A stretch of 63,346 nt of DNA, filler included, from Octopus bimaculoides (lineage: Eukaryota): the NCBI RefSeq assembly GCF_001194135.2. It is 10 parts of 9 records of this genome, joined end to end, with 100 filler letters (N's around TTAATTAATTAA, not from the genome) between each part and the next. Parts side by side here need not be neighbours in the genome. Positions count along the whole stretch, not along the records: positions 4,411 to 6,395 come from NW_026382658.1; 9 more parts are not named here. One strand, 5' to 3'. Shown here piece by piece: positions 1 through 63,346 of the stretch. The position numbers were made by a program, and so were the translations under genes. The notes beneath the pieces are model-generated. The model searched no databases. It had not been told where the DNA came from and was given only the letters and a program-made list of their open reading frames with translations. Positions within the stretch are counted from its first letter, which is position 1. The number at the start of each line of letters is the position of its first letter.

Positions 1-232
1 TATTATTTCAGCCTGGCTGTGTTTTTAGACAGTTGAAAAGAATACTTTTAATATAAAAAAAAAAAAGAAAAGAAAAGAAATTAAATGATAGCATTGTAGT
101 TGCGGGTGGGGCCCCTTAGTCTCCTGGCAACCAATATTTTAGACCCAGTCTGCCAATGCATTCAGCCATGTCTGCGCCTATAAAGCCAAGCATGCGCCTA
201 AATATAAATTGAAAAAAAAAAAAAAAATTAAT

Positions 233-645
233 ATAAGCGTGGCTGTGAAGTAAGACGTTTGCTTTGTAACCAAATGGTTCCAGATTCAGTCCCACTGCGT
301 GACACCTTGGGCAAGAGTTTTCTACTATGGCCTCGAGACGACCAAAGCCTTATGAGTGGATATGGTAGATGGAAATTGAAAGAAACCTGCCGTGTATGTA
401 AATATATATATATGTGTATGAATGAATGTATGTATGTGTGTGTGTGTGTGTGTCCTACATTACCGCTTGACAACCGGTATTGGTTTGTTTACGTCCCCGT
501 AACTTAGCGGTTCGGCAAACAAAACAGAATAAATATCAGGCTGGGGGAAAACAAAATTACTGGGGTCAATTCGTTCGACTCAAAATTCTTCTCGGCGGTC
601 CCCCAGTATGGCCACAGTCTAACGACTGAAACAAGTGAAAGATAC
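233..645 (+). mobile_element. tRNA-derived SINE, octopus OK-like, near full length
   Basis: Head GCGTGGCTGTGAAGTAAGACG...GGTTCCAGATTCAGTCCCACTGCG, central TA/TG microsatellite, tail CCCCAGTATGGCCACAGTCTAACGACTGAAACAAGT. Same architecture as the copy at 44964-45530. Confidence 0.85.
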
Positions 646-794
646 TATAATAAAGTTTTAGAACTATTGCGAATTAGGGTAAGCAGCCAGTCCCCTGGCG
701 TCAAAATAGGTAACGGACCTGATCCAGGTAGGTTTTTTGAACTGAGAATTCTCTGGTAAATGTCCTTCCTAAAGTACCATTGGTTATATCGTAC

Positions 795-935
795 CCCAAA
801 TTCTGCCGAAGTTGACTTTGTCTTTCATCCTTTCGGGGGTCGATAAAATAAGTACCAGTTGAGTATTTGAGTCGATTTAATCGACTTGGTCCCTCCTCCG
901 TAACTACTGGCCTTGTACCAGAGTTTGAAACCAAT
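795..935 (+). mobile_element. SINE 3' body, octopus OR-like
   Basis: AAATTCTGCCGAAGTTGACTTTGTCTTTCATCCTTTCGGGGGTCGATAAAATAAGTACCAGTTGAG...GGCCTTGTACCAGAGTTTGAAACCAAT matches copies at 42669 and 46540. Confidence 0.8.
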
Positions 936-1548
936 ACTGTGTAACCTAATGCAACCAGTTACATGGTGGGGTCGCTCTTGTAACAGGCACCCCCTCTACG
1001 GTAGGGAGTGCAGTGAGAAGGTGTTAGGAAACCCAGCAGACAAAAATGTGGACCCGTCAAAAAAGGATATATGCTCATTATATAAATATATACGAGAGCC
1101 GCAGGCGGTTTTGCACACGGTCCATAGACATGCTAGAAATAGCAACTATATTTTCAAAATCAAACTTCATAGCTCTGAAAACGCAGTGAATAATGTCATT
1201 CTTGATTCCATGGAGAAAGATATGGTAGTCATGGCTGGAAAGCATTTGATCAGACAGGATCAAATTTCATTTAGGGTTACAAAAAAAAAAAAAANNNNNN
1301 NNNNNNNNNNNNNNNNNNNNNNNNNNNNNNNNNNNNNNNNNNNNNNNNNNNNNNNNNNNNNNNNNNNNNNNNNNNNNNNNNNNNNNNNNNNNNNNNNNNN
1401 NNNNNNNNNNNNNNNNNNNNNNNNNNNNNNNNNNNNNNNNNNNNNNNNNNNNNNNNNNNNNNNNNNNNNNNNNNNNNNNNNNNNNNNNNNNNNNNNNNNN
1501 NNNNNNNNNNNNNNNNNNNNNNNNNNNNNNNNNNNNNNNNNTGCTTAC

Positions 1549-1941
1549 CAGGATCTAAGAACAAGTCAGGAGAGCACATAAACCTTCAAAACTTTAGGTT
1601 AGTACAGAAAGTTGGCAGGCATGGACAGGCGGATACAAGAATTTAGACACGTAAATGGAAGAGGCCGTATTAGAAGTACCATAAATATGCAGAATCAGTT
1701 TCTTTTTAAAATTAAAATTAAACTAACCTCATGTTAAAATAAAACCAGCTTCTAGATACAACGAAGAAATATAAATGATACATTTTATCCTCTCCAAACT
1801 AATTTCGATAACGCTCTTTTTTTTTTTTTTTCAATTAGCTCGTCCAAATTACTTTTTGTATTCCCAAAAGACGAAGATTGTTATTTCATACCTGAGGTGC
1901 GTATTATTAGACACACGAAGGCGAGAAAGCCGAAACGGCAT
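1549..1941. other. Pair of candidate small exons, strand ambiguous, gene unidentified
   Basis: Minus reading: ATG 1941 to 1892, CAG|GTATGA, TACTAAC branch at 1604-1598, exon 1583-1549, CTG|GTAAGC, giving MPFRLSRLRVSNNTHLR|FMCSPDLFLDP. Plus reading: exons 1552-1597 and 1839-1896, giving SKNKSGEHINLQNFS|SSKLLFVFPKDEDCYFIPE. Both are phase-consistent. Confidence 0.3.
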
Positions 1942-2199
1942 TAACACCTTTAACTTCTTCCTCGTAGAGTATTTTGTAACATGCTTAATTGTCAAAATAT
2001 TCAGTAAGGTGGTGCAACATATAAAAACATCACATAACATTAACTCGTAACGCTAGAGTATAAAATTTTACCGACAAAAACACACGAAAAGATATTTAAA
2101 AAGACTTTCTACGCACTCAATTATATTATTAAGTTGGTTTTATAAAAAGAAATTGCTTTAAATAAATATTAATAGTCTATCGGCAATATTAACACGTTC

Positions 2200-4100
2200 T
2201 GACGTTTCATATAACGACGTATAACAACTGTGTGCGCGAGCAGTAATATGGCAATTAAACATGTTAGTAGTAGTAATATTATTAATAATTAGGGTACTTT
2301 ACCCAGAAGACAGTATCGTTGCAAATTGTCGCAAGTGGTTCTGAGGTGGCCATCGTATAAAGCCGAAGACAAGACTGTCCTCCACCGAGGACCACTGATC
2401 TTAATATGTTTGTTGTTGCGCATAGTAAAGATGTACTTGATATGTCATTGGCCACGTGATGGAAACTCCGCGAAATTAACGAATCACTGCCGCGCTTGAC
2501 AGTAAAGAAATAGTGTCCACCGCAATTAGGAGTTAAATGTTTACCGTCGCTGCTTTACTTAACAAGCAACACAAAAGAACCTCAGATACTATTGTCACAA
2601 TCAACAATGTAAACACATCACGAGTCAGCAGTGGTATCGTTTCAACGAGGTTGTTTTGTTGTTCGACCAGGTAGAAATGAAACGACGGCCATACTGAAAT
2701 AAGACGTGATGGTCACGTCTGTAACTTAACCTTGGTTGATATTATACACCACGCTGCAGCAACATACCCAGAGTACGACTTCGACTTCACACACCAAAAC
2801 AATATCAGCGTGTACGGCACATTGAGAGCGCTTTTACGTTGTCGTTCGATTTGCTAGTAATAGCAATTGGTTCTTCCTAAAAGTCTTTCCTTGATGTCTT
2901 AAGGAAAAGTTGGGATGAAGGCTTTAGATAATGCAAACAGTAATCTTAGATCCGAAGAACTCAGTGGTCCATGCGTCAGTAATTCTTGAGGATGAAGCGT
3001 TCAAATCGAGTAGTATCCTTCGTCGGAGAGGTACAAATGGTATGGCCTGAAGCATTAGATTTTTTCTCTCCATCTCTAAACCAGTTTATTACACTTTTGA
3101 ATTGGATAACGTAAACCACACACACACATTCTCGACTGGAATATCTTTGGTCACAGGTTTGCCCGAAAGGAGCTGATTTGAGAAGAAACAAAACACTTTA
3201 ATTACATACACCACAACGGCGNNNNNNNNNNACAGGTTTGCCCGAAAGGAGCTGATTTGAGAAGAAACAAAACACTTTAATTACATACACCACAACGGCG
3301 AAAGTAAAGAATACATACACCCGGTATTTAGGGTTAGGGTTTTTGTTACGCCCGAAAGCGAGTGGTGTACGTATTCTTAACCTCCGTCCACTGCAGCAAG
3401 ATACAAACTGCACAAAAAAAAAAAAAAGCCGACGAAGTAGCCTTTAAACCACTTGTTCTTAAGAGGGGTGGGGTCCGTATGACACGTGAGAGTGCACGCA
3501 AGCAAAATAGTAAATTGGGGATCTGCAATAGTATTTTAAGGGTTCGTGAAAAAAAGTTCTTTAAAGGTATACATAGTTTTAAACATTGAATGACTATGGG
3601 AGTCCATAAGTATAGAATAGTAATCAAAAGGGTTCACAAATAAAAGAGAGAAAGGTTGAGAACCACAGCTTTATTGATCGTTCGAAGCTGCTAGTAATAG
3701 CAGCCAAAATTTTCTCGAATCTCAGCCGACCATTTTATTAATTTATTCATTTTTTTTCGAATTTGATCTTAAGTTCTGCTCGATCAGGGCTGAACTGGGA
3801 CAAGGCATCACCCAGCAACCAAACACTGTGACTCGCAGCTATATCGCTGCAGCATAGTGGGTCTGCTTAAAACAGAACCGATAATAACATTTCCACGAAT
3901 TTCGCTGCACACGCGAACAGCAGTTATTACGAATTGCATTACAATGGCTCAGGATCAGAGTGGAGATGGAGGGGGCACAGGAGATGCAAGCGCATCCCCT
4001 AAGATTGCAATGAAAATGCTTTGAATATCCCCCTGCAAAACGAACGAGTGTAGAAAGGTTTTTGGACTGATATGAAGCATTACTTTTCCATTATTGGATT
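2200..4100. promoter_or_regulatory. Mostly unique, CpG-retaining region; possible promoter or first-exon region
   Basis: Visibly more CpG than the flanking LINE debris. ATTGGCCACGTG (CCAAT plus E-box) near 2447-2458. Perfect inverted repeat AGACGTGA-TGG-TCACGTCT at 2702-2720. Confidence 0.35.
3445..3668. mobile_element. Probable hAT/Charlie-type MITE
   Basis: Right end AAAGGTTGAGAACCACAG is the reverse complement of CTGTGGTTCTCAACC, resembling Charlie/MER5 TIRs. Left end is degenerate. Confidence 0.45.
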
Positions 4101-4167
4101 TATTTGATTTGATTGATGTACAAATAATGATAATAATAATCATAATTATTATTATTATACCTTAGAC

Positions 4168-4310
4168 AGCGAGCTGGCAGAATCGTTACTGCACCGGACA
4201 AAATGCTTAGCTGCTTTTCGTCCGGCTTTACGTCCTGAGTTTAAATTCAGCCGAGATCAACTTTACCTTTCGTTCTTCCAGGATCGATAAAATAAGAAAT
4301 GGTTGAGCAC
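4168..4310 (+). mobile_element. OR-like SINE, 5' part truncated by a gap
   Basis: GCGAGCTGGCAGAATCGTTACTGCACCGGACAAAATGCTTAGC...AAATTCAGCCGAGATCAACTTTACC. Confidence 0.8.
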
Positions 4311-4410
4311 NNNNNNNNNNNNNNNNNNNNNNNNNNNNNNNNNNNNNNNNNNNNTTAATTAATTAANNNNNNNNNNNNNNNNNNNNNNNNNNNNNNNNNN
4401 NNNNNNNNNN
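4311..4410. other. Assembly join spacer N44-TTAATTAATTAA-N44; the 12-mer also occurs at 6440, 17828, 30787, 34101, 37500, 50082, 59844 and 61029
   Basis: Identical 12-mer with stops in all six frames, centred in N runs nine times. Confidence 0.95.
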
Positions 4411-4542
4411 GGGCGAATAAATGAATGAGTGAAAGATGAATGACCCCCGGCCAGATATCGGCACTCGAGTAACTTAGCAGTGTAATAAACGACGCAGATA
4501 TGATAGCAATCTGTGTCAAAAATCAGTAAATGTTTTCAGTGT

Positions 4543-4584
<42 letters not shown>

Positions 4585-4615
4585 TTATTACTACCACCAC
4601 CACCAACACCACCAC

Positions 4616-6395
4616 CGGGCGTACGTTCAGGCAAAAGCTACGAACGATCGTCCGTAGCCTTTAGATCGAACGGGCGTAGGATCTAGTTCAAAACGGGGGC
4701 GCCAGTATTTTCTTAACGAAACACTTTGAAACTTGGGACACTGGTAGAATGTGTCATATAAAACATCTTTTTCTCTTAGTCTTCTTAAGAAAAATTATTA
4801 TATTGCAACNNNNNNNNNNTGTTAACGAAATTATATTAAAAATAGAACGAAGGAAAACGAACACACGTGTGTTGCCTCTCTGCAAAATGTCAGAAGTAAT
4901 GGAGATTAAATACGCTTTACACTGCTTAAACTGCCAAAGGAACCGCTTAAACTGCCAAAGGAGTAACCGTAAACAGCTGAATACTTGTCAGTGATTGGTT
5001 GAAATTATACAAATAAGACAATTTTTTACATGAAATAACTTCGAATACAAAAAATTTTTTCTATTCTATAACACAAAATAGATAAGTATACGAAGTTTGA
5101 AAGTCTTTCGGTACCAANNNNNNNNNNCTATAACACAAAATAGATAAGTATACGAAGTTTGAAAGTCTTTCGGTACCAAAAACACTACATAAAACATAAA
5201 TGAAAACTGGTGCCCCCGTTTTGAACTAGATTCCGGGCGTACGTTCAGACAAAAGCTACGAACGATCGTCCGTAGCCTTTAGATCGATCGGGCGTACGTT
5301 CAGGCAAAAGCTACGGACGATCGTCCGTAGCCTTTAGATCGAACGGGCATACGTTCAGGCAAAAGCTACGAACGATCGTCCGTAGCCTTTAGATCGAACG
5401 GGCGTACGTTCAGGCAAAAGCTACGAACGATCGTCCGTAGCATTTTAGATCGAACGGGCGTACGTTCAGTCAAAAGCAACTGACGCACGTCCGTAGCAGT
5501 TCGATCGAACCGCCGTACGTTCGGGCAAAAGCTACGAACGATAGTCCGTAGCATTTTAGATCGAATGGACGTACGTTCGGGCAAAAGCTACGAACGATCG
5601 TCCGTAGCATTTTAGATCGAACGGAAGTACGTTCGGGCAAAAGCTACGGACGATCGTCCGCAGACCTTAGATCGAACGGGCGTACGTTCAGGCAAAAGCT
5701 ACGGACGATCGTCCGTAGCCCTTAGATCGAACGGGTGCACGTTCAGGCAAAAGCTACGGACGATCGTCCGTAGCCCTTAGATCGAACTAGCGTACATTCA
5801 GTCAAAGGCAACGGACGCACGTCCGTAGCTTTTAGATCTTGCGGACGTACGTTCAGTCAAAAGCAACGGACGCACGTCCGTAGCTTTTAGATCGAACGGA
5901 CGTACGTTCAGTCAAAAGCAACTGACGCACGCCCGTAGCAGTTCGTTCGAACGGGCGTACGTTCAGTCAAAAGCAAGAGACTCACGTCCGTAGCTTTTAG
6001 ATCGAACGGGCGTAAGTTCAGTTAAAAGCAACGGACGCACATCCGTAGCTTTTAGATCGAACCACCGTACGTTCGGGCAAAAGCTACGAACGATAGTCCG
6101 TAGTATTTTAGATCGAATGGACGTAGGTTCGGGCAAAAGCTTCGAACGATCGTTCGTAGCATTTTAGATCGAACGGACGTACGTTCGGGCAAAAGCTACG
6201 GACGATCGTCCGTAGCCCTTAGATCGAACGGGCGTACGTTCAGGCAAAAGCTACGGACAATCGTCCGTAGCTCTTAGATCGAACGGGCGTACGTTCATTC
6301 AAAAGCAACGGACGCACGTCCGTAGCTTTTAGATCGAACGGGCGAACGTTCAGTCAAAAGCAACGGACGCACGTCCGTAGCTTTTAGATCGAACG
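4616..6395. repeat. 55/56-bp palindromic tandem array (22 monomers visible, runs into a gap)
   Basis: Monomer GGGCGTACGTTCAGGCAAAAGCTACGGACGATCGTCCGTAGCCTTTAGATCGAAC. One copy at 4616-4670 and 21 copies at 5235-6394. Confidence 0.97.
4679..5233. mobile_element. Non-autonomous TIR DNA transposon inserted in the 55-bp array
   Basis: 28-bp TIRs GGATCTAGTTCAAAACGGGGGCGCCAGT and (revcomp) GAATCTAGTTCAAAACGGGGGCACCAGT, 2 mismatches. Flanked by duplicated CGGGCGTA at 4671-4678 and 5234-5241. Confidence 0.9.
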
Positions 6396-6495
6396 NNNNN
6401 NNNNNNNNNNNNNNNNNNNNNNNNNNNNNNNNNNNNNNNTTAATTAATTAANNNNNNNNNNNNNNNNNNNNNNNNNNNNNNNNNNNNNNNNNNNN

Positions 6496-6556
<61 letters not shown>

Positions 6557-6649
6557 ATACATATATATAATATATAATACATATATATAATATATATTTA
6601 TATATATAATATAAGTGGTGTGGTATACTCCGAGCCAAGAAATAGGTGG

Positions 6650-8535
6650 ATAAGATGAATGAGGTAGTCAGAGTGTGCTTTGACTAGTTTTACAAAACAG
6701 GCCTCTGGAATTTTGTGATGCAAATGACCAAATGATCTGCAATACCAATTTCAGGAAACCTGCCAGTCACTCGATAACTTATCAATCTGGTGGCGAAGTT
6801 AACCAGGTGAACTTCATTCTCTCAGAAAGCAAGGGTGAAATAGTGGTGGAATAGTGTAGTTGACGGCCATTCAAGCAAAGAAACAAGAAGAGTGGTAGTA
6901 GCAGAAAACTATATCGGGTAGCTAGAAGGGAAGTGAAAACCCAAGGAGAAGCAGAAAGGAAGAAGTTTGCCAATGTCCATTGGTCTTAGGACCAGAGGTT
7001 TGAGGTGTTTCAGATTGCAAGACATTATGTTAGAGAAAATCGCTATGTGGTAAGATGGATGATGACTCACTTGCAGTCAGTGATTCTGCAAAGAAGGAGG
7101 CTTGGAAGTGCCACTATGAAAGGTTGCTAAATATAGGGGATGCATGGGAGAAGGAGAGTCTCCCAAATGTGAACCCAACAGAGGGATCAGCTATCCTAAT
7201 AGGCAATAGCTTGGTAGATAAAAGCAATTTAGGATATGAAAACAGGGAAAGCCCTCAGACCATCAGGAATCACTGCTGAAATGCTTAAAATATCTGGCAG
7301 AGAGGGATACGGTCTAGTCACCCTTATAGTTAATCAGGATGTCCACGAAGAAGTCATCCTCAATGACTAGTGTATCAGCATTATAGTCAACTACTACAAA
7401 AGTAAAGATGACACCTTAGACAGAAATAACAGAGGGATCAAATTGTTGGACCAGGTAATGAAAGTTAAAGAGAGAGAGTAATAGCTTAACTAATTAGGAA
7501 GAGAGTTAGTCTAGATGAGAGGCTTTATTCCTGGTAAGGCAGCTACAGGAGAGGTAACCAAAAATAAACTGCTAAGAATAGATAAGTGACTGGTGAGAGT
7601 TGTACAAGCCATGTACAGGGATGTTGTTAGGAAGGTAAAAGTTAGCAATGAATTTAGTGTATAGACAGGAGTTCACCAGGAATCAGTTCTTAGACTAGTC
7701 TTGTTCATCATAGTCCTTCAGGCAATAACAAAGGAATTTAAGACAAGCTGCCCTTGAGAGCTCCACTATGCTGATGACCTTGTTCTTACAGCTGAATCAC
7801 TACCAGGAGTAGAGAGGAAATTTCAGGTGTGGAAGCAAGGACTGGAATCAAAGGGCTTTAGAGTCAATTTAGCAAAAACCAAAGTCTTAGTAAGTAAGAA
7901 GAGACAAATCACAACTCTCTTCAGGGAGATGGCCCTGCTTGATATGTAGAAAAGGTTTTGATAGAAACTCCATACGGCATATGGCAGTGGAACATGACTG
8001 TGATGGCTTGAAAGAAATGAAGCTAGTATGCTCTGCTGGATGTGCAATGTTAGTGTGCACTTATGACAGAATGTAAGTGTTTTATGAGAAAAATGAGGTA
8101 CAAGAGGCATCAGATGTAGTGTGCAAGAGAGAAGACTGTGCTGGTATGGCCACGTAATACATATGGACGAGGACAGCTGTGTAAAGAAGTGTTGATCTCT
8201 AACTGTGGAGGGAACCTGTGGAAAAGGAAGATGTGGGATGAGGTGGTAAAATATGATCTTCAGATGTTGAGTCTCACAGAGGCAATTACAAGTGACTGAG
8301 ACTTTTGACGACTTGCTGTGCGTGAAAAGACACATCAGGCTCAGTGAAATCATAATTGTGGTCAGTGCTGGTGACATGCAAAAGGAACCTGGTACACTCT
8401 GTGGAATGGCTGGCATCAGGAAAGGTATCCACCAGTAGAAACCAAGCCAAAACAGATTGGAACCTGATGCAACTCTCTTGCTTACCAGTTCCAGTCAAAC
8501 CATCTAAGCATGGAAAATGGATGTATGATGATGAT
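6650..8535 (+). mobile_element. RTE (BovB-like) LINE, degraded: endonuclease end, RT and 3' tail
   Basis: Frameshifted peptides LEFCDAND.MICNTNFRKPASHSITYQSGG, KKEAWKCHYERLLN, RGIKLLDQVMKV, LHYADDLVL. Tail TGGCATCAGGAAAGGTATCCACCAGTAGAAAC...(GAT)n. Confidence 0.9.
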
Positions 8536-8539
8536 GACA

Positions 8540-9640
8540 ACTACACTCATTTACCAATGTGTGTTCTCCCCAATCCAACATCTATTTCCATCCCCAAATT
8601 CATAAACCTAATAGCTCATTTTTCTGCTAGTAACAGCCCCATCAAACTAATATCCAAGTATCTTTCATCTCAAGTTGCTTCCCTCTTGTTTTACATCTAT
8701 AACACCAACCACACCCTCCATCTTCAATTCTTTTACCTTCCTTTCTAACCCTTCCAGTTTTCTCTTCACTGTGGGTATCAAATCTCTCTACCCTAATATC
8801 CTCTACATTAACTGCCTCCTAGCCCTTCGATACTTCTTCACCCCCAATATTCTCTGCCTGCCTGTACAAGTGTTCATTCTAAACTGTTTCTCTTTCAGAG
8901 CTGAGGTAACCGGAATCACTATGGAGACAAGGATAGGACCTCGCTACACCAACCTGTTTGTCAACTGTACCCAAAGCCCAAATTTTCTCAGTTTACTGGT
9001 GCTACCCCAGAGCTATACAGACATTATAAAGATGACTGTATTGGTACCATCTCCCTCTTTCACCATTTCCATGAAGTCACCTCTATCTTCTTGGAGGGCT
9101 TCCTCTTTCTGGTTATTTCTCCTACCATCAACCACCTCAATCATACTCTCATCACTGACACTTTCAATATATCCACCAACTTCCACTCCTTACCTGACTT
9201 TTTTCATCTCAACCCACTCACACTTAATGTGTCATCTCCTACTCTCAATTCCTGTCTCTCCAACTGTGGCCATGACTCTGAGTCCCACTCCCATTATATG
9301 ATCTGTCTCTTCATTCAACAAGGATATCTTTTACTCTATTTTAAACCACTCTCACTGGTATCTGCCAAGTTGATTGCATTTCTGTAGTCTTGTTCCACAC
9401 CCCAGCTACTTTCTTGTGAGCCATCTACCTCCAGCCTGAACCTGTTATCTGAACTAGCCCACCTTTTGCCTCATCCAAGCATGTCTGCAACCATGTGGCT
9501 TACTGGTCTATGTCTGTAGCTTATTCCTCTCCTCTCCTTGTGCACCCATTCAAATCTATCATTTGTTCCCAGTGCCCCATTACAACACCTGTTTGTTCCT
9601 CATCGACACCACCTCCCTCACTGAATATGCCAAATCAGGT
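8540..9640 (+). mobile_element. Penelope-like element RT remnant
   Basis: FLFTVGIKSLYPNI (compare LFTMDVKSLYTNIPH), ILNCFSF, TGITMETRIGPRYTNLFV (compare GVAMGTRMGPSYANLF), SYTDII (compare RYIDDI). Confidence 0.85.
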
Positions 9641-9689
9641 CAAAGGAAAAGTACTACTGATGTTCCCTTCCTAGTAAGGCAACTTCAGA

Positions 9690-10870
9690 AGTATTCAACC
9701 AAAAGTAAAGCAGTGTACTTGGCTTTAGGAGACAGCCTTTGAGAGGGTTCCTCCTTCCTGATCTGGCGACCACTGTGGAAGCTTGGGGCAGATGAATGGC
9801 AGGTGAGAGTTAGCTAGCAATGAGTACAGCAACAAATTGAGCATGCAAGTAAGAGTTCACCAAGGCTTGAGTCTCAGTCTTCTATTATTTCTGATTGTCC
9901 TCCCGGCCATAACAGAAGGGTTTAAGATTGGTTACCCATGAAAATTTTTCTATGTTCATGACTTTGTTCACATAGCTGAATATATAGTAGAATTAGAAAA
10001 GAAATTTCAGGTATGGAAACAGAACTCAGAATCAAATGGCCTTAAAGTCAGTCTAGAAAAGACTCTAGTAAGCAGGAAAACAGACAGGACTCTAGTCCTT
10101 TTAGGTAAATGGCCCTGTTTGGTATGTAAAAAAGGCGTAGGAAGAAATTTCTTACTGTGTACCCAGTGCAACTTTGATCACACAAGAATTGCAGTGAAAT
10201 CAAAGTAAGATTAACAGAGAACGTAAACTTTCTTTGTGGCAGATGTGCAGGTGCAATAAACACTAAACACATAGGAAATATATTTTCATGAATATCCAGG
10301 AGGATCCTTAGCAGTAGCTGATTGTTTCTGTTAAGTGACCATTAAGTCACTTAAGTAACAGTGGAGGAGAATTTTCTGAAAGTATAGTTACCAGAATAAG
10401 AATTGGAGAAAGTTCAGAGAGCTATTACCTCTGTTGGTAACAAAAGCTTCACTCTCAGGGTGAAAGGCATATTGTACAATGTTTGTATACAAACAGTAAT
10501 GCTAGTGAAATGTGGACTTGAATGCAGTGGGCATGCAAATACTAGCAAGAAATGAAGCTAGTATGCTCCACTGGTGGTATAACATTAGTGTGTATGTACA
10601 ACAAAATGTAAATGTGCTGAGAGAAAAATTGGCATAAGCAGCATTAGATGTAGTGTACAAAAGGGAAGACTACTGGTATGACTACTGATGTATATGGATG
10701 AGGAAAATTTCATAAATAAATTCTATTCACATTGCAAAATGTAAATGAAACTTGTGAAAGAAGAAGATGTAGGGCGAATTAGTGAAGACTGACTTCAGGT
10801 TGCTGAAGCTCATGGAAATGACAAAGGATGAAGATGATAGACAATTCGCTGTACTCAAAAGGATCTATTC
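9690..10870 (+). mobile_element. Second degraded RTE LINE, 3' half of RT
   Basis: Homologous to 7560-8330, e.g. GVHQG.VLS.LLF, AITEGFKIG.PW, ELEKKFQVWKQN.ESNGLKV. Confidence 0.8.
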
Positions 10871-11049
10871 ACCTCAGCCAAAATATGGCCCTATAAGCAT
10901 ATTGTTAACATCTATACCCCTGCACCAAATCTATATCTGTTAATCCTTCCTCACAAATTATCTTCATAACGTCCATCCATCCTTTACCCCTCTAACTATG
11001 GCACTATTCCCTCAGTTACTGTAATTATGTAAGAGTAAAACCGCACATA

Positions 11050-11710
11050 TTCCATTCCCACTTATGTGCTGCCAGTTATCCCTCCCCTTGGAACCAGTTC
11101 TCTTGCTACCATCTTGCACTCTCAACATCATCCTTTACCATTTTATTTTCCACTGGATGCTACTTTATCCTAAACACCCACTCATATCTACCATTAACAT
11201 CTCTCTTTTTATCTCTCACTCTATCCAACCCTACATGCCACTGGCCTCCATCTCTGTCACTATGCATCTTCTCTCTCCTGCCACATCACACCATCTCTTT
11301 ATTTCACGTTTATCTACTGTTCTCTCCCTATTCTCTCTTTATCCACCTTCTTGTATCTTGACAGGATACCCTGATACCTCATCTCCACTATCCCTGCTCT
11401 CTTTTCTGCTGGGTTAGCCATGTATCTCCTCTACAAGCTGCCTGTTCCCATCTCTCTACCATACTTCAGCTTCTGAAGACCTGGCACAAAGGAACCTCCT
11501 TCAATACTGAAACCCCACTCTGACAAAGATAATGTCTTGTGAGTTACTAGTACTAGAGTCATGAGAAAATCACCCAGTTCACTCTATAAATTGGCTGGCA
11601 TTAGGAAGGGCATCAAATTGTAGCAATTATGCCAAAGCACATATTGCAGTCCACTTCATTTATCTGACTCATCTGATCTTATAGGACTATCCAATGCATT
11701 CCAACACGGA
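11050..11710 (+). mobile_element. Composite: pyrimidine-rich segment (possibly Penelope 3' end) joined to an RTE-type tail
   Basis: CTLNIILYHFIFHWMLLYP-like segment, CT-rich block, then GGCATTAGGAAGGGCATC...(GAT)n. Homologous to the inverted copy at 13668-14525. Confidence 0.6.
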
Positions 11711-11814
11711 ATGATGATGATGTAACATAAAACTTTAGTTTATATGCATAAGGGAATACATAAATAAATATAAACAAGTGTACATGTGTATATGTATACA
11801 CACACACACACAAG

Positions 11815-11960
11815 ATGCAGGCATGTTTGTGTGGTTAAGAAGTGCACTTTACAACCATGTGGCCTTAAGTTCAGTCCCACTGAAACATTTCTTCAGTTGG
11901 CCAATGTCATGTAAATGAAATTGCTAAACACTAACTGCACAGAAGCTTATCATGCACGTA
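11815..11960 (+). mobile_element. Degenerate OK-like SINE head
   Basis: GATGCAGGCATGTTTGTGTGGTTAAGAAG...AGTTCAGTCCCACTG. Confidence 0.65.
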
Positions 11961-12024
11961 TGTGTGTATGCAAGCTATTACCACTTTTCACTTAAGATCA
12001 TCTGACCAAAAAACTCCAGGAATA

Positions 12025-12938
12025 CGAGAGTAGGCTGAAAAGTTCATAAGTTGATTATGAAGAAGTGATGCTAGAGCTGCAAAATTTTACATGCATTAAT
12101 TTCAACTCTTCTTATTAATAGCTACATTGCTTCTTTCTAGGTAAACTGACATCTGACTTCAAAGAGGACTTCAAAAGTAAGTAGTAGCAACTTCTCTTGA
12201 AAATGGACAAAATTTGGCATTGTGGTGTTATCAAGTATCTGCAGGAAAAGGGTTTAGACCCCAAACAAGGCTTATGCCATTTCAACAGCAGGAAAAGTGA
12301 TGGTCTCAGTTTTTTGGGATGCAAAAAGCATTGTGTTTATTGACTATTTTCAAAAGGGCCACACCACCAATGGAGAGCATTATGCCAACTTGCTGAGGCA
12401 GTTATGAAAAGCAATCAAGACCAAATGCCCAAGAAGGGGTCTTGTTTCATAAGAACAATGCTACAGCACTCAAGTCCTTGCTTTCAATGGCTACTATGCA
12501 TGACTGTGACTTGAACTGGTTGATCAAATTCCTTGTTCTCCAGATTTGGCCCCATATGACTATGACCTGTCCTTCAACATGAAAAAAACACTTGGCAAGG
12601 AACCAATATTGCAGTGATGATAATGTCATATCTGCTGTTGATGACTTTTTTTGACCAACAAGATGAAAGCTGCTTCACCAATGGGATCTAAACACTGATC
12701 ACAGCCGATTTCTTCTAAGAACAATGAGAAACAGAGAGGAGAAGAGAGAGAAAGAAAAGAATTGAAACCAGAACAAGAGTGTTACTTTATTTATCAACCC
12801 TAAAAGGATGAAAGGCAAAGTTTATCTTGGTTGTATTTGCATGGACTGCAAGGGGGACTATGTTGAAAAATAAACCTCATTTGATCCCATTCAATGTGAG
12901 TATTTTGGTCAGCCTATGAACTTTTCAGCTGACCATCA
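12025..12938 (+). mobile_element. Internally deleted mariner transposon
   Basis: TA-flanked TIRs CGAGAGTAGGCTGAAAAGTTCATAAG and revcomp TGATGGTCAGCTGAAAAGTTCATAGG. Peptides MDKIWHCGVIKYLQEKG, AGKVMVSVFWDAK, SPDLAPYDY, GDYVEK*. Confidence 0.9.
12697..12840 (-). mobile_element. OR-like SINE fragment inside the mariner; near-duplicate at 13340-13480
   Basis: Shared GAAACCAGAACAAxAGTGTTACTTTATTxATCAACCCTAAAAGGATGAAAGGCAAAGTTTAT in both places. Confidence 0.7.
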
Positions 12939-13667
12939 TAAAAACACCCCTACTTGTAAAACAACAAATAGCAGGTGGCAGAAAGAGCATCAGACCATAA
13001 AAATACTGCTTCACATATGTATCGACCTAACCTATGGTAGTATAGGCAGACATAAAATGAATGAGCAAATGATGTGTGTGTGTGTGTATCAGTAGACAAT
13101 GAAGTTCAACAGAGTTATCCAGGTCATCAGAGCTTGTCAAACTGTCCAGTGCATGGTAGCATTGAAGAATGTTATACACACACAAACACACATGCACATG
13201 CGCGCGTGCACACACACACACACAATGCCATGAACCCTCAACTATTGATGGAATTGTTGAGGCACCTTAGTGGCTTATGACATGTTTTAGATATTTTTAG
13301 ACCTTGCAGAGTTAATCTCTCTCCAGGTTTGATCTCAGTCAGTTTCTTCGAAAAACAGTGAGAAACAGAGTGGGGATACAGAGAAAGAGAAGAACTGAAA
13401 CCAGAACAAAAGTGTTACTTTATTCATCAACCCTAAAAGGATGAAAGGCAAAGTTTATTTTGCTTGTATTTGAACTCAGAGCACAGTGAGCTGAAATAAA
13501 AACTACAAGACACTCTGATGCTCTAATGACTGTAACACATGCATATCTATATATGTGTACATATATATGTGTGTGTGTGAATACAAAAGGTCCTGGAAGG
13601 GGAGAAAGATTGGGTATTCCTATGTAGCACTCAACCCACTACTGGATTCCAGTCAGTCATTATCATC

Positions 13668-14525
13668 ATCATCGTTTAACATCTAAATTCCATGCTGGCA
13701 TGAGTTGGATAGTCTGACAGAAGCTGACCAGGAAGAAGACTGCAGCAGACTTCTATGTCAGTTTTGGCATGGTTTTTATGGCTGGATGCCTTTCCAGATG
13801 GCAACCACTTTGCAGTGTGAACTGGATGATTTTTACATGGCACCAGCATTGGCAGGATCACCAGGTGACTTATAAGATAAAGAATCTTTGAGAGTGGTGG
13901 GGGTATTGAAGGTGATCTTGTGTCTGATGATGAAAGGTTAGTGTGACAGAGATAAAAACAGGTGTCTTGCTGTAGAGGAGGTACATGGTTACCTGAAGGG
14001 AGGGAGAGAGGAGGAGAGAGAGAGGAGGAGAGAGAGAGAATGAAGGCAGAAACAGGTGTGCTGCAGTAGAGGAGATACATGGTTACCCAGCCAGAGGAAA
14101 GAGCAAGGGAAAGAGAGAGTGGAAGACAGCAGAGAGAGCAGGAGAGAGATGGTGGCAAAGAGCCAGGGTATACTCACAAGGAACAGGGATCAGAGCACAG
14201 ATGGGATGGTAGAATAAGGAAGAGAGAGATCAATGGTGGCAAGTGTCAGGGCATACCCTCAAGGTATGGAGGTCATAATCTAAGTGGCAGGGTATTGTCA
14301 AGAAAAGCATGAGTAGGGACTGGGGGTGGGGAATGCTGTGACTGGTGAGAACTTGGGTATATAGAGGGTGGTGAGAATAACAACAATACAATGAGCAGGG
14401 CAATGAGGACAGGATTAGGGAGAGGGAGATAATCATAATGTATGAAGAGGAAAAGTGAGGAAGAGAAAAGATGCAGTTTGGAAGAGGATATGTAGTTCGG
14501 GTTGTTGGGGTTTAGAAAATCCAGG
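13668..14525 (-). mobile_element. Composite pyrimidine-rich segment plus RTE tail, inverted homolog of 11050-11710
   Basis: (TCA)n tail at 13668, GGATGCCTTTCCAGATGGCAACC, and shared block GGGTxAxCCATGTATCTCCTCTAC. Confidence 0.7.
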
Positions 14526-14836
14526 TTTCACAATAGTAAAACTGTTGTGTGAGTTTAGCAAAGAGTAAAATATAATACAAATAAGAAAACAAAGAAAGAT
14601 TTTAACATATCGTTAATGACCAGCTACAATTATTTCTGTACCAACTCTGCTTCAATGCCAGTTCACGCAAAAGTTCCAAGTGAAAGTTTATGAAATATTT
14701 GCATTTTTAAACATTAGAGTGGCACTTCACACCTGCACCAAAGGTGCATTCCTACATTGTACATCTGCCAGGCTTTGTGTTTTGTTTATATTGAGAGGAA
14801 ACAAAAAGTAAAGACAAAAAATGTAAATAGATTGTG

Positions 14837-15083
14837 AAAAGATGGAAAGCGCAAGTACAGTGTCACTACCAAAGCAGATAAAAGTATGATTAGGGGATAA
14901 AAAGCAGTTGAAAGAGAAGAGGATGATGAAGAAAAGGGAGAAGGAAGGAGGAGAAATAGAAGAGAGAAAAGAAAAAGATGAGGGTCAAGTACGTCTTGTT
15001 CTTGTTCTTCTACTACTTCTTCATTCCCTAACCATACGTTATCTGCTTTGGTTTTGACACTGTACTTGCTCTGTCCATCTTTT
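14837..15083. repeat. Inverted repeat with about 60-bp arms and a purine/pyrimidine-skewed loop
   Basis: Left arm AAAAGATGGAAAGCGCAAGTACAGTGTCACTACCAAAGCAGATAAAAGTATGATTAGGGGA; right arm revcomp AAAAGATGGACAGAGCAAGTACAGTGTCAAAACCAAAGCAGATAACGTATGGTTAGGGAA. Confidence 0.9.
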
Positions 15084-15559
15084 CTGGGGCACTACCAGTA
15101 TTCTTTTTTTTTTTTTTTTTTTTTTTTTGTTATTTGGCTTAAATACTTATCAGTATTATGAGAGTAGACAGATACAGAAAGGGATGCAGATATAATAGTT
15201 ATTTAGTTAGCTAGATAGTTAGGTGCATAGGTGAGTCTACAAATATCTCAACAAAAACACAGATAGAGAGATATAACTTTTAGCACACTGATTTGCACCT
15301 AGAATTTTCCCCTGCTACTGCATTATTTTTGAGGGAGCAAAAAAACATGAGCACCTACAGTTTTAAAATTATTATAACTTTCTTTATAATGCATGTACTG
15401 ACATGATTTTTGTGTATACTATAAAGTAATGGGTGAGTAATATTTTGATGTAATGCATTTTGTTCTGTATGCATGTGTTGACATTGAAAATACAAAAAAA
15501 AAACAAAACAAAAAAACGTGTTGATATACTATTAACATAACTTGATGACTGTCTATGGA

Positions 15560-17598
15560 GTTCCGGTGTGCAATCTACTTTGTAATCTATCAGACTATGG
15601 AAGCAGGGGTGTGGGCAGAGTACCACATTATATTTTCTGCAGATGGTGGTGAAGCATGATCTTTGAACTTTGAACCTTACAGAGGCAATGACTAGTGACT
15701 GAGACCATTGGTGATGTGCTCTGCTTAAGAGGACCTGTCAAGCCAAGTGCACCCATGCCGGTGGCACATAAAGAAATCAACCTTTGAACGCTGAACCTGA
15801 CAGAGGTAAAGTGGCAGAATTTCTTTTGAGTGTTGGGCCTCATGGAGGTGCGGTGGCTGAGTTCCTTTTGAACATTGTGCCTCATGGAGGCAAAGTGGCC
15901 AAGTTCCTTTTGAGTGTTGGGCCTCATGGAGGCAATGACCAAGACTTTTGGTATTATGTTGTGCTTGAGAAGAAGACCCATCAAACTGAGTAGTTATGGC
16001 AGATGCCGGTGTCACACAACTGGCACCCAAGCCGGTGGCATGTAAAAGCACCCATTACACTCTCAAAGTGGTTGGTGTTAGGAAGGGCATCCAGCCGTAG
16101 AAAACCATGCCAAATCAAACTGGAGCCTGGCACAGCCTTCCGACATGCCAACCCAGTCAAACTGTCCAACCCATGCTAACATGGACAACGAACATTAAAT
16201 GATAATGATGATGATGATGAACTGGATTTGGTGATGCCTTTTCTCTCTGTTTGAACACACAGCACAATCTGGGCAAAGGTCTGCCAGATTTTAGGCACTT
16301 GAGGTTTATAATAAGGTGGTGTTCTGTTAACACCAGCTTCTCTAAGGGAGGGGCTTCTGATTTCCTACCTTTCCTGTGAGACACACCTGACTAGTAGCCT
16401 TCCAGCAGAGAATGTACAATTTTGAGCATTAACCCAGTGAGCTGGCTTGGCTTTCCAGAGGATGAGGGCATTGCAGAAACATATTTCAAAAAAGTAAAAG
16501 AAAATTTTCTTTCACCACTTAGTAGTGCAGCATCATGCAGTATGTCATTTGCTAGTCTGCTCTGTCTATCTGCTCCCTCCACATAAGGTTTGTACACAAT
16601 CCTGGTATGATCTTCATAATGCTTTGAAACTTCTTTTCTGAAGGTCTCAGCAGAGTGGGCAGTTGTCAAAAGATTCACAGGACTTTTCTTTTGTCATATC
16701 AAGAAATGTACAAAATGTGTCCATCCCTGTATGTGATGGGGGATTGCCTGCTCAGAGTCTTGCTGCTTTGGTTTCATTGGGTACAACACCAACTGCCCTT
16801 GGTGCCTGGGCTGTTTCTCAGTGCAAGTACAGCTGTCAATTGTACATGTACCCAGTTTTTGTATCAGCTAGTTCCCAGGTTTACAGGCCCCATTTGGCTG
16901 GTTTTGCTGGCATGTATATTAGTAAGTTTGTTCTTCTTTTGAAAGGAATCACACTTTCATCCACTGAAAGTTTCTTTCCAGGATGAAAGTATGCTCAGGG
17001 TGGTTTCTTGGTTTTGTCATCGAGTTGTCTGAAAGATGGTAAAACGACAGGATTCTCAGACATCTGTCTCCTGCCATGATGTATCTGAAGTCTAGCATCT
17101 TAATAAAGTCTTCAGTCAGCTAATAAATATAATTCAAATGATGAGTGTTTGGTGAGTCCCATCAAAAGTAAAATTGCAATAGATGCCTTCATTTTTTCAA
17201 CAGTGGTATCCTTCCACATGTTGATATATGAGTAGGTGCTAGCATTTTCCCTTCTCTTCTCCTTCAACTGACTGGCATATATATTTGTCTCATTGGCAAA
17301 CTAAGTTATAATTTCATCATTAAAGAAGAGACGAAAGAGTTGTCCGTTAAAAATACCATCAGGTGCCTCCTTGGGGGCTAGTATTTTCCTTAAAATCAGC
17401 CAACCATGGATGATAGTATCCACTCGGTACATCATTCACAAGATCAATAGAAGCACAGTTTCTGTCCTCACCATCGCTTCAAATCATTTCACTATTGATA
17501 TCTGCCTGAGTAAATCCTTCAAAATTGACATCTGAATCAGAATTAAACAAGATTTCTTCCAGAAAAGCTTCATCAAATGCAGGAATGGCTATTGTCAT
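15560..17598 (-). pseudogene. piggyBac (PGBD4-like) transposase pseudogene, split by an RTE insertion
   Basis: LFRLFFNDEII, HPGKKLSVDESVIPFKRR, YMPAKPAKWGL, ADTKTGYMYN, DRAD, and C-terminal cysteine-rich domain DCAVCSNREKRHHQIQFI|CRKYNVVLCPHPCFH. Multiple stops and frameshifts. Confidence 0.9.
15646..16219 (+). mobile_element. 5'-truncated RTE 3' end with an internal 42-bp tandem repeat
   Basis: Tail GGTGTTAGGAAGGGCATCCAGCCGTAGAAAACC...(GAT)n. GATG at both junctions (15642-15645 and 16216-16219). 42-bp unit CTTTTGAGTGTTGGGCCTCATGGAGG... about 4 times at 15782-15935. Confidence 0.88.
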
Positions 17599-17883
17599 TC
17601 TGTAAAAAAAAACTAAAAAAAAACAGCAATCAAATTAAAAGCTTGTGTATCTAGTGATGAGTAAATAAACAATGAAAATGGTGTTATAAAATAGAAGTTT
17701 AACTATTTATCATTATAAATATACAGGGATTAGCAATTGAGTTGCTTCTCCAACATACTGAAAATTTAGAAATAGCAGTCAAANNNNNNNNNNNNNNNNN
17801 NNNNNNNNNNNNNNNNNNNNNNNNNNNTTAATTAATTAANNNNNNNNNNNNNNNNNNNNNNNNNNNNNNNNNNNNNNNNNNNN

Positions 17884-17916
<33 letters not shown>

Positions 17917-18419
17917 TACACACACGCACACGCACGCACACGCACGCACACGTACATTCATGTGTGTGTGTGTGTGTAGGCATTCGATTTATTAGACACC
18001 AGGTGTCAGAGGAAATATGTAGGCAATTCTGTACGGAAACACCACACCCCACCTGCCCAAGATAGTCTTTCACCACCACCAACAACAACAACATCAGTGG
18101 TAGTAGAAGCAGCAGCAGCATCGACAAAATTGCATTCACGCCTGCGCAAGCCTTCTAAACTTCACGCCATGCTATATAACATTTGTTGCTACGTGTCTTT
18201 CAACAAACAAAACGTTGTTATCAGCAGAACTGATTGACTTACTGTAAGCTTTACAGGGAAAATGATGCTTATGTAAATCTGTTGGGCGAATAACGATATG
18301 TTGATAGCTTTGGTATATGTGCGTTTGAGAGAGAGAGAGACTGACTGACTGACTGACTGACTGACTATGTTAGGTGCAAGCCAGAGTAGTCGTCCGTGCA
18401 GAGAAGCACACACAAAAAC

Positions 18420-18471
<52 letters not shown>

Positions 18472-18729
18472 GGAACAAAAACGCAGTAGAGGGCATTAAA
18501 ACGTTCGGACAGTTAGACGGACGATACATAGGCGGACAAGAGAAACAACAATTAGGACAGGCAAAAAAAGATGGGTCATTCTTGGCTTTCTTTCGTCAGT
18601 CAAGTCTCAGAAGTGACGACCGTTTGGGCAGTTACACTTGAGATGGTTCGATCTGGTTGCCCCCCCCCCCCAAAGTCTATTGGTGCTGGTTGCAAAAACA
18701 CAAAGCCAAACAAACAAGCATATATGTAC

Positions 18730-18880
18730 GCGACGGGATTCCACACACTTTCTATCCACGAGATTCACTCGGCCCGGAACTATAGTAGAATTTACTTGTC
18801 CAAGGTGCCACGTATTGAGACTGAACCCACAACTACATGGTTACAAAGCAAGTTGCTTAACCTCACAGCCATGCCCATAC
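18730..18880 (-). mobile_element. OK-like SINE 5' half
   Basis: CCAAGGTGCCACGTATTGAGACTGAACCCACAACTACATGGTT...CACAGCCATGCCC. Confidence 0.75.
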
Positions 18881-18964
18881 CTTTTACAATCGCCTCGGTT
18901 TCATCCCACAAGCACAGCATTTTGGGTTAAGGAATAATTGTTCTACCTTTCTGCCAATCCAGTA

Positions 18965-19245
18965 CGCACTTTGTTCACCCCAACCCGCCAACTCTTTTTT
19001 AAACTACTTTATCAAAATAGAGAGGACAGCACCTTCGATTGTTTACATCTCCGCCACCACACTTGTTTTTTAAGCTACTTTATCAAAAGAAAGAGGGAAG
19101 CACCCTAGATTGTTCACCTCTCCCTCACACTTGTTTTTTAAACTACTCTATCAAAGGANNNNNNNNNNAGCACCCTAGATTGTTCACCTCTCCCTCACAC
19201 TTGTTTTTTAAACTACTCTATCAAAGGAGAGAGGGCAGCACTCGC
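18965..19245. repeat. About 70-bp tandem repeat, about 4 copies (one may be a gap-flank duplication)
   Basis: AGCACC(C/T)...GATTGTT...CACACTTGTTTTTTAAxCTACTxTATCAAA starting at 19028, 19099, 19169 and about 19237. Confidence 0.8.
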
Positions 19246-19940
19246 GACGGTCTCCATGACTTACAAAAGCGATACAAGAAAGAACGTTTAACTGCTGCAA
19301 AATATTAAAAAAAAACCCACCTGACGCAAAACGTTTTGTACAAGATTGGACCCTATTATGGGTACACAAGAAAAAAAAGGGGATGCGTGTGGGTTGGGAG
19401 AGTAGGGGGAGTGGGGTACGGGTTTATTTGATCGAAGAATTTAGAAAAGGCGTACAAGTGAGTAGTCATAGAACGAGTATTTGGGAAAATATTACTGTTC
19501 TTGCATTCTCTATTCTTTCTGTAGAGTTACAACAACTACTACTACTACTGCAGCTGGTGCTGCTACTGCTACTAATACCACCATTACTACTGCTGCTGCT
19601 GCTGGTGTGAGTGTTATATTTAAGTGGTGTTATTGCAAGACTTCAAAGCATGTTGTCACAGACTCGCTGTAGATCGGTTCTTTGTAAGGCACGAAGTCAG
19701 CTGCAAAACACACGCACACTGCCCCCCACACACACATGTACACACACACACACACACACTGCCCCACTACACGCACGCAGTCACACACACACACATGGAG
19801 CAAACTATACAAGCATACATATACATATATACATGCATATATGTGTGTGTGTATATATGCATATATACATTTGGCTGATTGTGCACATACATATGTATGA
19901 ATAATGTGGGTGCGTATAGTGTATACGCATACGTATATAT

Positions 19941-19975
<35 letters not shown>

Positions 19976-19976
<1 letters not shown>

Positions 19977-20181
19977 GGGGTGTACGTAGTTTTAAGGGCA
20001 TCGCAAAAGGCCTGTTTGAAGGCCGAATCTCCCGTCTTAGTTTACAAGGCTTAGAAAAACTTAAGGACCGCTGCAATAAGTGTTTAAATCTGAGAAGGAA
20101 ATATGTTGAATAAAATTATAATTAACTGATGGTCCCGTATTTCCTTTTACCCAAATCCGGGAACTTTTCACCAACCCCTCG
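19976..20181 (+). mobile_element. Mariner 3' fragment
   Basis: C-terminal LQGLEKLKDRCNKCLNLRRKYVE* followed by TIR GGAACTTTTCACCAACCCCTCG|TA. Confidence 0.8.
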
Positions 20182-20914
20182 TACATATATGTAACTATAT
20201 ATATATATATTTATATAGATATTAATTTGTGTGTGTGTGTGTTCAGGCATCGCAAATCACACCCTGATAAAAATATAGAAGCATTTATATTTGTAGATAT
20301 GTCCCCGGCACACACACATACTACTATCTATCTATAAATACGTACATATAGAATAGATGGACACACATATAGGCACACAAAAAAAGCACACACACACACA
20401 CATGTGTATGCTTACATGTAAACGCATTGATAATTTATTCAGTGGCTACCTGATGATGCAAGAATTCACAGCATGTGTGTGAATGTGTGTTTGCATCTGT
20501 GCGATTAGCAGTATACATCTGTATGCCAGTAGTGACTGCCTATCTATCTATCTATCTGTCTATTTGTCTATGTATGTATCTATCTATCTATCTATCTTTT
20601 CATCTATCTGTCTGCTTGTCTGGCCATTTTTCTGTGTGTGTATGTATGAATACATACACACACACACACATATATATATGTACATATATATATATGTACA
20701 TATATATNNNNNNNNNNNNNNNNNNNNNNNNNNNNNNNNNNNNNNNNNNNNNNNNNNNNNNNNNNNNNNNNNNNNNNNNNNNNNNNNNNNNNNNNNNNNN
20801 NNNNNNNNNNNNNNNNNNNNNNNNNNNNNNNNNNNNNNNNNNNNNNNNNNNNNNNNNNNNNNNNNNNNNNNNNNNNNNNNNNNNNNNNNNNNNNNNNNNN
20901 NNNNNNNNNNNNNN

Positions 20915-20964
<50 letters not shown>

Positions 20965-21675
20965 GCACATTTACATAGACAGACAAATAGTTAGATAGAT
21001 AGATGGATAGGTATAGATGGATAAATTGAAAGGTAGATAGATAAATAGATGCACACGTGTGTTTATGAGTAATGAAACTTCTAAGCTCTCAGTGGGCCTA
21101 TAATGAAAGACAGCCCATCCATGACCACACAGGCATATCTTCTTCGATTGAAGGGAAAATGTGGCATTTGATTTGAGGGAGCATTCACTACGATTTCTGG
21201 CAGATGGAGACACCACCGCGTGAAGGCTGCTAGCTCGATTACTATTCCCGCTTGTGATAGTGAAATCAAAGGTAAGAGTGTAGTGAAAGAGAGAGGTGAG
21301 AGAGAGAGAGAGAGAGAGAGAGTGTGAAGTGGAATAGAGAGGCAGAAAGAGTAAAATGAATTGAATGTTTGCGCATGCGTGTAGAGTTGCTGTGTTGCGT
21401 GACCGCAGATTGCTCTGCGTGCACAAAGCATTTTATACAATGAGGAATACGTGATAGTTCTAAACCATACTGCTACATACACTGCAGCATTATGTTTACC
21501 CCTTACAACTGTAGTCATACATACATACATACATACGTACGTACATGCATACATATACATACATGCACACGTCCGTAATGCATACATACTTGCATGCACA
21601 CATGCATGTACATACACGCACATGTTGGTACAAACACACAAAACACACAGACATGTATTCATGCATACAAACACG

Positions 21676-21734
<59 letters not shown>

Positions 21735-21743
21735 TTTTATATA

Positions 21744-21778
<35 letters not shown>

Positions 21779-22386
21779 ACAAAAACATATGCGTTCATAT
21801 ATACGTAAAAATATACGCATATATACACATACATTGACATTCGCACATCGTAATATATGCATATATTACATATATATAGATGTGTGTGTGTATTTGTGTG
21901 TATGTATATATGTATGCATGCTTATAAATGTGTGTGTAAATATATGCATAAATATATATGTATATATTACATATAAGCGTATAGAAATGCATAAGTGTAT
22001 ATATACACACATGTGCGTATATGCATATAAGTATGTTTATAATGTATAATACACACACACACACACACACACAAGCATACCGAGAATTAATCGATATCAG
22101 TCAAAATTTCCTTGCACGCTTTTTCAGTTGTTTGAGCAACTGGAATATCTCTGCATTGAATCACTTGAGAAGTGGCTGCGTAACCCTCAGACACATGCAC
22201 CCTTAATGTAATTCTCTGGTGAAATCAGCGTGACACACTTTTACATGCCTAGGTATATGCTTTGGTATACGGGTGCAATGTACCCGAACGATCTTTGGAT
22301 AGATTCTGTCTATTCAATTTTACTAAGATGTTGTGGTGTTGGTGGTGGTCGTGGTGGGGTCTTATCGAGGCTATAGAAAATGACAG

Positions 22387-22650
22387 GCGTAGGCGTGGCT
22401 GTGTGGGAAGAAGCTTGCTTTCCAACAACATGGTTCCAGGTTCAGTCCCACTGTGTGGCACCTTGGGCAAATGTCTGGTACTCTAACCTCGGACCGACCA
22501 AAGCCTTCTGAGTGGAATCAATAACCGAAAACTCAGAAAGCCTGCCGCATCAGTGTTCGTTTATTCTTTTATTTGTCATTTGCCAGCGACCATGCTGGAG
22601 TACCGCCTTGACGGGTTTGTAGTCGAAAAGATCGACCTCAGGACCTGTTT
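22387..22650. mobile_element. OK-like SINE head (+, 22387-22550) abutting an inverted SINE tail (-, 22551-22650)
   Basis: GGCGTAGGCGTGGCTGTGTGG...GGTTCAGTCCCACTGTGTGGCACC, then GACCATGCTGGAGTACCGCC...AGTCGAAAAGATCGACC. Confidence 0.75.
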
Positions 22651-23664
22651 TTGTAAGCTTGAGCCTCCCTCCCTCTAGCCAGCCAGCCAGCCATACACAC
22701 ACATACAAACCAACCACAGACACCGGGAACTCTCTTAAGTCAAAAAGTCTTGTCGCTTTGTTAGCGACCGGCTTTAACTCTCTTAAGAACTTAAATAAAA
22801 TGGAGAGAAAATATATTCGTACATATGTATACATACATAAATACATACATACATACATATGTTAGTTTGTATATACACACATATGTAAATATACATATAT
22901 ATATAAATAAACAAATATATACCCATACACACACATACACATATACATATAGCAAACGTTACCAACTTTGAGACTCGTTCTGACGAGGTCATTAACAGAC
23001 AAACGCTATTTCAGTTTGTAGACAGTAACTAAATAAGCATAAAACACTCTTTTAACTGCATTGAATCCTTTATTAGGCTTGTGGTCCAGTTGTCTTTATC
23101 AACTAGCACATCTATATACTTACATACATGCGCTCTCTTGTATGTATGTGTGTGTGTGTGTGTAAATAGCTATGCTAATTCCTGTATGCATTTGGGATGC
23201 ATGCAAATTCGTAGGCCTATTATTTGCTTCCAATATATTTTGTTTATCAGAATCGATTAGTGAATAACAACTGAATAATAATAATAATATAATAGTAATA
23301 ATAATAATGATAATAATAATAAAATGGGGGTAAAAGGAATATTTTTTCGTAATGTTTGATTGTCTCGCGAAAATGAATAATAAAAACCCTTAAAAAAAAA
23401 CAACCGACAACACTACACCCTAATAAAAAAAAAACATGCAAACAAAACAAAAATAGGATAACAAATCAATATAAAAGAAACATAGAATTAGTACAACTAC
23501 TAACACATTCATCCATCCATCCACCCATACCAAGAAAAATACAATTTATAAACTCAAATATGAAGCATAAAAACGTTAGGGGAAGACATCTAGCCAAACT
23601 CTCTACAGCAAACTGAATTATGGTAAATTCAATTCCGACGGTATTGATTCCAATATTCCCTTAC

Positions 23665-23796
23665 TAATTGGTAAAAATCACTGCGTTGAAGGTTTCTCCA
23701 AGAAAAATATAACAACAGGAACCATGTGGAATCTATAGAAATGCAACAAAGCTTCGAGGCAGCTGAAGTGTCTGCTAAATAATTTGGGGAACCATT
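23665..23796 (-). other. Candidate 132-nt symmetric exon
   Basis: Pyrimidine-rich acceptor CTATTTACTCCCTTACTCTACCAACAG|, donor |GTAAGG. Only phase 0 is open: NGSPNYLADTSAASKLCCISIDSTWFLLLYFSWRNLQRSDFYQL. Confidence 0.35.
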
Positions 23797-23924
23797 CTGT
23801 TGGTAGAGTAAGGGAGTAAATAGACAAGGATATATACATTCACGCATATGCACATGTATATGCGTATAAGGAGGGATACTTAAATACATACAAATGCACA
23901 GATTCACTAACATGAATACACACT

Positions 23925-23969
<45 letters not shown>

Positions 23970-24452
23970 ATTTATACACACGTATATATTGAATTTAATT
24001 ACACTATTTTTTAATGCATATTTAATTTTTTTTTTAATACAAACATACACACACACATCTGCAAGTAGCTATACATACATACATACATACACGCGTACAC
24101 TCCCCCACCGCACACACAAACACGCATAGCTAAACACACACACACACACATGTACATAGACATACATGTGTTCATATTAACACGATCGTAGATTTTTTAC
24201 ATTGATTTCCTATTTCGTCTTCACACGCGCACACAAACACACACACACACACACACATATATACACACACTTGCACACGCACATGCATACAGGCACATAT
24301 AAACACACATGTGGCTGCTTTCACGCAAAAGACATTCATCTATATACCTATGTATGTGTATACATATAAATTTAAATTCAGTTACGGTCTATTTTTTACG
24401 TCTAGTTTATAGGCATAAGGATACTTTGCACGCACAAAGACTGATATTTTAA

Positions 24453-24513
<61 letters not shown>

Positions 24514-25084
24514 CACATATATACGCATATATATACACACACATATATATATACATACATACACATATATATACATACATACACACACATATATATACAT
24601 ACATATATATATATGTATATATATATGAATAATACACACAACTATCGGCAGCAAGCACAAACACATAATGCATAAAATGCAAGTATATAAATACATATAC
24701 ATAAACCCCTATATATATATATAAATGTATATATATATGTATATAAATATACTTATGTACATATGCGTGTGTGTATGTGTATGTATATATATAAATATAA
24801 GACGAGCCTGGCAGAGACATAGATATGACAGATTGAGAATGTTCAGATTCACTTCCTGCAATATAAGGCAGTCAATATACCCATAGAACACAATGGCCGG
24901 AGGTCCTCTCTTTAGGGTCCCATATTTTGTTTCATAAAAAGGCTATTCGTAGTAATTACGACCGATACAGACGAACAGACAGATAGACATAAGGAGATTG
25001 ACATTAACAGCATTTTCAAATTTATTTTTTAATGCAATTTTCAGATATTTCCTACACAATACTACACGCGCGTATGTATGTATG

Positions 25085-25973
25085 TGAGTGGTCTGATAAA
25101 TAAGTTTCCAGACTGTTGCCATAGTAACTAATGCACGCAGAGTGAAGCCCGTTGGCATAGATTGACCTTGAACTTTGCTATGCAAGGGCACAAAAGTTTT
25201 AACGTTCTAGTGCACGTCCGCTATTTACAGAAGTGCTTGGAAGGAAGGTGTGTAGAGTGTGATCATCGCGATGACAATGACAGAATAAGTTGAGCAGAGA
25301 ATCTGCATCAAACTTTGCAGAAAGTTTGGCGATACTTGCTCAGAGGCCTACGAAAATTTTTAAAGTTTTCATCGTTCTCGACACAATTAAGGAAATCTTG
25401 TGCAACTGTGAAACCCGAGTGTCCTTTTGGTCAGCTGAAAGTAGTTTTGCTAGAAACTTGGCAGACACGCGTTTCATACCCAAATCTTCAGTGATTATGG
25501 ACTGAACTGAACCTTAACTAATCTGCACATCCTCTGATAACTCACGGATGGTGATTGGACTATTTCCCCTCACAGCTGCACGCACACTTGCGCTGTTCTT
25601 CTTAGTTCTACTACTTGTGGGCCTCCCAGAACATTCGTCAATATTGACATTTTTCAGCCATCTTGGAAACGTCTGAAATACTCGTGCTTTTGTGTGCGAC
25701 TTTGCGACTCATACACTCCTCTCGATACACTTTCTGCAATTTTGTGTAGGCCCCTGAGCAGGTATCACCATGACAGATTTTTCTATCTTGGTCAAAGCGA
25801 CGATCACACGCTACACACCTTCCTACAAAGCACTGCTGTAGACAGCGGAAGTGAGCTAGAACGTCAAAACTTAGTGCGCATGCACAGCAAAGTCAATTTT
25901 GCCAAGCGGCTTCACTGCGTGCTTTAGCTTCTTTACTATGGCAACAGTCCGGATACTTATTGATCGGACCTCG
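25085..25973. mobile_element. Foldback mariner derivative with two head-to-head 5' ends (copy 1)
   Basis: Left arm: TIR, 5'UTR and start of transposase (+, to about 25355). Remainder is an inverted 5' portion of the transposase ending in TIR GATCGGACCTCG|TA. Confidence 0.9.
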
Positions 25974-25988
25974 TATATATGAAACCAT

Positions 25989-26239
25989 AAACAAAAACAA
26001 TTGCAGCATGGAAGATGTTTGTAAGTCATTTAAGAACGCACAAAAAAACTGTTTGATTCACTTCAACATTTAAATTAAATTTGTGTCCAAATATTTTCGT
26101 CGCTTTGAACAGGTCGCGGTTTCAAAGCGACGGAAATATTTTGATACAAATTAAATTTAAATGTTGAAGTGAAGCTAACGGTTTTTGTGTGTTCTTAAAT
26201 AACTTACAAACATCTTCCATGCTACAATTGTTTTTGTTT
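25989..26239. repeat. Near-perfect 250-bp palindrome (MITE-like)
   Basis: About 120-bp arms AAACAAAAACAATTG(C/T)AGCATGGAAGATGTTTGTAAG...CGTCGCTTTGAA around a loop of about 10 nt. Confidence 0.92.
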
Positions 26240-26287
26240 CAGTACACGATTTCAAATCAAGTGACTTGCCATGCAAGTACATCTCCG

Positions 26288-26355
<68 letters not shown>

Positions 26356-26548
26356 CTACTCCAAAGCCAGCTGCTAAGTATCTCACCGCTAAATGGCTTG
26401 AAACAATTGTAGTGATTAATAATTATTCTCATATCTTCCATCTTCCGTCTATTTCATTAAAATACCTGACTGAAATTTTACGTTGTTTACCGGTAGGCTA
26501 CCAGGTGTCCACCACACGATTTATTATCAAATAACAAATATATATGTA

Positions 26549-26660
26549 GGCGCAGGAGTAGCTTTGTGGTAAGCAGCTTGCTTCCCAATCAGGTGGCTTA
26601 GTGGTGTTGGATTCATGATCCTGGCGTTGGGATTTCGAATCCCGAACCGCGCGAGCGCAT
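26549..26660 (+). mobile_element. Truncated OK-like SINE head fused to a second tRNA-like SINE head
   Basis: GGCGCAGGAGTAGCTTTGTGGTAAGCAGCTTGCTTCCCAA, then A-box-like TGGCTTAGTGG and B-box-like TTCGAATCCC. Confidence 0.7.
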
Positions 26661-27525
26661 TATTATTTCACATTGCGATCTTGGACAAAACACTTTATTT
26701 TAAATTGCGATCTTAGGTTAAACGCTTTATTTCACATTGCGATCTTGGGGAAAACGCTTTATTTCACCTTGCGATCTTGGGCAAAACGCTTTATTTCACA
26801 TTGCAATCTTGGGCGAAACACTTTATTTTACATTGTGATCTTAGGCAATACGCTTTATTTTACATTGCTATCTTGGGCAAAACACTTTATTTCACATTGA
26901 AATCGCGGGAAAAAGACTTTACTTCACATTACGATCATGGACAAAACACTTTATTTTACATTGCCATCTTGGGCAAAACATTATTTTACGTTGGACACAA
27001 CGCTTTATTTCACATTGCGATCTTGGGCAAAATGCTTTATTTTTACATTGCGATGTTGGGCAAAACACATTATTTTACATTGCGATCTTGGGCAAAACCC
27101 TTTATTTCACGTTGGGATCTTGAGAAAAACACATTATTTCACATTGCAATCTTGGGCAAAATGCTTTATTTCACCTTGCAATCTACAGCAATACGATTTA
27201 TTTTACGCTGAGATCTTGGGCTAAACGTTTTATTTCACATTGCGATCTTGGCCAATACGCTGTATTTCACACTGTAATCTTGGGCAAAACACTCTATTTC
27301 ACGTTGCGATTTTGGGCAAAACACTTTATTTCACCATGCAATCTTGAGCAAAAGACCATTTCACATTGCGATCTTGGGCAAACATTTTATTTTACGTTGC
27401 AATTTTGGGCAAAACACTTTATTTCACATTGCGATCTTGGGCAAAGTATTTTATAGCGATGTTAGGCAAAACACTTTATTTTACATTGCGATCTTGGGCA
27501 AACCATTTTATTTCACGATCCTTCA
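26660..27525 (+). repeat. 32-bp minisatellite, about 27 copies
   Basis: Unit TGCGATCTTGGGCAAAACACTTTATTTCACAT. GATC at 26677, 26709, 26741 and 26773 gives period 32. Confidence 0.95.
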
Positions 27526-27621
27526 GTTCCCTCAGCTACAAACCATGGAAAGTCATTGTTTGCCATACTTCTAAGTTGTAGCTTGAGACTTTCGAAACAA
27601 AGGTTTAAGCTTGTGTCATCT

Positions 27622-28660
27622 TGTACTTGTTTCATTCATGAAACTACGGCCATGCTGGGGCACCATCTTGTAGAATTTGAGAAGAATTTTTTAGGGACGA
27701 ACCGACCCCAGTAGTTGTGTTTTCGGTTTAAAATCTGGTACGTTAGGCCCCGGGGACGCAAATACACCATGCGGTAATGATGGAGAAACACAAACACACA
27801 CATATATATATATATATATATACATACATACACACGCACAGGATTTCGCCGGCCTGAGGCCACTACGTGGGCCTAGGTGCCACACAGTGGGACTGAACCC
27901 GGAACCATGTGGTAGGGATGCAAGCTACTTGCCACACAGCCTCACGCGTGCCTTAGGGATAATTAAGATTTCTTTCTGCTGGAGACCATCCACTAAAAAT
28001 TACATGATTTTAAAAATAAAGCACAGAAATGTTTACCTTACCTTACCGTTTCCTTCGTCGTAACGGAAAACAGAAGTGCTCCAAATAGTGATTCCGTCGT
28101 ATTTTAATCTTTTAGTTGTTTCAGTCATTTGACTGCGGCCATGCAGGAGCACCGCCTTTAGTCGAAGAAATCAACCACAGGACTTATTCGTGGCGAACCT
28201 AATACTTAAATTATCTGACTCTTTCGTCGAGCCGCTAAGTTACGGGGACGTTAACACACCAGTATCGGTTGTCAAGCGATGTTGGCGAGGGGGGGGGGGA
28301 CACACAGACACAGAAGCATATACACATATATATATCTACGACGGGCTTCTTTCAGTTTCCGTGTACGAAATCCACTCACAAGGCTTTGGTCGGCTCGAAG
28401 CTATAGTAGAAGACACATGCCCACAGTGCCACACAGTGGGACTGAACTCGCCATTCGTGCGCCTATTAGTATTTCCTTATTTCAGTCAATGGACTGCGGC
28501 CTTACTGGAGTACCACTTTTAAGACTTTAGTTGCACAAATCGATTTCATTACTTCTTTTCTAAAATCTGGTTCTTACTTTTTTGGTTTCCTTTGTCCAGC
28601 CGCTAATTAACGGGGATGTAAACAAACCAGCACTGGTTGTCAAGTGATGAGGTGTACAAT
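27622..28660 (-). mobile_element. Cluster of three OK-like SINE copies or fragments (about 27622-27950, 28115-28450, 28470-28660)
   Basis: Repeated TTGTTTCAGTCATTTGACTGCGGCCATGC and GGTGCCACACAGTGGGACTGAAC motifs. Confidence 0.8.
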
Positions 28661-29149
28661 CACCAGCAAACACAAACATATACAGAATTTTATTAATATT
28701 TAGCAGAAGTAACAAATTGCATACAACCATACAAAACGGTCCAAAAGTATTACTGGTACAGCTTTGTAAATTACGGAAAGAGAAAACGAAACGATTTGAA
28801 TACACAGACAGAAAATATTTTGTTTATGTTGATCAGGACAGCTTTGATGACATTGAACTGTGATCAAATACACTCCATTCGTAAACGTTCCATTCTTTGA
28901 GGAGCAATTATGATTGAGTTGTCCAGTGTGTTCTCCACTTAGTGTGATTTGAGGGGAATTTCGATGCAAAAAGAGAGTAATGTTCAGCAGCGATAGAGAC
29001 AACTGTTACAGAACACACGTGAGATCAAGCAAGGCTGTAAAGGCTCCATTCTTGACACTTTCATTACATGCTGCCTTATTTTTCAGGAGTTCGCATTGCT
29101 TTCCCGCAGATTATTTAACTTTTCGAAGTATGATAGTGTCATTCTTCAG

Positions 29150-30300
29150 AGTGGTTAGAGGAGCAGACACGTGGTCGAGGGATCGCGGGTTCGAATCTGA
29201 GACCGGGCGAGATGTTAACTTATGAGCAAAACGCCTAAGCTCCACGCGGCTCCGGCAGAAGGTAATGGCGAACTTCTGCAGACTCTTTCGCCACAACTTT
29301 CTCGCACTCTCTCCTCCTGCATCTAGCAGCGCACTTGAGACGGAGCAGCGTCCTGTCCAGGTGGGGAACCTATACGCCAACGAAATCGGGAAACCGGCCC
29401 TTACGAGCCAGGCATAGCTGGAGAAGGAACAAACAAACAAACAACAAATTAAGCTACATTGGTTAGGGTGTTAGACTCATGATCCTAAGATTGTGCTTTC
29501 GATTCCTGGACCGGGCGATGTGTTGTGTTCTTGCGCAAAACACTCCATTTTACGTTACTCTTCTCCAGTCAGCTGGTAAAAATGAGTAATCCTGCGACAG
29601 ACTGGCGTACCATCCAGGGAAAATCGGGAAGCAAGCCTTATGCTTCTTACGGATTAATGTGGACGAACCAAAGTAAGCTTATAGAAGTTGAGCTTTGTAT
29701 CAAAAGCATACGGTGGAAGAAAAAAGCTGCTTGCAATCTACTTACATTTCTGCTCTTAAGAATACGCTAGCACTTCTGAGGCCGTTGATAAAGCGATAGA
29801 TTAATAACAGGTCATCTTTGACTGTTAGATTAAAATTATGTTTATAAAACATACAGTCGCATCTAAGGTAAGGATTTGAAACTTAGAAAAACTGACACGG
29901 TGCTGTAGTAAAAATAAAAATCATCTTTGTACCACTATGGACATAACGGTAGATCTAGTTAAATTACGTGTGAAGGCGCGTCACTAAGGGGTGAGGAGCA
30001 TTCATGTCGCGATCGTAAGGTTACGAGTTCGATTTCCGGTGTTGCATTTTATCTTTGAGCAAAATGCTGTATTTCAAGTCGCTTTATTTTGGTCCAGTCA
30101 GCTAACAAGAATGAGCTGTACCGGTATTTCAAAGGGCCAGACTTGCCACATTCTGTGTCACGCTGAATCTCACTAAAAACTATGTTAAGGGCATGCGTGT
30201 GTGGAGTGATCAGAGACTTGCACGTGCATTTCACGAGCATATTAACTTCCGTTGATTGGATCGACTCGAAACCCTCATCGTCGTGACCGATGGTGTGCCT
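29150..30300 (+). mobile_element. Three tRNA-derived SINEs of other families (about 29150-29445, 29455-29680, 29975-30300)
   Basis: B-box-like GGTTCGAATC, TTCGATTCC and GTTCGATTTCC; conserved (T)GAGCAAAAC-like motif; tails (AACA)n or ...GACCGATGGTGTGCC. Confidence 0.75.
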
Positions 30301-30974
30301 GTAGTAAGATCGCGTTTCCATTAAATACTTCATAGTATCACTAATATAATTCAGTATCCTGGGATGAGTAGGCGAGTCCTGACGATGGCTTTAATGATGA
30401 CTGGAACAAATTAGTGTCAGTCACATTCGCATGGAACTATGAAAATGAGACTGGTACAGTAAAATTCTCACAAACCTTTGAAAGAGTTCTTGAATCTGTC
30501 AATATCCTTACCTTCTAGAACATTCAAAATATGCATTTAAAATAGTGAAAAGAACAAAGAAGAGAATGACAAATGACAATCCAAACAAGTATAGTTTTTT
30601 TTTAATATTTTTTGTTTTTAGTCAGGATTTTTCGTTTCACATCAAAAAAAGTTCAGTTTTGGCGCATGAAAATCTTAAACTGTCCCAAAAAAGTTCCTTT
30701 GCAATTAGATACAACGAAAGAATAAATAAATATAGATTGGTCNNNNNNNNNNNNNNNNNNNNNNNNNNNNNNNNNNNNNNNNNNNNTTAATTAATTAANN
30801 NNNNNNNNNNNNNNNNNNNNNNNNNNNNNNNNNNNNNNNNNNATACACCAGATGTGCCATCAAAACTCTTGATTGGACTATATCAGGTGCAGGAGAAGAG
30901 CCATGCAAGGAACGTGAAGAGAGCACAGCATAAAGACAGAAAATCACGGTGGTGCTCCAGCATGACCACAGCCA

Positions 30975-31018
<44 letters not shown>

Positions 31019-31300
31019 AGTGTATAAGTGTATGTATGTATATTTATATATATACATATATATTTATTCTTGTCATGGAAGAATCATCTAAAACTGTTAA
31101 GTTGAAGAAGAGTGCAAACAGGATCCTAGCCAGTTAAAAATGACTTTTTTCTTCCACGAATCCTTCTTCTACAGACAGACAGACAGACACACACACACAT
31201 CTATATACTAGTTTATTTTTTCCCAGACGAAAAACTCTAAACAGCTTGTACCCTTTATTTCCCCCCTCCCGCTTACTTATGTCCTCTACGTCAAACTTAC

Positions 31301-31355
31301 CTTGTGAATATATACACCAATATGCTTTCAGTAAAGTCATTACACAAAAAAACAT
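31301..31355 (-). other. Candidate 55-nt exon
   Basis: Acceptor TTTTCACGCAACAG| and perfect donor CAAG|GTAAGT. Two frames open: MFFCVMTLLKAYWCIYSQ or VFLCNDFTESILVYIFT. Confidence 0.35.
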
Positions 31356-31383
31356 CTGTTGCGTGAAAACATATTTCTGTGGT

Positions 31384-31464
<81 letters not shown>

Positions 31465-31626
31465 CAATACACAGAATACAACTATTCACTCCTTGTGTTA
31501 AAACATAAAGCCTGTTGAGACTGTTCGACATTTTTCAATCTACGAAGAAAGTTGGTATACTTCTATGTCTACGACGTAAGTTTACGTGTACACATACAGA
31601 AATTTAACGCATGTTTAACCCTTTCT

Positions 31627-31633
31627 CAGTATT

Positions 31634-31671
<38 letters not shown>

Positions 31672-32490
31672 ACTATTGCTGGTGTTACTTTTCAAAACCT
31701 TCCGCGATAGAAAACCGCGNNNNNNNNNNNNNNNNNNNNNNNNNNNNNNNNNNNNNNNNNNNNNNNNNNNNNNNNNNNNNNNNNNNNNNNNNNNNNNNTT
31801 TTTGCAGTTGAGGAACATTGTGATAGCCAGTTGCTAGCGCTGCCTTTTTTTCTGGGTAAGAAGGACTTTATAAACTTCCATGACTCCGCCGATTGCATTT
31901 CTGAACCGCAGCGCACGAATTACCTGGAAGGGGGAGTCCCAATCTTCCACCATTCTCTGAAGTTCTTTTGGCGGCCTACATCTGCATACCTTCTCTCTTC
32001 CTTAAAAATGTCGAGGAGTTCTCTGCTTTAGTAAGCATCTTCCTCTGGTGCTTGGGTTCACTGTCAGAAGCATTAGAAGGTGTACAACGTTTGGGCGACA
32101 TCGTAGGGCTTGAAATAAACTGACAATTTTACACACAAATGCAAAAGAACACCACCCACTCCCCTCCCGAGTTTTGTTTTCCATACAGTATGTGCGATTC
32201 TTTGTTCACTCCCCTACGGCACACTACGTTTTTCTTTCGATATATTTTAATCCATGTGTTATACAGTGCAGTACTGTATTTTTATTTATTAATTTATTAA
32301 TTTTTAAGTGTGAAAATGTTTATTTTACCACAGAAATAATTAAAATCTAAAAAAAGATATAAGTACCTATTGGCCGCAGAAACCCGCGATATACTGAGGA
32401 ATCCGCGATATAAATTTACATGTATTAGCCAGAAAAATCCGTGGTGTATTGAGGACGCGATAGGTGAACCGCAATATGGCGACTGATTAC

Positions 32491-32492
<2 letters not shown>
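31627..32492 (-). mobile_element. Internally deleted Tigger/pogo transposon
   Basis: TIR (revcomp) CAGTAATCAGTCGCCATATTGCGGTTCACCTATCGCG followed by TA. N-terminus MSPKRCTPSNASDSEPKHQRKMLTKAE. C-terminal VIRALRFRNAIGGVMEVYKVLLTQKK...LAITMFLN. Confidence 0.85.
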
Positions 32493-32555
<63 letters not shown>

Positions 32556-32581
32556 CTGAAAAATACTGTCAGTACATAGAA

Positions 32582-33034
32582 CATGTGCTTTTGTGGCTAA
32601 AGAGACTTGGACTCTTATTTCTAGCAATGCTGGTGCTCCTTGCACCCTGGTTAATTTTAGTGACGGTGATTTATTTCCGTTTGGTTTTAAATTGCGTCTA
32701 GCCACTTTAATTTTCACCATAATTTTCACATTATCATTTTGCTGAATCAGTCATTGGTTTCTATGGTAAATTTATAAAAACCTGACAAGTGAAATTTCAA
32801 CTTCACCACCCGCAATGGAGTAAGCATTCATTTCATGCGAAATTGGGATGTCAATTCAATGCCCTCGCTTGCGTTGGGGAGGTTGTCTCCCTTGTCAGGG
32901 AGCATGTGCTTTTGAAACCAAGGAGTCTTTGATTCTTATTTCTAGCAATGCTGGTTCTCCCTGAACGCTTAGTCATTTTAGTGATGGTGAATTATTTCCT
33001 TTTTGGTTTTAAATTGCGTCTAGCAGCCTTAATT
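32582..33034. repeat. Two ~130-bp direct repeats, 321-bp period
   Basis: CATGTGCTTTTG...TCTTATTTCTAGCAATGCTGGT...TTTGGTTTTAAATTGCGTCTAGC at 32582-32712 and 32903-33034. Confidence 0.9.
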
Positions 33035-33126
<92 letters not shown>

Positions 33127-33137
33127 TGTGTTATATA

Positions 33138-34028
33138 CCAGGTCTGATCAATAAGTATCCGGACTCTTGCCATAGCAACGAAGCTATAGCTCACGGAGTA
33201 AAGCCACCTGCCACAGATTCACTTTAAACTCTTCTGTGCATGCACACTAAGTTTTAACGTTCTAGCTCATTTCTGCTGTTTACAGCAGCGCTTGGAAAGA
33301 AAGCATGTAACGTGTTATTGTTACATTGACCATGACAGAAAGTTGAGCAAAGAATCTTCGTCAAATTTTGCCAAAACCTTGGCGATACCTGCTCAGAGGC
33401 CTACGCAAAGTTTTCAAAAAGTTTTCATTGTTCTCGACACAATCAAGGAGATCGTGTGCAACTGAAACCCGAGTTTTCTTTTTGGTCAGCTGAAAGTTTT
33501 GGCACAAACCTGGCAGTCACGCGTCTCATGTCCAAATCTTCAGTAATAATGGACTCAAGTGAACTGCAACTAATCTACACAACCTCTGATATCTCACGGA
33601 TGGTGATTCAACGATTTTTTCACACAGCTGCACGCACATCTGCGATGTTTATCTCAGTTCTGCTGGTTGCAGATCTCCCAAAACTTTCGTCGATATCGAC
33701 ATTTTGTTGGCCATCTTGGAAACGTCTGAACCACTCCTACACTTGTTTGCAGCTCATGCAATCTTCTCCATACACTTTCTGCAACCTTGCGTAGGTCTCT
33801 GAGCAGGTATCGCCATGACAACTTGCTCTGTCATGATCAGTGCAATGATCACATGCTACACACCTTCCTTCTAAGCACTGTTGTAAACAGAGGAAGTGAG
33901 CTAGAACGTTAAAACTTAGTGCGCATACATAGCAGAGTCCAAGGTAAATCTGTGCCAAGCGTCTTTACTTTGTGTTCTTTAGCTTCGTTACTATGGTAAC
34001 AGTCCCGACACTTATTGATCAGACCTCG
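33138..34028. mobile_element. Foldback mariner derivative with two head-to-head 5' ends (copy 2)
   Basis: TA|CCAGGTCTGATCAATAAGTATCCGGAC...TTGATCAGACCTCG|TA. The inverted part encodes GDTCSETYARLQKVYGEDCMS...EWFRRFQDG...DMRRVTARFVPKL. Confidence 0.92.
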
Positions 34029-34184
34029 TATATATACATATATATATATATATATANNNNNNNNNNNNNNNNNNNNNNNNNNNNNNNNNNNNNNNNNNNN
34101 TTAATTAATTAANNNNNNNNNNNNNNNNNNNNNNNNNNNNNNNNNNNNNNNNNNNNAAACACAGACACACATATATACACATAT

Positions 34185-34350
34185 ATACGACGGGCTTATT
34201 TCAGTTTCCGTCTACCAAATCCAGTCACAAGGCTTTGGTCGGCCCGAGGCTATAGTAGAAGACACTTGCCCAAGATGTCACGCAGTGGGACTGAACCCGG
34301 AACAATGTGGTTGATAAGTAAGCTACTTACGAAACAGCCACTCCTGCGCC
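34185..34350 (-). mobile_element. OK-like SINE 5' half
   Basis: GGCTTTGGTCGGCCCGAGGCTATAGTAGAAGACACTTGCCCAAG...CAGCCACTCCTGCGCCT. Confidence 0.9.
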
Positions 34351-34489
34351 TGTTTAATATAACTGCACAAAGATTATGTCGTTCTCTTGGAGAATCTGAT
34401 ACTAATGTTTCAGTCAGTGCAAGGTCCCAATACTCATTTTCTAAAAAAAATACTATATTGATAGTATGCTTACCTATAAGATTCACACG

Positions 34490-35110
34490 CACGACTATTC
34501 GCCGTCCTCGAATCTTGGAATGATTTGGGACCACGTACTTCATGTGAAGAGGGGGGCGCGTAAGTCGTAGCATTCTGCTTGGCTTGTGGGACTACTGTAA
34601 ACTCTTGCAAGAGCATCAGCCCATGTTCTCTAGTGCCATCTATTGTTTCTCCAAGTGTAATACTTGGGTAATTGTTGGTAAAGGAGTTCTCTTGCATCTT
34701 CATCTACTTGAAACAACTTAAAAAGTCAGTAATGGTAGTTTCTTTTGGATAAAGTGCTTGTTGCAAGGTTGTTTGTTTTTGTAAAGATAGCCCTATGACC
34801 ATTTCCTGCATGGACACTCAGATGAATGATAGTTGGATGCCTCTCCTGAATGGGAAAATTGAAGATGTACCATAAAGCCTCATTGATACTGATGTATCTT
34901 CCGCTGTCACACTGTGCATTCTCATCATTTTAATTTATCTGCTGAGTGCCATTCTGCATAAGAGTGTCTTGCAGCATCTAAACCTTTGTCTATATATTTG
35001 AAAACTTACAGAGTTATCAGAGTTAATGAATTCAACATTGAATCTGGCTTCTTGTACTCGCATTTGCTTCACTGTAGAATACTGATCATCTACATCTATG
35101 CCGTCTCCAC
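34490..35110 (-). mobile_element. Helitron Rep/helicase fragment
   Basis: FNVEFINS, KYIDKGLDAA, GRYISINEALWYIFNFPIQERHPTIIHLSVH, ARELLYQQLPKYYTW, VRGPKSFQD. Confidence 0.88.
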
Positions 35111-35314
35111 TGGTACAGGATGAGAAAATTGCTCTCGGAAACTTTTTTGAAAGTTAAAATGGGGATTAAATGAAAAAAATGAGTTACGTAAATATCCTCA
35201 CCAGAGTGACTAAAATAAATGGCAATTGTGGAATGGCCCACGCATACACACATACATTTACATACAGTATCAAACAACAGATGAAATGGAGGTGTGTGTG
35301 TTTGAGAGGGAGAA

Positions 35315-35381
<67 letters not shown>

Positions 35382-36439
35382 GAAAGTGAGTGCCACTTAG
35401 ACATCAAATCTCTCTTTCACTCTATCTCACACACATACACACACGCACACAATACATACAAAGAAGATGTATGTATGTGTATTTATGTATGTACTTNNNN
35501 NNNNNNNNNNNNNNNNNNNNNNNNNNNNNNNNNNNNNNNNNNNNNNNNNNNNNNNNNNNNNNNNNNNNNNNNNNNNNNNNNNNNNNNNNNNNNNNNNNNN
35601 NNNNNNNNNNNNNNNNNNNNNNNNNNNNNNNNNNNNNNNNNNNNNNNNNNNNNNNNNNNNNNNNNNNNNNNNNNNNNNNNNNNNNNNNNNNNNNNNNNNN
35701 NNNNNNNNNNNNNNNNNNNNNNNNNNNNNNNNNNNNNNNNNNNNNNNNNNNNNNNNNNNNNNNNNNNNNNNNNNNNNNNNNNNNNNNNNNNNNNNNNNNN
35801 NNNNNNNNNNNNNNNNNNNNNNNNNNNNNNNNNNNNNNNNNNNNNNNNNNNNNNNNNNNNNNNNNNNNNNNNNNNNNNNNNNNNNNNNNNNNNNNNNNNN
35901 NNNNNNNNNNNNNNNNNNNNNNNNNNNNNNNNNNNNNNNNNNNNNNNNNNNNNNNNNNNNNNNNNNNNNNNNNNNNNNNNNNNNNNNNNNNNNNNNNNNN
36001 NNNNNNNNNNNNNNNNNNNNNNNNNNNNNNNNNNNNNNNNNNNNNNNNNNNNNNNNNNNNNNNNNNNNNNNNNNNNNNNNNNNNNNNNNNNNNNNNNNNN
36101 NNNNNNNNNNNNNNNNNNNNNNNNNNNNNNNNNNNNNNNNNNNNNNNNNNNNNNNNNNNNNNNNNNNNNNNNNNNNNNNNNNNNNNNNNNNNNNNNNNNN
36201 NNNNNNNNNNNNNNNNNNNNNNNNNNNNNNNNNNNNNNNNNNNNNNNNNNNNNNNNNNNNNNNNNNNNNNNNNNNNNNNNNNNNNNNNNNNNNNNNNNNN
36301 NNNNNNNNNNNNNNNNNNNNNNNNNNNNNNNNNNNNNNNNNNNNNNNNNNNNNNNNNNNNNNNNNNNNNNNNNNNNNNNNNNNNNNNNNNNNNNNNNNNN
36401 NNNNNNNNNNNNNNNNNNNNNNNNNNNNNNNNNNNNNNN

Positions 36440-36960
36440 TATAGAATGAAAAGATTACAAATGCTGGTAGTTTGCTTTGCGCATTTCTCAATATGTTCCC
36501 TAAAGGGTATCATTCTGTATTCTGGGAATGCAATCTGCTGTCGGTGCAGAGTGCATCTACGTCTGAACGATAATCTCGTGGACCCTATGTAATTTCTATG
36601 GCAGTCCGAGCATCTTATAACATAAATCAGATTTTCTGAAGCAGAAGTAAAGTCAGATTTGATTTTGAATTTTTTCTCCGTCTTTGAAAAGGAATTTTGA
36701 TCCTTCTAGGAGTTTTGGGCATGTTACGCAGTTTGGTCGACCACATTTTTTCACTTTTGCGTCTGTTATTTTAGAAAATAATTTTGCCATTTTGAGGATC
36801 TTTTTTAGTGATTTCGATTGTTTGTGGCTTTTAATGACCTTATGTGTGTGTAAAATTTGCTTCAATTTGGGGTCCTTTTGTAGCATTCGTAAATTGTGGG
36901 TGATGATGGTGAAGGGTTCTTTCTTTCTGGGGTTGCATGTGGAGACGTACGGCAGCATTT
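36440..36960 (-). mobile_element. Penelope-like element C-terminus with GIY-YIG endonuclease
   Basis: VKKCGRPNCVTCPKL, then SENLIYVIRCSDCHRNYIGST...CTLHRQQI...EHIEKCA. Confidence 0.88.
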
Positions 36961-37622
36961 TCGGGAAAGACGTGTTGCTTTTCGTAAGAAAAGTTCAATG
37001 AATTTGCATTACTTATTGCCTGGTGTGTTGCATTCACGATTGTAAAATTCTTGTTTCGATTCCCGCATCAGGAACCGCAGTGTGTTCTTGAAAAAGAGAT
37101 ATTTCAATTCTCATTGCTGTCCATTCAGAAAGTGAACCCTACGGTGGACAGGTTTCCTGGTCACGGAGTGGACGTGCGTTCTGATTTCACTCACTTGAAC
37201 GCCATTTGAACCGTGTTAATTTCTGGCCTTAAGAGTTCTGGCGCTCATGTCAGACATATATCGAAGTGTGACTTTTATGTTCTAATTTCAAGCATGATTG
37301 TCGTCATCATTGCTCTTCAATAACAAAATAGAGTAACAGATGCAAGTGAACACACACACACACATGTATACACACCCACATATATATATGTATGCACATA
37401 TACATATACATATATATATATACATATATGTGTGGGCTGTGTGTGTGTGTGTGTGNNNNNNNNNNNNNNNNNNNNNNNNNNNNNNNNNNNNNNNNNNNNT
37501 TAATTAATTAANNNNNNNNNNNNNNNNNNNNNNNNNNNNNNNNNNNNNNNNNNNNGTGTGTGTGTTACGTGTGCATGAGAAAATCATGTTAACAAAACTT
37601 ACATATAGATACATACGTATAA

Positions 37623-37658
<36 letters not shown>

Positions 37659-38082
37659 GAGAGAGACAGAGAAAATTATAAATATGAGTATAAAATTTAA
37701 TAGATATGGAAAAAAGACATGGCACTGGAGGCGTCAACTGAAAAATTTAAGTGATACCTTTCAGTATTAAGTATGGCAATATATGAAATTAAAAACTGAA
37801 AGTGAAATATTTACTTTACTGAAATTTGAAAAGAATATCTAAGAGACAGTCAAAAATTATGATTGTCCACAACACACACACATATTCACATAAATATATA
37901 CATATATATATATACATATGTATACATATATGTATGTATAGATAGATAGACAGGCAGACAGTCACACAAACACTCAGACTGACAAACACACAGACGCACA
38001 GACTGACAGACACAGAAACACACAGCCGGACACACAGGCAGACACACAGATAGACAGAAAGATAGACACACAGACAGACAGG

Positions 38083-38136
<54 letters not shown>

Positions 38137-39275
38137 TATGAAATACGAAACGAATTTTAGCGAAAAACATGCTGCAAAATATGAAATTGTTTAGAAAATT
38201 GTAACTGATCAAACTTTTGTATGAAGCCTTAAATAGTCAAACAGATGGATTGCAAATAAGAAGGTAAAATATTTATAGGTTGAAAACTGAATATATTATT
38301 TGAAATAGCAAAGTGTATTAAATGAAAAGAAAATGACGAAATCGATATGTGAAAAAGATATTAAAACATCAGAAAATAGTGGATGTTTGAAGCTTTATTT
38401 GTCTCGAAAAATCATTGAGATTCATATTTCCATGCATTCGACAGGAAATTGCGAGCCTAGAAATCGGTGGCTGTTCATCATAAGACACACGCAAACGTAC
38501 ACACATACACATACAAATATGCATACGCTTACCACACTCACACACTCATAGCAAAAACACGCGCCTACATATAAACATTTTTTTCTTTTTTAAATATCGT
38601 ACACATATACACTTAAACCTATAAATGACTTGGGATGTACGCTGTTGACAGGGTTGTGTCTTGGTAACCGTTGTCGCAAAATTCTTGGTGTCAAATGTAT
38701 TTTGTTAATATAGAGTTAGAATGTATACACACATATACATGCCTATATATATATATATNNNNNNNNNNNNNNNNNNNNNNNNNNNNNNNNNNNNNNNNNN
38801 NNNNNNNNNNNNNNNNNNNNNNNNNNNNNNNNNNNNNNNNNNNNNNNNNNNNNNNNNNNNNNNNNNNNNNNNNNNNNNNNNNNNNNNNNNNNNNNNNNNN
38901 NNNNNNNNNNNNNNNNNNNNNNNNNNNNNNNNNNNNNNNNNNNNNNNNNNNNNNNNNNNNNNNNNNNNNNNNNNNNNNNNNNNNNNNNNNNNNNNNNNNN
39001 NNNNNNNNNNNNNNNNNNNNNNNNNNNNNNNNNNNNNNNNNNNNNNNNNNNNNNNNNNNNNNNNNNNNNNNNNNNNNNNNNNNNNNNNNNNNNNNNNNNN
39101 NNNNNNNNNNNNNNNNNNNNNNNNNNNNNNNNNNNNNNNNNNNNNNNNNNNNNNNNNNNNNNNNNNNNNNNNNNNNNNNNNNNNNNNNNNNNNNNNNNNN
39201 NNNNNNNNNNNNNNNNNNNNNNNNNNNNNNNNNNNNNNNNNNNNNNNNNNNNNNNNNNNNNNNNNNNNNNNNNNN

Positions 39276-39308
<33 letters not shown>

Positions 39309-39399
39309 CTCAGTGTCTATTCAGGCACTGGTGTGGCAAATAGCCGCAAATAGCCACAAATAAAGAAAATATTTATCTACTAAATGCAGTGCTGAGAAC

Positions 39400-39645
39400 T
39401 GACTCTTCCCGAGCCATAGATTCATAAGGCCGGATTCCTGTATTCTGCAGCGTCTATTTATTCCCCAACTGGACAGGACGCCGTCCCATCGCACGATTAT
39501 TCATTTTGGTCAACTGAGTGGACTGGGTGAACGTGAAATGAAGTGTTTTGTTCAAGAAACGCAATGCAATTGACAGGTCCCGGCATCGAAACCACAATCT
39601 AATTATCATGTGTGCAACGCCCTAACCACCAATCCAAACGCCTCC
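39400..39645 (-). mobile_element. tRNA-derived SINE
   Basis: GTGTTTTGTTCAAGAAAC...GGCATCGAAACCACAATC...CCTAACCAC...ACGCCTCC; same family as 62630-62810. Confidence 0.75.
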
Positions 39646-39657
39646 ATACAAACACAG

Positions 39658-39694
<37 letters not shown>

Positions 39695-40245
39695 TACACA
39701 CAGAGGCACGCACATACAGGTAGATAGGTATCTATATATGTATGTATCTCAATAAATTTATACATATATATATATACATATGTGTGTGGTGTGTGTGTGT
39801 GTATGTGTGTGCATATATATTTCCATAAATATACCTAATTTATATAAGCACGTATACATATNNNNNNNNNNNNNNNNNNNNNNNNNNNNNNNNNNNNNNN
39901 NNNNNNNNNNNNNNNNNNNNNNNNNNNNNNNNNNNNNNNNNNNNNNNNNNNNNNNNNNNNNNNNNNNNNNNNNNNNNNNNNNNNNNNNNNNNNNNNNNNN
40001 NNNNNNNNNNNNNNNNNNNNNNNNNNNNNNNNNNNNNNNNNNNNNNNNNNNNNNNNNNNNNNNNNNNNNNNNNNNNNNNNNNNNNNNNNNNNNNNNNNNN
40101 NNNNNNNNNNNNNNNNNNNNNNNNNNNNNNNNNNNNNNNNNNNNNNNNNNNNNNNNNNNNNNNNNNNNNNNNNNNNNNNNNNNNNNNNNNNNNNNNNNNN
40201 NNNNNNNNNNNNNNNNNNNNNNNNNNNNNNNNNNNNNNNNNNNNN

Positions 40246-40309
<64 letters not shown>

Positions 40310-40382
40310 AGATATGTATATATTTATACCTATATATAAACGTATGTATATATACACATGTGTGTGGGGGTGTACTTACATA

Positions 40383-40504
40383 CATGGTGACCGTAAAGTT
40401 TGGATACATAGGCGAAATTGAAAATAATTAAATCGTGTTCAATCTACCGAAGAAACCAAGAATATTAATGTTGTGTAATGCATCCAAATTGAACGGTCAC
40501 TCTG
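40383..40504. mobile_element. 122-bp Tc1/mariner-type MITE
   Basis: TA-flanked 27-bp TIRs CATGGTGACCGTAAAGTTTGGATACAT and revcomp CAGAGTGACCGTTCAATTTGGATGCAT (21/27). Confidence 0.75.
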
Positions 40505-40831
40505 TATTCTTGAAACAGTGGATCTCGAAGCATATAAAGCTATAAATAATAGCGTTCGACTATTTCGATCCAAAATGTTTAGTTTTTTTTTTCAACCCAG
40601 TATTTATATACTGTTATTTCGAGATTTATGTGCTACGAGATCCCCAGTTCCCCAAAACAACAGAGCTCGCAGCACATAGCACTTATGTGTGTAGGGCGAA
40701 GATGTATGTACGTATGTATGTATGCACGCATGCATGCTTGTATGTATGGATGGATGAATGGATGGATAGATGGATGGATGGATGGATTGATAGACCTAGT
40801 TATCCGACTATACATGCATATACATATATAG

Positions 40832-40870
<39 letters not shown>

Positions 40871-40874
40871 TTAG

Positions 40875-41027
40875 CCGGGATGGGCAGGCAATTTTTATTT
40901 GTCTAGTAGCTGTAGCGTAAGAGGTAGTATGGTGGACCCGTTTGAAAGGGCTAAAGATACTTTCCTCTTTGACCAAGCCCTCATCAACGTTTTCAAGTTT
41001 CACCTGGAAAGGAAGTGTTGGCTTGCA
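40875..41027 (+). other. Candidate 153-nt symmetric exon (or antisense LINE remnant)
   Basis: TTTTAG| ... GCA|GTAAGT, open end to end: PGWAGNFYLSSSCSVRGSMVDPFERAKDTFLFDQALINVFKFHLERKCWLA. Confidence 0.25.
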
Positions 41028-41440
41028 GTAAGTTTGTTGAAAGGTGGGTGAATGCTGGAAGAATGGCCAGTGTGATAGAACCAATTCTGAGCATGCACCT
41101 GTAAACTATAAGAGCACTCCACAGTTGCGAACACTAGTCGCCTCTTCAACGTAACACCACAGGGTAAAGTCCAAATATATAGTTTGTTCTGAAGATTTGA
41201 AATAAGCAAGGGGGTGAAAAAGACATTTTTTCCTGTCAGAATGTCTACTTTAGTGTCAATAAATATACAGAGATCCTAATTCATCGATCGCGCAGTTTCT
41301 AATTCATTAGTTTATAATGCGTGCCGAAATATTCACGTTATTGCATGAAGCGCGTGATTTCAATACCTAACCAACACTGAATGCGTTGACTTGTGTGTAA
41401 ACGTGTGCGTGTCTATGTGTGCATGTGTGTGTGTGCGTGG

Positions 41441-41490
<50 letters not shown>

Positions 41491-41610
41491 GTGGATGTGT
41501 GTGTGCGTGTCTGTGAAATGTATATAGATAGACAGAAAAGTAATGATATATACATACATATATAATACGTATATGTTTATATATCAATATATATACATAT
41601 AACTTATTGC

Positions 41611-41650
<40 letters not shown>

Positions 41651-41721
41651 TATTTATATATAAAGTAGATAATATTTATATATGTATCTATTTACGTAAA
41701 TATATGTGTGTATATACATGC

Positions 41722-41763
<42 letters not shown>

Positions 41764-42052
41764 ATAGATGGGTAATAGTTTCGTGGTGCGCGCTCGTGTG
41801 TGTGTGTGTATATGTGTGCATATCTGTGAGTGAGTGCGTATGTTTGTGAGTGGTTGTGTGTTCGCGCGCGTGTATAATGGCATATTAGATTTAGATTTTG
41901 ATGAAAAAACTATTATTATGGACAACATAAAAACCAAAAATGACTAATTTGTATTCGATGTTTAGACTTGTCGTTTTACCTTCGTTTCTTCTGATTTCCC
42001 TTTTCTTTTGACCGTTTTCCTTTACAGATTGGGTTATAAATCTTTCGTGTCC

Positions 42053-42094
<42 letters not shown>

Positions 42095-42668
42095 TGTCTC
42101 TCTCTTTTTCTCTCTGTCTCTCTCTCTCTTTTTCTCTCTGTCTCTTTCTCTCTCTTTCTCTCTCTAACTGTGAGCTTCCAAGTTAATCACGCGATATTAT
42201 TGTTGTCTCTTACATACAATATCTGTTTACTTTAGCCTTTATCTATTCAATCTTTCATCGATCCCCTCTCCCAACTCTTCTTTTAGTATCAAGTTTTAGA
42301 TTCAGAACAATCAAAGCTTGACTTCTGCTCCATATGTCATGATAATATAACTTCTTTTAGCATAAACTGATGGCAGCGCATCGACGACAACGTCTCACGT
42401 AAGAAAATTGAAATTGGTTTCGTTAATTGTATTGCTTGTTCAATTTAAATTTCAGAATCGTGAAAGGAATCGGTGAAAGAAACTCCTTATTCATTTATTT
42501 ATTTATTATTTATTCATTTATTTAATCATTTGTTTATTTATCTTTTTTACTTCTTGCTTGTTATTGACCACAGTTTCATAAATAATGCAGAAAAGACTTT
42601 TAAATTCTTTTGCTAATGTTTCTGTGGGATTCTTATTTTTATTTTTTTAAATATTTTCTTTCTTCGCA

Positions 42669-42885
42669 GGCAGCGATCCGGCAGAATCGTTAGCACACCG
42701 GGCGAAAAGCTTAGCGGTATTTCGACCGTCTTTATATTTTGGGTTCAAATTCTGCCGAGGTTGACATTTCTTTTCTTCCTTTCGGGATCGATAAAATAGG
42801 TAGCAGTTGAGCACTGAGGTCGATTAAATCGACTTACCACTTCCACCGAAATTGCTGGCCTTGTGCCGGTAATTTGAAATCAATA
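42669..42885 (+). mobile_element. OR-like SINE, full length
   Basis: GGCAGCGATCCGGCAGAATCGTTAGCACACCGGGCG...GGCCTTGTGCCGGTAATTTGAAATCAAT. Confidence 0.85.
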
Positions 42886-44883
42886 TTTGTTTGTTCTTTT
42901 TTTACGGTTTCTGGCCATTGGTCTGTGACCATGCTCGGGAAACACTTAAAGTATTTTACTCAATGTTTGCATTGCAGAGGAAACTCCCTTCATCAGCTTT
43001 CGACTAACGTCGCAACAGTTTCCACATCTTTCGACATTATCGTCCTCCTCAAGCAGTGCTGTTTAATTTTATTTGGCAATTAGAAATCTTCGGCAGTTAT
43101 GATTTGTGTGTACGCGAACGTGTGTATGTCATTCCTTATAAAATTACCGAGTTATCAGTTATCATCATTTTTTTTTATATGTACACAGATATATCACACG
43201 TAAATATCCCATGATATCATGAAATCCACCAGGGTCTATAGCTATGGCATTTCTACATCCAGCTTGGAGAATTATTTTATCAGTTATAAAATTATTTCCA
43301 AGATCTTTTGCAATTTAATACAAAACGCGAGGACCAGACGTTGTTGCAAGTTTAATTTTAAAGTGTGGCTATGAAAGTCTCGGAACGTAAGATTAAAGTA
43401 TTTTAGAAACATCCTGTTTCATATTAAATATAAAAGTTTAATAAAGAAATACGATAAACCCGTAACCAGAATCATGTTTCAGTGCGTCATATTTGAAAGA
43501 AAGATGTTATCTATTCACACAACATGGTATATTTATAAGTTTATACATATAGTAATTATATAAACATACGTACGTGTATATATACATATATNNNNNNNNN
43601 NNNNNNNNNNNNNNNNNNNNNNNNNNNNNNNNNNNNNNNNNNNNNNNNNNNNNNNNNNNNNNNNNNNNNNNNNNNNNNNNNNNNNNNNNNNNNNNNNNNN
43701 NNNNNNNNNNNNNNNNNNNNNNNNNNNNNNNNNNNNNNNNNNNNNNNNNNNNNNNNNNNNNNNNNNNNNNNNNNNNNNNNNNNNNNNNNNNNNNNNNNNN
43801 NNNNNNNNNNNNNNNNNNNNNNNNNNNNNNNNNNNNNNNNNNNNNNNNNNNNNNNNNNNNNNNNNNNNNNNNNNNNNNNNNNNNNNNNNNNNNNNNNNNN
43901 NNNNNNNNNNNNNNNNNNNNNNNNNNNNNNNNNNNNNNNNNNNNNNNNNNNNNNNNNNNNNNNNNNNNNNNNNNNNNNNNNNNNNNNNNNNNNNNNNNNN
44001 NNNNNNNNNNNNNNNNNNNNNNNNNNNNNNNNNNNNNNNNNNNNNNNNNNNNNNNNNNNNNNNNNNNNNNNNNNNNNNNNNNNNNNNNNNNNNNNNNNNN
44101 NNNNNNNNNNNNNNNNNNNNNNNNNNNNNNNNNNNNNNNNNNNNNNNNNNNNNNNNNNNNNNNNNNNNNNNNNNNNNNNNNNNNNNNNNNNNNNNNNNNN
44201 NNNNNNNNNNNNNNNNNNNNNNNNNNNNNNNNNNNNNNNNNNNNNNNNNNNNNNNNNNNNNNNNNNNNNNNNNNNNNNACAACAAAAACAACAACAACAA
44301 CAAAAGATATTTCAACAAAAACAACATTTGCGAAAACAAACTACTTCTTTTTTTTTTCTTTTTTAAGATAAAACGATTATATTTAGAGTATTTTGAAAAC
44401 ATTATAAACGTCACAGTGGCAATAAAAATAAACGAATATACAAAATTTTGATTTAATAATATACAAACAAATAAACGAATATAAAATCATGTGCATATGT
44501 TCGTGTGTGTGTGTATGTGTGTGTGCTTGGTTCCGCGTGTGTGTCTACTTGGTTGTGCATGTGTGTTTAACCAAATAAAGTAGTCAATAGCTTGTAGAGT
44601 TTATTCACCTATTTGTTTAAACTGAAATGTTGATCACACGAATCGTTCATGTTCTTCAACCTTTTGGGTGACTGTGCTTGATATTCAAACAGCTATTTTC
44701 CTTTTTTGGAATCAATATTTTCCATGCTTCAATCAAACTTACTGGTCAATACTTGATCCAATAACAACGATTGGTCGTTAGTGTTTGAATAGCTCTCGCA
44801 TACACACTAAAATATCTCACAGCCTGAACCTCCGAAAGTTTCAGAGATCCATGCTTAAATATTATACATGTACGTGCTGGTAT

Positions 44884-44932
<49 letters not shown>

Positions 44933-44963
44933 TTATACATACATCTTTAAACATATTTACATA

Positions 44964-45530
44964 GGCGCAGGAGTGGCTGTCTGGTAAGTAGCTTGCTTAC
45001 CAGCCACATGGTTCCGGGTTCAGTCCCACTGTGTAGCACCTTGGGCAAGTGTCTTCTACTATAGCCTCGGGCCGACCAAAGCCTTGTGAGTGGATTTGGT
45101 AGACGGAAACTGAAAGAAGCTCGTCGTATATATGTATNNNNNNNNNNNNNNNNNNNNNNNNNNNNNNNNNNNNNNNNNNNNNNNNNNNNNNNNNNNNNNN
45201 NNNNNNNNNNNNNNNNNNNNNNNNNNNNNNNNNNNNNNNNNNNNNNNNNNNNNNNNNNNNNNNNNNNNNNNNNNNNNNNNNNNNNNNNNNATATGTATGT
45301 ATGTGTGTGTATATGTTAGTGTGTCTTTGTTTGTCCCCCTAGCATTGCTTGACAATCGATGCTGGTGTGTTTATGTCCCCGTCACTTAGCGGTTCGGCAA
45401 AAAGAGACCGATAGAATAAGTACTAGGCTTACAAAGAATAAGACCCGGGGTCGATTTGCTCGACTATAAAGGCGGTGCTCCAGCATGGCCATAGTCAATT
45501 GACTGAAACAAGTAAAAGAGTAAAAGAGTA
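44964..45530 (+). mobile_element. OK-like SINE, full length with gapped central microsatellite
   Basis: GGCGCAGGAGTGGCTGTCTGGTAAGTAGC...GGCGGTGCTCCAGCATGGCC...GACTGAAACAAGTAAAAGAGTAAAAGAGTA. Confidence 0.95.
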
Positions 45531-46199
45531 TAAGAATGAAAAATGCGGGCGCAGAGTGCTAGAATATTCCTAAGTATTGAACTTGAAGAAGAACTGGACA
45601 AGCAATAATTAAGGCTAGAAAAGTACAGGACAAGAAGAAAGAACTTAAAATGTTGCTCCTGGAGTTATAATTTGCTAACTAAATTCAAATTTCTGAAATT
45701 GTTCTTCAAATAATGTTTGCAACATTTTGTCTTTTATTTTTTGTTTTTCCTTTTTATTACAAATATCTTTAATTTAAGTTAACATTCTTAATTTTAAAAT
45801 TTCTTTCTATTAAGCTAAAACATTTCTACCTTATTTTTATATTTTGGTTTTATTTTTTATTCTTATATTTTGATTTTATTTCTTAACAAAACACATTAGC
45901 CAAAACTTTAAAATACTGTGTCAAAATTAAACTCAATTGGAATATATGTAATTCAAAAATAAGAGTAAAAAAATAGTAAAAAAGATTAAAGAAGCAAAAT
46001 AATTAATCTCTTAAAGTTTGCATTATCAGATAAAGTATTTTCTATTTACAGCCAGACGAATATCTAAAAAGATGAAAGCTAACGAATAAATTGAGTGCAA
46101 AATGTAGAAACGTCATCAGAAGATGGTCTGGGTACTACGACTTTGTAATCACAAACTCATACATGATATCAACATCCTAGACAATTCCAACAACATCAA

Positions 46200-46500
46200 T
46201 TACAAACTTGAGGATATTTCAATTCTCCAGAAGGAAGTCGAAGAGGCAGTGCGCATGCTCAAAGATGGAAAATTCTCAGGAGTGGATAGCATCTCATCAG
46301 CGCCCCGAAAACATGAGGGTCAAAATTTATCAAGGCACTAGGAACAGTTATATGACTGTAGATATGGGAGGCGAAGTAGAGGCCAAAGGACTCACTCACT
46401 GATGATACCCATTCCCAAGAAAGGCAAGTTAAGAATCTGCCAGAATTATAGAACAATCAGCCTAAGTATTGCAAAGAATATTGCTAAACAGACTTCAGGG
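46200..46500 (+). mobile_element. RTE RT N-terminal fragment
   Basis: ILQKEVEEAVRMLKDGKFSGVDSI and LMIPIPKKGKLRICQNYRTISL. Confidence 0.85.
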
Positions 46501-46539
46501 AAAGGTAGAAGAAATCCTTGCACAACAGACAGGAAATCC

Positions 46540-46745
46540 TTGCTGGCAAAATCGTTAGCACGCCGAGCGAAATTCTTAACGGTATTCCGTCTGTCTTTAC
46601 GTTCTGAGTTCAAATTCCGCCGAGGTTGGCTTTGCTATTCATCCTTTCGTGGACGATAAATTAAGTACCAGTTATGTACTGGGGTCGATCTAACCGAATG
46701 GCCCCCTCCCCCTAAATTTCAGGCCTTGTGCCTATAATAGAAAGG
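46540..46745 (+). mobile_element. OR-like SINE
   Basis: GCTGGCAAAATCGTTAGCACGCCGAGCG...AAATTCCGCCGAGGTTGGCTTTGC...GGCCTTGTGCCTATAATAGAAAGG. Confidence 0.88.
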
Positions 46746-47419
46746 AATAGACACGAATAATAACCATTTGGCTAATTATTAACACACTGCCTATCTCCAA
46801 AGCAAATCGTTTTTCCTTTATTAAATATGTTACTGATGTTTTGAAATAAATTTTGACGTTAAAACATTCCGCTGTTACTTTTTATCTAAAAACCGGTGCC
46901 ATTATGTCCGATATTGCATTATCTTATTTTATAAATATTTCCAAATGAATAAATAAAAATATAATTTGACAATATTCCAAAACATCGTGTGACGTTCTTA
47001 GCAAGTTATAAAATATTATAAACGGGAGTCAAGCACTGGAAAATCAAAGATAGGAAAAAATTTAGAAGCTGGAATTAGTAGTGTCCTTTTAAATATCCAG
47101 AGTGTAAAATGAATTTATCTGTAATGGGTTTTTTTTTTAAAGTTTAACTAAATATGAAAATATCATGGGTATATGCACATAAATGTGTATGTGTGTGCTT
47201 ATGTGAGTATGCGTGCATGTATATATGTTCGAATCTGTGTGCATCTATATATATATATATATATATGAATACTTTAACTATTTGTATGCTTTACATGCCT
47301 ATGTATATACATATATATGTGTGTGCGTGTGTGTATGCGTGTATTAGTGTGTGTACATACATACATAGACAAATAATATATACATACACATATATATGGA
47401 TATATCATATGATACATAT

Positions 47420-47466
<47 letters not shown>

Positions 47467-48606
47467 GTGTATATATATATAGATATATACATATATATAT
47501 ATATATANNNNNNNNNNNNNNNNNNNNNNNNNNNNNNNNNNNNNNNNNNNNNNNNNNNNNNNNNNNNNNNNNNNNNNNNNNNNNNNNNNNNNNNNNNNNN
47601 NNNNNNNNNNNNNNNNNNNNNNNNNNNNNNNNNNNNNNNNNNNNNNNNNNNNNNNNNNNNNNNNNNNNNNNNNNNNNNNNNNNNNNNNNNNNNNNNNNNN
47701 NNNNNNNNNNNNNNNNNNNNNNNNNNNNNNNNNNNNNNNNNNNNNNNNNNNNNNNNNNNNNNNNNNNNNNNNNNNNNNNNNNNNNNNNNNNNNNNNNNNN
47801 NNNNNNNNNNNNNNNNNNNNNNNNNNNNNNNNNNNNNNNNNNNNNNNNNNNNNNNNNNNNNNNNNNNNNNNNNNNNNNNNNNNNNNNNNNNNNNNNNNNN
47901 NNNNNNNNNNNNNNNNNNNNNNNNNNNNNNNNNNNNNNNNNNNNNNNNNNNNNNNNNNNNNNNNNNNNNNNNNNNNNNNNNNNNNNNNNNNNNNNNNNNN
48001 NNNNNNNNNNNNNNNNNNNNNNNNNNNNNNNNNNNNNNNNNNNNNNNNNNNNNNNNNNNNNNNNNNNNNNNNNNNNNNNNNNNNNNNNNNNNNNNNNNNN
48101 NNNNNNNNNNNNNNNNNNNNNNNNNNNNNNNNNNNNNNNNNNNNNNNNNNNNNNNNNNNNNNNNNNNNNNNNNNNNNNNNNNNNNNNNNNNNNNNNNNNN
48201 NNNNNNNNNNNNNNNNNNNNNNNNNNNNNNNNNNNNNNNNNNNNNNNNNNNNNNNNNNNNNNNNNNNNNNNNNNNNNNNNNNNNNNNNNNNNNNNNNNNN
48301 NNNNNNNNNNNNNNNNNNNNNNNNNNNNNNNNTATATATATATATATATGCTTGCTTGTATATATATTTGTGTGTGTGTGTATCCATACATATGCATATG
48401 AATAGATATATGTATGTATATATGTGTGCGTGTGGGGGTGTACGTATGTGTGTATGTCTGCATGTATGTATGTATGTATGTATGTATATATGTATGCATG
48501 TATGTATGTATGTATGTATGCATGTGTATGTATTTAATATATATTTGTGTATAATGCATATATATGGCCGCAGTTAAATGACTGAAACAAGTAAAAGAGT
48601 AGAAGA

Positions 48607-48668
<62 letters not shown>

Positions 48669-48669
<1 letters not shown>

Positions 48670-49027
48670 GAAAGAGATGACAAAGGGATAACCGATTAAC
48701 TTATGAATTTACAGCTGTTTACACTATAAGTAGCGGTAGACTCATAGGATTATCAATTATGTTATGAGCTTACAGCTGTTACCACTATAAGCTGGGGGTG
48801 TACTCATAGTTGAGTGCCTGAGCCACAAATATGCAGTGCATTTATTAGGGATCTTTCCCTCCACCACTCACCCCCCAAAAAACTGCACCTCATATTTGAA
48901 GCTCTGACGAAGCTGTAAGGTGTTACCCAGGCACTCAACTATGGATCCACTGCATATTATAGTGGAAACAGCTGTAAGCGAATGAAGTCCGTAGGATAAT
49001 TGGTTATTCCTTTATCATCTTTTTTCC
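48669..49027. mobile_element. Inverted-repeat element with three AAACAGCTGTA-type motifs (possibly Penelope/hammerhead-derived)
   Basis: Terminal 29 bp match 25/29 as inverted repeats. The left arm has a ~61-bp internal duplication. Confidence 0.75.
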
Positions 49028-49178
49028 ATATTACTGCTCTGTACCTGACTAACACTTCGTTCAGAAACATACGTATATTGAGTTCTATACCAGGTTACTA
49101 GTATTGCAATGCCTAAGCGAAATACTTATATATATATGTGTGTGTGTGTGTATGTATATATATATGTATATATGTATA

Positions 49179-49238
<60 letters not shown>

Positions 49239-50004
49239 GGATCTTTGTGGTTATCATTGCTGTCTACAATTTTGTTCCAATAGTTTTACAGCTCGTTATT
49301 TCAAAACATTCAGTTGTTTAAATTTTTATTATTCATTTATACTGAGCAAAAAAGAATTTTCTCATGTGCAAGTATTTTAAAGCTTGTTCTTGTCTAGAAT
49401 TTATCACGTTACTTTTAGATGTAAAAATTTAGTAAAATTCTTCTAACATAAGTCACATTTATTAGCTGCAGGTTTCTATGGTTTTGCAGTACATGCAAAA
49501 AATATCCCTGTTGGTGTTGAAATTCCAGTGAAGGAGCCTTGGATCTAGATTAGAAACCGGCTCTTTCTCTATTAGCAAGGAATCTTGAAATAAAACTAAA
49601 TAATAACATACATACATGCATACGTGCATACATACATACAAGCATACATACATACGTACGTACGTACATACATACATACAAACATACATACATACATACA
49701 TACATACATACATACATACATACATACATACATGCGTAAATATATATGTTGTGCGTGCCTAGGTTATGAATATAAAAGTCATTTACATCATGTTTAATAA
49801 ATATGTTTTGTTTCGCTGAGAAAAAACAATCCATAAAATTATGACAGAAAGCTTGACAACTAGGGTGAAGGGCTATCACATTAGCAATGGGTTGTGTATT
49901 GTGCATATGTGTGTGTGTGTGCGTGTGCTTTGCTTGTCCTGTATGTACACATGTATAAGAATGTATTTATGTTATATTAATATATGTATATTAATATATA
50001 TATG

Positions 50005-50037
<33 letters not shown>

Positions 50038-50159
50038 NNNNNNNNNNNNNNNNNNNNNNNNNNNNNNNNNNNNNNNNNNNNTTAATTAATTAANNNNNNN
50101 NNNNNNNNNNNNNNNNNNNNNNNNNNNNNNNNNNNNNTATATATATATATATATATATA

Positions 50160-51050
50160 TATGGCATTTTACCATCTCACACCTCTCGGATCCATAGCTT
50201 CCTACCATTGCGATGTATCTTGACACATTTCTTTATGTCCCTCTCTTAATCAACTCAAGTTTTTCCCAGGGTTTGGTTCTTCTCCCCCGCCATTCTCTTC
50301 TTCCAATACATCAGCGACCTGCTTACTGTCAAACCCGATCGCGTCCAGTTTTAAACTTCCTAACCGTCTCTGACCATACACAATCCTCACGTGACGTAGA
50401 CACTACACACCAAACATGATTTGACTCTATAAACAAAGCCCTTCAGAGCATTCTCCAGTCTCTTCTATAGTAAAATAAAATCAATCACAAGGACTACAGG
50501 TATTATGGTCACCACATCTAAGCATGAGCGACGTTCAGCTAGGGCTCTTGCAGTCGATCCTAATATTGGCCTTCACTACCAGTGACTCTTTCTCTCCTGG
50601 TGAATGTACGTCTTTAACATAGGTAGGACTGCATCCTAAAGATAGTCTCTTCTCTTTAGCATCAGAAGGTCATCTAGAGTTCCTACATCTAGAACAGAGC
50701 TGTTGTTGCTACACATACTAGACATCCTGGATCCCATCCAGAGAAGAGTCACTCGGTCACTTGGTCACTTAGTCAATTAGCGCACCATCTCAAACGGGCA
50801 AACTCCAGCCTCTGACCCACAAGTGTGCTGTCTTTTCTATTGCTGCTTATATGACCTTTGTACCTCAGAGCATTTCGTAACACTCCCACACAGGCACCCC
50901 GACACATCTCTGCTGTTTCTAGACTCACTAACCATCTTTTCGGATCCTTTTCCCTCAGAACTTCGTCCCTTTGGAATCTCCTGGTTGCTCTTGTCTTTCC
51001 TGAAAGTGTTCACCTGAAACATTAACGACATCAACCTCACCGCTGTCAGC
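50160..51050 (+). mobile_element. CR1/L2-like LINE 3' remnant
   Basis: PLLINSSFSQGLVL...FFQYISDLL (compare INSGVPQGSVLSP.LFLLYI.DL). 3' end RTSSLWNLL...VFPESVHL. Confidence 0.7.
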
Positions 51051-52593
51051 GGAATCTGCAAAGTTTATGGGCATTGTCCCCTCAGCCACTCTCGGCATGT
51101 AAAAACAAATGCGAAAGAATCCATTAAAGTGGTGCTCCAGTATGGTCGTAGTTCAATGAAAACAGCAGATAGAAATAATAAATGCTAAAACAATGATTGA
51201 ACTAATTGCTTCATTAGTTAATTGACGATGAAAATATAATTAATTAACGAAAAAATAATTAATCCAACATGAACGGAAATTAAATTTCGTGGGATGCGAG
51301 GAAATCAACTTAGAACAATTGAATTTAGGAAATGGTCACAGTTGTTGTTGTTACTCTTGTTCTTCTTCTTCATGTTGACATTGCTTTTGTTGTTGTTGTT
51401 GTTGTCGTTGGAGCTATTGTCGGTATTGCTGCTACAGTTGTTCATGTTGTTGTTGTTGTTGTGGTTGTTGTTGTTGCTGGTGGCGGCGGCACTGTGCTGT
51501 TATTGTTAATATTTCTGTTGTTAATGGTTTATTTGTTGTTGTTAGTGGTGGAGATGGTGGCGGTAGTTTTGTTGCTGTTTCTGTTGCTTATGCTGTTCTT
51601 CTTGATGTTGTGGTTGTTATTTTTTGTCATTGGTTGTCGTCACCTTTGCTGCTGCTGCTGCTGCTGCTGCTGCTACGCCTACTGTTGCTGCCCTCGCCTT
51701 GCCTCTACTTCGTTACACCAACTGATTCTCCCGATAAACAAATCTCACCGACTTCCACTGACACCTGAAATATGTCTGACATGGAAAACAAAAACAGCAA
51801 CAACAACAAGCTTGATCAATCATTATTGTTGATATTGCTGTTGTTTTTCTACTCTTGATTAATTAATAATGTTTGTTTTAAAATTAATAATGTTTTTTTA
51901 AAAATTAATTCTATAATTCGTAGGCTGCTAATTGGGCTCATTTTTCTGTTTCTTAATGTGTGGATGTATTGGTTTATGTATTACTTGCATACGTGTGTGT
52001 CTGTCTGTCTGTTTGTCGGTCTCTCTCTCCCCCTATCTCTTTCTCCTTGTTTCTCTCTTTCTCCTTCTCTCTCTCTCTAACTTTCGTCTTTTCTTTTCCC
52101 TCCCATTAACTTAACCTCTTCTGATTTTTCTTTCTTTATGGACTTTCTGCTTGTGTGTGTGAGTGTGTGTCATTTGAGAAGCAGCACCTGGTCCTCTCAT
52201 GGAGAAAATCACCAGAAATTATAGATGATTCATCTGGAAGACAAAGTGTTTCCTGACGTGTCCAATCTTCAAAGTCTGGTCTGGCAATAAGCATTAAGTG
52301 ATATACTTCAAGACTTCAGGGATCATAGTAAATCAGAATTAGTGATTAAATGAAATATCTTAAAAGTTAACCATTTGAATAAGATGACAAAAACTTAGGA
52401 CGAATTCTTGGTTTGCTTCAGCTTAGCCATGACTGAATAAATCTATGGACAAAACACTACCTGAGACCATCCTGTCCGTTCAGTCAGGTTATCTCAGTCA
52501 AAAGCTTGTTTCTTCTTATGTTTTTTATTATTTATTATTAGTGTTGCTTAATATTTTTGCTAAAATTGCTGTTTCTTTTCAGATATCATTCAA

Positions 52594-52822
52594 ATGACAG
52601 ATCTATCAGACTTTCAAAGTGGTCAGATTCTTGGTGATCGTATGTCAGGCGCCAGTGTAACGAAAACAGCCGGAATTTTTGGTGTATCAAGAAGTTCTGT
52701 CTCGAAAGTAATGACAGCCTTTGAGAAAGAGGGAAAAACCTCCTCGTTGAAACAAAACTCTGGAAGAAGGCCAACACTTTCAGATAGGGACCGTCGGACT
52801 CTTACGCGAATTGTTAGAAAGG
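52594..52822 (+). mobile_element. Tc1-family transposase N-terminus (paired-like HTH), open up to a ~960-bp gap
   Basis: MTDLSDFQSGQILGDRMSGASVTKTAGIFGVSRSSVSKVMTAFEKEGKTSSLKQNSGRRPTLSDRDRRTLTRIVRK. Confidence 0.9.
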
Positions 52823-54368
52823 NNNNNNNNNNNNNNNNNNNNNNNNNNNNNNNNNNNNNNNNNNNNNNNNNNNNNNNNNNNNNNNNNNNNNNNNNNNNNN
52901 NNNNNNNNNNNNNNNNNNNNNNNNNNNNNNNNNNNNNNNNNNNNNNNNNNNNNNNNNNNNNNNNNNNNNNNNNNNNNNNNNNNNNNNNNNNNNNNNNNNN
53001 NNNNNNNNNNNNNNNNNNNNNNNNNNNNNNNNNNNNNNNNNNNNNNNNNNNNNNNNNNNNNNNNNNNNNNNNNNNNNNNNNNNNNNNNNNNNNNNNNNNN
53101 NNNNNNNNNNNNNNNNNNNNNNNNNNNNNNNNNNNNNNNNNNNNNNNNNNNNNNNNNNNNNNNNNNNNNNNNNNNNNNNNNNNNNNNNNNNNNNNNNNNN
53201 NNNNNNNNNNNNNNNNNNNNNNNNNNNNNNNNNNNNNNNNNNNNNNNNNNNNNNNNNNNNNNNNNNNNNNNNNNNNNNNNNNNNNNNNNNNNNNNNNNNN
53301 NNNNNNNNNNNNNNNNNNNNNNNNNNNNNNNNNNNNNNNNNNNNNNNNNNNNNNNNNNNNNNNNNNNNNNNNNNNNNNNNNNNNNNNNNNNNNNNNNNNN
53401 NNNNNNNNNNNNNNNNNNNNNNNNNNNNNNNNNNNNNNNNNNNNNNNNNNNNNNNNNNNNNNNNNNNNNNNNNNNNNNNNNNNNNNNNNNNNNNNNNNNN
53501 NNNNNNNNNNNNNNNNNNNNNNNNNNNNNNNNNNNNNNNNNNNNNNNNNNNNNNNNNNNNNNNNNNNNNNNNNNNNNNNNNNNNNNNNNNNNNNNNNNNN
53601 NNNNNNNNNNNNNNNNNNNNNNNNNNNNNNNNNNNNNNNNNNNNNNNNNNNNNNNNNNNNNNNNNNNNNNNNNNNNNNNNNNNNNNNNNNNNNNNNNNNN
53701 NNNNNNNNNNNNNNNNNNNNNNNNNNNNNNNNNNNNNNNNNNNNNNNNNNNNNNNNNNNNNNNNNNNNNNNNNNNNNNNNNNNNNATATATATACATACA
53801 CACATATATATGTGTGTTTGCGTATGCGTGTGCGTGCGTGTATGCGTTCACAGAAAAGCACACAAGCTTTTATGCGAGACATTGTAATTGAAAGCCATCC
53901 ACGTCCATCAAAATACTTTTCTACATTTAATGAAATTCATTTAAAAATAATAATTTACCAAAATTTATTCTAGTTTTTTCTCTTCATGTCTCATTTACTG
54001 TTGGCTCTAATATGATCAGTGAAATAATTTTAAAAAAGCAACCTATTATTATTATTATTATTATTATGTTGTTGTTGTTGTTGTTGTTGCTGTTGTTATA
54101 TTCTCATCATAATCATAACTTCATATATCAAAGACTGAATGTCTTTTTTTCTTTTTATTTATGTGCCAAGGTTAAACTAAATGTTTATCCTTATTGTCAC
54201 GAGGTCAATTTGCTTCAGCGAACCGGAAATCTTAATTACTTTTATAAAAGTAATTAATTTCTCTGAATATTTTAATCTCATTATAATTTATAAGAGAAGA
54301 AAGGGAAAGAGTGAGAATAGCAGCAATTAATAACTACAGCTGCAGTTACAACAACAACAACAACAACA

Positions 54369-54483
<115 letters not shown>

Positions 54484-54809
54484 GCAACTAGAATAGCATC
54501 AATAGATATTTTCTAAAAGTAAATCGAGTTCAAATTTTTGTTGATGGCTGAGAAATAGATATGAACTGAGGAAGATGCAGGACATAAGGGAGAAACAACA
54601 ACAGGGTTTCAAGCTGAATTAGAAAGAGGACTAACAATGATGATGATGATGATGATTATCATCATCATCGTCGTCATCCCGCCACCACCTTTCAAGCAAC
54701 CAAACCTAAACGGTGTGACGGCTAGCAATAAATACAGCTCCTTCATTATTCGTCTGGTAGCAATTTCATTTGAATAAACTGAAGCAATATGGAATTATGG
54801 GTCTTAGGA

Positions 54810-55400
54810 CAGCTCAGCTGGGGACGAGTTGTTCAGCACAGCCCCAGACAACTTTCTTTCCTTCTGCCTGTTCATCGTTTATCACGCAATTTCTTTTGTA
54901 GAAGTCTGGAGAAAATATATTCAGACAGTCTGTGTACAGTTTTCACATAAAATTCAAGTATGCTATGAGCCAACAGTTCCTGGTTTCGTTAGTCTCTTTG
55001 TTCTTGGGGATAAAGAGCAGTCCATATATCAGTAAGCCAATCTAGTACCTCCAGCTCAATGTCCATTTTTTATCTTTAAAACAAAGTCGTGTGAATTTCC
55101 CCGTAGAATGGGAGTGGGAGCGTTTTGTACCAGGATCCTACTCTCAGGTCTCTCCATTCGGCAGTTCCAGTATAATCCTGTATCGGTTTCTTTTATTCCC
55201 ATCTGTTGGTACACTGTTACTTCAGCACAATATAGCAGGACATTTGTTGTCCAAAATCTCGGAGATTGAATTGGAGTTACTTGTTCTCTAATAATTTTCT
55301 CGCTGACGGATAACATATCGCCGATGCTTTTTTCCCTCCCATCCCTTGTCGGTATTGTTCTCTCGTGCAGTACCTTACGTATATAAGTAATGAAGTTCTA
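54810..55400 (-). mobile_element. RLE-class non-LTR retrotransposon (R4/Dong-like) RT remnant
   Basis: LLFIPKNKETNETRNCWLIAYLNFM*KLYTDCLN...NCVINDEQAEGKKVVWGCAEQL (compare LIPK...NYRPITCLN..YKL.T...EQ.G.KKG..GC.EQL). Confidence 0.75.
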
Positions 55401-56926
55401 CTTGAACTTCGACGCAAGCTGTGATTTTAGTGTCTTATAATTCCTCACTTGTTTTTGTGAGATCATAACTAGTTGCCATATGTCCGTGTAGTAGTGGTGG
55501 TGGTTTGTTATTTGCTGTGCTCGTCTTGGTTATGTTTCTTATCGTTCACAGTCTCTTCGCGGAAAATTTGACTGTTTTGTCAATACAAGTATTAACATTT
55601 GTGCATTTTGGGTTTGAGGTGTTATTTCGTAAGGTGACATATTTTTCAACAAATATACCTCGCTGGCGTAATTTTTTCCTGAATAATTTGAGAATAATGG
55701 GTATTTCTCATATTAATATTCTTCAAGTCTCTTGATATAGCCTGTCGAGGGATCTTACCCAGCCTTTGCAGATGCACAGCGTTAAAAAAAAAAAACAGAA
55801 ATATGTCAGCAGCAGAAGAAAGTTGTCCAAGAGCGGTGGTTGTATTGCTAGATGCGTATTTCATCTAAAACAAAACGAACAGCAACAAGCAGTGTTTAAT
55901 GTAGAAAGGGGGGAAAAACGAGTTATGGAAGAGGTTATTTATATTAGTCTTGCGTGTTTTAACGGCAGAAATATACGGCTATAGAACAATATTCTTTGCG
56001 ATATTGTTCAAATCCTACCAAAGTCAAATTTACTTTCTACCCTTTCGGGGTCGCAATTACAAGGTACCAAAGGAATCGATGTAAACTACTAATATCTCTC
56101 ACCACCTAGTTCGTGGCCTTTTGCGTCTATTAGAAAAGTTTAAAATAGTGAACTGGCAGAATCAGTGGACCATCGGTAAATTATGTGAAATTGTTTTGTT
56201 TGTTTCCGGTTGTTTTGCCTGTAGAAGAGATGCTGACCAACGCTAAAGATCTACACCATCCTGCTACTCGCCGGGCGCTAAACTGGTATTTCATGGTCTC
56301 ACAGGGGACTTACACTTTGCCTAAGAGTGACTTTAGTGTAGATGCGACTAAAGGACTTTATCTATTCCCCCGTTGAAACTCCATAACCGGATGCAGTTTA
56401 ACGTAAATTCCAGGACATTAACAATTCAATTTTTATGTTTTCTCAGTGTGAGTGGTTTCTGAGATGAAATTAAAGATTTCCCCTTAAAAACAATAATCTA
56501 GAATATATACCTTCGCCTTCCATGTTTCTCTTAATAATCATTGATCATATTTTCATAGTTACTGTAAATGTAAATCTACTAATTCAGCGTGGGCTGAGAT
56601 AGAACCCATCAGCATCATGTTTTAAATTGATTCGATTATTTGCTGAATAAAAATAATTGTAAAGCGCAACTTTTTATAGAATAACAGAACATCACTTCCA
56701 GAATGGTGCAGTAGAATCAATGTATGAATGTAAGTTTTATATTTTACTTGTTTCAGTCATTAGACTGCGGCCTCGCTGGGGCACTGCCACGAAGAATTTT
56801 TAGTCGAATGAATCGACACCAGTAATTATTTTGTTAAAGCTTCTTACTTATTCTATTAGTTTCTTTTGCCGAACCGCTAGTTTACGGGGGCGTAAACACA
56901 GCAAGACCGGTAATCAAGAGGTGGTG

Positions 56927-56968
<42 letters not shown>

Positions 56969-56999
56969 GCGCACAAACACACGCACACACGTATGTATG

Positions 57000-57030
<31 letters not shown>

Positions 57031-57442
57031 ATATGCAAATATATNNNNNNNNNNNNNNNNNNNNNNNNNNNNNNNNNNNNNNNNNNNNNNNNNNNNNNNN
57101 NNNNNNNNNNNNNNNNNNNNNNNNNNNNNNNNNNNNNNNNNNNNNNNNNNNNNNNNNNNNNNNNNNNNNNNNNNNNNNNNNNNNNNNNNNNNNNNNNNNN
57201 NNNNNNNNNNNNNNNNNNNNNNNNNNNNNNNNNNNNNNNNNNNNNNNNNNNNNNNNNNNNNNNNNNNNNNNNNNNNNNNNNNNNNNNNNNNNNNNNNNNN
57301 NNNNNNNNNNNNNNNNNNNNNNNNNNNNNNNNNNNNNNNNNNNNNNNNNNNNNNNNNNNNNNNNNNNNNNNNNNNNNNNNNNNNGCTTTGCATTTATAAT
57401 AAAATAAATATAATCAAATAAAAATAATAAAAAGAAAATATA

Positions 57443-57529
57443 CAGTATAGTGCTGCTTCTATTTCGAGGATTTTCACCTATCGCGGTGGGTTTTGGAACG
57501 TAACACCCGCGATAGTCGAGGGATTATTG
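57443..57529. mobile_element. Short Tigger-like terminal fragment or MITE
   Basis: CTATCGCGGTGGGTTTTGGAACGTAACACCCGCGATAGTCGAGGGATTATTG|TA matches the termini at 31670-31715. Confidence 0.75.
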
Positions 57530-57539
57530 TAGACATATA

Positions 57540-58759
57540 CAGGGTGCGTAAGATATTTGAGGACAGATTTATGTTTACAAAAATAAAAAAAGAAACAGGT
57601 ATATAATAACAGATAATAACTTTATTTATCAAAAAATGCTTTGAGGATAAATATAAACCTTCTTTTCTATAATGTTATTCAATAAAGCCACCTTCAGCTT
57701 CAACAAGTGCTTCTGTGTGAGATCTAAATCATCTACATGCTCGAATCAAGTGGTCCTCATTCAGTTTGGACATTACTCTGAATACGGCAGCTTTCAAACA
57801 ATCTTTGGTGTTATGGGTGTGTTTATTAACCTCTCTCTCAAAGACGCTCCACGGGTGATAGTGCAATGGATTGAAATCTGGGGAATTAGAAGGCCAAATG
57901 TTAGGGGTAATGTGTGACTAGAGCCATGGGTGATAGTGCAGACTAATCCGTTGCATACACTATCTATCCAAGGTTAACAATTGTTTTCAAGATCTCAATG
58001 TAGGCAGCAGAGTTAACTCTAAGGCCTTGTGGAAAGAAGTAAGGAGGCATCACATGTCCTTCATTGCTGACAACCCCTAAAACCTTGACAGTTGGAGGAA
58101 ATTTTGTATACATAACACTTGGAACTTCAGAAGGGTCTGCACATGACCATCTGTCATTTCTTCTGTTAACTTTTAGATCTTAGTCGAAGTTTTTCTCATT
58201 TGACAAAAACCAAATCATATCTTCTGCTGGATTTTTCAGTTTGCTAAAGAGCCTTTTAGATCTGATGTAATGATTTTCTTTTGCTTTTTCTGACAAATTA
58301 ACATTTCCTCATCATATAAGCCATTTCTCTGATGTCTTCGTGGACAGCATTTCTGGCTGTTCCTTCTGACACATAGAGATCTTTTGCAATTGACCTCATG
58401 GACGTTCTGGGATTGTAATCAATGGTCTGTTGAACTTGCTGAATAAATTCAGATGTTCTGATGATTTCAGAGAATTTAGAATGCTTTTTATGCTTTGATA
58501 TTGGTAATACCTTTCCATCTTCAGTCTCCAACTCCTTACAAACTTTACAGAAGAAAAAATCTGGCAACATTTAAAAATAGAGATATTTATAAAGCGCCAT
58601 ACTCTGCATTTATAACCACAATAACAGCATGCGTTTTCATTTCATTAGTAAGCTGAGGGTCTGCCATTGTTATTTTCTGAAACAAAGATTTTATAGAGTT
58701 AGCAAAAAATGCAGCAGTGAACCTAAGAATGGATGTCCTCAAATACATTTCACACCCTG
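57540..58759 (-). mobile_element. maT/DD37D-type Tc1-mariner element with both TIRs, decayed transposase
   Basis: TA|CAGGGTGCGTAAGATATTTGAGGAC...GTCCTCAAATACATTTCACACCCTG|TA. Peptides MADPQLTNEMK, KFPPTVKVLGVVSNEGHVMPPYFFPQGLRVNS, WPSNSPDFNPL, LVEAEGGFIE*. Confidence 0.92.
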
Positions 58760-60179
58760 TATATATATATATATATTTACATATATATATATATATATAT
58801 ATATANNNNNNNNNNNNNNNNNNNNNNNNNNNNNNNNNNNNNNNNNNNNNNNNNNNNNNNNNNNNNNNNNNNNNNNNNNNNNNNNNNNNNNNNNNNNNNN
58901 NNNNNNNNNNNNNNNNNNNNNNNNNNNNNNNNNNNNNNNNNNNNNNNNNNNNNNNNNNNNNNNNNNNNNNNNNNNNNNNNNNNNNNNNNNNNNNNNNNNN
59001 NNNNNNNNNNNNNNNNNNNNNNNNNNNNNNNNNNNNNNNNNNNNNNNNNNNNNNNNNNNNNNNNNNNNNNNNNNNNNNNNNNNNNNNNNNNNNNNNNNNN
59101 NNNNNNNNNNNNNNNNNNNNNNNNNNNNNNNNNNNNNNNNNNNNNNNNNNNNNNNNNNNNNNNNNNNNNNNNNNNNNNNNNNNNNNNNNNNNNNNNNNNN
59201 NNNNNNNNNNNNNNNNNNNNNNTGTGCATGTGTGTGTGTGTGCGTGTGTGCTTGTGTGTGTGTGTGTGTGTGTACACATACATACATATATGCTAGGTCA
59301 ATTAGTTTTAAATTGAATTAATATTCAATTTATCACCCTATCTATATAAATAATGATTTAAATAGTTATGTTCTCCAGCCAGCAACATATACTGCAGTGA
59401 ATTATTCTCTGCAGAATAGTTTCCGGAAGTTGGCGCGCCGGAGCTGAGGCATTTTGAAAAATAGCCCCAATGTAATCGGTAGAACTGTATGCAAGTCTTA
59501 TTTCATGAAGACAATTTCTGTATAGTTCTGCAAATCATATTGATTTTAGAACGACTGTGCTGATGAAAACTGGGATGTTGTTACGTAAGTAAAACGTTAA
59601 TGTTGGAAATTGCAGTACACAGCTAATTCTTTATTCTGTATATTTCTCATTTTGTCCTGTTCTGGTGTCTTGCGAAATTTTCTGGAGAACATTATTTTTC
59701 TTTGTGGTTGGGTCGTTGATGACCTCTTCCTAGCATATTCGATGTCCACCTAGTGGTCATCCCTTATACACGTATATATATATATATATATATATATATN
59801 NNNNNNNNNNNNNNNNNNNNNNNNNNNNNNNNNNNNNNNNNNNTTAATTAATTAANNNNNNNNNNNNNNNNNNNNNNNNNNNNNNNNNNNNNNNNNNNNA
59901 CAACCAACAAAAAATGCCCCCACGTGGACTATTGACACCAGTAAGGAACAATTATGAACTCTTCATTTAATTTCATTTTTTTAAATATGTATTTTTGATA
60001 AGGTTCGTTTTTACAAGAACGGAAACATGTAAAAAATATCTGACAAAATTTTAAATTAAAATTCATTTTTTATATATTGGCGTTTTCAAACTTCTTTAAT
60101 TCCACGAGCAGGCTGTTCCGCTGATCGGATCGACTGGAACCCTCGACGTCGTAAGCGACGGAGTGCCAACAAACAACAA

Positions 60180-60735
60180 GGTTGTCAGTAATGTTGATGC
60201 TGGAGGTAGTGGTAGTGGTGGCGGTGGTGATGCTGTTGCTGCTGCTGCTGTTATATATACACCACTGCTACCTGTTGGTTCTTGTTAAACTCCGTCAGCA
60301 CTAACAGAGACAGCAGTAGCATGTGCAATGGCTGCAGCTATAGCAGCAGCAGCAGCAGCAGCGGCGGCGGCAGTAACTGCAGCAATATCAGCTGCAACAA
60401 TGTGTCGCCACCACTACCACCACTACCACCACCACGAACACCACCACCACCACCACTACACTCTGCCTCCTCCACCGCCATCATCACCACCACCACCATC
60501 ACCACCATCAGCAGCAGCACCGCCAGCATCAACACAAGGTGCAGCAGAACCGCCTCTTCCACCACCACAACCACCATCACCACCAACACTGCTACCACTA
60601 TCCCCATCGTAACCACAACCACTATCATCACCAACACTTTCGCCACCACAACCACTAATGCCACCCCACCACCACCATCCCCACCGTCACCATAACCACT
60701 ACATGCCGCCACGACCACCACCACAAACAATCCCA
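60180..60735. repeat. Compound trinucleotide low-complexity block (GGT, GCA, CAC, CCA)
   Basis: Direct inspection. Similar blocks at 19530-19610, 51340-51680 and 54340-54480. Confidence 0.9.
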
Positions 60736-61084
60736 CAGACCTGTCAGAAATAGTAACCAAATCTCTCTCAAATCACACAACGTCCTATTGTTTTGTGGAA
60801 GGCCAGAAGAACATATCAGATAAGGTAGACTTAATCTGTCCTCTCCCCTTCCATCTCTCTCTCACGCATCAATATGCTTAGATACACACACACAGACACA
60901 CACACATATATATTTGTATATATATATGTGTGTGTATTACATATATATGTTTGTATATATATATGTATATATACATGTATGTATNNNNNNNNNNNNNNNN
61001 NNNNNNNNNNNNNNNNNNNNNNNNNNNNTTAATTAATTAANNNNNNNNNNNNNNNNNNNNNNNNNNNNNNNNNNNNNNNNNNNN

Positions 61085-61137
<53 letters not shown>

Positions 61138-62015
61138 ACTCTCTTTTTCTGTCTTATATACAAACACACATATAAACAATTACAAATCTCCAAACAGACA
61201 CTAGCGCACACTAATCTACAGACTAGATCACACACATGTAAAAAAAAACTCACACACATCTCTACACACATACACACATCTAAAGGCAGATGCACAAACA
61301 GTTATACTTCTGCAGATACGCGCGCGCATGCACACACACAGACACACACACAAGCACACAGGTATATAAACGGAGACACTCACAAACGCATGTACTGAGA
61401 CACATATCTAGATAAACACTCATACACATTCTCTCACATATCTACAGATACACTTACACATATGCATACACATATCGACAAAGAGATACACTTACACACA
61501 TACATACCCATTTACATATATATTCATACACAAACATACACATGTTACAGAAACACTCGTACACATACATATATACTTATCTACAGATACGCTCATACAA
61601 AAACACATATTGCAAACATACACTTACACNNNNNNNNNNCTACAGATACGCTCATACAAAAACACATATTGCAAACATACACTTACACAAACACACACAC
61701 ACACATACGCACACACACATACACGCATATACATACATACATACACACATACATACATATATATATATACATACATACACACAAACATATATGCATACTT
61801 ACACATAGCTACAGATACACTCATGCTCATAAGTTTACATACCTAGAAACATATTCATACACACACACACACACACACACACATGTATGTATATATATAT
61901 ATATATATACACATATCTACAAATGGTGACTCACACGTACACACACACTTACATACATACATACATACATACATATACATGTCTACAAATGGTGGCTCGC
62001 ACACTCACACACACA

Positions 62016-62067
<52 letters not shown>

Positions 62068-62629
62068 TTCGCACATATACATACTACACTTTACAAGTTG
62101 TATATGAAAGCCAAGTATTTTTAGACAGACATTAACGCTTATTAGCAAGATGTTTGGAAGAAGAAAAAAAAGCACAAAACGAAAAGGAAAAAGACAATAA
62201 ATAATTAAAAAATAAAATCGAACAAAATATAAACTATGAAATTAAATCATTAACTGACCGCACCCAAAACGAATACAAACCAATCCAATACATACATACA
62301 TACATACATACACACACGCCTCTAAATCTGTATGTGTGTGTGTGTGTGTGTGTTCGTTTCCTCTGCCCGCTCAACGCTCGTTGCTAACCGTATTACTTTT
62401 TCAGTAGTTCTGCAGGTATCTGACGTCTGAACAATGGCACCGATCCAAATAAGATTCTAAAGAATCTCCCACCGATCATTAAGACATAATTTCTTTTGTT
62501 ATATATATAAAAAAAAAGCCAACAACGATGACTGCTCTCTCTTCGACTCTCCCTCCATTGCTTCTCCTTCTCTCTCATTATGACTCTGTGTGTGTGTGTG
62601 TGTGTAAAAGCCGGTTTTCTTGGACATTA

Positions 62630-62810
62630 TATTCAGTGGACAGGATGCCGGTCAGTCACAGGATTACTTATTTTTGCTCGCTGAGAAGACAGGAGCAATT
62701 TGAAAGGAAGTGTTTTGCTCAAGAAAACAACAGGTCGCCCAGTCCAGGAATCGAAACCACAATTTTACGATCATGAGTACTAAACACTAACACCTAAGCC
62801 ACGCACCTCC
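62630..62810 (-). mobile_element. tRNA-derived SINE
   Basis: GTGTTTTGCTCAAGAAAACAAC...CCAGGAATCGAAACCACAAT...CTAAGCCACGCACCTCC. Confidence 0.8.
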
Positions 62811-63258
62811 ACACACACACAAACACGTGTATGACATTAAATGGTATCCGGTGGTAGGGCTCCAGTTCGGGAATCTCTGAGCTGCAACGAACGTGCAATC
62901 AGCCCATAAATTAGCATTACTCTTGGGTCCTTTCTGACCTGGAAAGGTAGTACCAGCCGGGGTCCAACCTACGGACTAACTAGATTTCTAATGGGGACAG
63001 AGGAGGATCCCGTTGTTTTTGACAAAACCGTGCGGAAAGCAGCTCTAGTCAGCTCTTCCAGGAGAAAGATACTCTGACATGAAACTTGCAAACAGAATAG
63101 CACCAGTCATTTAGCAATGTTTGTCACATCCATCATCTGATATGATGAAGCAATCATGTATATTCATTCATATACATATATACATACATATATATACATA
63201 TGTATGTATATATGTATGTATCTCTATCTCTCTGTCTTTCACTTTCTCTCTCTCCTTC

Positions 63259-63346
<88 letters not shown>

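What the first reader, a model, noticed from the sequence alone, without database searches (positions are those of the whole stretch)
4616..6395. CpG-dense 55-bp tandem array built on a 30-bp palindrome
Seen: each monomer has the core AAAAGCTACGGACG-AT-CGTCCGTAGCTTTT. The 22-mer GCTACGGACGATCGTCCGTAGC is a perfect palindrome. A second short stem, CGAACG..CGTTC, spans the monomer junction. There are about 8 CpG per 55 bp against a much less CpG-rich background. Variant B monomers change the centre (CA loop) but keep the stem, suggesting the hairpin is preserved. Established: ~30-bp palindromes inside short direct repeats are the layout of baculovirus homologous regions (origins/enhancers), and palindromic arrays also occur inside some DNA transposons. 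Inference: this could be a structured satellite, a protein-binding or cruciform array, or a remnant of a viral or transposon replication element rather than a neutral minisatellite.
Basis: partly seen in the sequence, partly recalled or inferred. Interest (0 to 1): 0.78.

Follow-up and report, generated by a model that had tools for sequence, protein, structure and literature searches.

The report
Palindrome-bearing 55-bp satellite, transposon-interrupted
This is an ordinary non-coding tandem repeat of 55-bp units whose founder unit happened to be palindromic and CpG-rich; the copies are losing the palindrome at random, and a small transposon has landed inside the array.

Summary
The 55/56-bp tandem array is real: TRF gives period 55, 21 copies and 87% matches. 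It is not continuous over 4616-6395. One unit sits at 4616-4678 and 21 units at 5234-6395. Between them lies a 555-bp non-coding element with ~30-nt terminal inverted repeats and an 8-bp target-site duplication.

Both assembly gaps lie inside that insert. The gap at 5118-5127 is flanked by identical 52-mers, so it is an unmerged contig overlap. The gap at 4810-4819 is unresolved.

The dyad symmetry is real: 82% of cells pair, against 22-43% when the partners are slid. Of 29 variants in paired columns, 27 break pairing. The covariation score equals the shuffled value, and paired and unpaired columns vary equally.

CpG density is confirmed (7.5 per 55 bp, observed/expected 2.0), with no deamination-type decay. 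No relatives turned up in viral, prokaryotic, metagenome, protein or literature searches.

Best reading: a satellite-type array evolving by unequal exchange and block duplication, its palindrome inherited from the founder unit. The adjoining microsatellite leaves open an origin as the central-repeat module of a Helentron-type element. A viral origin has no support. Interest is low.

The parts
4543..4616 (.). Compound microsatellite, (CTA)17 at 4543-4594 then (ACC)8 at 4593-4616, directly abutting the first array unit
   Evidence: TRF rows; sequence
4616..4678 (+). First array unit (4616-4670, A-type) plus the first 8 bases of the next unit (4671-4678). Those 8 bases are the left copy of the target-site duplication CGGGCGTA.
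   Evidence: families D2 and D3. The unit is 96-98% identical to units m01-m04.
4679..5233 (.). Non-coding element with terminal inverted repeats (MITE-like) inserted in the array. The repeats are at 4679-4709 and 5203-5233. The inner 29 nt are 93% complementary; over 31 nt there are 3 mismatches. It holds both assembly gaps and an internal 21-bp tandem duplication at 4921-4962.
   Evidence: I5; alignment; I1, D4. No ORF family hits. No similarity to the array unit.
4810..4819 (.). Assembly gap 1, inside the insert. The flanks do not overlap, so continuity is unresolved.
5066..5179 (.). Assembly gap 2 (5118-5127) flanked by identical 52-mers at 5066-5117 and 5128-5179. This is most likely an unmerged contig overlap, so one 52-mer copy and the Ns are artefacts.
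   Evidence: longest suffix equal to prefix is 52; D1, 100%
5234..5241 (.). Right copy of the 8-bp target-site duplication CGGGCGTA, which is also the start of unit m01
   Evidence: D3
5234..6395 (+). Main array of 21 units of 55/56 bp. It is cut by the piece's edge inside a unit. Over all 22 units (this block plus the solo unit at 4616-4670) there are 14 A-type and 8 B-type units, in runs.
5310..5331 (.). One of only four perfect copies of the 22-mer palindrome. The others are at 5698-5719, 5753-5774 and 6195-6216.
5510..5731 (+). Four-unit block m06-m09, duplicated 552 bp downstream
   Evidence: 94.5-96.4% identity to m16-m19, against an array mean of 84.8%
6062..6283 (+). Four-unit block m16-m19, the copy of m06-m09

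Best explanation
This is a non-coding satellite-type (minisatellite) tandem array in a eukaryotic genome. Its 55-bp founder unit consisted almost wholly of two dyads: a ~30-nt palindrome and an 18-nt junction stem-loop. It also carried 8 CpG.

The array grew, and is being reshuffled, by unequal exchange or replication slippage and by duplication of multi-unit blocks (inferred). The palindrome and the CpG richness are inherited from the founder and multiplied by copying. They are not detectably maintained by selection for pairing, because the copies are losing the symmetry at the same rate as they change elsewhere (shown). After the array existed, a small element with terminal inverted repeats inserted into it and duplicated 8 bp of a unit (shown).

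In single-stranded or supercoiled DNA, the better-preserved units can extrude hairpins, and neighbouring units can pair with each other (shown by prediction). This may itself favour slippage and copy-number change (inferred).
For: - Tandem structure: period 55, 21 copies, 87% matches; alignment of 22 units.
- Non-coding: the period is not a multiple of 3. Only short ORFs are present, with no Pfam match and no homologue among 5.8 billion protein clusters. There are no tRNAs.
- Neutral decay of the dyad:
  - The covariation score is 0.026, against 0.027 for shuffles. One pair changed on both sides, against a shuffled mean of 1.0.
  - 27 of 29 variants in paired columns break pairing, and there is a single compensated pair in one unit.
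  - The minor-letter fraction is 0.100 in paired columns and 0.108 in unpaired ones.
  - Only the perfect units fold notably better than shuffles: z = -3.4, against -1.3 to -2.0 for the others.
- Array dynamics:
  - Adjacent units are more alike than units 2-7 apart (0.872 against 0.805-0.837; the offset-10 block duplication reaches 0.874).
  - Block m06-m09 reappears as m16-m19 at 94.5-96.4% identity.
  - A and B types have 4 fixed differences and sit in runs (5 switches, permutation p = 0.012).
- Insertion:
  - The terminal inverted repeats are 29 nt long and 93% complementary.
  - The 8-bp duplication CGGGCGTA is present on both sides, and the array is in phase on both sides.
- CpG: 7.5 per 55 bp, observed/expected 2.04. 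CpG columns are no more variable than the others (0.066 against 0.117, permutation p = 0.13), and only 8 of 21 changes there are of the deamination type.
- Eukaryotic context and no relatives elsewhere.
Against: - Only one locus of about 2 kb could be seen, and the piece ends inside the array. Copy number, other loci, the right flank and chromosomal position are all unknown.
- The units are related by descent, so 20 units hold few independent events. Weak selection on pairing cannot be excluded.
- The one compensated pair and the slightly lower variation at CpG columns and in the junction stem (0.075) lean the other way, though neither is significant.
- The assembly looks like a short-read de Bruijn assembly (the 52-base overlap at a gap). 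The order and number of near-identical units may therefore be partly collapsed or chimeric.
- The microsatellite that abuts the array is the layout of the repeat module of a mobile-element family. That would make 'plain satellite' an incomplete description.
Confidence: 0.65

Rival explanations
1. The array is the central tandem-repeat module of a non-autonomous Helentron-type rolling-circle element (HINE / DINE-1 / pearl / DTC84 kind), here expanded into a satellite-like array. In those elements a left module ends in a microsatellite, followed by tandem repeats, which can carry a palindrome, and then a right module with a 3' palindrome.
For: - A compound microsatellite, (CTA)17(ACC)8, directly abuts the first unit.
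- This is the layout described for Cg_HINE in oyster (PMC7492417), DINE-1/HINE (PMC4067079) and DTC84 (PMC3879986).
- DTC84 core repeats each end in a palindrome.
- Such central repeats are reported also to occur as classical satellites.
- A weak hairpin of 9 bp with 1 mismatch lies at 4491-4499 and 4509-4517, upstream of the microsatellite.
Against: - There are at least 22 units here, against up to about 5 core repeats in DTC84. The units are 55 bp, against about 156-170 bp there.
- No inverted repeat was found in the 132-bp left flank with a 6-base seed, and its fold is no better than shuffles (z = -0.5). By my estimate the weak hairpin is expected by chance about 0.15 times.
- The microsatellite motifs there are mostly 4-nt (GTCY and similar), whereas here they are 3-nt.
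- The right module cannot be seen, and no other copies are available.
Confidence: 0.2
2. The array is functional chromatin. It could be a centromere-type or other satellite whose dyad symmetries adopt non-B (cruciform) DNA, or an array of binding sites for a dimeric sequence-specific protein that recognises the palindrome.
For: - Dyad symmetry covers about 48 of 55 bases.
- Perfect units fold at -13.1 kcal/mol as DNA, z = -3.4.
- Neighbouring units form hairpins of about 30 bp, z = -10 to -12.
- Dyad symmetries predicted to form non-B DNA are reported as a common property of centromeric satellites (PMC5889037).
- The CpGs are retained.
Against: - There is no excess conservation of the palindrome over the rest of the unit and no covariation.
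- Only 4 of 22 units keep a perfect core.
- A transposon sits in the array.
- Nothing about location, abundance or occupancy can be tested here.
- Non-B formation needs only approximate symmetry, so this reading is hard to separate from the neutral one using sequence alone.
Confidence: 0.1
3. The array is a remnant of a viral replication or enhancer element of the baculovirus homologous-region (hr) kind, or part of an endogenous large DNA virus or Polinton.
For: The resemblance is in layout only: an imperfect palindrome of about 24-30 bp inside a direct repeat of about 55-70 bp. For example, the hrs of SpltNPVII consist of 3-8 copies of a 64-bp unit, each holding a 24-bp imperfect palindrome (PMC4535591).
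Against: - There are 0 exact-pattern matches in 2.9 million viral contigs for two unit patterns and for the insert's terminal repeat.
- There are at least 22 units, against 3-8 per hr in the virus read.
- The 2-kb piece holds no ORF with a family match.
- The flanks are a microsatellite and a small transposon.
- Exact-pattern scans would miss diverged relatives, so this evidence is weak rather than absolute.
Confidence: 0.02
4. The array is a microRNA or hairpin-RNA gene cluster. Rfam's MIR5304 and other miRNA models hit the array.
For: There are sub-threshold Rfam matches, the best being 42 bits with E = 1.6e-7. Predicted RNA hairpins reach -49 to -54 kcal/mol.
Against: - All matches are far below the gathering scores (42 against 75).
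- The alignment shows that the score comes from the long stem formed by two neighbouring palindromes, with matches on both strands.
- No expression data are available.
Confidence: 0.03

Closest known systems
Satellite or minisatellite DNAs with internal dyad symmetry (survey in PMC5889037)
   Same: Head-to-tail non-coding units, variant types in runs, block (higher-order) duplication, and short-to-medium dyad symmetries able to form hairpins or cruciforms
   Different: The dyad here is unusually long: up to 22 nt perfect, with about 48 of 55 bases lying in two dyads. The survey's abstract speaks of dyads under 10 bp. Abundance and chromosomal location are unknown. No sequence relative was found in any collection or paper searched.
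Central tandem repeats of Helentron-associated elements (Cg_HINE in oyster PMC7492417; DINE-1/HINE PMC4067079; DTC84 and pearl elements PMC3879986)
   Same: A microsatellite directly next to one end of a tandem-repeat block, and repeats that carry a palindrome (DTC84). Such repeats are known to expand into satellites.
   Different: The units are much shorter (55 bp against about 156-170 bp) and far more numerous (at least 22 against up to about 5). The microsatellite motifs are 3-nt, not 4-nt. The subterminal inverted repeat plus IR was not found in the visible left flank, and the right module cannot be seen.
Baculovirus homologous regions (hrs), e.g. PMC4535591
   Same: An imperfect palindrome embedded in a direct repeat of about 55-70 bp
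   Different: No sequence match to viral contigs, no viral genes in the piece, many more units, a cellular-looking context, and a CGATCG centre. Binding by a viral transactivator cannot be tested.
MITEs with 8-bp target-site duplications (for the insert at 4679-5233)
   Same: Terminal inverted repeats of about 30 nt, an 8-bp duplication, about 0.5 kb long, A+T-rich and non-coding
   Different: The termini as read do not begin with the motif that, from my own knowledge, is usual for hAT elements. No other copies are available, so both the superfamily and the repetitiveness are unproven.

Membership tests
Satellite/minisatellite tandem array | Head-to-tail units of constant period | tested here: met
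   TRF gives period 55, 21.0 copies, 87% matches and 0% indels. Unit spacing is 55 or 56.
Satellite/minisatellite tandem array | Non-coding | tested here: met
   The period is not a multiple of 3. ORFs are 81 aa or shorter and have no Pfam hit. There is no protein homologue.
Satellite/minisatellite tandem array | Variation pattern of unequal exchange: neighbours more alike, variant runs, block duplications | tested here: met
Satellite/minisatellite tandem array | Long arrays or many loci in the genome (satellite in the strict sense) | not testable with these tools
   The source genome is not available, and the piece ends inside the array.
Structured (selected) hairpin array | Substitutions respect pairing: compensatory changes exceed controls, or paired columns are more conserved | tested here: not met
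   Covariation equals the shuffled value, 27 of 29 variants break pairs, and variation is 0.100 in paired columns against 0.108 in unpaired ones.
Baculovirus hr | Imperfect palindrome of about 24-30 bp inside a direct repeat of about 60-70 bp | tested here: met
   This is met in layout only. The comparison is with PMC4535591.
Baculovirus hr | A few (3-8) units per region, with several regions lying between viral genes | tested here: not met
   There are at least 22 units, and the piece holds no genes with family matches. The flanks are a microsatellite and a transposon. The wider neighbourhood cannot be seen.
Baculovirus hr | Sequence relatives in viral genomes | tested here: not met
   There are 0 matches in the viral contigs. 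These are exact-pattern scans, so distant relatives would be missed.
Baculovirus hr | Bound by the viral transactivator IE-1; acts as an origin or enhancer | not testable with these tools
   -
Helentron-associated element (HINE/DINE-1/pearl/DTC84) repeat module | Microsatellite adjoining the tandem-repeat block | tested here: met
   (CTA)17(ACC)8 at 4543-4616 abuts the unit at 4616. The feature is as described.
Helentron-associated element (HINE/DINE-1/pearl/DTC84) repeat module | Left module with a 5' subterminal inverted repeat of 11-13 bp plus a nearby complementary IR | tested here: inconclusive
   No inverted repeat was found with a 6-base seed. There is only a weak hairpin of 9 bp with 1 mismatch at 4491-4517, and the fold z-score is -0.5. 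Just 132 bp of the flank are visible.
Helentron-associated element (HINE/DINE-1/pearl/DTC84) repeat module | Right module with a subterminal inverted repeat and a 3' palindrome; no target duplication; insertion at TT | not testable with these tools
   The piece ends inside the array at 6395.
Helentron-associated element (HINE/DINE-1/pearl/DTC84) repeat module | Short central array (a few units) | tested here: not met
   There are at least 22 units. Expanded satellite forms are reported, however.
MITE with 8-bp target duplication (the insert) | Terminal inverted repeats plus a target-site duplication; small and non-coding | tested here: met
MITE with 8-bp target duplication (the insert) | Many dispersed copies; superfamily-typical terminal motif | not testable with these tools
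   No source genome is available. The terminal repeat is absent from the viral contigs. The terminal motif judgement rests on my own knowledge only.
Rfam MIR5304 / miRNA precursors | Score at or above the family's gathering threshold | tested here: not met
   42 bits against a gathering score of 75. The match is driven by the stem.

The most novel reading that the evidence does not exclude
The 55-bp double-dyad unit is the expanded central-repeat module of a rolling-circle (Helentron-type) element in a lineage whose repeats are barely described. Alternatively, it is that lineage's centromere-type satellite, and the long palindromes act through non-B DNA rather than through conserved sequence. 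On either version the microsatellite junction, and the shared CGGGCGTA register of the array start and the transposon's target site, would mark a preferred break point in the loop of the junction dyad.
Probability: 0.15. Interest if true: 0.45.

Novelty: new member of a known kind. Interest (0 to 1): 0.2.

Why it matters
Taken as it stands, this is a routine annotation: a previously undescribed satellite family plus a nested small transposon. It is useful for repeat masking, and it also flags an assembly artefact (duplicated 52-mers around a false gap).

It is a clean worked example that a striking consensus palindrome need not be under selection. The palindrome exists in full only when different unit types are combined, and the individual copies erode it at random.

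The locus would gain interest only if genome-wide data linked the unit to a mobile-element cassette or to centromeres.

Tried and rejected
- Relatives elsewhere:
  - Two unit patterns and the insert's terminal repeat gave 0 hits in the viral contigs.
  - The unit pattern gave 0 hits in the GTDB genomes.
  - The unit pattern gave 2 hits in the metagenome contigs. On reading, both are single 23-nt chance matches in G+C-rich bacterial contigs, with no array and no extension of the match.
- Spurious-ORF trick: I searched a 72-aa ORF translated from the array against 5.8 billion protein clusters, hoping to catch the same satellite in other assemblies. Nothing was found.
- Pfam on three ORFs gave nothing below E = 0.15.
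- There are no tRNA or SINE-like genes.
- Rfam gave only sub-threshold miRNA-model hits, explained by pairing between neighbouring units.
- Literature:
  - No paper holds the core strings.
  - The three literature searches on cephalopod and mollusc repeats turned up no matching family; only three of the papers were opened and read.
- Does the unit derive from the insert or from the left flank?
  - No similarity beyond shuffles was found when the pieces were compared one at a time.
  - One 11-nt match to the right terminal repeat reached 2 of 300 shuffles. That is not significant over 8 tests.
  - An earlier run, compared the insert pieces strung together in memory. I repeated it piecewise and rely only.
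- CpG decay by methylation: not seen.
- First attempt at pair counting: failed because the structure string had the wrong length. It was redone.
Full report
**1. Gaps first**

The piece 4411-6395 holds two runs of 10 N.

- Gap 5118-5127: the 52 bases before it (5066-5117) are identical to the 52 bases after it (5128-5179).
  - This is what two contigs that overlap by a fixed word length look like when a scaffolder joins them with Ns instead of merging them.
  - I infer that the DNA is continuous there, and that one 52-mer and the Ns are artefacts. A real 62-bp tandem duplication cannot be excluded from sequence alone.
- Gap 4810-4819: the flanks share no overlap, so continuity is unknown.
- Both gaps lie in the inserted element described below and neither lies in the array. 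The array's period and phase are therefore unaffected. Nothing here is coding, so 'in frame' does not arise.

**2. What is there**

Tandem Repeats Finder reports a 55-bp period, 21.0 copies, 87% matches, no indels and score 1509 at 5234-6395. It also reports (CTA)17 at 4543-4594 and (ACC)8 at 4593-4616.

Anchoring on a conserved 8-mer gives unit spacings of 55 or 56. One further complete unit lies at 4616-4670, right after the microsatellite.

Between 4679 and 5233 the sequence is A+T-rich (24-35% G+C, against 52% in the array) and unrelated to the unit. It is bounded by inverted repeats at 4681-4709 and 5203-5231, which are 29 nt long and 93% complementary. These extend to 31 nt with 3 mismatches when the two outermost bases are included.

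The 8 bases CGGGCGTA stand immediately outside the insert on both sides, at 4671-4678 and 5234-5241. They are the first 8 bases of a unit.
- The left piece ends with a full unit plus these 8 bases.
- The right piece begins with the same 8 bases and continues as a unit.
- The array is therefore in phase on both sides, with one 8-bp target duplication.

The units on either side of the insert are of the same subtype and 96% identical.

**3. The palindrome**

The 30-mer occurs in none.

The units fall into two types, 14 A and 8 B, with four fixed differences.
- A-type units keep the 22-mer core, 7 of them with a G-to-A change that breaks one pair. They have lost the A4/T4 extension.
- B-type units keep A4/T4 but have an A.A mismatch at the third stem position and a non-palindromic centre.

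The full 30-nt palindrome therefore exists only when the types are combined. No unit has all 15 pairs.

The symmetry itself is not chance. On the 20-unit alignment A1, 81.7% of cells form a pair in the proposed two-helix structure, against 21.6-43.0% when the partners are slid by 1-3 columns. The junction dyad (GAACG, a 6-nt loop, CGTTC) is present in most units. It gains a sixth pair in 6 units.

**4. Is the pairing preserved?**

It is not, within the power of the data.
- The covariation score is 0.026, against a shuffled mean of 0.027 (228 of 500 shuffles are at least as high).
- One pair has a change on both sides, against a shuffled mean of 1.0.
- Paired columns hold 29 distinct variants at positions where the majority pair is Watson-Crick. 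Of these, 27 leave the pair broken. The other two are the two sides of one compensated pair in a single unit, 6110-6165.
- The minor-letter fraction is 0.102 in the 22-mer core, 0.131 in the A4/T4 extension, 0.075 in the junction stem and 0.108 in unpaired columns. Paired columns overall give 0.100.
- As single-stranded DNA, a perfect unit folds at -13.1 kcal/mol (z = -3.4). Five other units give z between -1.25 and -2.0.

One caveat applies. The units share descent, so the number of independent events is small and weak constraint cannot be excluded.

**5. CpG**

The array has 158 CpG in 1162 bases: 7.5 per 55 bp, observed/expected 2.04. TpG+CpA stands at 0.48 of expectation.

The left flank and the insert have 1.6-1.7 CpG per 55 bp, but their observed/expected is 0.74 and 1.15. 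The background is thus not CpG-depleted for its own composition. The contrast reflects a founder unit with 8 CpG that was copied.

Within the array, CpG columns are not more variable than the others (0.066 against 0.117; permutation p = 0.13). Only 8 of 21 changes there are C-to-T or G-to-A. There is no sign of methylation-driven decay. I infer that the array is either unmethylated in the germ line or young.

**6. Array dynamics**

- Mean identity is 0.872 between neighbours. It falls to 0.805-0.837 at offsets 2-7 and rises again to 0.874 at offset 10.
- Units m06-m09 (5510-5731) match m16-m19 (6062-6283) at 94.5-96.4%, against an array mean of 84.8%. This is a duplication of a four-unit block 552 bp away.
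- The types sit in runs (AAAAABAAAAABBBBBAAAABB; 5 switches, permutation p = 0.012).

This is the usual signature of unequal exchange and segmental duplication in satellites.

**7. Coding and RNA checks**

- ORFs are 81 aa or shorter. Three tested ORFs have no Pfam match below E = 0.15.
- A 72-aa array ORF has no homologue in the large protein collection.
- There are no tRNAs.
- Rfam gives only sub-threshold hits to miRNA-precursor models, the best being MIR5304 at 42 bits against a gathering score of 75.
  - The alignment shows that the score comes from a stem of about 30 bp formed by two neighbouring quasi-palindromes.
  - These stems fold at -49 to -54 kcal/mol as RNA, z = -10 to -12.
  - This follows automatically from palindromes in tandem and is not evidence of a gene.

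**8. Relatives elsewhere**

- Exact-pattern scans found nothing in 2.9 million viral contigs and nothing in the prokaryotic genomes.
- The metagenome scan found two single 23-nt matches in G+C-rich bacterial contigs. Neither has an array or any extension of the match, so they are chance hits.
- No paper in the library holds the core strings.
- The source organism is unknown to me.

**9. Comparison with known kinds**

(a) Dyad-symmetric satellites are well known (PMC5889037). This is one, with an unusually long dyad.

(b) Helentron-associated elements (Cg_HINE, DINE-1, pearl, DTC84) have a microsatellite next to a block of central tandem repeats. DTC84 repeats each end in a palindrome, and such repeats can expand into satellites.
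- The (CTA)17(ACC)8 tract abutting the first unit matches that layout.
- The visible 132-bp left flank shows no convincing subterminal repeat plus IR.
- The unit size, copy number and microsatellite motif length all differ.
- The right module lies beyond the piece.
- I keep this as the main rival, at about 0.2. It concerns origin and is not exclusive of the best explanation.

(c) Baculovirus hrs share only the layout. Copy number, context and the viral scans speak against this reading.

(d) The insert has the hallmarks of a MITE with an 8-bp duplication. From textbook knowledge that length fits hAT, and also the P and Merlin superfamilies. The termini do not show the usual hAT start, so I leave the superfamily open.

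**10. Verdict**

It is a new member of a known kind and of low interest.

Noticed in passing
window 4679-5233: A non-coding element of about 0.5 kb with ~30-nt terminal inverted repeats and an 8-bp target-site duplication (CGGGCGTA) is nested in the array. It is A+T-rich and unrelated to the unit.
   Followed up: yes
window 5066-5179: The 10-N gap is flanked by identical 52-mers. This looks like an unmerged fixed-length contig overlap, so the scaffold probably carries 62 spurious positions here.
   Followed up: yes
window 4543-4616: A compound microsatellite, (CTA)17 then (ACC)8, abuts the first array unit with no spacer. This is the same layout as the microsatellite plus central repeats of Helentron-associated elements.
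   Followed up: partly
window 4616 and 4671-4678 / 5234-5241: The array begins at the microsatellite in the same unit register (CGGGCGTA) that the nested element duplicated as its target site. That stretch is the loop of the junction dyad. This could be coincidence or a preferred break point.
   Followed up: no
window 4491-4517: A weak hairpin (9-bp arms with 1 mismatch, 9-nt spacer) lies in the left flank about 25 bp before the microsatellite. By my estimate it is expected by chance about 0.15 times in this flank.
   Followed up: partly
window 4921-4962: There is a 21-bp tandem duplication (95% identical) inside the nested element.
   Followed up: no
window 5802-5888, 5967-6053, 6299-6387: Sub-threshold Rfam MIR5304 matches occur on both strands. 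They are caused by neighbouring quasi-palindromes pairing into hairpins of about 30 bp (RNA fold z = -10 to -12).
   Followed up: yes
window 5510-5731 and 6062-6283: A four-unit block is duplicated 552 bp apart at 94.5-96.4% identity, a partial higher-order repeat.
   Followed up: yes
L001 about 1-140 (minus strand) and L002 about 375-520: The two bacterial metagenome contigs that hold the chance 23-nt match share a near-identical stretch of about 130 bp with each other, while the rest of each contig differs. This may be a bacterial mobile or repeated segment and is unrelated to the finding.
   Followed up: no
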